From Paraspadella gotoi (taxonomy: Eukaryota > Animalia > Chaetognatha): a stretch of 64,000 nt of DNA. Both the position numbers and the translations under genes were made by a program. Below are positions 1 to 64,000 of this stretch, piece by piece. The DNA lies in NCBI GenBank assembly GCA_051294375.1, contig CM119265.1, positions 15,538,963 to 15,602,962 on the forward strand, read 5' to 3'. How positions within the stretch are numbered: position 1 is the stretch's first letter; each line of letters opens with the position of its first letter. The notes beneath the pieces were generated by a model. The model made no database searches and was not told where the DNA came from. It was given only the letters and a program-made list of their open reading frames with translations.

Positions 1-667
1 AAAAGGGGAAAAGCGAGAAGTGCTCTTCATCTATTTCGGAATGTCTTGTGGTAAACAGCTGTCTTAAGTATTTGCTAAAACTAATAAATCTTTGACAGTA
101 CTAATTGCATAAAATACATATCAATTAATTGCCTTTTTCCAGTGATTGGTTTAAATTTTTTTTCAAGAAATGTTCTTTTCTTATTATTTAAAACCAAAAC
201 GGTCTTTAAAATTCTATTAGTTAATGACTTGCCGAACAGAAAAAAAGTCCTTTTTTTACATTTTTAAACCTCGACTCAAGCCGTTCAAATCGTTATTGAA
301 ACAAATTTAACTTTTTTCGTCAATTTTCTTTTTAATCTTTTGTAATCAAATTTTATAAAATCAAAAGAAAACATTTCCTTATTCTTTTTCACAGACAAGT
401 GCCAAATCGCCCGTAATCGAAGAGCCCAACGAGCGACCAAAAAAAAAAAACCAACATTTATTAACTCGAAATTGTCATGAGTTTGTACCCTGGAAAACCG
501 CGGAATTCCTTGTCCCGTTTTTAAAAGAAAAAAAATTAAGGTGTAAATAAACAGTAAAAAAAGGTTTTTTTTGAAAAAAAAAAACCGCGTATACGAACGA
601 ATTAAAACATAATTAAACTTTTCATTGAGATTGAAAAAAAGATTAATAATTCAACTCAAAACCGGAA

Positions 668-1917
668 ATGAACGAGAAAGCGGCATCGACGACGCCGGCT
701 TCGACGCCGCGCAGGACTCCATCGCCGGAAATGTCGCCGGGACCCAAGTACAACAATATCTTTCTTCATTTGGGCGATTGGGGTCTTTGGCAGAAGATGG
801 TGTTTTTCCTCGTCTCTGCGCCGGTCATCTTCTGCGCGATTCACACTTATCTCAATTCCTTCACAGCTGCCGTCGCCGATCACAGGTAACCGCTTCATTT
901 GGACATGATCACTTAACAATTAACAGATGAATGTATCTCTGCATTGACCAGGTTGTTTTTATTATTATTATTACTCTTTCTGCCACGATGTTTGCCTTCG
1001 GCGTTATCTGTTTACGTTTGTTTTCCTAAAAAAAATCTAAGTTGATTGTCTCTTTGTGTGTGTAAACATTAATCAACCTAGTCTGCTATCGTTTTTTCAC
1101 CTTTTCACTCTTCATTATTCCTGATTGCACATGTTGTAAATTTGCCGCCATTTAAATTCTCATCCTTATGGGTCCCTACTTTTCCCCGCCTGCCAGATGC
1201 CTAATCCCAGGCGTGGATAACGTGACGGACCGATCGAGGAATTACTACGAACCCACGGAGGACCTGGAGAAGATGGCGGCGCTGCAGAGGCTCGTGCCCA
1301 GAACCAAGGACGGAAAGTTCGAACAGTGCGTCAGATACTACGGTAAGGATAAGAGTGGTCTTCGTTGTTGTTGTTCTTATGGAACCGTTTGAGAATAGTC
1401 AAATATCAGTCTTTGAGAAAACGAGTTTATTCATCGACAACGCTCGTGCAGGCAAATTACATTATTTTATAAATCATAAATATTAAATTTATTTTTTCAT
1501 CGTCAATCTCGCCCACATAGAGAACGCCTCCACGGCCAATTCCTCCGCCGTCCTCGGCCCCTGCTCTGACGGGTGGGTCTTCAGCCACGACACATTCGGA
1601 TCGACCGTCATCGAGCGACTCCAACTCGTCTGCGACCGGAGCGACCGGCGAAAGTACGTCGACGTCTCCACCATGGTCGGCATGCTTATCGGCGCCATCA
1701 CATTCGGTCAACTCTCGGACAGGTTGTGGGGAGGATGGAATCGGGTGGCGCTTTGTGTTGGGGGGGGGAGTGAAGAGAATTATGGCAGGGATGGACGTTA
1801 ACGAGATTTGGGAAGAAAATTCAGGGGAGAGAGAGAGAGAGAAAGAGTGAGAGAACATTTTTGAACATTTGAACATTTATCTGAGTGGGGCTTTAGGCAC
1901 TAAGTTAGGCCCTTAGT

Positions 1918-1995
<78 letters not shown>

Positions 1996-4900
1996 GAGAG
2001 CGCAAGTCTTGTTCAAAACTTGGAATGGTGGAATTCTTCGGGACAACGAGGATCTAGGGAACGCGAGAATTTCGGAATAAATGTTAACCGATTTTAAAGT
2101 TACGAATATAAAGAATGGCGGAAAGTAAAAGGAAGAAAAACGATGGGTGCTGTTTCAGAACACTTGACTTTTACGATTGTTAAACATTTCCTGCTCCTCG
2201 TTCCTCGCCCACGGTTTTAAGTCTTTTGAAATTAAAATCGAGAACAGGCTAAGTACTCGTTTGTCGTGTGTTTTACATCAGTACCGATTCGTAACCATAA
2301 CGATAACCCGGTTAAGACTTTTCTCACTCACTTCGGTTTCTTTCTACGACTTTTCGCCGACTCCTTCGAACGGCGCCGCTTCCGCCGCAGCTGCTGTCCT
2401 CTTTCGTCGTTCTGTCTTAGCGGTTCTCCGGGCCGAGAGACGGCCCCAGCCCACGCCCCAATTTTTTTAAAAAATGTTTTTCCCCCCCAAGTCAAGTTTT
2501 CGAGGAGAAAGAAACTCGTTTCACGTTCGATCTTCGCCTCTGTTGCTGTTGTTGTTGTCGCCGCTGCTGCTGCTGTAGTTGCTTGCGTTTCTTGCCCATC
2601 TGCTGCCACCCGACCTGCGGACGCTGCTGCGTCTTCGGCGATAGCGTTTTAAGCGGCGGCGCCGGCTCCGGCGGCAGCTCCTTCAGCGTCCAGCGCCCGC
2701 TTCCGTCCTCCTGCCACGTCCCGTCGTCCACCATTATTCTGCCCGGTCCGTCCGGTGAGGACGACGACGTCGACGACGACGACGACGAGACCGACCGCTT
2801 GCCTTTTTTCTGAATCACGGGCGGTGGGCGTGGCGAGTCGTATTCGTATTCGTACTCGTAGCTCGAACTTGAATCGGAAGAGGCGTTGCGATTCTTCGAA
2901 TCTAAGAGAAGATTGGATCGTGGGATGGAACAGTGAATTCGGAGAGCGGGGAAGGAAATTTTTTGTAAGGGGTGAGAGTGATAAAAAGTTATTAAGTAAA
3001 ACAAGATCGGTCCATCCAATGTGTTGCGCCGCAGTGACTTTCTTAGCATTTCTTTGCATTTCATCGCAATTATGTCTTTTATTCTTTATAGTTTTAGGAT
3101 TTCCTGAAGGTGGCGCTAGTAGTCTCTTAGATTTGAAGTTTTTTCCTTTCTCAACAAATGAGCAACCAATTATAAGCAAGTTATAAGCCTTTTTATAATA
3201 AGTTGGACAGACCGACGGTCAGACATACCGACCGACCGAAAAGTGACATATGGATTTGCTGCGCAACTAAAAAAAAAAGAGACAAGTGGCACAACAGATG
3301 AAGTGGAATTAGTTTCGTTTCCTTGACGGAATTTATGACGTCATCCGGATTGACAAGACAAGACAGGCCGTCGGAAAGACCTCTTCTGGTCCAAGGTTCG
3401 GGCTTTCTTCCGGACCCTCTTTAGCCTTATATATTCTGTTTCATGCATCTATTTTGTTTTTTAGACGTAAGATTCGTTCTTTTTCGTTTGTGTCGGGGAT
3501 CAATTTTCCAAGTGGGGGAAAAAAGTTGCGTTAAAACTTACTTTTGATTATGTATGTTGGGATGAGTCCGTCCGCCTGGACACCCTTGTCCCTTATCTGT
3601 CGAATTCCGAGAAATTGAGAAACTAATCAAGAGTAAATCATTCGCAATTGTAAAGGACTCAAGGAGGAAGGTTACCAAGGAAACGTTGCTATCTCCTCTG
3701 AGCCTGGCGAGGCAGTACCAGAGGAAGAACAAGTAGATGGCCTCCACGAACAGAAGGTAAACGGCTAGGCAAATTGATCCTGGAAACATCGGGGAAATAT
3801 TGGTTACAATATTGCAAGAATAGATTAGAGAACGAGGCGATAATAAGTTGGAAGATGTCGGAAAGAATGATAAAGTAAAAGCAAGGAGATTGAGAATGGG
3901 ATAAAGAAGATGCAAAGGACGAAAGGAAAAAAAAAAACACAGTACGAGAAAGATACAAAGGTACGAAATATCCTGGGCAAGAGCTTGGGAGATTAAACAA
4001 GAATAAAAAGAAAAAAAAAAACATTTAGTTTGATTTGTTCTTTTCCGCTAGTTTCTCCAGCTGCGTCAACCGTTAAACCAACTCTGACCGAGCAGAACGG
4101 GTTTCATCCGGAACCAGATTTCGCCCAGACATCCGGGTCTCCGGGCCGCCGCCTCGTCGAAACTTTGGTTGCCGATTTGCTTGAAGCGGAAGTCGGAGGA
4201 GGCGACGTTGACGTCGTCGCCGCCGAGGATGCTGACGCAAATTGGGTCGTCGGCGGCGCGGATAGGGTCGCGCAGATCAAGGGGACAAAAGTGCATCCCT
4301 GAAGGGAGATTGGAGAGGGTTGACCTATTTATCGCTTCATTTCCTTTTTAAAGATAATCTTGGATTCTGGAAAACGGGAGAAGAAACGAAGGAACCAATC
4401 GACCCAATTAAAAGAGGAGGAGGAGGAGGAGGAAGAGGAAACGGGCCAGCCGGTTAAGGGAACAAGAAGAAAAGAGGGGAAAAAAAATTAAGATTTTGTT
4501 TATTCAGCTTTTTTTGATTTTCAAACGAACAAAGTTTGAAGCAAAATCGTTCGAAATTTTTTTCCTTTGAACAGCTGATCTGCTCTTTGCCGGTAAAAAA
4601 GGGGAAAAATCAATATTAGCGTGATCATTCGTTAAAAAATCTATTTTTTTAAAAAATAATTTCCTTATACTGTTTTATTCCCTGCTAAAATTAGAACAAT
4701 GCCGAAACACACTTTTCAAATTAAATACCGAAATTAATTAAGTTTTTACAAATGATTGCAAATGATTTTCGCCGCACCTTACTGATTATCTATTCAATTC
4801 AGCCTTTCTCCGTTCATAATCCCCGTTTTACTTTTTTTCTTATTTTTTTAAGGCAAAGAGCGAACACCTGGATGTGAGAGGTCATGAACTTTCTTTCAAA

Positions 4901-6871
4901 ATCTTCGAACATGTTAAGAAAAGTTTAGAGAACCGGCATTTGGGGAAAAGAAAAGAAAATTATTTAGAAATAAAAAGAAATTGAGTTTTGAAAAAAAATA
5001 ATGAAACGAATCCTTCTGTGACCAGCTGACCCAGAGACTGATTCCGGCAGCCGGCGTTGCAGTTGACGTCGTAGATGTCGCGACAGAAAAAGTCTTTAGC
5101 GCCGAAGACGCTGCAACAGTTGAGGCCGGTTTGGATGGCGAGGGAGAGCGCGTCGTCGTCGTCGTGGTAATCGATGAGGAATCCGAAGAGGATCCTTGGC
5201 AAGTTGGAGGAGTGGATTGGAGTGACTCGACAATGCTGATGATCAGCACACAACCACGCAGCTATGTGTTATGTCACTAGATCTGTCGCTAAATTTATCA
5301 AGTTTTCCAACTTCCTCAGCATTATCATTATGATTTTAAAATAAAAGTTAAGATGGCTAATTAATGATAAGGTTATGTTAATGAAATTTAATTTGTCTCG
5401 AATCTATCGAGACCAATAAAATTATCAGAATTCTTCTCCAGGCTCCACCTTTTGAGCAGATCGTAGAAAATGCGTGCATCGGCCATCATTATGATGACGA
5501 TGATTTGTCCGCAAAATAAAAGGATCACCAAAACCAAACACACCGTGAGAAATTTCTTTTTCCTGAAAGAGAAAACTAAAGATTTGGCGTCGTCCCGATT
5601 GATACCCGACCACCCTCTCACTTGGTGCAACAGCAGAACATGGCGAAACCCAGGGAGCAGAAAAGAACTAAAAATAAGCCACAGGCGACGACAACAACGC
5701 CAACCATTTGCAAAAACGATTTTCCGGCTGAAATCACCAAAGTAGTATATTTTTAAATTTTAAGCTTTTTTCTATGTACGTCAAATCTTTTCCATTTCCA
5801 GGTACCTTGAAGATCGAATCTTCTACCAGTCAGAAGAGTTGAATCTAGACAAAAGAAAGAATAGAAATTTTTAGTTTTTGCGATGAATTGCTAGCAGTTA
5901 AGCTTATTTGGAACAAGAACGTTAAAACTGCGTGACATCGTACCGGAACCTACTGCTAAAAGTTTTATTGTAGCTCACTCTGAAAAAAAAAAAATCAATG
6001 CGCCTACTGTTTTGAAGATGCGGCAGGATCTTTTGCCACATTTCTTCGCGAATCCAGTCAAATATGAAATCGCTGATGAGAAGAAATCCGAGGACGAGCA
6101 GCGTCGTCGACGCCAGCAGCAGCAGCACAGTAAAGCAGAGGCCGAAAACGCGGAGGCAGTTGAAGCATCTGGACGGAAATGGTTTTGGTTCCCTTACAGT
6201 TGACCGTTTCTTTCTTTTCTTTTCCGTTCGCCTGCCTCAAACCCTTTGGCCGCTATAGGCAGCACTGCTGTAACGCACCTGTCAGGCTTCAAATACTTTT
6301 TAGGATTTTCATAGTCGATTCCAGACTCGCTCGCCATTTTTCAGATTACGATCGCTAAGAACCTCTGGTACGGTATCAATCTTTTCGATCGCTTTATAGT
6401 TACGCTGTTATTTCTTAAATGAATGAAAGTAAACATTCATTCTTCGTTTTTGAGAGCGAATGACGAACATTTTTGTCGCATTATATTAAAATGAGGAGCT
6501 TATTTAGCGGATAGGCTGCCGTTCAAAATTCAACAACATGATTTTTTCATAATGCACAGTGCTAAAGAGATGCGAATGATATTCTGTACAATGATAATGA
6601 GGGAAAACCGTAAAGATAAGTTTTTCAAATGTTAGTTATGGTGTTTTATTTTTTAATTTCTCTTTTAAAAAAAATTTGTAAAGCAATAAAGGCAACTACA
6701 ACAACAACTACGTATTTGAGGTTTTTGAACTTTCCCTTTGAATTCTTGAAAGGAAAAAAAAAATGTAAAAAGTAAACCAATGGTTTTTCTAAACCGATGG
6801 AGGTGGTTAACCTTGGGAATTGGGCCAGAAGAAAAATTAGACCAAAAAAAAGTTTCGAAAAAACTTTGGTA

Positions 6872-6928
<57 letters not shown>

Positions 6929-9140
6929 ACTCTTGAGGGAGAAAATGTTTTAGTAATCCTATGTGAGGGACGGAGAGAGAGGAGAAATGTGCAAATATCT
7001 CGTTTACATTTCGCTAAGAATTTAAACTATTTTGAAAATAAATTGAGGTCAAGACTTAAATTAGTTTGTTGATCATTTATGATTACCATCTAGGCAAAAA
7101 GTATATCACAAAATTGTTAAAAAGTTTATTTATTGATTAAAAAGTAATAAAATATAGGTAAAATATGCTCAATATTTTGTGTGCTCTTTTTTGGCATCGA
7201 CTATTGCTTGCATTTATCTGTGCATGCTTTCGTACAGCAGATTGAGTTATGACGGTGAGATATTTAACATAATTTTTTTAGCCCCTCCGCCGATGTTGCG
7301 TATATTTCTCTTTATAAACCAAAAAAAGATGCGGTGCCTTTGGCATTCCCAAATTATAAAAAAATAATGAACTCAATTCAAAATAAAAGAATTAATAACA
7401 AAAATAATGGAAAACTAAATATAATTTTTTTGTTATTTTTTATTTGAGGTAGTGATCTTTTTTTGCCTGTAACTATTAAAAGATTTGACCTACAAAAAAA
7501 GGAAGAAAGCTACTGAAAAAAAATTTAATGTAGATTGTAAAACATTTTGATTAAACAATTTTTCGAGTAGATATCCTCCACTAAAAATGTTATATACTTT
7601 TTGCCTAGATGGTATATCTGTAGGCAAAAAAAAATATACTATGCACAAAAATACGACTCTGTATTTAATTTTTAGTCAATTTAACAATTTCCCTTACTCA
7701 ACAGCTTTGGACGGCAAAAAACGATGATGGTCGCCCTGATATTGCAAGCCATTGTCGCCATAGGAACCGCGTACACCCCTACCTACGGTGGATATCTCGT
7801 TTTCAGGTTTCCCCGCTTTTTAGTTTGCGCCGTGACTTAATGAGCTCCAATCAACGACGTTCTAATTTCCTTCCATTTCAATCCTCAGATGCATGGTGGG
7901 GGCCTTTCTCTCAGGAGTCTTTAACACCGCTTTCTGCCTGGGTAATTTGATAAATTGAGAGAGAGAGAGAGAAAGAGAGAGAGAAAAAAAAGCAATCAAT
8001 CAATCAATTTTTTTTTCAGCGATGGAATGTGTGGGTCCTTCTCAACGTACTTGGGTCGGCATCGGCGTGGAGATTTTCTGGGCGCTTGGCACTATGATCC
8101 TCGCCGGATTCGCCTACCTCCTTCCGAACTTCAGCGATCTTCAACTGGCTATGTCGGTCCCTCTGTTACTCTTTATCCCCTACTTTTGGTAAGTGCCTCC
8201 TAAGATTTTAACAGTTTGTACTTAATCAACCGCGTTTAATTCGTAATAAAACGCATATTTGAAGGATCGTGCCAGAGTCCCCGCGTTGGCTGCTTCTCCA
8301 CGGCTTCTACGATCGATTCCGCAAAGTCATGATTAACGCTGCGAGAATGAACCGCATTCGTCTACCCGACAAAGTCTTGGACGAATATATGCCGCCGGGG
8401 GTCAGTTGGATCAAATCGATCAATTAGTAATATGTCAATCTCCTAAAACATCAATTGCTATTCAACCATTAGATAAATATTTCAGTAAACTAATTAAAGC
8501 TCTTTAAAATTAAATAAAATGAATCAACTTGTGTCTAACCAGACTTTGTTTCTTTTCACGGTATACCAATCAAAATGATAATAATTCCATAAATAATGGT
8601 AATAATTATAAGGCGGATAAAAAATTATAACAAATTCTGGTCCATTCCCTCCCCCCAGTCAGCGCCATCAACGCCGTCCCCGAGCGAAGGATGGGTGGAG
8701 GTATTCGAGCCGACAAAAGTCAACGATGCCGCCGACGAAGCGGCCGAGCGCCTCGACCGATCCGGCGACGCGGATTCCACCGTCCACCAATCAAAATCTA
8801 AGGATTCTTCTTTTGACCGATCGCTCCTTCTGCCCCCAAAACAAAAGGGCCTCACCTATTTCTTCACGCGCCCGATGCTGCTGCTGAAGACGGCCAACGT
8901 TCTCTTCAACTGGTTCGTCAACACTCTCGTCTATTACGGCCTCACGATGAACTCAACTAACCTCAACGACAACGCGCATCTGAGTCTCTGCATTTCTGGT
9001 GAGGCATGGCTTCCAATGAAAGAGTGATGGAGTCTTTCATTCTCATTTGCATATGAATTTATTTCTTTCCTCTGGAAGTTTAATATTATTTTCATCAATA
9101 ATCATTAACAATAAAATTTTAATTTTATTAATCGTTTGTT

Positions 9141-9188
<48 letters not shown>

Positions 9189-11613
9189 AGGCGCGGTGGA
9201 GATTCCCGCCTACGTTTTTTGCATTTTGGTTCTGAACAGATTCGGTCGTAAACCGAATCTCGTCTTAGTTTTGCTGCTCTGCGGAGTCACACTCTTTACT
9301 TCGATTTGGATCCCCCCCACAAGCACAGTGGTGTGTATATTGTATAATTGTATCAGAAATACCAAGCACAGCGATTAGACTTAAATCCTTTTTTGTATGA
9401 TTTTTGTGAACAAAAACGTTTTTAAGAAAATTTAAAATACAATTTACTCTAGATTTTTTACTTAAATTAGGGAAGGAAAGACTAAAAGCAGAAAATATAG
9501 ACTTTGGAGAGAAATTTGATCTTGATCGAGTTCATTCATTCATTCCCACCACATTCCTCCCCTTACCCAAGGTGTTGACGGTGCTCTCGATGGTGGGCAA
9601 GTGCGCCATCTCCGCCTCCTTCGCCATTATCTACGTCTTCTCCGCGGAACTCTTCCCCACCGTCGCCCGCAACGCCGCCATGGGGCTCTGCGCGATGTTC
9701 GCTCGTTTCGGCGGGATCGTGGCTCCCGTAATCGCGGATCTGGTGGGTCGGGGAGTGGTGAACGATCAGCGGTGGGTCTCGCCGTGATACATGTGAATTG
9801 TAAATGGCCGGAGGCTTTATTGATCTGTGACAACGACTCCATTCCTTTAAATTTTTATTCCCTCCCAGGGATCGGAGGACGCCGAGGGACATCAAGACCC
9901 GACTTATCCTTTAGCAATTTTCGGTTTTTTCGCCTTAACCGCCGGCGTCTTCGCTCTGTTTCTACCAGAAACGATGGACAAGATGTGAGTTAAACTATTC
10001 CTGCCACCCATTTTCACGTTTAGTCTCTTGTTTTTTGTTTTTCTTTTCTCTATTTTTTCTTCGCTTTATTCTTTGTTTCGTAATCCACCATCCCACTATA
10101 AGAGCTTAGTAGGGTGGATGACGGAAAATATCACAGGGCCTCGCTATCGAGCCTCCCTAATATTCTCGACTTGTTTCTTCCATTTCAGGCTTCCAGAGAC
10201 CGTTGAGGATTTCGAGGAAGACGGTCTCGTCAATCCTTTCGCCGCGTGCAATCAGTTCGTGCGCGTGCGGAACAATGCGTGCGCGCCTTGCTGCCTCAAC
10301 GGCGACGACCGTCGTGGTGACGAAGAGCAAGCTTTTAGAGGAGATGGAATCAAGAAATACGAACCCAATATGGTGGAGATCGCGAAATTCCAGATTTAAT
10401 GGTAAACTCGGAGGATTCAAATTTTTAAAGCAAGATTCATTTTTTTCAGGCGCCTCACGAAGATTCCGCCTGCTTGGAATACGTTGAGAGCCTAAAGCCC
10501 GAGGCGACCTACAGAACGGAAGAGTCGAACGCCCGCCCACGTCGTCACACCATCTCCCGAAGCATTTCGTCGCCGAGGGGCGGTCGCCACGACGAAGCAA
10601 CGATTAACCGCGGAAACGCGATGCTGCAAGCCGCCGTCAGTATGACCTTCAGGTGAGAAAAGATGGGGGTTTTTAGAGAGAATTTTGAGAGTCGATACAC
10701 CTGCTCGCAGTGCAGGTCTTATCCCTTTGAGTGCTTGACATTTGAAATTCTATCTTTAAATTCATTTTTTCTCCATTCAACCAACCCCCTAAAAATTCTT
10801 TCGTCTACTCCAACAGTGTCCACAGCTTCCACAACTCTGACGTAGAAGTCTACCCTGTTCATCCTCGCGTTGTCGAGACATCCTTCAGAGATCGAGCCGC
10901 ATCAGTTGCCTCAGAGTTTCGAGTTCGGGTTAACTCTGGTGAGTTAATGAATTTAGGAATAACTGAATGAGTGAAAACTTCTCTTCTTATTCCGATATTT
11001 TAACTAATCGACAGTGACGGCGACAAGAAATGACGCCAGGATGGACGGTAGAAAGAGGGCAGCTACAATTAACGTAGCGTTGGGAGCCGAAGATAAGAAG
11101 CAGGCAGAAGGTAAGAAAGATCATTGAACTGACTCTAGTAAAAGAGAGCTTTAACCCAATATAGCCCGTCAATTAAAGTTAGCTTTCAAGAGTTCTTTGT
11201 TTGCTTTCTTTCTCTTGCAGAAAAAAAAATTAAACAGTTCGTAATTTCTTTAGAAGATAAACTTAATGATTTCATTCTTACTGCGACAGCTGCGCGGCGA
11301 GTTCGAGGCGGCGGCAGCGGGAGCGGCGGCAGCGGCCGATCCAATTCGCTGTTTTCCTCTCGAAGGACCGAAGATCTTCGCAAAGGATCCGTGGTCGAAA
11401 TTGAGGAGGAAAGCAGCGTCACGAATCTCGACGAAGAAGTTGAGGAAGGTGAGAGTCGACTGTGGTGGCGAATGTCAGCAGCGCCACCTTTTGATTTTTT
11501 GGGAGAAAAATCCTACTTTTTTTCTTTATTTAGGTCAAAATTTTTGCAATTCCCACAAGAAATCCAAATTTTATCTCAAGGAGAGTAACGAAAGTCTCCG
11601 AGAAGAACAATGA
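668..11613 (+). CDS. SLC22-family (organic cation/carnitine transporter-like) MFS transporter, multi-exon
   Basis: Exons join in frame: 668-885, 1197-1342, 1521-1722, 7705-7806, 7889-7941, 8020-8188, 8265-8400, 8659-8998, 9191-9330, 9572-9742, 9869-9984, 10189-. SLC22 motifs: DHRC, CSDGWVF...LVCDR, GQLSDSFGR, MECVGP, PESPRWL, ELFPTVAR, LPET. The exons after ~10450 that reach TGA at 11613 are less certain; an earlier stop is possible at 10399. Confidence 0.93.
1919..1992. repeat. (GA)n microsatellite
   Basis: Long perfect AG dinucleotide run. Confidence 0.95.
2328..6337 (-). CDS. Divergent tetraspanin-like protein nested antisense in SLC22 intron 3
   Basis: ATG 6337 (MASESGIDY). TM1 (CFTVLLLLASTTLLVLGFLLI), TM2 (GCVVVVACGLFLVLFCSLGFAMFCCC), TM3 (FLTVCLVLVILLFCGQIIVII), EC2 loop exon 5194-5031 (DY...AIQTGLNCCSVFGAKDF), a later PGC motif (~4130), and TM4 (ICLAVYLLFVEAIYLFFLWYC, ~3780-3700). 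The 3' tail exons and the stop position are uncertain. Confidence 0.72.
6875..6926. repeat. (GA)n microsatellite
   Basis: Perfect GA run. Confidence 0.95.
7086..7612. mobile_element. Tc1/mariner-type MITE
   Basis: 21-bp TIR CCATCTAGGCAAAAAGTATAT / ATATACTTTTTGCCTAGATGG, flanked by TA on both sides; no coding capacity. Confidence 0.85.
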
Positions 11614-11969
11614 TCTTTTATAAAAACGTTAACAAAGAAACGCGTGGCCAGTTATGCAGCTTTGCGTTTGGGTATCTGTTGTTATTTTTGTTAGTCATTG
11701 AGAATAGCTTGATCTTTTTCTCTCGCCCATCGACGTTTGTTTGTAAATAGCATTTCACGATTTACTTGCGAAAGCAAATTGTAAATTTTTGCGCTTATTT
11801 CGAGTAATCCATGACAATTATTTTAATGTTACTTAATTGTTGACTACATAAATGTACTTATTAAATGTTTACAACCCTTTTTTTTGCCATTGTTGCCATT
11901 AGGTCAAAAACTAACCTTTTGTTTTTAAATAACATCTTTACGTCATAAGAACAAGTCGATGTTACCGCT

Positions 11970-12041
11970 TCCTCGGTAGTATAGTGGTGAGTATCCTCGC
12001 CTGTCACGCGAGAGACCGGGGTTCGATTCCCCGCCGGGGAG
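11970..12041 (+). tRNA. tRNA-Asp (GTC)
   Basis: 72-nt TCCTCGGTAGTATAGTGGTGAGTATCCTCGCCTGTCACGCGAGAGACCGGGGTTCGATTCCCCGCCGGGGAG, typical of eukaryotic tRNA-Asp; a T-run Pol III terminator follows. Confidence 0.97.
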
Positions 12042-12558
12042 CAAGTTTTTTGCCATCTTTTATTAGTAATTAATTAACATATAAATAGAACTATAAAAAA
12101 CCAAATATACAGGGAGGTACAGCTCTTTTGGGAGTAACTTCAAGTGCTTACAGAACAAAAACGGTTTATTTTAGGAGAAAAAAGAGATTATATTTGGAAA
12201 CCTGGTTAATTTTTCTTTCGATCGATACCATAAATGGTTGGTTGCAAAAGCATGCGCAAACTTCTCTTAACACTTTGAGAAAGTCATGGTTGTTTAAGGT
12301 GAGTTTTTTTAAATAGATTGTGTTGTCTTCAAATTTTTTTACATGTGTACTAATTTTCATATCATTAATTTTATTTACCCATCCAAAAGAGCCGGACCTC
12401 TCTGTACTGACCAGTAGAGTGATGTGAAAATAATAAAATTTTATAAAATTAAAATTTAGCATATAAAACATAGAAATAAAAACCAATAAAAATACTTCGG
12501 TAAATTTATTTTTTAATTTTATACATTAGTGGGTACCCGTGAGCTATATTCAGGTGAG

Positions 12559-12805
12559 GTATATTCACACCGTCTCACGTCCACTATCGTTCAGCCAATA
12601 CCATTGGCTCAGAGGGCGAACGCCTTGTCCCAAGCGTTGTATTCCATCTACAGTCTTAACAATTTTTTTCTGCCTTGGCAAAGCGGGACCGTCCTAGGGT
12701 AACCGCGCCAGTATCTGGAATCTTTACTAGGGGTAAAAAGCCCCCAAAGCCAATAGTTAGATGCCCCTTCCCAATGGGCATCATAGGTAACCCGGTTGTT
12801 GCCAT
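12559..12805 (-). repeat. Dispersed hairpin-rich repeat, diverged inverted copy of 45816-46062
   Basis: The reverse complement aligns along its length with 45816-46062 (e.g. GGTTACCCTAGGACGGT, TTGGCTTTGGGGGCTT, CTCTGAGCCAATGG). Confidence 0.85.
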
Positions 12806-13215
12806 ATAAGTATAATTCTGTTTTAAAAATTATTTTATTTCAAGTTGGTCAAAAATATAAAAAACTATATTTAAGATGCCGATTTTCAATTTCCAGTTTA
12901 AAAATATAGTTTTTTTATAATTTTAACCTATTTAATGACATAATTTTTGAAAAAGATTTCTATTTTCTTTTAACAACTTTTTATGAGGAATCTGAATCTG
13001 TTCTCAGAATTTTTTAAAAAATATTGTAAAATTTTGATATTACATAAGGTTAGTACTATATACAAAATAAGCTGATTGGGCTACAATATACATAAAAAAA
13101 AATAACTACAGATTAGTATTCACTAATATGATAGTTTTCAAGATATAACTGCAAAATTTTGATTCCAAACTTTCACTTCACCCTACTGACCAGTGTCAAC
13201 GAGTTCCATTTAAAT

Positions 13216-14290
13216 CTACTCAGAGAAAAATTGTAATATTTTATCAAATATTCTTTGAAAGTAGTCTTCGTTAATCTTGATTTCTTCCACGCCTTCGAAC
13301 TTTGCCCATTTGTTTTTCAAGTAGTCATAGAATTGGGCAACTTTCGGTTCTCGTTTCCACTCTTGACATAAGAGGCCGAACCAGTGCTTTTTCACGCAAA
13401 CTTTGCCAGGTTCCACGCGAAAACAATCACCATTTATCTAATTAATAAATCAATAATGTTTGGATGGTATTTGTAGAATGTTCAAGGGGTTAAGTAACAA
13501 ACGAAAAGTAATCTTACCACATCAAAGTAAATTTGTCCGATGTTTTCGGCGGGAGTGGATCCTTTCTTGGAGGCGTTCTTGAGGCAGTCGAAAAAAGCTT
13601 CCTCGCAGTCGCATGCGCTCTCTCGCCATAACCTCGAAAGCAAGTCAGTACTCTATTAACGTATATCAAGAAGAATAAACGCCCAAAGAAAATAATGAAT
13701 AAGAGAATTAATCAAAGAAACAAAAAATGTTAAACAGTTAAACACAAAGACAAAAAAGAATTTCTTGGTCATCGATGATCCTTACTTCTTGTTTTGATGA
13801 AAATATTTATATTCTCCGACCTTGATGTTGACCGGGCAGTAATCATGCTGTCGACAGCAGATGTCCGTGTCGCGAAAAGTCCCAAGGTCGTCAAAGTTGA
13901 GGGCCTCGTCTCCCGGACCGCACCAATGAGTTCCGGGATACAAGATCTTTTTTTTTTTGCAAGGCGGAATATGAGAAAAATTAGATCATACGTAAAATAC
14001 CCGAGGCTAGACACTCGACAAGCTCTTTTTACCGGTTCCTCCTGAACGAGCTTCATCCCCAGGAAAGGAATGGCAGGGAGCCAAGAGACAAACAACTTGA
14101 CGCAAGTGAAGGGAGAGAAAAAAAATCACGAAATCGCTTGGAGATGCAATCAATTAGACCATGTTAGTAAAATAAATTATAGGAACCTGAGCTTAATATA
14201 ATGTAAAAGCGATTTAGAAATTTTTTTCTCAGAAAGTTTTTTTTTGTTTGTTTTGCGACAGAATTACACAGTTACAATGGATCGTAACAT
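13216..14290 (-). CDS. Group III (bee-venom type) secretory phospholipase A2-like protein
   Basis: Spliced translation ILYPGTHWCGPGD...LG...TDICCRQHDYCP...SACDCEEAFFDCLK...IGQIYFDV...CF. The hydrophobic N-terminus from ATG 14290 is tentative. Confidence 0.9.
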
Positions 14291-14861
14291 TTTTATCCCG
14301 ACGGACTCGGGATAGAGTATTGGACGCCAATGTCGAGACCAGGGATTTTTACTTGAGTACACTATAAGATACGTACGACGAAGTTTGGAACAAACAATTG
14401 GCAACGCAAAATAATTCTGAATTTTTTCGCAGAAATTATGCAAATACCTTTTCCCTCTCTTCTTCGGTATTCTGTTTCACTCTTTACATTACAACCTCGC
14501 TTTTCGATCGGTAAGTTGATTTGATCTGATATTTGTTAATCGGGTTCTCCGTAGCAAGTTGCAAATATGAAAATAGTTAAAAACGGAAGGAAAGAGAGGA
14601 GAAAAAAAGACGACGACGACCGAGTGTAAAAGAACCAAAATAGATTCAGTCGTTCTTTTAATTTCTATTCCCGACGTATTCTCTTACTATCATCGACGTT
14701 TATAAAATATAAAATAACAAATATTTGATATATATATATATTTGTTACGTATATTTCGCTGTATATATTTGATTTTTCATTACTAAAAACGAGACTACGC
14801 GATCTATAGATTTTCCCACTTCGCCGCACGTATTTTGTTTCCCCATCAAGTCGTCACGACA

Positions 14862-16273
14862 TCAGTAGTGACGCGGCGAAAAGTTGACGTGGAAGAAGTC
14901 AGCATCGACGTCGTAGAGATTCCCTCTCTTCACCCCTTTATTGTAGTTTGCCATGATGGCATTGGCGTTGGCGGCGTCTTCGTCAGTCACCGTCACCATC
15001 TTGAGTGCGCCGCTGACACCTCCCTCGCCCGTCACCACGAATGCAGTGTGCTCCTGTGGACGGGTCGGTGATGTGAGAAATCGGAGGCGGAGTTGTAGGC
15101 TCAAACTGGAAAGAGTCGTCTGATACGCCAGCCATGAAATCGGTAGATACGGATTTTCCAAACATATAATTGTATGTTAAAAAAATATTGTGATATAAAA
15201 AAAAATCATAATTTTTTTTCGTAAAATCCCTCAACCCTAATTATCCCTAATTTTAACCACCCATAACCCTAGCCCTACCTACCATTATCTAACTACCAGT
15301 AAACCCTTATTAACCCTAACCCTAACCACCTTTAACCCGAACTACTCCTAATATACAAAAATAAAGATTTTTTTAATTAAAAAAGAACATAAAAAAATAT
15401 AAAAAAATTTATATATGAAATTGGTACGACCAGTATAAAAATTATCCATTCATTTAATAAATAAGCTATCTTGCCCCTGACTTTGGACTTTGGACTTTGG
15501 ACTTTGGACAATGGACAGGCTTTGATATGAAATATATTATATTATTGCGCAAAACGGAATTTGACGCTAGAGGGATTTCAAACAAAAGTCAAGCGATTTA
15601 CAAATCACCGACTGGTGCGCGTTTAGTGTCTGAATTTTAAACAGTACCCTAGTGAGTACAATTGCAGCCCCGAATGCCAACAAGTGCCACAGAAAAAGGC
15701 GGCTAGAAACTTTGGCGGGATGGGAAAATCGAGGATCTCCAGAATCGAGGTTCTATTGTACCTGGACGGCGACCATTGTAAAGTCCTTCTCCACGTAAAC
15801 GATGTATTCGAAATTCTTCCCCCGAATTCGACAGAACTGCAGTATGTCGTGAGGGTCCACTTCCTGCCAGAGAGGAATCCCAATCATAACTTTACTCCCT
15901 CATTCCCTTTGCATTTTGCGAAGTTAAAACTTATGCCGCTTGTCGAAAATACCCATTTACCATCAAAGCCGAGTGAGCTTTGGGCAGAATTTTCATGATG
16001 TGGTGAGTGATGGTCGCCGCCACGATTTTCGGGATGTTGGTACGGACCTGACGATAGTTCAGTTCTTAAATATTTACATGCCCCATTAATCCATCATACG
16101 CATACATATTTTTTTTATTTATTCTAGTTTTGTTTACTATTTTAGTATTTTTTTTTCCTCCTTTTATCTTTTACCGGTAAGGCAGTAGAGTTCTGGATGG
16201 TGATTATGCCACGGACTCTGGGCAGCGTCATTATCTCCCTCTGCATTCCGTCGAGCACAGCAATTCCCGCCAT
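14862..16273 (-). CDS. Roadblock/LC7 dynein light chain-like protein with C-terminal extension
   Basis: MAGIAVLDGMQREIMTLPRVRGIITIQNSTALP|VRTNIP...KAHSALM|EVDPHDILQFCRIRGKNFEYIVYVEKDFTMVAVQ matches the Roadblock pattern (V.GII, P.RT, DP...L.F.RIR.K..E); a phase-0 last exon ends at TGA 14862. Confidence 0.78.
15233..15341. repeat. Degenerate (TAACCC)n telomere-like tract in an intron
   Basis: AACCCTAA, TAACCCTAG and TAACCCTAACCCTAACC variants. Confidence 0.55.
15415..15524. repeat. Short interspersed repeat ATGAAATTGGTACAACCAATATAAAAATTATCC... (other copies 16892-16913, 19895-19976, 20131-20202, 56770-56803)
   Basis: Five near-identical copies share one fixed end and are variably truncated at the other. 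Confidence 0.9.
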
Positions 16274-16422
16274 TGTGATTGATTAAGCTATCAGATTCCG
16301 TTTAATGATCGATTCGATTCTAACGACGAAAAACGGTAAGCCTGGGGTGAAAGGTAAATTTAGAAACTAATTTCTCAAAGAAAAGGGCTGTGTTTCTTTG
16401 TATAAATTTTTCCGTCCTGAAA

Positions 16423-18066
16423 TTTTTAGCCGGATCTGCTTATCAGCAGATTCCGGCTCTATACCATGATGGAAAAAAAAGTGTCGCGGTTTGGAAAAGC
16501 CAGTTAATTTTATTGTCAAATATATTTTTTGGCTAATAAATAAGTTTTAATAGGTAATATGACCTCACTAAGATGGAATAAAATGATTATTTCTTAACAG
16601 CATTAAATTAGTCAATGCATTCAAATACTTGTTGTCTCTAACTGTCTCTAACTTCTTTTTGATTATGAGAACTACTCATATTATTGTTAAAATTATATCT
16701 CTGACATGATATTTTTTATCAGATTTGGGGCAAAAAATGGTCCTTAGCAAGCAGTGAAAAAGATTGATCCTCAATAAAGTAAACCAGGCTTAAGTTATTG
16801 CTGCATAATGTGATAATTCATTATCTTTCGCTTTAACAAAATCTTTATTTTTTTATTTTTGGACTTGTTTGATACTTGATTCTGATAATATATATTGGTT
16901 GTACCAATTTCATATCCAAAGGTAAATAAAAATGATAACTTTGCTTACAGAAAGGTTACCCGGAACCTTATAACTTTTATTGATACTTTATAATTTAAAA
17001 ATAATATTCTGTAACATCTACAGCATCAATGTATTTTTAATATTTTTTTTTTGACATATGAATTAAAATTCATCCCTGAACCTATCCTAATAGAGATAAT
17101 GCAATAATCATTTGACATGAGACTGAGAAAAGGCAGGGATTTTTAATAGTATTGGTTAAACTCAAAAAGTACTAAAAAAAAACCTGAAATGAGTATAAAT
17201 AAAAAGTATAGATAAAAAAAGATAAAAATGAAAGAAGCATTTTTTTGGACAACGCATTTTTTTTACATGGAACTCCTGTATTTTTTGTCATAGATAAATG
17301 AGACACAGCTTATATGAATCATAAAAGGCCAAAGTTTCTTGATATCTAAATTTTATTTTTCGATTCTTACATTAAAATGCCGAAAAATAACTGGAAAGTA
17401 ACCGCGACACTTTTTTTTCCATCATGGTAATTCACTTTACCTGTCTGTCGGTCGCCACTTCTAATCTTGTAAAGAACATCGAATTATGATAAATTTTGAA
17501 AAAAATGATGTCCGTCCGTCCGGCCGACCGTCCCCCCTTAGCTTTTAACGAATGTTACTCATGAATGTATGGGGCGAATGACTTAAAATTTTTTTTGTAT
17601 GTATAGAAGTGTATTATTAAGCAGGAAAAAAGTTTAGATGGAATCGTCCGAGTGGAAATGAGTTTAAATGGAAAAAACAAAAAAACCTGTTTCATTTTTT
17701 ATTATGCTTTTTTTTTATTTTAATATCAAATGTAAATGCAAGCTGCACTAATTATTAAATTAATTAATCAATCAATCAATTAATAAATTATTCAATCAAT
17801 TTACTTATTAATCAATTAATAAATCAAACAATTAATTTATCAATCAATTAATCAATAATTAATTAATTAATTAGTCAATCATTCAATTAATTATCGGCGG
17901 TTTTATCGTTTTCATCGTCGTCGTCGCCATCATAGTCGTTGTTTTTGATTTTTTGATTTTATTTAATTAATTAATATGTAATTAACTAATTATTAATATT
18001 TTAAGTAATTAATTAATTAACGCTAATGATCTTGGGCAGATCCGGCATTGTTTGCTCAAACTTGTT
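16423..18066 (-). mobile_element. HINE/DINE-1-like (Helentron-associated) non-autonomous element carrying a nested MITE
   Basis: Same ends as 35503-36046 and 48721-50050: AACAAGTTTGAGCAA start, AT-rich core, GTCC/GACA microsatellite, and terminal hairpin AGCCGGAATCTGC...GCAGATCCGGCT. Confidence 0.75.
16464..17427. mobile_element. Tc1/mariner-type MITE nested in the HINE-like element
   Basis: Perfect 28-bp TIR CCATGATGGAAAAAAAAGTGTCGCGGTT with TA TSD; the empty site is visible in the paralogous copy at ~50005-50030. Confidence 0.92.
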
Positions 18067-18139
18067 TTTACAACAAGAAAGAAAGAAAATAAGAAAATAA
18101 ATTTCCTTCAAAGAATTGAGAAAGGATAGTGGTCAGATG

Positions 18140-18480
18140 TGAGGACAGGTTCAAAGACAGGGACAGAGCGAGAGGAAAGGGGAAGGAAAAAAAATTTTCG
18201 CGACCAGGAGGGCCAGCTCATTTTGAGCTCTTTCATTTGCTTACTTTTCACTACTCTCTTTCACTTAGCTTAGCTATCCCTCTTCTCTCCTTTCCATTTT
18301 AAATTTCACTTCTTCAAATTTATTTCTATTATTATTATTTATAATAATACTCACTAAATTTATTTTTAGTTTACTTACTTATTCTTTATATATCTCTGTT
18401 GTACTTTGCCTAATGTATTGATTCACTATTGTTAACCTCTCTCTCTCTTCCCACGTACCAATTTCTTTTCCCTCACCTTC

Positions 18481-18551
<71 letters not shown>

Positions 18552-18670
18552 GTTCCTAACTTGAACCTGTATATTGAATTTCCACAATTGTCAAAGCGCT
18601 GAAGAAGGCTTGTAATAAAAGCCTAAACATGTCCGATTGAAAAAATCCTATCGTTGTTGTAAATAAACAA
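18140..18670 (+). mobile_element. Penelope-like element remnant with degenerate hammerhead ribozyme (18599-18633) and (CT)n tract
   Basis: CTGAAGA-A-GGCTT/AAGCC-TAAAC-ATGTC (GAAA mutated to TAAA); 18145-18177 is a partial inverted copy of ~18535-18570. Confidence 0.6.
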
Positions 18671-18967
18671 ACATTTACTTTACTTCTCGTCTACTACTAT
18701 TTTAGCTATCTCGAATATTTGATGAAATTCTTTTAAATAGAATGAGACGAAGGTGAACAATTTGTTTTAAAGAAAAATAGCGAATGATAGGATGAACGAA
18801 AAATTTGTAAACGGGAGCGATGACTTGCATATTTTCGAACAGAACCAATTCGGTTAAAAAAGAATTTAAACTTTACGTATCCTCAACTCCTTAACCGATA
18901 GTTAAAAAATGCAATATCTTTATATTTCTCTTATCATTTAATTACTACTTCTCTATCATTTAGCTCT

Positions 18968-18998
18968 GGAGGCGTGGGTTCGAATCTCACCACTGCCA
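18968..18998 (+). pseudogene. 3' fragment of tRNA-Leu (tRNA-derived relic)
   Basis: GGAGGCGTGGGTTCGAATCTCACCACTGCCA corresponds to the variable arm, T-arm and acceptor 3' strand of tRNA-Leu; no 5' half is present. Confidence 0.65.
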
Positions 18999-19374
18999 CC
19001 TCATTTAAGTAAGTAGACAGAGATTTCAACGTGAAACCAAAAGTGGATTTTATTCTCAGAAAGTAACAAGCGAAGACGGTGTTAGAATTTGGGACAGAAG
19101 GATTCAATACAAAATGGTCAATACAATACAATCGGATCATCGATACGGGCCCGTTTTCCCGATGGCATGAATCATGATTTCATCGGAGTCGCGGATCCGA
19201 TTCCATTTTTGGTTCCGATTCCATCTGCGATGCCACATAGACGGAAATTTACGAATGGCAAATTCAAAGATTCGTTAAATTTATACATTAGTCCAAGCTC
19301 TTACTAGAATTAATCTTACCGAATCTTTCTTTCGTTCTTTTTTTTTTTAACCTAGTCTAGTATTTCCATTCTAC

Positions 19375-19944
19375 ATGGAATCGATCGACGAGACCTTCGA
19401 AATGTGGCTGCTGCGAACTGCGCTGCTGATTTGTCGTCGGCGTTTCCGTTGCGTCTTCGACGTCTGGTCAGCCATACCCTTCGTCGCCACTATCGTCGTC
19501 GGCCTCGCTGTGGCCTTTATTGCCAAGACTCTAATTCGGCGATACGGCCTCGATGTCCTCTGTGGCGGAGTTGTCGGCTGCGGTCCGTCTCACACAGCGT
19601 CGGCGACGACGACAATAAGCGCGATTATGGCCTGGTGTTTAACTCGGAGCTTCTGGTTCCAGCAGCTCTCCAACCTTCGACATCTGTTAGTTGACGTTTG
19701 TGGAGTCCGCGTCGACGTTAGTCGGTGGTACGCGGAGCCAGCGTACGCATTGGGCGTGGCATTGGCCCTCTCGATCGTTCAGTTCAAACTTGAGGAGACG
19801 AGTGAGGAGAAAGAATTGGCGGAGACGCGGATGCATACCGACGATCGACAGAGTTCCCAAAAACAAATTAATCATCTCGACATGGTGCGCTCTCATGAAA
19901 TTGGTACAACCAATATAAAAATTATCCATTCATTTAATAAATAA
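19375..19944 (+). CDS. Hypothetical multi-pass membrane protein whose 3' end runs into a repeat insertion (19895)
   Basis: GC-rich 189-aa ORF with about three hydrophobic segments; no family recognised. Confidence 0.4.
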   Translation: MESIDETFEMWLLRTALLICRRRFRCVFDVWSAIPFVATIVVGLAVAFIAKTLIRRYGLDVLCGGVVGCGPSHTASATTTISAIMAWCLTRSFWFQQLSNLRHLLVDVCGVRVDVSRWYAEPAYALGVALALSIVQFKLEETSEEKELAETRMHTDDRQSSQKQINHLDMVRSHEIGTTNIKIIHSFNK

Positions 19945-20752
19945 GCTATCTTGCCCCTGACTTTGGACAGGCTTTGGTGGTTTAAGGCCTCCATCACTCT
20001 TACAAGATAATAACATAGCAGGTCCCTGATTCTCTGTCTCGTTTATTCACTCCCAGAGTACCTGGTTTCCCTATCGGGGAATACTATATTGTACTCCACA
20101 CTCGCATCAAAATACAAGGAGCTGAATTTTATGAAATTGGTACAACCAATATAAAAATTATCCATTCATTTAATAAATAAGCTATCTTGCCCCTGGCTTT
20201 GGCGGTCATATTAGAGTCGCCCTCATTTCAAAATTAGTATGATACCACTCATTCGCATCGCTCCCCTCAGGATTATCGAAGAACACAACTTCCGTTTCCT
20301 ATTCCGCCTCCTGTAATCGGTTTCCACGACAGCCGATTGACGCTGTTTCACAACAGACAGCCATCTGGATCTCCGACTGCTCAGCGCAGCAATTCGGTCA
20401 TAACAAGTAATCCATGCTATATACTTATTACTTAATCGCTCATAACATAATACGATTCAACATTCCAGAGAATTGAAATAAATATAATAATGCATAATAC
20501 GGACATACTGTTTTTTTCATCGTCACTGAATTGAGAGCAATTGTTAACTTTCTAGTTTCACGATCATCTAGCGAGTGTGACATAACGAGACCCACCGCGC
20601 GCAATTGGTCGGCGCCCGAAGACGTTTCCAACAACAATAATAGTTCGAAGGCTGACAGAGCGCAAGCGCATCCAAGTAAACCAAATAAGATCAAATATTT
20701 AAATTCAAGATCAATGAAAAATCAACGGCTAATATAATAAGGTCAGAAAAAG

Positions 20753-22738
20753 ATGGAAGATCTCAACAAAAATTTTTCGAAGCGTCTTCACAGTTCGTAC
20801 GTCCAAGGATATAGCGCACTTGCAAGTAAAGTCTTGATAAAACATCATTGGAAATTTGTTTTAATTTCGTGCCAACTTTTTTTCACTGTTAAATTCTAGC
20901 TGGGGGCTTGGATAATGTCAAGTTGAACGGCGTTTCATCCCAAGTTAAAAAACTAACTCCAAGTGAGAAAAAAAAACATATTTAAAAGTTTTCAGCCGTG
21001 ATAGCCGCGTTCTCCCTCTCACTAAACCTCAATCATTTTAGTCTTCTCCGATCCTCCACGGGCCACGAGAGAAATGGGAAGAGGTAATAAAATCTTTCAA
21101 CTGCCTAACCGATCTGTCTGTAGCGTCGTTTTTACTTTCAGCAGTCAGTTCCCCGAAAATGGGCGGAAGAAACACTGACTGTGTGAAGAATAAAGACAAT
21201 ATAGCTAGGTAAGAGTTGTTTTGTTGCTAAGTTAGGAAGTATGGTCGGGTCAGCGCTCACCACCGTCGTCCACCTTCGGTCAACAATATTTGCCATCCAA
21301 ACTTTCTAACTTTGTAGAGAAATCTTGGCGCCTATCGCTTCAGCGAGGACGAATCCCCGAAATATTGGTGATCACGTCGGAGTGACATCACAATGGCCTC
21401 CCAATCATGTCAACTCTCACGCCCGGTTAATAAACCCCGGTCATGGCTCCTCCGATTTCGGAAACGACCGTCGCACGGCTGTTCACGTTGCTCAGGGCAA
21501 ACGAGTTAACGACAATAACCACATGGGCGAAGAATTACACGATCTTGTGCACGAGCTATCAGAGGTCTCGACGTTACTGTCGCTATTTTTGTTTCATTAA
21601 AAAATAAATTGGGGGGGGGAAAAAATAAGGCAAAATACTAATGTTGATGAAAGGCAATAAAACAGAACGAATAGAGATAAACCCGAGAGAGATAAATTAC
21701 TTTGTAACAGCAAGTGAGAATAACTTTATGAATCCGATCTTTATAAACAAGCGACAGCATCTTCGAGACAGTTATTACCGGAAATTACGAACAAATGCGC
21801 CAAAGAGGATACAATTCCTTCCGTGAGAAGCGTAAACCTGGCTGAAAATACGACCCCATTTACAACCTTCGAGAACTCGAAACGAATTCTGCCCAAATCC
21901 CGAAACAATGGAATCGATTTGAGTCAAATCGCGTCTCATTCGACCTTTCAAGACGTGAACGTGACGACTTTGTTAAGACAACCGACGCCGTTGGCCCAAG
22001 AAGTGGCACGTCCTAAAATCGCTCTCGATCAGGCAACCCGACCATACCTTGGCAGTACTAGGCAAGAAATGCCGGAAAAAAGTGGCGTGGAAAGCGCAGA
22101 AATTGATACCCAAACGGAACTCGGGATTCCGGAGGAAGTTTGGCGTTTTATGATCGGCAGGGCGGAAGGAAACGCGGACGCGGAACGCGATACGCACCGA
22201 GGCACGACCGAAAGTCGGGAAGATGGAACTGGTGGAGCGACTAGAAAGGCTGCAGAGGCTGAAAATAATCAAGCGGAGAAAAATAGCGAAGAACCGAAGG
22301 AAATGGACGCGCGGCGCGGCATCAGTGCCGAAACCCAAACAGTGTGGCCTCTTACCAGAGGAAAACATCGATCGCCACCGCCCCCTGCGGCGCGAAGACA
22401 AGTTCGAAGAGCCGCCCCGAGAAAAACCGCGAGTCCGGCGCGAAAGAAATCGGAGGCATCTTCGAGGTCGCCGGGTAGAGGCAGACCGCGCAAGAGGACA
22501 AATTCGTTGGACGATGAAGACGAGTCTTCGCCTCGAAGGACGAAAAGGAATCGAAAGAGCTCGGGCAAGGGGATGGTCAAGGTTGTGTTAGTTAATAATT
22601 CTTAGTTTCACAGATTCCCTTTTACTTTTAGAAAACTCTGCTAATAGTCGAGAAGAGTCGCCGGATCCAAGTAGGTCGACGTCGAAAACGCAAAAGGGTA
22701 AAGGAAAAGGAGGAGCGAAGTCCAGAGAAATGAAGTAG
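20753..22738 (+). CDS. Uncharacterised basic, disordered protein with an AT-hook-like motif and two TQT motifs
   Basis: Long ORF 21823-22605 contains GRGRPRKR, IDTQT and AETQT; small flanking exons have GT-AG boundaries. The 5' exon structure is tentative. Confidence 0.55.
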
Positions 22739-23119
22739 TAAAGAGATGTAGTATGAGATCTTTTGTTTTTGAACATGCGTAAATATGTAAATAAAAACTT
22801 CAATTCCAAACCAATCTGGCTGATTTCGTTGTTTATTATCCACGGCGTTTATCAACTTTCGGAAATTGATTGTGCTAATTTCATATTTAGATTTAAAACT
22901 TTCAATGATAGTGTTCTATACTGCGACTGTTGCAAACAAAAACGCAATATTAAACAAATCGAAATATATTGTAAAGAAAAAAAAACTAAATTTAATAAGA
23001 ACAGACGACTGGAATCACAGTTGGCGAGCAAATTTTATCGCGCTTAAGTTTTAACTTAAAATAAAATAAGAAAAAAAAAAGACCATTGCCGTCGTCGCGA
23101 GTTTCTGATATCGTTCACT

Positions 23120-26100
23120 TTATTGGAACGGCGTCAAGTATTCCTTGAGCGGGATAGAATCGCGAGCCAACCAAGCCTCTTGCAAACGGATGGTTTCGAT
23201 AGACTGCTGGATGGTGCGTTCGGCTGAGGGGGCCGGGTGCGACTCGAAAAATGACGAGATCTCTTTGGCCTTGGGGGAAGATCAAAATAAACGGATTCAG
23301 AATACATTGTAGGAAATATTATGTAATATATTTTTTTATTAATCTGATTACCATAGCTTCACTGGCAAATCCCTCGGTCGTGAACTTGACCAGACGGGCC
23401 TGCAAGAATCCTCCAGGATAGCGTTTGTAAAAATCGTCCCAGCGGTTTTTTACGAAGCTCCAAGCCATGTCGCGTCCGAGCTTGGTGTGAGTGCACCCGC
23501 CCACAACGAAAACCGTGTCCTTAGTTTAGTAAGAATAAAAAATAAGACCAAAAATAATCAATAAAATGTAAATATTAATGAAAAGCACTGACCTGTGATC
23601 TGACTTCGTCGGAAAGCGAAAACTCGAGCACCCGCTTGATGAGTTCACGTTTCTTGACGCGTCCCAACACTCGCAGGATTCTCACTTTCTCTTCGTGAAG
23701 GTCGGCGGCGCGGAAAAGATCCAAAAGCTGAATTGAAGAAACGAGAGAACTTGATGCATCATCCTATTTCTCGGGGGGGGGGGAGGAAAATCAGAGAAAA
23801 AAAAACCTGATCAAAATGTTCATCTTCTCCGTGTTCAAGCACCGTGATGTAGACCGCGGATCGAAGATCTAAAGACAATTGTAACTTTTATTGAAATGGT
23901 TAAAATTTTTTAACATAGCTAAAATCATGCGCGAAAAAAAATCTATGTACCGGCAGGGATGACCGCGGAGCCTTCGATATAAGCGGCGAAACGTTTCTTC
24001 GCCTCAGCCACCGCTTCTTCAAGTCCATAGGAGCCAACCTTGGCAAGTACCAACGCTCGAAGCATCGCGGTCAAGTAGCCTTCGCCCTCCTCGGCCGTCC
24101 AGCCCACGTGATTGTAAACTTCCGCGAATAGATTCCGTCCAAACGCGGAAAAGGAGGCTGAGGTTGAAAAAAGGGAAAAAAGTTTAGCGACGGCGGGAGC
24201 GGATGACCAACGTTTGGTGTAAAACCTTCGTAATCCGTATGGGAAATCAGGGTCGAGAGTATTCCTAAAGCGGAGGAAATGTCAGTCCAGACGGTGAAGT
24301 TCTTTTCGCCCTTAAAAACCTCCAAAACTTTTAAGTATTCCACGACGGATATCTTTCCTAATGAGGACAGGGTAAGGGGAAAAATATGTGTGAAAGAAAT
24401 GGCAAAGCCCCTTTCCCTTAGAAAAACTCACCAGCCTTGGACAGGGCAAAAATGTCGTTCTGCAAGCCAAGCCTGTCCCTGGGCGGAAGCTGACCCTTCT
24501 CGATTCCCGCTTTCAATAGAGCCAAGAGTTCATCGTCGTAGGAAGTGCGGAAGACGCCGACGGTGCCGGGATTCATCTTGATCCAATGATCGGCCGGCAC
24601 GTCATCCAGCTTTACCGAGGTCACCTTCGTCTCGAGTAGGGACTGGGAGGATGAGGGCGATTTTAAAGAGTTAGTACAATACATAATTTATTTAGTAAAC
24701 TTTTTGGTCATCACCTTCTCCCTCTCATCGGTCGGATTGGCCTGGGTACAAAAGGAAATAGGAACCAGCCAAGTCGTCTCGGATCCTTTGGCTTCCTCGG
24801 AACCGTCGGCCGAGAACTTAGATTGAGAGATGACGAGGTTAACGGAATCTTCCGTCCTCGCCGCCGCCGAAACTGTCAGCAACGGAAATCCCATCTGCTT
24901 CGTCCACGTCGTCATAACCTGAAGGTTGAAAAAGAAAAGATAATCGCTTTAAGAATGAATAGCAAGACTGCTAGAGTCTAGGAGACTGCACTTTTCGTAC
25001 CTTGTTGACCGGCTTTCCACTGGCCGTGCCCAAAGAGGCCCATAGATCTTCCGTAGAGGCGTTCTGAATGAAAATAAAAAGCAATTTTGCTGGGGAAAGT
25101 AAACGCAGCTTCTTTAAAGCGTCTTTCGTCCTTACCTTGTACTGAAACTTGGTGAGGTAATCATTCATTCCTTTGCGAAAATCTTGATCGCCGATGTAAT
25201 CGTGCAGCATCCGTATAACGGAAGCGCCCTGGGGTCGTCAAGCTTCGTTAATATCTGCGTCAGACCTCTATCAAACGACCGAGCACCTTTACCTTAGAGT
25301 AAGAGATGGCGTCGAATATTTCGTCGACTTCGGCAGGATGGCCGACCGGAACTTCGATCGGATGAGAGTTCTTGAGAGCGTCCAATTCCAGAGCGCGCAT
25401 GTAGTCCGAAGTTACAAATTGTGTCCATATGTCGAATTCTGACGAAAGCGCACGAGAAAAAACGTTACAGTGATAATATACATTATACAAAGATTTGGGG
25501 AAAAAACACGGACCCGGAATGCAATGATCCACGCAGAGGTACTCGATCCAGGAAGCGAATCCCTCATTTAACCACAAGTGGGTCCACCATTCCATTGTGA
25601 CCAGGTTACCAAACCATTGATGAGCTAATTCGTGACCCACCACTAGCGCCACCCATTGTTTCGTGGAGGCGGATGAGTTCTCTGGGTCAATCAGTAGCGC
25701 CGTCTCGCTATTGGAAAGAGGAAAAATGGGAGTTTTCAGGGAAAAACGGCAGCGATTTATTAGTTATGGTTGTGAGTTTTACCGATACGTTACGAGGCCC
25801 CAATTTTCCATGGCGCCGGCGGCGAAGTCGGGAATGGCAATGAGATCGATCTTGGGAAGCGGGTAGGCGATGCTGAAGTAGTCTTTGTAGAATGGAAGCG
25901 TCTTGACGGCAACGTCGAGAGCGAATTCACCCTGAAAGAAAATTATTGTAAGCTATGAAATATTTTAATCACAAAGTATGAAAAATAAAGACTAACCTGT
26001 TCTTTCTTGCCAAGAGGAGTGTAGACTCGCACCAGAACTCCGTCATTCGAAGTTCCTTCGACAAAATCAAACTCGCCCACAATGAAGGCCAAAAGGTAGG

Positions 26101-27844
26101 TCGACATGATGGGCGTCCTCTCGTAACTGTGAGTAAAGAGAGTGATTGGAAGGAAGCGGAAATAATAATAAACAAAAGAGAATCCCGAGGAAGAATCCTT
26201 TCACCTCACGACTTTCCAACAGCCGCAATCGTCCTTAGGAAGGCTAGTCTCCTTCTTGACGGGCATGTTGGAGAGCGCGACTCTATCCCTGGGCACGACC
26301 AGCGTTACGTCGAAAGTGGCTTTGAGCGCGGGTTCGTCCCAACACGGAAAGGCCCGTCTGGCATCGGTCGCCTCGAACTGGGTGCAGGCCAGAACGCGGT
26401 CCTCGCCGTCCGGGGATTTGTAGTTACTCCGATAAAATCCCTTGGGAAAGCGATAGGGAAAGGAAAACGGAAAAGGTGAATGGATATTCCAGACAATATC
26501 TTGCATTAGGATCGATAAAAAGCCCGCATGACGCTGCAGCGAGTTGAATAAAAAATGGTTAGTGCTGCCTCAGCGTCCGAGACTAAAGCCACTTTCGACC
26601 GAAACGGCAGGCCGATTCCAGTTTTGTGCTATGCAAGCAACCGCTACCATAAATTGACGCACCCAACAACTTTCCATCCTTCTTCCCCCGCAAGGGGACA
26701 GGATGGTTTTGAGGGCATGTTGGACAAGGCCGTCAACGCCTCAGGCACGACGAGGGTAAGGTCGAAGGTGGCTTTCAAGGTGGGTTCGTCCCAACACGGG
26801 AAGACCCTTCGGGCGTCGCAGGGACACAACATGGTGCATGCCATAGCCATTCTTTCGCCAGCAGCATTTTTGTACGAGCTTCTATATAAACCCTGAAAAA
26901 ATGTTTATCGCTAGGGCTTTGTTACAAGCTGTATTTAATTTTTTGTTCAATTAGGAATTACTACCGTATTTTTAAAAAAATGAAAAATTCTGACAGTATC
27001 ACCCGGCATTATCAAATGACATCCATCTTGCCCCGAGTTAAATTCGAGCGAACAGCTCACCTTCATTTTGTCGTTGAGTTCCCCCGTGAATTTCATGGCA
27101 ATTTGTCCCTTTCCCAGAGGCAGAGGCCCATCAAAGCAGAGGACCGCGACTTCCTCGTCGGCAAGGTACTTCACGGTCGGCACGATCCCATCGTTGGGCT
27201 TGACCCCGTCGCCCGAAACGTCTGATTATTGAGCATCAATCAGAAAAAAATACTACTGAAACAATTAAATAAAAAAGACAATCTGTTCACAAAGTAGGAG
27301 TAACCTGTAGGACGTTTGAAGGAAACCTCTTGGATGACGATGTCGGCGCAGTTAAGTCTAATTTCTTTAGTCGGTTTCGCGACGTCGACTTGAATGGTTT
27401 GCGATCCTTCGAACGTGAACTTGGTCAGGTAAGGTCGCAATCTGTTTTAGAAAAGGATAAGTCAACGCGAGGCGCATGGGTTTGATTTGGCAAAAAAAAT
27501 CCGACTCGCCTGAGATCATAGTGCACCGGAACGACGTCATCGGACAAGCGCTCAAAGGGTTTCTTCTCCGCGACTGGCATTTCTTCCTCTTTTCTGACGG
27601 GCGTGGCGATGGCGCTGTAGAGTCGATGAAACGAAGAAGGGACGAGCGTTGGCGAAAAAGGACTGAGTCCTGTGAATCTCTCGGTTCGCGATTGGGCGAT
27701 GAGGGGGCCTGATCGTGTGAGGGTCAACGTTGGTCGAAGACTCGAGAATCGGGACAACGGGCAAAGACTCGAAATTCCCAGCGACGGCGGACGAAGGAAT
27801 GAATGCAGCTTAACAGTAAAAATACTGATTGAACGACGAGCCAT
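23120..27844 (-). CDS. NPEPPS: Puromycin-sensitive aminopeptidase (M1 family)
   Basis: [87 protein letters not shown]-terminal [14 protein letters not shown]. Confidence 0.96.
26663..26892 (-). CDS. NPEPPS: Alternative (mutually exclusive) duplicate exon of NPEPPS
   Basis: Paralogous to exon 26440-26205, with the same phase-0 start and phase-2 end, open frame and intact splice sites. Confidence 0.85.
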
Positions 27845-27931
27845 AAAAATAAAACTGAACCGAGGAGATAACAAGAGGCTAAAAAAGAAACGGTAGTGTT
27901 TATAAATAATATTTAAATAAAAGGTCGCCGT

Positions 27932-30900
27932 TTAAGAGGGTTCGACCATAAGTATTTCAGAGTCCTCATCAACGCCGTCGTCTTCGTGAGGCACCAATTC
28001 GGTCGGGGGGGGAGAAGTCAAGGAGAAAATGACCGGAACTTGACTCAAGTGAGGATTCGTCTTCTCCAAACACTTTATCCAAGACATTAGGAGATCGTGA
28101 GAGAATTCCTTAAAGAAAATTATTCTCAGAGAATTCACCGCGAAATGAAATCGGAGTGCAGCACTAGGAGCGAGGGTGCTTACCTCCAAAACTGCCAGCG
28201 ACAGAATCACGCCGTCCTCTTGTTCGTGGCACGAAGGCCGCTTGGCCAAAGGATTCTTCCGTTGAACCCCTCCAAAGGCTTGTCGCATCGGGTCGCACTC
28301 TAAAATCTCGTCTAAGTCTTTTGATAAACGAATGTGCTCTTCGAAAGGAAGTTCTAGTGACGAAAAAAAAACAGAAAAATCATTAGTTCGTTGAGAAAAC
28401 GTGGTTCACATGCCCTGCAAAGGCCCGCACTCACGCTCAGGGGGCGGAGGTCCCGGAGGGGCCCATAAAACAAAATGATCCACTTTGAAACCTCGGAGCC
28501 AAAGTGCGAAAGGACCCTTGACGTAGATCGCTTGGTCGGTCGGCAAACGAGAAATTAGCTCGCTCTGCTTGGGGCTGATTCCGGAGGCGATCCAAGGTTT
28601 CGTCGAGTCGTTAAACTATAATAGAAATTTTCACACGTTATATCAAAATCAATTGGAAAAAAAAAGTTCTCGCGTCTGATCACCTTTTCTTGACGGTCGA
28701 CTTCATAAAAAGAGATTTGATTTTCAAGATCGACGCAGATTCTCTCCAGAGCCATCTTAGCAATGTCCCGAGGATCCTCTTCCTCCACCTTTAGTGGAAT
28801 CGGCGGAAATGGCGAAGAGTACCGGAACTTCGGCATCCAGTAGGTCATACGCCGAAACTTGTAGTACTGCGCGAGGTTAAGAGGGAGGTATGAATGTTGA
28901 TGTACTAATCTATCCTGATCAGGGGCGGCGAGAGAAATGGCGCCCCCCCCGCTCTCCATAATTTTAGTTTTCGATTACCGACTTTCGGCCTTGAAAATTG
29001 CTCCAGTGCTCAAACTTCTGCCTCCAGGACTTGCAACCTGGTATTGGTGTTTTACTGACACTTTTTTTTTAATTCACAATTATTGTGACTCTCCTTTCTT
29101 GTCTGAGCGAGGGGTCTAAATTTGTTAAACCTTTGACTTGATGAGATTTAGCAATAGAGATAAAATATAATATATATAAATATATAAATTAATAATAACC
29201 CAAGTCCCAAAGAAAAGGATTATCGTGTATGCTATCATTGCTTTGGGTACGATCTCATAAAGTATTGTGGGGCCCTCATTGATTTTAAACCAAGTCATAA
29301 GAACTTTCCTTTGAAATTGTTTGTTTTTTACCTCTAGAAGGGCACTAACTGACCGAATTAGTGACCCCATTAAAAGTGAAATGGACTATATCCTGAAACA
29401 GTTTGGACATTACCAATGGGTCTTGATTTGATTTAAATAGGGGCCCAACTTGACCCCTAAAGTCTAAAGGGGCCCCAAGCATGATCTTACCTGAATTTGA
29501 TCAGTAAGACTAATCTGCACAGACTGAACCTTTTTTCATAATCACTCAATTCCTTTTTTTTCTTCTTTATTTTTTTTTCTTTATTTTTTTTCTTTATTTT
29601 TTCTTCTTCTTTATTTTTCTTTTCTTCTTTTTTCTATCTTCCCAGGGGCCCCTCGCCTGAGGCGAGGGTGTCCCCCCCTCTCGCCACCCCTGATCCTGAT
29701 ACCTCTCCATTCTAACCGCGCGACTATGTTCGGAGAAGATGGCCTTCAATTTCTCGCCAAACTCTTTGTCGGGAATGACCCGCTTTTCTTCCATATAACA
29801 CATTACGTCCATGGCGCAATCCTGCTGTCGCGGATAATGGGTAAAGGTCGCCTGGATTCGGCTCTTTGGAATATAAGGTCCCTGCGAAACAAAATAATGA
29901 TAAAACAAAGCTAGATAATGGGAATTGGGGGGGGGGGGTAAGAACAATCTCTAGCCGTCTCTCAAAAACACCTGCGGAAACAAGTCTAATATGGCCTTGA
30001 AGGCGTCCAAATCCTTTTCCAATTTGTACTCTTTTAACAGATTGGTGGCTTTATATATGAACTCGACGTGACCTCTTCTATAGTATGGATCCACATTGCA
30101 GAACATCTTGATAGCCTTCTCGAAACCCTTCTTTGTTTTCCCGCCTTCCTAAAAAAGCCGATATAAGTTTCAAACAATAATAGCTTTAAAACCATTTATT
30201 AACTGGTTTTCATATTTTTGTGTTATGTTCTAGTTACTAAGCCTGCGAAAGAGTTTAAACACATAAATGTTTCCAATAGTAACAAGTTTAACGGAGGCTA
30301 TGAAAATTGCAAAATTACTTGTTTCACTATTTTAAGTCTTAGATTTTATAATATTCCTTAAAATTATATATTTCAAATTATAAATATTTTATTATTATTT
30401 CTTTAATTAATTTTGCTTTTTGATAATCTAAATCTGAAAATATTATATTATTAATGGGAGAGGGTTATTAGTGTTGTCTTCTGGAAATACAAGGTTATAT
30501 TACTTCCTACCCTAGTTTTTTAAATAGATATCACACATTTCTGTAAGAAAATCATTAATGATAACATCATAATATCTAAAGAAAGGGTGGAATCGGTAAT
30601 TTTTTTGGAGACGACGGTTATGTCTCATTTTTAAATTTTTTTTTTATTTTCTTAAGGATAAGTCTACTAAGTAGAATCGCATGCTCTGATAGGGATACTT
30701 AATGGGGAAAAAATAAGAGCACCTTTATATTTTGAGTGTAATTTTTACTAATTATTTTAAATGTTTTATTATATATATTTTTTTTCTGTTTAAAACTTTA
30801 AATTAATGTATATTTTAAGACATGAAGGACATCAGTTGGGAACCTATACCCTTCCTGGATTTCGGCCCTTTAATCCCAATAACCAAGTAAAGGCGAGCTA

Positions 30901-31573
30901 TATATTACTCTCACCCTTTTCTCCACGTCTTCGAAAAGGTTGTTCCGAAGAGTAAAATCGAACTTGGGTGGATTCTTGCGGTCGCCAATCAACAGCGGTT
31001 TCCCTTTATATCTCGGATTTATGACATCGTTGGGCATAACTTGAGGCTTTCGCCGTCCGCTAAGATCCTTGTCAGGTTGCATTACATCGGGAAGCCTGAA
31101 AGCGAAGAGAAAACCGCAACCGCGAAACTGCCGATTCAAGGGGAAGATCGAGTGACCCACCCTTTATCCGCCGCGAATATCCGCGGCGACGTCTCCGCAT
31201 CCACGTTGACGATGACGTCGTATTTTTTGAGCGCCGCCAAATCCCCGCTTATTTTGTCGGGCCGGACGGCGGAGTCCTTTCTTCGAAGGTCGATGATATC
31301 GACGTCGCCGATCTCTCCAATTTCTAGAGCGTTTTCTTCGTCGTCCGCATCGGCGCTGACAGAGGAAACCGCCTTCTCCTCAGTCTTTGATAATCGTCCG
31401 AGACGAGTTCTCGTTCCAAACTTTCGGCAGCTACTCCCACGGGATAACTGGCCCCCCGACGTTGGGCCACGCGCCCGCCCGCTGAGATGAAGACGTTCAG
31501 CGAAAGTCGTCGTGGATCGGAAAGCTGTCACCCGTATAAGGCGAAATGAAACGCCTTGTATTGCTAAAGCCAT
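27932..31573 (-). CDS. ECSIT: ECSIT (mitochondrial complex I assembly / Toll pathway intermediate)
   Basis: RRGHVEFIY, FPQGPYIPK...FTHYPRQQDCAMDV...ME...VIPD, YWMPKF, YVKGPFALWLR, HEQEDGVILSL; basic mitochondrial-type N-terminus. Confidence 0.92.
28920..29692. mobile_element. hAT-type MITE in an ECSIT intron
   Basis: TIR CAGGGGCGGCGAGAG / CTCTCGCCACCCCTG; perfect 8-bp TSD ATCCTGAT at 28912-28919 and 29693-29700. Confidence 0.9.
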
Positions 31574-32512
31574 TTAGATTGTTTGGATGTTTACTCAATA
31601 TTAAGAGTCGAAAGGTCTCTGAAACCGACGGTTTGTTTCCATATATATGAATATAGAATTTAAAATTTAATTAACTGAAGTAATGCAACGCAATAACAAA
31701 GTATAAAAGAACTAGAATATTGCTTTCTGTTAATGTTACAGAGACAGCGACGAATATTTGATTAGGGAACTAAAATAAGAGTTCTACTTAGGAAATGAAA
31801 AATGACTTGAATAGTATGATTCAGGTCAAATTTTATATATTTCGTCCTGTAAGTTGATAATTTTTGAAAACGTTAATCTCTAATTTTTGATAAAATTATC
31901 ACGTTAGTTATCATATATCCAAAAAAAACCTTGAAAGCTGCGTTAGAAATGTTGGACAACGGCAGCAAAAATAATTGTTAAAAGACGGTTTAAGGTCATA
32001 AAATTATAAATCTCAAAGCTATAACTTAAAACGGTAATCAAATTGTTTTAGGAAAAAATCACATCAAGACTCTCTAGTTATAGGAAAGTAACATTGAATA
32101 TTCTTCTTGTACATAATTTATAAGGCTATTAAAAAATCATGAAATATTTCTTAATGCCAAGATAGTAAGCAGATAGCCACAAAAACAGGATCAAAGCGTC
32201 TCGGTGATTCGGGCTCACAAAAACAACGTTCTGGCTTTAAGTATTACCAATACTATTTCCAGAATCGAATTAGGGACTTGAGGGCGTTTCTCAAGCTACA
32301 AAGCCTAACGAGAACACAAAGGATATCGAACTCGCAAACAAGTAATGGACGGCCTCCGAAAAAAGTCAAATACAGGATGCGAACATAGGAAGAAACCGTG
32401 ATAGCGAGTAGAGTTAGAAAGCGGTGGCTCACTTTTCAGAAAAAAAAAACCCTCTGTTTATCGAAAGTGGAAGTGTGTAATTTGTGTAAACACTAAACAA
32501 TTTTGAATTTTC

Positions 32513-32549
<37 letters not shown>

Positions 32550-32950
32550 CACAAAAAACAAGACTAGATAAGGCTCAGAGCATTGTAAGAAATCCAGAAA
32601 TTGTATATGATAAACGGGTGAAAAAAATCATTGGTGAACTCACTTTTCAACGATATTGCGAAAAAAAGGGATAGAAAAGAATCAAGTAATCACTGGCATG
32701 AAAAAGCTTTTGTTCATTTTGACCGCTTCCCCACCGGCAACTCCTCCCAGCCCGGAAAAACGGAGCGACCATATCAATTGACCCCCATACGGAAACGGCA
32801 TTGATTAATGTTGATGTTGGGCGAGGGGGTGTTGGTGGTGGTGATCTTGCACGACTGAAGTGTGTGGCGTCGGTAGGACGGGGAGTGGGTTGGCGGCGAT
32901 GGCTAAGAATGGGGGGGGGGACTGTCACACAAAATATATCCAAAAAATTG

Positions 32951-41932
<8,982 letters not shown>

Positions 41933-42853
41933 GATTTACCACTGAACAAATGGAATTCACAAACTGTTAATAAAGCCCAAAATTCAAATGCTTTTAAAAT
42001 TAGAACTTACATGGAATCTTCGCAGGATAAAATTCGCTGCAACCTCACTATTTTTTGAAATTTTTAGTCAATGTAAAAATGTGTGCAAATACCCTTCTCT
42101 TGTTGGAAAGGGACAATCGTCAATATTGAAACATTGTCCTTCAATGATAGATTAACTATCATTGAATCGCCAACACTCGACAATAATTGTTCATCTTATT
42201 TATTCGTCGGTAGCCGACGTTTCACAGGGGGCGGACCATGCTCTGAAAAAAAATGACTTTTCAATTAAATATGATAAAAAGTTGTAAAAATACGACACGT
42301 AGCTAAGACATGATTGGGAATTATGAAATATGGAATATTCCAAACAGAAATAAGTACAAATCACCCGAAACTTTTTCGTAGGTAAATAGGAGCAAGAGTA
42401 TCACAGAGAAAGACCCCTGCAGCCCGACTTTCAAACTTTGTTATCGATATCAGGCACTGACGGCTTTCAAAATCACCATTCTACGTAGACACGTTGTATT
42501 TCGATCCTGACCTTGTCATCCGGAAATTTTTGAACGCTCATAATAACGGCGCTTTCACTTTTAGTCAAATTTCGACTCAAAATTTACTCTTTTAAAAGTT
42601 TAATACAAACAAAAAATTTAATGTGACTACCATTCTAAGGAATACTTACGACAAATAATACTGTGTTTCAAACTGTTTACTAATTTTTCCTTTGCTATAC
42701 GAGAACTAGTCGGTAGTGAATATTTGTAAAGACCGACTAGTGGTTGAATGGTTGTGCTTCATTTATCCTCTATTGCACAAATTATAAAACGGAGATGAGA
42801 GTATTAAAGAAATACAAATGGATTATCATTATGGAATAAATTAATTAACGCCT

Positions 42854-45800
42854 TTAGTGATAAACGAAGTCCCAATTATCGTTAGTCTGCAGCTTTTTCA
42901 ATGCTTCGGCAGTCAGTCCCGGTTCGCCGTACGTCAGCGGCGAAAGAGTCTTAAAGGTATCGAAGACAAAGAAGACCCAGACGGCGACGCCCATCGTGAG
43001 CAGGTGCTGCAGATGGCCGAGACGCGAGAAAAGCGTCCCCACGTGATCGACTAGGAAAGCGAGACAGAGGATCTTGAAATACAGCGCCGGAATGTAGTGG
43101 TGTAGGAAGAGGGTATGATCGTAGACGAAATAGGGAACAAAGTGAAGGCAGTAGCCGCCGACAAAGAGCCATCCCGCGAGACGGAAGGTGGACCACCAGT
43201 CGAAAAGAAGGAGGGCGGCGGCGTCGTCGATGCCCTCCACGTCATCCAGATCCTCATCCTCGTCTTCGACGACGTTTTCCTCGGTGGGTGCGTCGGTCAG
43301 CGTATCACTCGGGATCGTGATCCACCCGCGCCGAATAAGCAAGAGGTAAAGTGCGAGAAACAAAAAGTAAAACAGGATGGCGAGGAAGGCGGAACGCCAT
43401 ATGATGGGATTTCCGATGAGATGGATCTGAGAGTGGGAGGTGGTCGATGCCCAATAGCCGACTGTAGTGTCGAGCAAAGGCCAATCGGATGGCGTCGAGC
43501 CGAAGCGATGTTCTGAAGAGAATACAGATTACAATACAAGACTACAAGTATACAAAAAAAAAGGAAAGCCTTGTCACTTGATTCTCACCTTTAGGAATAT
43601 CATGAATCGTGGTAATCATCTTGACCTGTAACTCGTAGACCTTCTCAAAGAGTCCAAGACTGACGGGATTGGATGGGATGAAATCGGACTGGAGCAGATC
43701 GCGTTTCCGTTTTACCTCTTCATCGGCGCCCTGCTCCTGATCCCCCGATTTTATCATTTGATGCTCTTCCACGTTCCACAGAGTTGGATTTTGTTTCGTT
43801 ACTCGATCCGTTGTCACCTCCAACTGGTTAAAAGAAAATTTGAAGGCGTGAACTTTCAAGCTGAGATTAACTTGAAAAGAAAATTTTGTGCGAATGCTTT
43901 CTTCCTTCTTATACCTGGTGAAACCCCCAATCGGGAAGCATCTTCCCGGTCGACTTGAGTGCCTGTTTCGTTTCCACGTGGACGAGTCTGATTCGGGAAC
44001 TGATAGGTCGCCATTGGACGGCATCGTCTCCCGCTTCGGCGCCTTCCACCTCCAAGCGCCACAGGTTCTGAGCCGGCATAGAGACGTTGTAGTCGACGTA
44101 ACAGGACACTTCCTGATTTTCCGGCGTTAATGGTGCCGCCACGTCGTGCGAGTTGAGGGATCTTCCTGTCATTCCGTGGATTATCTGTATGACGTCGCCG
44201 TTCTCTAAGGGGCGCAGCTCGTCGGGATCGGTTGGCAACACATCCGTACGAGGAGACTGTGTAAACAAAACAGTAAAATGTGCATCGCATTTAAAACATA
44301 TGAAAATAATGTGTTTTTTTTTACCAACCTTGACGATCCACCAATTATTGACGTCCTTGAAGGGGTAGCACGTTACTTGCTGCTGATGACTGGACCCTCT
44401 GTTGTCGGGATATTTGATGGGGTAAAAATGCTGGTGCGAGTGAAGCCAACAAGCAGGATGATGAAAACTGTTACGTAACGTGATTTGAGAGCCAATTTTA
44501 ATAAAAGGGGGTTGACCTTCGACGATGGAGGCCAACCCGCCTTCTAAAGACGCCTGAAAACAAAGGGAAAAACCGTTAAATCGAAAAGAATTTAAACATT
44601 TTAATTAGGAGAAAAACAATTTTTATTTGTTTTGACAACGAATTTTAGTGACAATTTGACAGACATGTTTCGACTCTTTTCTTTTTAGAGTCTTCATCAG
44701 TGAAGACTCTAAAAATACAGAGTCGAAACATGTCTGTCAAATTGTCACTAAAATTCGTTGTCAAAACAAATAAAAATTGTTTTTCTCCTAATGCCCATAA
44801 ACAACGAAATCGAAAGTCTATACACAATGTCTAACATTTTAATTTTAATCGAAAATCTGAAAACCTGAAAAGCCGAGGTCATTATGTGGTCGTGAGGTCC
44901 AGCTTTTGTCAACATCATCACATGCCCCGATAAGATGAAGCTGTATAAAAAAAGAGGAAGCGCAACTACCAAACTGGCTATCACGCAAGCGCGTGCCGCG
45001 AGAGATCGTGAGGAGAGCGAGAGATCGGGCAACTGGCGCCGCCAAAAGTCGACGCACACGGCGGCGACGCACATCATCCACGTGTAGACGGCAGAATATT
45101 TGACGGAAAAAGCGAGACCGACGGAGAGGCCGGTGCACGTCAACCAAGAGAGATGACGAAGAGAGAAGGGTCGCGACTTGATCACTTTAAGGAGCGAAAC
45201 GAAGGCGAAGGAGATGCAGCAGAGGAGGATGGAATCCAGGAGGATGAAGCGAGACTGGACGAGGAGGGCGTTGTCAAGAATGATGAGAACAGCGCCTGAG
45301 ATAAATCGCAAAAATTTTAAACTTGATGAAAGAATATAATGAATACAGAAGGCTTCATATTATAAAATGTGGTACCCCTTTTTTGTGACCAGAATCTGTT
45401 CCCACCAAACTACCTGATCGAATTTAATGAAATTTTACATTTAGAGTGCTAATGACTATATAAATGGAACTATCGAGGCGAATTTTGATATTCAACCCCT
45501 GACAAGAGATACAGGGCCCTGGGGGTGGACCCCTGGGGGGGCCAAAAAATTCTAAATTTTTTTTTCATTTTTCAAATTTTTTCAGTAGCATCAGGTGCAT
45601 TGTCGTTTCAAACATAAGAAAAATTTTTGACCATTTTTCGCCCCCATGGGTGACCCCTGGGGGCGGGGGCCCATATCTCGGCTCAGCGGTCAATATTGAA
45701 ATTCGCCTCTATTGTTTTATTAGTATTCACATAGGGATCGTTCATTCCAAATTTCAATAAATTTGGTCCAGTAGTTTTCTCGGAACGAGTTCTGGTCACA

Positions 45801-46938
45801 AAAAAAAGGGGTACTATGGCAACAGCCGGGTTGCCTGTGATGCCCATTGGGATGGGGCATCTCACTGTTGGCTTTGGGGGCTTCCGACCCTCAGTGACGC
45901 CTCCAGTCACTGGCGGGTTACCCTAGGACGGTCTCGCTTTGCCAACGCAGAGGGAAGTCGTTAGGACTGTGGATGGAACACTACGCCTGGGATGGTGTGT
46001 TTCCCTCTCTGAGCCAATGGATTTGGCTGACGGATGGTGGACGTGAGGCGGTGTGAATATACGCCACAGTACCACATTTATAATATGAAGCCTTCTTTAT
46101 ATATGTATATCACAACAGCTAAAAACGCACCCAACGAAGCCGTCCACGAAGAGCATCCGACCTCCAGCAAAAGGTGATACGTCAGCGGAGACAGAAGCGA
46201 TCCACAAAAAGCGGGTACGAATCTCAAGTGCCACAAAGGGATCGTCGGAGGATACTCAGCGCCGATCTTGTCCAAGTTGAACTGGCCGTCGAAACCGGCG
46301 TAGCGTCCGGCCAAGGCTATGAACATTTTACCAAGAGGTGGATTTGCATCGAAGAAGAATATGCCATTGAGATAGTGCGAGGCGAATTTTCCGAAGTTGA
46401 GCTCGTCGAAAACGACGGCGCGAGGCTCCTCCAGCTTGTAAAAGCGCGTAGACAGCGCCGTCACAAAGAGGAGAACCGAAAGGGCGTCCACCTCCAACTT
46501 GAGAGACTCGAAAAAAGAATCGACGGCCGCGAAAGTTCCCGAAGGACCCGAAGTCGAACCGGCGATGGAGCCCGCGGCCGACGAGTGACGTAGTCGGCGT
46601 TTGGGAGATGATGACACCATCCCACCGTCAGACCGGTTTCGCCCGCGAGCGCCTCTCGGAGAAGACCTAGGCGTTTCCGGTTTCGACTGAGCGGCGACTT
46701 CTCGCGCCATTTTTGAGTGGGACGGTTCTTTTCCGGCGGTCGTCGACGGGAAGAATTCGGGTAAGGCGTCAATAACGCCGGGTGGTGGCGGGTCGCCGAG
46801 CGCTCGGCGGGGGACGATGGATCGAGGATTGTCGAATCCTTTGGTCGATAGGATGGGACTTAAAAGTTCGGCGTCGAATCGACTTGAGGTTCGCTCGCCT
46901 TTTTGTTTCTGGGAATGGATCTTCGCAACATCGGTCAT
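42854..46938 (-). CDS. POMT1: Protein O-mannosyltransferase 1
   Basis: [11 protein letters not shown]...[28 protein letters not shown]...[20 protein letters not shown] (POMT1-type), MIR repeats, [30 protein letters not shown]. Confidence 0.96.
44604..44792. mobile_element. 189-bp near-perfect palindrome (inverted Penelope-like pLTR fragments) with a hammerhead core on the minus strand (44662-44700)
   Basis: The arms are near-perfect reverse complements; the minus strand reads CTGATGA-A-GACTCT...AGAGTC-GAAAC-ATGTC. Confidence 0.75.
45347..46096. mobile_element. Non-autonomous element with nested inverted repeats in a POMT1 intron
   Basis: Outer ~28-bp TIR AGAAGGCTTCATATTATAAA(A)TGTGGTAC; inner IR GTACCCCTTTTTTGTGACCAGAA (45372- / -45814); the 3' part is repeated at 12559-12805. 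Confidence 0.8.
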
Positions 46939-47322
46939 ATCACCGTCCAGATTGACTATTTGTCACGTTTAAACAGCTAAATATGGATCGGAGTTTTTAC
47001 CGTGATCCTTCATCTGTGATTACAAGTTATGCAGAATTTACAAATTACATATTCAGAAACGGCATCGTTTTACAATTCATAATTTATTCATCACAACCTT
47101 TGACAAGGGCTTACAATCATGAGTCAAAAATCCACACGCGCACACACAAGATATTCCACTGAGAGACTTTTTCTTTCCGTCATCTCGAACACCAACTTCA
47201 AAGCAACCGCGTATCACTATGCCGAGTGTAAAGTAACAAAAAAACAAAGAAGCTGCTGTGAGCAAAGCAATTTTAAAAGAACAAAGCGATCGGCAACTAA
47301 CTAAAGTTTTTGGCCGAGTCGG

Positions 47323-48089
47323 TTAACCCGTAAAATAGGTCACCTTTTCTTCACCCTCATTGGGTTTCTTTTTCTTGGCGTTGTAGTCCTTCAGCGCAGC
47401 CTGAATCGCGTCTTCGGCCAACATGGAGCAATGAAGCTTTACCGGCGGCAAACGAAGTTCCTTGGCGATATCAGTGTTTTTGATTGTCGACGCTTCCTCC
47501 AGAGTTCGACCTAATAAACGAACGTCGAAATTATCGCAGTTATTCGAAACGAGAAGAAACTTAACTCAACCCGTGCACGCCTTACCTATAATCCACTCAG
47601 TAGCGAGGGAAGAAGAAGCGATGGCAGATCCGCAGCCGAAAGTCTTGAACCGAGCATCCACAATCTTTCCGTCTTCGTCAACTTTGATCTGGAACGAAGC
47701 ACCGTCAGTTTCAAAGTCGAACAATGACTGCAATGATCGACCGCCTCGTCAAATTCGGCACGACTTGCCTGCAATTTCATGACGTCCCCACAAGCGGGCG
47801 CTCCAACGAGACCAGTGCCCACGTTTTTGTCGCTTTTGTCCAGCGAGCCGACGTTGCGAGGATTTTCGTAGTGATCGATCACATTGTCGTGATAATGTCG
47901 TGGGGCAACCAAGCTTGGAAAGGAGGCTTAATTGGATAAAAGAGGAGAATGAAGAGAATCTTTTTCCTAACTCAAGCATTTAGGTGCGTGTTGTTTCTCA
48001 CCAGCCGTCTGGGGGGCACGACGAATTGCGGCTCCATTAGCAATTCCTCGTAAAGCATTTCCAGCGAGAATTCGAAGGGACGACGCCAT
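47323..48089 (-). CDS. ISCU: Iron-sulfur cluster scaffold protein IscU
   Basis: YHDNVIDHYENPRNVGS...GLVGAPACGDVMKLQIKV...FKTFGCGSAIASSSLATEW...LPPVKLHCSMLAEDAI; contains a GC-AG intron at 47768-47689. Confidence 0.97.
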
Positions 48090-48445
48090 ATTCTACAGTT
48101 ACTGGGCAACTATACTAATCGATATCTGTAAACTTAATACACGAAAATTCAACGCTACGGCACTGACATCGCAAAGAGAAAAAAATCGCAGCAAAAAATT
48201 AAGGGTGTAAAAAAAAATTAGGGAGCGGGCCAATGAAACAATAATAACTGCGATTATGTTCTATTTATAGAACAAAGATCTAGGGTAGCTAAGGCGATGC
48301 AGATACCAAAAAAAAAAAAACATTATGAACCGATTGAGGGGAAATCGATGCTGATCCTCGAAGCGGAGCGAGACAACCGAGTTAAATTAGCCAACTTTAT
48401 CACAGGAGAGTGTTTTTTTTCGCTGGGCACTTTTCCGTCTTCTAA

Positions 48446-51379
48446 TCAACTGGAGGAGGAGGATCTGTGCCGCGTGGAGCTCTCGGCGTCGTCTCGCGTC
48501 TCGTCGTCATCGGCGCCGATGACGGCGTCTGGATCGTCAACGGGCCACCACGTCGGCACTTTAGCGTAACACTCCGTCTCGTGACCCTTGCCGACGACAA
48601 TGAGACGACCTCCGCTCATGGTTACGCGGACCAAACCGATAGCATAGACGCCGACGCCATTGCGAAACTTTCCTATTTTATAGTTTTGTGTCAATTAAAA
48701 AGTAATAAAAAAAAACTTGAAAACAAGTTTGAGCAAAAAATGGCGGATCTGCCCACGATAATTAGCGGTAAGCAGCTGATCAGATAATTAATTAATTAAT
48801 ATTTTTTTTTTATTCGTGTCAAAATCGTTTTCCACTTTGTCTCGCTTCTCAATCACAAAACAACAATCTCGATCACAAAATTAATTAATGAATTACAAAT
48901 AATTAATAAATTACTTATTTATTAATAATTAATTAATGCATCTTGAATTTAAATTTAATATAAAATAAAAAAGCATAATCAAATAGTGAAATAGATTGTT
49001 TGTTTTTTCAATTTTAACTCATTTCCACTTGGACGATTCCATCGAAACTTTATTTCCTGCTCAATCACACACTTTCCTACCCACATACAAAATTTGAAGT
49101 CAATCGCCCCATTCACTTATGAGTAGTTGTTTAAATAGTGAAATTTATTTTTTTTATTTTTTCCATTTTAACTCATTTCCACTCGACGATTCCATCTTAA
49201 CTGATTTCCAGCTCAATCACACACTTTCCTACCCACACACAAAATTTGATTCCAATCCCTCCATCAAATCTCGAGTAATTGGTGGGACGGACGGACAGAC
49301 AGACAGACGGACATTATTTTTTTTGTGCATAATTTATCATAATTCAATGTTCTAACTATGGGTAGCCCCACTCAATGGGGTGAGTCAAAAAATGATTACA
49401 TGCTCAAACGAAAATTTATACATTTTGAAGTATACTTTCAGTGGACAAAACATTTCTTATATGGCGCTATACCCAAATAATTAATTTTTTTATATTAATT
49501 AATAAATAGGAAAGGCCAAAATTTTTTTGGATAATTTTTAAATTTTAAGACCAGATTCAGATAGCTCATGAAAAGTTATCTACACAAAGTATAATTCTTT
49601 TTTCAATATTTTCATGATAAGTGAGTCAAAAATAAGAAAAACCGTAAAAAATCATTATCATCTTTCGATGATTATATCAGTTTTTTTATATTTTCACATA
49701 GAAAACGTAAGAATTCTTAAAAGCTGTAATTATATTTATTGTCTAACTTTTTATGCTCTTTCAGAATCCATCATTTTAAAATTTTTTTAAAAAAATTGTT
49801 ATAATGTAAAAAAAGACAAGTAATATTTAATGTATTAATCAAGACGTATAATGTAAGTTTTTTTGGAAAAAGATTGCTTAAATATTTAGTCAAGACAACT
49901 AAAAATACTTTACTAATAGTCAAAATTTTATATTATCTCTGGAGTTGGTCCCTATTCTTACATGATATAAGTGAATGCCCGACAAGATTGGGGGGGCGGA
50001 CCGACAAAGTGAATTATAGAGCCGGAATCTGCTGTAAGCAGATCCGGCTAAAAATTAATCCACACTAAGACATCCTCAGAAACACCCATCCTCAAATGTC
50101 TAACCGGCGTCTTTGCCCGCCGTGTTGAGAATAAGATTGTCGGGAAAAGGGCCTTGTTCCGCGGAAATCGGCGTCGAAAGAATGAGAGGCATGATGCGCT
50201 TTCGAATAACGCCAGTGTGATGAGTTCGAGCCGTCAGTTCTTGACCTAAATAACAACCCTAAAAAATACCCGATAAATTTAATTAATCACAATGTGCCAG
50301 TTTGATTCTGTAGATTACCTTGCTAAATGAGACTCCGTTGAGAAAAACAAGGTTTGACTCCAAAGGAAAGGCTTTTCCGGGTTCTAAATCGGATGCTCCC
50401 TCCGCGATTCCCAGCTTGTAACGGTGTTCTCGGTATTCGCTCATTGGACGAGCCACGGCGCCGCTGTCCAGGGCGTCGCACACGTTACTTCCCTTACCGA
50501 CCAAAACTCGCCATCCAATGTCTTAACAGGGAATGAAGAGGTCGCTGAGATGCGGTTAGCGAAATTCAAGGGAGTAGATAGTTTGCGTACCTTTTAACCG
50601 AGGATCACGACAGGACTTGACGATAGGATCGAGAGCTTGGGCAAACTCGGATTTTCTTGGTAGAGAAGAAACGCTTGCCATCCTTTCTGTAGTCGGTCGG
50701 ACCGCGTGAACCTACGATGGCAGGAAATAAAAAAAATGAGCTACTGACTAGCGACTACCCGTTCATACAGATTAGAAATCTCCCGCTAACGTACGTCGTA
50801 AACGTCGGACACGTCGACGATGTCGCAATTCTTTCTCAACTTATACTTTTTCAAATGGGAAATTATGTCCGAGGTGACGCTGGATTCGCATTCGAGAAGA
50901 TATTTCATCTGGGAACCTCCACCAGACGAAGCATTGTAGATGAGGACGTCATATAAAACGCGACCCTGTGGCAGCAAAACGATGTAAAAACGTGAGAACG
51001 ATAAATGAGACAAAATAAAGCAATAGCCAGAAATCTGAACCTGGAGATTAAGCATCATGGCGTAAATCGCAGGATTGGAGTCAAGAAGCGCCACGTCTTG
51101 CGTGACGAGTCCTTGAAGCAGGGTCTGGGTGTCGGGTCCCTCAAGGCGTACAACCCCACGATCCTCGAGCGAATGGACGACGAGACCCGGAGGTCCCGTT
51201 TTCGACTCGTCGGCCGATTCTTTAGATTTGTCAGCTTTGTCTGCCGAGTCGCAATAGTTTTGTCGGGGAACGACGGGTGGCTTCGCGGAAACTCGGGGCA
51301 AGAATCGTGTCGCCGCCGCGCGGTCGAACGATCGAGTCCCATACGAGCGGCAAAATGACAAAACTCGAGAGGACAGCAT
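48446..51379 (-). CDS. IBA57: IBA57 (CAF17/YgfZ-like) mitochondrial Fe-S assembly factor
   Basis: [13 protein letters not shown]...[45 protein letters not shown], signature [30 protein letters not shown]. Confidence 0.94.
48721..50050 (+). mobile_element. HINE/DINE-1-like element with an internal insertion (~49353-49980) in an IBA57 intron
   Basis: Same ends, GACG/GACA microsatellite and terminal hairpin as the other copies; internal segment duplication at 49016-49095 / 49167-49240. Confidence 0.75.
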
Positions 51380-51408
51380 CGTTTCAGAGGGCGGAAAAGA
51401 GTGAGAAA

Positions 51409-51588
51409 CTAAGAAGTGGACTCGAGAGATTTTAACGCTTCGGCCTGTTTTGCCGCAATCTCATCCTCGATCCTACGGCGACGAATAGATTGAATGTCGT
51501 CTTTGTTTTGCATGAAAAGATAAGCGCAGTAACCACAAAAGCCAAGGCCGGCAATCGTCGTTCCGATGGCGATGTTTACTCCGGTTTT
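51409..51588 (-). CDS. Last exon of a small single-pass membrane protein (COX14-like in size and layout, tentative)
   Basis: Acceptor TTTTTTGACAG, then KTGVNIAIGTTIAGLGFCGYCAYLFMQNKDDIQSIRRRRIEDEIAAKQAEALKSLESTS*. The first exon was not resolved. Confidence 0.55.
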   Translation of the reverse strand, partial: KTGVNIAIGTTIAGLGFCGYCAYLFMQNKDDIQSIRRRRIEDEIAAKQAEALKSLESTS

Positions 51589-52571
51589 CTGTCAAAAAAC
51601 GCCAAACCATGAAAAGGATCTAATATCGTAGTTGTGAAGTATATCCTTACACTAATAAGGGTCGAATCTTCTTAAGTAATAGACAATTTTTTTGGTTTAC
51701 CTAGTAGTTAACTGAATAGAAGTAGGCAATTTCTAATTAAGGAAAGTAGATTTAAAATAAAAATATAACTTACTAGGAGTCTACGTCGTTCTTAGAGATC
51801 GAGGAAGACTTTTTCAATGGAGATTTTCGTTCAAATCTGACTACCAAACAATATAAACGCTCCTAGTAAAAATTCTGGTAAAATATCGATGTAAAAACAC
51901 TTGATTCTGATCCTGTTGCATCTGAAGGGCTCGCATTTTTTTTCTCTTGTCAAATCATCAACATCTTGATATCAAACAAGCCAGAACAAATAGACTGCAT
52001 CTGGACAGAAAAATTTTCCATCTCTGATTTTATATAGAAATGAAAGGGATTTTTTTTCCTTGAAAACGATATAAACGTGACTGAGGTAAGTTCCTGTTCA
52101 ACAAATGAGGTCCAATTTTGGAATCCTTTGGCAAAGTGTCTGAAGGGCTCTCAAAATTTTTCTTTACATTTTATTTGGTTATTTTGATATGATACGATCA
52201 TGGTAAAGTGAATTAGTCCATTTTGGTGAAATTTTTATTTAAAGTAAAAGAGGAGCTAACGATCGGAATTCTAAGAGTTATCAACCGGGAGTCAGATTCG
52301 AGAAAAATCTTCTATGGCGAAAATCTTCCAAAGAAGGGGTGGATTTTCCGAAGATTTTGGTTAATATTTTCTATATTTATAGTCGGATTTTTTTGAAACT
52401 TAATATTAACAATATTGCCATCATTCTACCTTGGCTGGTATAAGAATATATTAAAAAAACCTCGGGCTTTGTTCGTCAGAGCCTAGTCCTAAACTTACGA
52501 ACTTACAATCTAATTTGTAATAATTAAAAAGAGAAACATTAACATAAGTTTAAATAAAATAATAATAAATT

Positions 52572-53022
52572 AAACAAGTTTGAGCAAGCAATGTCGGTTC
52601 TGCCCAAGATCATTAGCGGTAATTAATTAATAAATTAAACAAATTTTTTGCCAAAAAATTTTGGGTCTTTTCGTCACTGACCAAGACAAAAGCAACGACG
52701 ACGTTGATGGCGACGACGACAATAATGCCGATAACGATTGACTTGATTGATTGATTAAATAATTAATTAATTGATAAATAAATTTATTGAAAAATTAATT
52801 GATTGATTAATTGACCGATTAATTAACTGATTAATTATTTGAATAATTAATCCATCTTGTATTTACATTTAATATAACAAAAAAAAAGCATAATAATTTT
52901 AATCAATGAGTGAAACAGGTTTTTGTTTTTTTATTTAAACTCTTTTCAACTAAGACGATTACATCGAAATTTGTTTTCCAGCTTAATTACACACTTTCCT
53001 ACCCACATCCACTCATGAGTAA
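52572..53022 (+). mobile_element. Truncated HINE/DINE-1-like copy
   Basis: AAACAAGTTTGAGCAAGCAATGTCGG...CCCAAGATCATTAGCG matches the reverse complement of 18020-18066 and the 48721 copy. Confidence 0.75.
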
Positions 53023-54568
53023 TTGGCGTCCAAATATTTGAATATCATGACCATTGTATTTGTTCTTTCTATATCTTAGTCGAATCTTTTAACTTAATCA
53101 GCTATTATTGTAGGTATCCAATAAATTGCTATGATAATGAGCAAAGAGTTCTAGTGAGCTTAAGCTTTGATAATAAATAAATAAATAAAATACAAAAGTT
53201 TTTTTTGAATGATTTGCGTCAGGGGTACATTTATACATTTTTTATCAATCTATTTTATCGTCACAATATAATTTTATGGGTATCGGTCTGGTAGTAGCTT
53301 ACACACTTAAAGCCATATCATTGCTGATACTTTAATGATACTTTCATACCGGGTGGAAAAGCAGTAATAATAAATTATAAATAGTTGATAATGTTACGGT
53401 TACGCTCATGCCTTCTCTCCTTCAGGATCATCGGCCTCCGTTCATCATCGATATATATATATAGTTTTATTTTTCTATAATAAACAAAGCAAAATATTCT
53501 GATTCAAAAATTGTCTATCTTAATTAAGAAAAATATTTTCTCTTAGTTGAATGTCACTTTGCTCAATTTATCAGGCAAAATATTACCTAGGTTCGACCCT
53601 TATACACTAACTACGTTTTGAACAGTTTAACTACTATTCCTTAATTATAAATCATAAGCGTTGATTTAAAAATATACCTGTACTTTTCTGGTGATATTGA
53701 AAAATCGTTCGTTTTTTGTTCTTTCTCCGTGGTTTACTTGTGCCTATCTTTTTCTGCTTGCTTTCAAAACCAACTTTTATAGGCTAAACTTGTACAAATA
53801 TATAAGTATAATAGTTCATTTGATAAAATCTAGCGATTAATTTTTTTTCATTATTACAAGCTATTAATGAAACCGTAAAAAATAAAACTTCGCAGAGGTG
53901 AGAATAAAAAATTCTCACGCTTGATAACAAGTTTGTATTGCAAAGTTCTACTAACATGAGCGATATCGAAGAATCGACGCCTCCTAGCTGCAGCCGAGAG
54001 TTGGTAGTCTCTTTTCATGATGCATCGGCCTTTGGCACTTTTTGAACTGAAAGGTCTCAGACATTTAAAAAATAATCTAGAGATTACTTCAAAAATAATC
54101 TAAAATAATAAGTTTGTTTAAAGAAAGAATCACAATTGTTACGTCACATTTATAAAGTTTGAGTAGGTAGAAATGGATCAAGTAAATTTGCAAATTCAAT
54201 ACAACATAAATTCTTGAGAAAAATCCAAAATACCTCGATTATTTTCAGCAAATTTTACGAAAATATCCGATATTTATCAGCAATAAGTATTACCGACTAC
54301 ATTTAACAGATAATTTAAATACTGTAAACATAATTTTTAATACATAACGGATAATTTCAAATTTAAAAAAATCAACAAAAAATAGTAAAAAATATATACT
54401 GACGATACATTCATATAGGAAGTGTAAATGTCGAAAGAGCTTGGTATGTAAATAGAAGTACAAAATGATGCGGTAATAATTTAATATTCAGCTTTATTAT
54501 AAAAGTACAATATTGAAAGAACATTAAATAAAAAATGTATAGTATCTTGGCGCTTTGTTGTCCGCAAA

Positions 54569-56169
54569 TTAGATGTCGTTGCGAGCAATGACGACGAATC
54601 CCGCAGGTTGGCTGACGAAAGGATAAAGGGACGAAACTTGGTCCTTGACATGTCGAGCACTTCGTCCACGCCGCGGCTGCGGAGGCGGCGGCGAGGGGGA
54701 ACGCAACAGACCGTCCACGCTGAAGGAAAGGCTGATCTCCTAAAATTCGGAGGGAGGAGAGGCAATAAAAGTCAATAAGTCAATAGAAAAATGGCAAGTG
54801 TGTAAACTTCTAACCTGCATTGTCATTTCGACGGCATTTTTGAGATCGTCCGCGTATGACTTTAATTTGTCATCCTCATCGGCGTCAATGTCGACGTCGC
54901 TGAAGTCATCGACGATATTAATTTCACCGGATTCGCTGGATTTTTCACTTTCATCGTCCGCTGCAATTCCCGGCGTCTCCGTCTTGTTCGGATCCTCCGC
55001 GCGTCTCTCCGCCCCCTCCGCTATGGGATTGACATCGGAGAGGGAAGATTCCGGCTCTATTTTGGCGGAGACGTTCTGTGTGGTTGATAAAATTTTTGTT
55101 TTTCATCGAGTGTTTAACTGATGACAAATTGCAGAGATAAATCGATCGCTAAATCAAATCCTAATAAAATCACTGGAAAAAAAAATCTTATTACGATCTT
55201 CATCTCACCTTCTTCCCTCTGCCGTGTGGGGATGCGCCGTTGGCGCTCCACATCTGCTTCTCGAGCTTCTTGAGTCGCTTCTTTTCGGCGTTCTCTGCCT
55301 CCTTCCGCTTCATCTCTTCGGGATCGATCGGCACGCCGGAGCACGTGCGGGGCTGCGCGCTGTGAGGCGGACGGCCCGGCCCTTTGCGCGTGTTCTCCTT
55401 CTTGCGCCATTTCGCTCGTCTTTCGTCAAAAAGAGAAATTCGTGTGGCGCAAACACGGCGGCTTTCTAAAGCTTAACAAAAAGACATCCACCTGTTCTGA
55501 AACCACACTTGGACGCGCGACTCGGCCAAATCCAGTCTCAACGCGAGAGCCTCTCGCATGAAGACGTCCGGATAATGAGACTCGGTAAAGGCCAGCTCGA
55601 GTTCGTCGATCTGCCAGGACGTGAAGTTGGTGCGAGTTCGCCTTCGTTTGTTGTTAGCGGAACTGAGAAAAACATAAAAAAAAAATAGTTTCCTGCGCTC
55701 GCATATCGGACGACAGTCAAATTTCATACCTGTCTCTCCCGCAACCCAGAGCCGGATGATGTTGAAGAACGAGAGCGTGGTGTGGGTTAAAGGATTGACC
55801 AGTGGAACCAAGCAACATCGACGCTGCCTCTGTCCCGGCGGTCATGCCCAGCGATTGGTTCTGGCTATGTTCGCCGGCGTGGCCGCCTCCCCCTCCCCCG
55901 GTACGAGACCCGTTTAATGGCAAAAAGTGACTGGCGGGTGACGGGTAAAAGGGAAATTGAGAGGGGAAGTGATCGACTGCAGAATGGGGTAGAGAAGACG
56001 ACAGGTCGGGGGGAAACCGGTCGGTCCGGGTCGGACCCTCCGACAAAACATCCACCGATTCGTCCTCGCAATTTCTACTGGGTTTAGCGTCATTTTGCAA
56101 AATCCCTTCTATGCTGAAAGGAATAACGTTCGGTTGGCCGCGTTCAGAGGGCGGGGGAAACCGGACCAT
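54569..56169 (-). CDS. UNCX: UNC-4/Uncx paired-like homeobox protein
   Basis: [70 protein letters not shown]...TCSG (UNC-4 signature); eh1-like motifs FSIEGIL and FSVDGLL; C-terminal QPAGFVV. Confidence 0.94.
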
Positions 56170-56333
56170 GGCGTGACAATCGACTGCAAAGAGACATAAG
56201 GGTATTCAAAATGCTCGAAGAATCAACTACATATTGTCGAAAAAATAAAGAGAAACATCAGGTAAAAAAAAAAATCAAAATGCTTCAATATTTCACAAGG
56301 CTCAGTCATTTTCCCTTCGAGGTCAATCGGTCC

Positions 56334-57120
56334 TCAACCCTGATAATGGGGCATGGATTGTGTAGACACGATTTTTAGTTTTGTCATAGTTTCCGACATT
56401 TCAAAGTCCTCGTTGGTATCATCCTCGTCCTCTTCATTATCCTCGTTTTCCTCGTCGTCGTCGTCCTCGTCGCTCGACCCAAAATCGACGACTTTCGGTC
56501 GATTAGGATTGAAGATCTCGAATTCTTCGTCGTCGTCTTCGTCGTCGCTAGGGGGCAGCATGTCGCTTGGGATCGCTGATTCGAATACCGGCCGGCGACC
56601 CGAGGCGATATTCCTCGATTTCAGAGCGGAAACCGGCGAAGGGGAGTTATCGTTGTCGGCGTCGTCCTCGAATACAGACGGCCACAGCTTCTCCGATTTG
56701 ATGTGACGAATTTGGTCGCGGTAAAGAATCGAGGATATTTCGGCCTGAACAAATACATATTTGGATATTTGGATAATTTTTATATTGGTTGTACCAATTT
56801 CATATGTATTTATAATAAAAGTTTATCTTAAAGCAAATTGTCGAATAAACAGTAAAGAGCGCCGGAGAATAACTGACCCGCACTTTGTCTCCTTCAGCGA
56901 TCGGATCCACGATAACGAAATCGCCTCTCTTGATCCACACGCTCTTCCTAAACTTGGTCGGCATGGAAACGAGGTAGGACTCTCCCCGTTCATCGACGAC
57001 CTCGTGCAGGTTGTTCCCACGACTGGCGATGACGCGGACGATCGACTGGTTGCCCGATGGCACGACCAATTCGTCCAGCACCTCGCGACACACGTGTTTC
57101 TTTTTCGTCGTCGAGGTCAT
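56334..57120 (-). CDS. EIF1AD: Probable RNA-binding protein EIF1AD
   Basis: [55 protein letters not shown], acidic tail with NPNRP. Confidence 0.93.
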
Positions 57121-57879
57121 GATCGGATTATTCTAAAAGTTCTTCCTTATTTTGTCTTCGGTTGCCAAGAAAATATTCCAGGTCTCGTATCTAAAATTCC
57201 GTCTGTTTTCACGAGGGAGTTTGTCTCTTACAATTGCAGAAGTGCAGCGACTCCCTCTTTAAAGTGAAGCCATGATTGCGGGGGGAGACCAAGTTTATCG
57301 GCGGGAAGCACGGAGGGTGACAGATGAAACGATGGTGGCGAGTGAATAGGAAACGATGATTTCAATTTTATTGTCCAGAGAGGCATGCATCATAAGTGTA
57401 AGGAAGATTAAATCCAGAATATTGAAAATCCGAAACCCGTATGTCTGCAAAAAAAAAAAAAAAAAATTGAAAAAAATAAATGAGATTCTCTCCGAAACGT
57501 TAAAAATTCTCAATCGTTCACAATTCTTACCTCAAAAGTTATAGCGCCGCAAATACGTGAAATGCCTCTTTTAAATCTCGAAAAGAAAATCTGGAAATGG
57601 AGATCTAATCGAAAAAACTGTTAAGTTAGTCGAGCATTATTACGAATCAATGAAATACAGTCGATTCAATGGAAATAACAGACAATGAAAAAAGGGCAAT
57701 CGTTAATACATCAGGTCAGTAGATAAAGTCTTGGAGATCAATGAAAAATCGTAATCTTTCAACATTGTACTAGGACAATCAATTCTAAAAAATAGTCTAG
57801 TACTAAAATAATTTCGAGTATATCGGTAAACAAAAAAACAAAACTGGCGAAAGGTTTAATAAGTAAAAAAAAAGTAGAT

Positions 57880-58233
57880 TCAATTTTTCTTCCGCATGGT
57901 ATTAATAAAAGACCTTTGAAGTTGGCCTCTAACGAATGTTTTGAAACTAACAGGGTGCTTTCCATCAACTACTTTAAGCCCATTTTCATGAATCAGTTGA
58001 AAAACAGGAAAAAAATTCCAATAAAAATCAAAACTGTTCTTAAAGTAGTTTTTAGCTAATGGCTCGGCGCTTGTGGAATAAGGGCATATTTTAGAAAGAA
58101 ATTTAGCAAATTCGTAGGTAAGAGATGACAATACTTTAAATTCGACAGAATTAACAGTCAAATGAGAGCCCATGTGTTGTAAGACAGAAGCCTTGCCATT
58201 TGATCGAAGAAAATCTTGTAATTTCACATTAAT
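57880..58233 (-). CDS. Alternative 3' terminal exon E (variable domain)
   Basis: Poly-T CAG acceptor, phase 0, INVKLQDFLRSNGKA...DGKHPVSFKTFVRGQLQRSF...*. Confidence 0.8.
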   Translation of the reverse strand: MNVKLQDFLRSNGKASVLQHMGSHLTVNSVEFKVLSSLTYEFAKFLSKICPYSTSAEPLAKNYFKNSFDFYWNFFPVFQLIHENGLKVVDGKHPVSFKTFVRGQLQRSFINTMRKKN

Positions 58234-58310
58234 CTGAAAAAAAAAAAAAAAAATTCATTGAGGCCAACTATGAGAAGAAAACAACAACCCATTCATGACA
58301 AAAACATTAT

Positions 58311-58679
58311 TCAAGGCTGAAAATTTTTGTTATATTTTCTACAAGCCAAAATAAATCTCCGCTGCGTTACGCCTCTAATAAAACTTTTTAGTGAAAGATA
58401 GTACTTCCCATCCTTCACCTTGACCCCCTGCTGATGCAGTTCGTCAAATTCGGGAAAATGAAGCCATAAATTATCGAAGAAGACTTGAAAGTAGAGCTTT
58501 CCTGTCATACTAGGATGATAATTGGGGCTCATTCTTGCCATCAAATTCCCAATTTCGTAAAGGAATGATTTCAATAATTTGAGGCCGACTTCGTCCTTAT
58601 TCAAATGATTCGCGTCCATGTTTCTCAAGGCTTGATATTTTAGACTTGATTCCAAAAAGGTACTTAACTCTCCAAGATT
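58311..58679 (-). CDS. Alternative 3' terminal exon D (variable domain)
   Basis: TTTTTTCAG acceptor, phase 0, NLGELSTFLESSLKY...DGKYYLSLKSFIRGVTQRRF...*. Confidence 0.8.
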   Translation of the reverse strand, partial: NLGELSTFLESSLKYQALRNMDANHLNKDEVGLKLLKSFLYEIGNLMARMSPNYHPSMTGKLYFQVFFDNLWLHFPEFDELHQQGVKVKDGKYYLSLKSFIRGVTQRRFILACRKYNKNFQP

Positions 58680-58792
58680 CTGAAAAAATTAGGGGGGGAA
58701 TATAAATACCATTACAGCACTTTCAAGTTTCCTTCTTACATTAATAATTTCGGGGCCAAACTCAAAAAGAAATAGCCACAAGTTTAAAAGTA

Positions 58793-59164
58793 CTAGGAGC
58801 ACTTTTGGTTGATAATTTTCATTCTAAACTGACGGTAAAGATAGGTTTTTATGTATCCTTTAATAGATCTTTTAGTTTTCCCATCAGGAATAGTTAAACC
58901 AGTTTTATATATTTGTTCAAGCCACGGAACAAAAGTCCAGAAAACCACAAACAAGCAATCAAAAATGGCCTTAAACTTCGGGTTTTTAACTTCAGGCATG
59001 AAGAATTTGCCGGTAATTTCTTTCGTAAAATCATGACCAAGAGAAGTTATAAGTCGCAAAATGCATGAATTTTTGTCCAAGGTTGGAATACTTTGAAGAT
59101 TCCTCAACGCATCGGCTTTAGAACTGCCTTGAAGAAACAGACCAGCTACTTCATAGTATTGTCT
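58793..59164 (-). CDS. Alternative 3' terminal exon C (variable domain)
   Basis: TTTTTCAG acceptor, phase 0, RQYYEVAGLFLQGSSKADAL...DGKTKRSIKGYIKTYLYRQF...*. Confidence 0.8.
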   Translation of the reverse strand, partial: RQYYEVAGLFLQGSSKADALRNLQSIPTLDKNSCILRLITSLGHDFTKEITGKFFMPEVKNPKFKAIFDCLFVVFWTFVPWLEQIYKTGLTIPDGKTKRSIKGYIKTYLYRQFRMKIINQKCS

Positions 59165-59226
59165 CTGAAAAAGAAAAAAAGAATCTGAGTCTAAACTTAC
59201 ATGGGTTGTTGTTTTCTTAAATTAGT

Positions 59227-59622
59227 TTAATTCAATGATTTCAGTTTATCATGAAAAGTGTATTTCTTCAGATTTTCCCTAAGTCGTCTCTGCAAAACTG
59301 ACTTCACATAACTTTTAAACTTAGTTTTCCTCGAACCATCAAACATATCCAACGTTTCAAACTGATGAAAAGGGTCTTTGAAAAAAGTCCAAAAAGATTC
59401 AAACATGTAAATAAACAAGAGTTTAAATTCATCCCCACAATAAGGATGACTGGGAAAAATAGAAGCTGTAAATTTTGCAGTGTCATAGCAAAGAGAATTT
59501 AATATTTTGAAAGTAGGAGAGGTATGTTCAACAAAAGTAGGGTCGTGAAGATTCTTAAACATCTTTGCCTTGGAGCTATTTTGGAGATATTCACTGATGT
59601 GCTGATTAACCATTCCATTCAT
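59227..59622 (-). CDS. Alternative 3' terminal exon B (variable domain)
   Basis: TTTTTCAG acceptor, phase 0, MNGMVNQHISEYLQNSSKAKM...DGSRKTKFKSYVKSVLQRRL...*. Confidence 0.8.
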   Translation of the reverse strand: MNGMVNQHISEYLQNSSKAKMFKNLHDPTFVEHTSPTFKILNSLCYDTAKFTASIFPSHPYCGDEFKLLFIYMFESFWTFFKDPFHQFETLDMFDGSRKTKFKSYVKSVLQRRLRENLKKYTFHDKLKSLN

Positions 59623-60174
59623 CTGAAAAATTAAAATGGGATAATTTGAAGTCATCCTTTTCAGTTAAAAAAGATTAAGAAAATGAAGGAATAAGTTTAC
59701 AGACCACCCAACCTTTAAAAACAAACCATCTAAATAGCCTTTAGAAATTGCTTCAGAAAAGCTTGGTCGTGATAATAGCATCAGAGATAATGTAGCATGT
59801 TCATGCTCCAAAAATTTATAGAAGTACTAATTCTGAATTATAAAACCCTCTCATCGACATGAATCGATAAAAGGATTTAGTCTTTTAAGACAAACAGAAA
59901 TAAATTCCTAATTAGTTAAGGCAGGATGAGTAATCCGGGCAGCGATGTCATTATAGATAACAGGCATACGGGTAAAACTCCGCCGGAGAGTTTCGTTCAG
60001 CGTTTAGGAGCCAAAAACTCCCTCGACTCAGATCTTTTAAAAAGGTTTTCGGTAATCCGAAACCAATCGAGGTACAATTTCCTCCCGTGGTTAAACACAA
60101 AACAATTGTTTAAAAAAAAAGACTTCCGAATAAATGTTTCGACGTAATACGTACATTATTTTTCATTCGCTAAA

Positions 60175-61945
60175 ATGAAAAAGCTTTTTCTGCTCCTCAT
60201 TTTTTCCTTAAACTCCACCAGTACTACTCATATCAAGTACATCGACCCGCAAATCGAACAAAATGTTATAGCCTACTCCCACACTGAGAAACGCGGTCAA
60301 TGGGTCTACAGAAAAGCTAAACTTTCTTATGGATATTTTTTCGCGGTTGAGTCGACTAACGTGCGACTGAAACAAATCGTGGCTAAAGAGACCTTGCTCT
60401 CGCGTTTCCAAAAGCAAATTCCCTTGGGAACAGATATCATGTTCACCGACAGAGATGAGTGCCACAACTGCCAGCAGCGGGGGAAGGTAGGACACTATCG
60501 TGGCAACGGTTATTTTGAGATAATTGGGAGTGTGTGTTCGATCGCGAGAAACAGCCTGACCATGGTGACGTCAAACACAACCTATCGCCACGTTTCGGAA
60601 ATACGAAAGTACGTTGTAGAACCCCAGGACGTGTGGAGGGAGAGAATTTGTAATGAAAAGTCAATTGGTGCACAAGTAGCGTTCAGAATTTCTAACCATT
60701 GCAACCGGTATAAAATTGGATTTCTGACTTATCGGCCAAAAGTAAAAATAGAGTTTAAAGAGGGACTATACGAAGATACCGGAGAGACCTACTTTATCGG
60801 TATAACTGGATCTGAGGCCGAAATGACTCCGGACATCAAGCCAGACATTTCTTCTATAAAGAACGACCAGCTGGTGATTGTAAAAGTGAACGGAAAATGG
60901 CTCGCAGGACATTATCAATCAAAAGCCGTAAAACTCAAAGGAAATTCACCCAACTTATTGAAAATTACAGACACGACCGAATTAAGGATTCTAGACGCTC
61001 AGGTTCTCCCTTTTTGCAAGGAGTCGAATTCTACGGTGGTTATTATAAAACCGATTGAACCGACTAACTCGACCAGCACTGTGAGCGACATCTCCCAAGG
61101 AAATTTAGCTACCATCCTGATCATCTTAGGAATAACCGCTATGGTTTCCATTCTTTTTGGAATAATTATATACATTTTTGTCATATACCTCAAAAGCTAT
61201 AAAAAAAGAAAGCGAAGACAAATTTCCCTTGGAGAGAGTTTACCCAGTTGCGGAGTTCGCGAATCATTTGCCTGCGATTTAAGTCAAAGGTATTTAATTA
61301 ATTTATTAATTAATTAATTATAATTATACAATTTTATAAGTAGAAAATTAAAAACTGAGTTTACATTAGTTATACTGATTTTATTATTGTTTAAATAGTT
61401 GAAATAGTTTATGATAGTTTAAAAAAAGGAAAGACTTGTTAAAACTAATATTGGCCTTTAGTAAGCAAAAGATATTAAACGAAAATTTTTATCCTGATTA
61501 GCTTTGAAGCAGGGCCGAATCAACAACACAGGAAAACAACCAATACGACTCTCCAATATAAAATCACGGGAGCAAAATCTCTATATGGTAACTGCCTAAG
61601 TGGTAACAGCACTGAACCTTATGCTGAAGTCAATATAGTGGATCGAAGCTTGACAATGCAAGAAAAGGTTTGAACAAAAGGATTGTGCCAAATAATGTCA
61701 GTAGGAGTCTTTCAAAAAATAAAATATAGAATATCTTTTGCGAAGTCGGACGATGGAAAGGTTTACGACAGACTCACAAGAAGAAATATGGATTCGGCAC
61801 AACGTCATACATCGACTAATAATTACGACAAAGTTGAGCAGTCACCGATATATTTTGGTTTGTAGAAAATATCGTTATGTATAAAAAATATTACGATAAT
61901 TTCACCTTTTTTTTTAATACAGATTTAGAAGGGCCTGAAAATTAG
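60175..61945 (+). CDS. Type I single-pass membrane protein with Tyr-based cytoplasmic motifs, nested antisense in the variable-exon array
   Basis: Signal peptide MKKLFLLLIFSL, ~290-aa ectodomain, TM segment LATILIILGITAMVSILFGIIIYIFVIYL followed by KKRKRR. Further in-frame GT-AG exons (~61502-61667, 61746-61857, 61923-61945) add YAEV, YDRL, YDKV and YFDL. Confidence 0.75.
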
Positions 61946-62034
61946 GCGTTGCCTTTGGATTGCCAAGAGCCAGAAAAAGACTAACAGACTAATAAAGAAA
62001 AAAACCGAAACTAAAGTTCAATTCATTTTAACGT

Positions 62035-62429
62035 TTAGGAAGAATTAATTTGAATAATGTCTACTCTCTCGATTCTTCCCATTTTTTTGCAAGTCAGTAA
62101 TCCACGTTGAAGCTTAGCTCTAACATAAGCTTTGAATCCTCTTTGGATTGTCCTTCTTGTATCCTGAGGCCGGAAAGATGAATGGCTTCGAAATTTGTAA
62201 AATGTTTCCAAAGAGCCAAAAAAGAACGTTAAATAAGGCATCCTTTGTACTGATACAGTTTTTAGCGAGAAACTTTGCACAATCAAACAGGAAAGAGGCA
62301 AGAACTTTTAGTTCTAAGGAAGTCTTTTGAAATTCTGTTCCAGGATGAAGTTGTGCAACAACGCCAGACTTGGCGTTTTTCCAACAGCAACATTTTAAAT
62401 TCGTTTTCGACAGATTCTCCTCTTTCAAT
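62035..62429 (-). pseudogene. Alternative 3' terminal exon A (variable domain), frameshifted
   Basis: Phase-0 acceptor TTCGTTCCAG; homology to exons B-E is recovered only by changing frame three times, each in a homopolymer run. Confidence 0.7.
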
Positions 62430-62498
62430 CTGGAACGAAAACAGATCGGAAACTCTGATCATTAGAAAAGCGGTTCACATTATCACAATCACAACGAC

Positions 62499-64000
62499 CT
62501 TTGATTTTTCACCATTCGTTACGGTACCGGATATTGCTGAAAAAAAATGACAGCCGCTGAAATTGACCCCGCTCAAGACATTCGTAACAACTAACAAGAA
62601 TCCTTCGAAAGTTAGCCACTGATCTCAACCATATGAGGACATGTGAGGTTCTTAATTTGAAAACTTTTTGAACCAAACAAAAAACCAAAACGAATAAAAC
62701 TCACCATATCCGTTCCATCTGGCAAAATGTGACCTCCGTATCCAGAATTAGTGGGCTGAATAGCGTTTGACGATGATCCGATTAACGGGAAGCCGCCCGA
62801 GTTGCCAACTCCCACCACGGCGCCAGCTCCAGCGGTTCCGGTACCGTCTTCGTCGCCCTGAATCTCTTGAATGTCACTGTCACCGTCGCCGGTAACATGT
62901 TCAGTTTCAGTAAAAACAGCGCCGGCTTCCGGTTTAACGTCAACGATGTGCGCCTCTGTCTTTGCATCGAAAGGAACCAACTGCGAGGCGGTGCCGTCTA
63001 TCGAGGGCGCATCAACACCGCTAACGGAGCGCGTTTTTTTTGCCGCTGACGTCGCGGAGTGGTCGCGCGAATGACGCTTTCTCGTCGACGCACCGCGCGA
63101 GGTCGAAGAGTCTATGTGAGTGAAACTGTTTTCTGTCATGTTCTGCCATGAGGCGTTCTGCCAAGAATAATTGAGGTGGTTCTTCTCCAATAGGCGAGGT
63201 TCGTTCGATTCAAGTCCGAGTTCCACATCGTTGCCTGTTAAAATCAACAACAATATTTAAATAATTTGAAAACTTGGTTTGAAAAAAATTAGTAATTAAA
63301 AAATTGTCCGAATCCGAGGAAATATATTGCACGGGTTCCTTTTTTTTATGGGCTTAATAAAATCGCTCGTTGACCAGACGAAAAAAAAAATAACGTTCCA
63401 GAAAATGTGTCCGGCGTGAAAATAAAAACCGAGAATGACGGGGTTTTAATCGGACTCTTGACAAAAGAAGAATAGCAATAGCGGCTTCACTTTCGAAACA
63501 ATGCTAAATTAAACAATGGTCGACTGGCTTCACTATTGTCAGTCGGCTTTTGTTGTCCTCGAGTGATTGGACAATGGACACCGTCGTCGTCTTAAAAGAA
63601 TCAGTTCCCTTTTTTGAAGGCTTTTGTCATAAAGACAATGCCAAACTTTTTTGTATGGGATTCTAAACAAAACTGTCGAAGTTGGTAGCAAGACTCACCG
63701 ATAGGAGTGAGGTTGTTGGTGGCGTAGGCTTCACACAGATGTCGTTTTCCAGCGTACTTTCGGCCTTCGGCAGTTTCTATCAGCAGGAATACGTTCGCAT
63801 CTAACAATAAAAATATCGAAAAATGTCTAAAATACCGACGCAGACGGAGAACGCTGAAAACCTATCGCGATTTATCACCTGTGAGGGAAGCTAATTTTAG
63901 GCAGTGTTCTATGAGAATATTCGACAACGATTGCTCCATGTTTTGTAACTGATTCACTAATCCCATGAGAGATTGAGCAGATGCCATTTCTCCGTACTGT
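62499..64000 (-). CDS. Common 5' exons of the variable-tail gene: MADS/SRF-like N-terminal region plus a disordered linker (start lies beyond the window)
   Basis: Exons >64000-63879, 63800-63699 and 63234-62705 give ...LSNILIEHCLKLASLTDANVFLLIETAEGRKYAGKRHLCEAY..., resembling the MADS-box segment KKA.ELS.LTG..V.LLV.S..G....F. An RKR motif (possible NLS) follows. Possible micro-exons at 62602-62596 and 62536-62499. Both candidate final donors are phase 0. Confidence 0.72.

Follow-up and report, generated by a model that had tools for sequence, protein, structure and literature searches.

Long-range RNA pairing in splice choice has been described mostly from arthropods and vertebrates. In the genes mod(mdg4) and lola, a constant N-terminal BTB domain is joined to one of several C-terminal domains. 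Among structured acceptors, the intron 4 and exon 5 boxes of Drosophila Nmnat form a conserved stem around the acceptor of an alternative terminal exon, and when this stem was broken, the proximal acceptor was used more and the distal one less (Raker et al. 2009, PMC2724269). In Drosophila PGRP-LC, CG42235 and Pip, the alternative 3' cassettes are preceded by similar selectors competing for a single docking site located at the common donor, and pairing activates their exon, according to the sections consulted of Pan et al. 2018 (PMC6191721).

Here, we describe a cluster of alternative terminal exons on the minus strand of the window (the whole 64-kb stretch of chaetognath DNA that was analysed), in which two of the exons lie between the arms of an exact 18-nt inverted repeat, referred to as H1. 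As in the described part of the Nmnat work, where the stem lowers proximal and promotes distal use, a conserved stem surrounds the acceptor of an alternative terminal exon, and two further predicted helices, H2 and H3, share the intron-to-exon geometry of that stem (PMC2724269). Unlike the Nmnat stem as presented there, H1 encloses two whole coding exons in a 908-nt loop, further stems enclose inner and distal acceptors, all of the tails are paralogous, and the organism trans-splices leaders; whereas the Nmnat pairing was tested by compensatory mutation, H1 is known from sequence and predicted folds. As in RPS23B (PMC12350175), the stem would start just past the branch point, which is predicted here, hide an AG and shorten the path to a later AG. 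In contrast to the stems covered in the consulted part of that paper, which are short and local and hide cryptic sites within constitutive introns, H1 is long-range and would hide functional alternative exons. The cluster is also similar to PGRP-LC, CG42235 and Pip in its tandem alternative 3' cassettes and the conserved complementary elements before their acceptors; unlike PGRP-LC as outlined in PMC6191721, each element has its own partner and there is no conserved element at the donor.

The novelty lies in the phylum, in the gene family, which is undescribed, in each acceptor having a helix of its own and in the setting of leader trans-splicing. If our reading is true, such pairing would also operate in chaetognaths, in an undescribed family whose five C-terminal domains can be swapped, and the cluster would offer a compact 2-kb test case of how a leader-adding animal keeps unused donor-less acceptors intact in one transcript. 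A search of literature listings found no published report of H1, and the terms "alternative splicing" and "MADS" are absent from the main text of the chaetognath genome paper (PMC12460157).

Host gene, terminal exons and protein family

The contig sets X7, X5 and X9, whose runs are not on record as RNA, were taken as RNA because they show spliced joints, leader additions and poly(A); as X5 hardly differs from X7, the two were counted once. Contig rows at the poly-T before exon E were left out. The gene has one common donor followed by five alternative terminal exons, A to E, which are tandem paralogues used one at a time; the joints link the donor to A, B and D. The features of the host gene are as follows.

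From 63879 upward, and 63699-63800 (-): upstream common exons, from RNA joints (X7/X5, X9)
62705..63234 (-): last common exon with a phase-0 donor, from RNA joints
62035..62429 (-): alternative terminal exon A, joint 62705-62429 in X7
59227..59622 (-): alternative terminal exon B, joint in X7, X5 and X9
58793..59164 (-): alternative terminal exon C, open phase-0 frame within the H1 loop, relatives 81-86% identical
58311..58679 (-): alternative terminal exon D, joint in X9, within the H1 loop
57880..58233 (-): alternative terminal exon E, indirect, from an X7/X5 contig whose length fits an end at the acceptor
57604..57606 (-): poly(A) site, which is also the spliced-leader acceptor of the next gene, from poly(A) and leader loose ends

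The D joint in X9 had a depth like that of the B joint (58 versus 52), although depths were not used for ranking isoforms. No joint to C or E was present among the joints listed from these contigs, but since contigs drop rare forms and the rows before E were left out, this does not count against their use; the protein P0121 of a relative corresponds to the spliced common-plus-E form. Exon A of the window contains three 1-nt indels, and because DNA and RNA contigs carry the identical three, its frameshifts were attributed to assembly errors. More generally, the region 61456-62513, which includes these three, showed at least 10 single-base indels relative to short-read contigs and is an error-rich part of the assembly.

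In X9, one contig joined to B continued without a break across C into D, and a second, overlapping one ran through D and E, indicating that upstream isoforms can retain the later exons as 3'UTR. Leader loose ends at 57604 and 63234 (-) matched the 3' ends of the chaetognath leaders SL1 and SL2 (Table 3, PMC2481426), which identifies the animal as a chaetognath, and the coincidence of the poly(A) site with the leader acceptor of the next gene resembles the close-packed chaetognath operon in the consulted part of the same paper. A literature search on zero-gap leader operons found nothing. The 3' end at 57604-57606 may arise from the trans-splicing cut. A CTAAC motif was observed 22 nt upstream of this site, and the neighbouring gene is presumably eIF1AD-like, as judged by resemblance. 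At 63234, the acceptor of the last common exon, the spliced leader is added in X9, and the resulting mRNAs would lose most of the N-terminal domain. At 57728 (-), the E contig of X7 departs from the window sequence with a 31-nt loose end and no GT donor.

A profile search with B to E retrieved 116 proteins at E <=0.001, and P0008-P0116 represent a large family with the same constant N-terminus and tail domain. The family clusters looked up came from ENA, JGI or Logan, and the sole name given was "hypothetical protein". In the tree, exons B, C, D and E of the window each formed a clade with relatives (support 0.98-1.0), and A-type relatives were 67-73% identical to exon A of the window, which shows that the exon cluster is older than these species. 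The predicted fold of the tail domain is confident (pLDDT 92.7); Pfam, a PDB sequence search, Foldseek, VIA-align and the ESM Atlas revealed no clear family for it, which is not proof of a new fold. Exon E and the neighbouring gene were also used as queries in word-index protein searches, which gave no matches at longer lengths. The model of the constant N-terminus has a helix-hairpin-helix topology and aligned with the SRF MADS domain (1k6o_B; Z 6.5, rmsd 3.5, 66 residues), a resemblance that is a lead only, since an SRF-TF Pfam match was found in 0 of 18 full-length relatives and none among PDB sequences either. The overall plan is similar to that of mod(mdg4) and lola, as a constant and likely dimerising N-terminus is combined with one of several paralogous C-terminal domains. 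In contrast to those genes, the constant domain resembles the SRF MADS fold rather than BTB, and the tail has no family match.

The inverted repeat H1 and the neighbouring helices

The original prediction proposed that perfect 18-nt complementary elements bracket exons C and D, one just after the B stop and the other shortly before the E acceptor. We found both the complementarity and the placement to be correct: 59218-59201 (-) is the exact reverse complement of 58292-58275 (-). The elements around the spacers are as follows.

59221..59225 (-): predicted branch-point motif CTAAT, branch A at -58, directly 5' of arm 1
59201..59218 (-): H1 arm 1, in the B-C spacer, -54..-37 of the C acceptor, 8 nt past the B stop
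58718..58735 (-): pre-D element (H3 arm), -56..-39 of the D acceptor, recurring as EGNLKV in P0150
58476..58493 (-): H3 partner in the coding sequence of exon D, with a competing local hairpin
58275..58292 (-): H1 arm 2, in the D-E spacer, -59..-42 of the E acceptor
58255..58269 (-): pre-E element (H2 arm), -36..-22 of the E acceptor, recurring as VGLNEF in P0120 and P0126
57920..57937 (-): H2 partner in the coding sequence of exon E, pairing with 58269-58255
62555..62577 (-): weak candidate docking element past the common donor, which could pair with 58766-58750 before D

The H1 repeat is real and exceeds chance. When the B-C and D-E spacers were shuffled, a complement of 18 nt appeared in 0 of 20,000 shuffles (longest seen, 14 nt). 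With the arms kept apart, a repeat of at least 18 nt appeared once when 59700-57800 was shuffled 2,000 times and never in 500 shuffles of the entire 3' locus (62720-57600); separated arms were required because self-overlapping palindromes, if counted, inflate the chance level (46/2,000 and 30/600 at >=18 nt). It had also been considered that the 18-mer might be a common repeat, but across the 64-kb window we found only two exact copies, namely the two arms, and one copy with 3 mismatches. Additionally, the best partner of arm 1 was arm 2 (-26.6 kcal/mol; next best across the locus, -12.6), the best partner of arm 2 reached -26.7 kcal/mol (next best, -14.7), and the duplex was stronger than 500 of 500 shuffled partners. 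Elsewhere in the window, there are at least six further perfect inverted-repeat pairs (18-74 nt, arms less than 5 kb apart), so the length of H1 alone is not unique and is not in itself a sign of function; the argument for a function comes from conservation.

Such other perfect inverted repeats, of 18-74 nt, were noted at 7084-7614, 16462-17429, 33432-33649, 44604-44792 and 45347-46096. Two of the other repeats begin with TACCAT, like the H1 arm, and may be small transposon ends.

In the predicted folds, H1 had pair probabilities of 0.95, 0.90 and 0.89 in three folding windows and enclosed both C and D, in agreement with the looping out of these exons that had been proposed. The pre-D and pre-E elements are predicted to pair with their own exons: H3 (58735-58718 with 58493-58476 of exon D) reached -21.0 kcal/mol and H2 (58269-58255 with 57937-57920 of exon E) reached -24.2 kcal/mol, and in each case 0 of 500 shuffles were as strong. 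The predicted pair probability of H2 was 0.84-0.99 in global folds, and that of H3 was 0.03-0.93, varying with the folding window owing to the competing local hairpin within exon D. H1 encloses C and D, H3 encloses D, and H2 encloses E, so that each of the three exons lies inside a predicted stem; as the helices are nested or side by side, they are compatible with one another. The offsets from their own acceptors at which arm 1, the pre-D element and arm 2 begin are nearly equal (-54, -56 and -59), and the three spacer elements are dissimilar in sequence. Neither H2 and H3 nor leader trans-splicing featured in the original prediction. An Rfam search gave a single chance-level match.

Two other candidates were rejected. 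A switch between H1 and H3 was considered, as the H3 probability was 0.03 with H1 and 0.33 with arm 1 open, but without H1 it ranged from 0.20 to 0.93 depending on the window. The 26-nt repeat 61872-61847 / 58357-58332 would form a helix of -19.3 kcal/mol, which ranked only 14 among background pairs.

YTRAY is the branch-point consensus. The CTAAT motif is the sole YTRAY within 80 nt of the C acceptor, and its A lies 4 nt before arm 1; the C branch point is predicted from this motif match only. The E acceptor has no YTRAY, only CTCAT at -38, and in a scan, 4 of 12 acceptors had no motif. The original prediction also suggested that the duplex might mask the C branch point, but the stem does not cover the predicted branch point and opens 4 nt after it. 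Its description of the elements as docking/selector-like did not hold either. Each H1 arm has one strong partner, and neither lies close to the common donor at 62704, from which arm 1 is separated by about 3.5 kb. The motif occurs just twice in the locus, whereas a docking site is served by at least two mutually exclusive similar selectors. H1 is not a docking/selector member of the kind found in Dscam1 and PGRP-LC; it probably works like known acceptor-enclosing stems.

Recurrence of the spacer elements in relatives

The spacers of relatives were read from 19 N-terminal read-through peptides, which gene callers had translated from unspliced intron sequence, and each was set against all three frames of the corresponding window spacer; two metagenome scans for the DNA of relatives, with the E and D alignments, found nothing. 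In the B-C spacer, 2 of 3 records reach arm 1 and both match it in different frames, P0157 with KTTTH (1/2,000 shuffles) and P0162 with ENNNPC (0/2,000 shuffles). In the D-E spacer, arm 2 was matched in one of nine records (P0120, WVVVF; 7/2,000 shuffles) and was unmatched in P0004 and P0160, which are two of the three E-type read-throughs of at least 30 aa. The check for conservation called for by the original prediction was positive at the peptide level in 2/2 informative records for arm 1 and 1/3 long records for arm 2. Both H1 arms appear to recur in relatives, whose adjacent exons are 68-86% identical, with the nucleotides deduced from peptides and the arms from separate records.

The pre-E element was matched by VGLNEF in P0120 and P0126 (4 aa and 40/2,000 shuffles in a trimmed test), and 6 of the 7 other E-type records start with Met-Asn, which fits ATGAAT at this position (background 6/153), although these represent only two clusters. 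The pre-D element was matched in one of six C-D records (P0150, EGNLKV; 0/2,000) and was unmatched in P0005 and P0140, two of the three D-type read-throughs of at least 20 aa. Longer spacers could account for the unmatched P0004, P0160, P0005 and P0140. For the A-B spacer, 0 of 1 records matched. When the five matching peptides were set against 157 unrelated pre-acceptor stretches, none reached a match of 5 aa, and all N-terminal matches of at least 5 aa sit on the helix arm of their own spacer.

In the matching relatives, the adjacent exon is 55-86% identical and spacer lengths are altered. The distance from arm 1 to the C acceptor is kept (about -51, -54 and -45 nt). In P0162, arm 1 follows 84 nt that do not resemble the end of B, compared with the 8 nt after the B stop in the window, which by inspection indicates that arm 1 is tied to the C acceptor and not to the B stop. 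The near-constant spacing of about 45-54 nt between arm 1 and the C acceptor, compared with a variable one between arm 1 and B, favours an acceptor role over a stop-linked role. H1 is a real feature, conserved as far as the peptides show, and is probably functional.

Proposed acceptor control and alternative explanations

We favour, with a probability of roughly 0.55, the reading that H1 is an acceptor-enclosing stem of the Nmnat type that dampens C and D and favours E. The 18-nt arms would pair in the pre-mRNA once the D-E spacer is transcribed, producing one long-range stem that encloses the C and D acceptors; these would become less competitive, and the common donor would shift to E or stay with the upstream B. 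The stem would open 4 nt past the predicted branch A of C, separating it from the C pyrimidine tract and AG, and on the far side 41 nt would be left to the AG of E. The shorter helices H3 and H2 would likewise enclose the D and E acceptors, so that each acceptor would be accessible up to the moment at which its downstream partner is transcribed, but no longer, and quiet from then on within the long 3'UTR of upstream isoforms. As D is spliced although it lies in the H1 loop, the stem is no absolute block. Both arms persist in the mature B mRNA, and a cytoplasmic role fits as well.

By analogy with stems such as that of RPS23B, H1 could also hand the branch point of C to the AG of E. An extended version, which we regard as speculative and rather doubtful, is that one branch point would serve two exons 0.9 kb apart (C with the stem open, and with the stem closed E, whose AG would be 44 nt away), in combination with a one-helix-per-acceptor lock against leader trans-splicing of the long 3'UTR. 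If true, this would be an RNA-structure solution for a multi-acceptor cluster in a trans-splicing animal.

Two further explanations place the action of the helices after the splice choice, and we consider each of them unlikely. The helices might keep spliced-leader trans-splicing away from acceptors left over in the RNA and thereby prevent truncation of the mRNA. The leader substrate is defined by an unpaired 3' splice site, and retained donor-less acceptors resemble outrons (PMC5737717, in the part consulted); B-joined RNA keeps the donor-less acceptors of C, D and E and would be such a substrate. Leader ends do occur at 63234 and 57604, the poly(A) site being the leader acceptor of the next gene, and in addition to there being one helix for each retained acceptor, the B-joined contig is unbroken through C into D and the D contig through E. 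However, the A and B acceptors are also without a leader among the listed loose ends, yet no helix enclosing either of them was detected; a leader is added at 63234, the acceptor of the common exon, so stray addition is tolerated here; and contigs drop rare forms. Alternatively, the helices might fold the long 3'UTR of the mature mRNA, bringing the stop near the poly(A) tail to avoid nonsense-mediated decay, or binding double-strand RNA proteins. Decay is suppressed by fold-back in human cells (PMC2689704, in the part consulted), the minus strand has no AATAAA below 61307, and H1 together with H2 would shorten the stop-to-poly(A) distance from 1,623 to about 331 nt for B, from 1,189 to 581 nt for C and from 707 to 358 nt for D. 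This explanation is weakened by P0162, in which the element tracks the acceptor rather than the stop, by the shifted C and D stops of relatives, and by ATTAAA variants at 59503, 59231, 58864 and 57860, which could yield shorter UTRs.

The remaining explanations seem to us less probable still. A classical arrangement, in which a donor-near docking site pairs in turn with selectors before each exon, H1 included, is very unlikely: the candidate at 62577-62555 could form a duplex of -21 to -23.5 kcal/mol with 58766-58750 (25/1,000 and 3/150 shuffles), and a 3-aa LAP match lies on the pre-D side in two of four C-type tails, but pairing of this candidate with B, C and E does not exceed chance (270, 621 and 104 of 1,000 shuffles), the H1 arms are single-partnered, and the three spacer elements are unalike. 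We give the least credence to the repeat being a product of chance or an old mobile-element terminal repeat, with the spacer motifs serving as single-strand protein-binding sites. The A/C-rich composition of the arm and the other perfect inverted repeats of 18-30 nt in the window, two of them sharing its TACCAT start, would suit such an origin. Against it, we found no target-site duplication flanking H1 and no extra dispersed copies within the 64-kb window; the enclosed exons are old, each in its own clade with relatives; and there are three independent conserved elements, each with a partner beating 500 of 500 shuffles.

Several minor features of the locus were also observed. The sole two GTRAG donor-like sites in the retained 3'UTR are at 59200 and 58739 (-), adjoining arm 1 and the pre-D element; as donors, these GTAAG sites were rejected, since the read-throughs P0157 and P0150 are at odds with them and no listed joint uses them. 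In an X7 contig, a donor at 59713 is spliced to the B acceptor at 59622 (-), and B begins with an in-frame ATG, so that there may be a B product made of the tail alone, or an internal promoter. The A-B intron contains an antisense gene of 379 aa at 60178-61314 (+), for which Pfam gave no confident match; its transcripts extend to at least 62144, and its spliced joints 61664-61743 and 61856-61922 (+) carry the likely 3'UTR into exon A in antisense. Finally, the segment 56770-56805 is matched by very many unrelated contigs; it is similar to 16891-16914 and 20130-20153 and is probably a dispersed intronic repeat.
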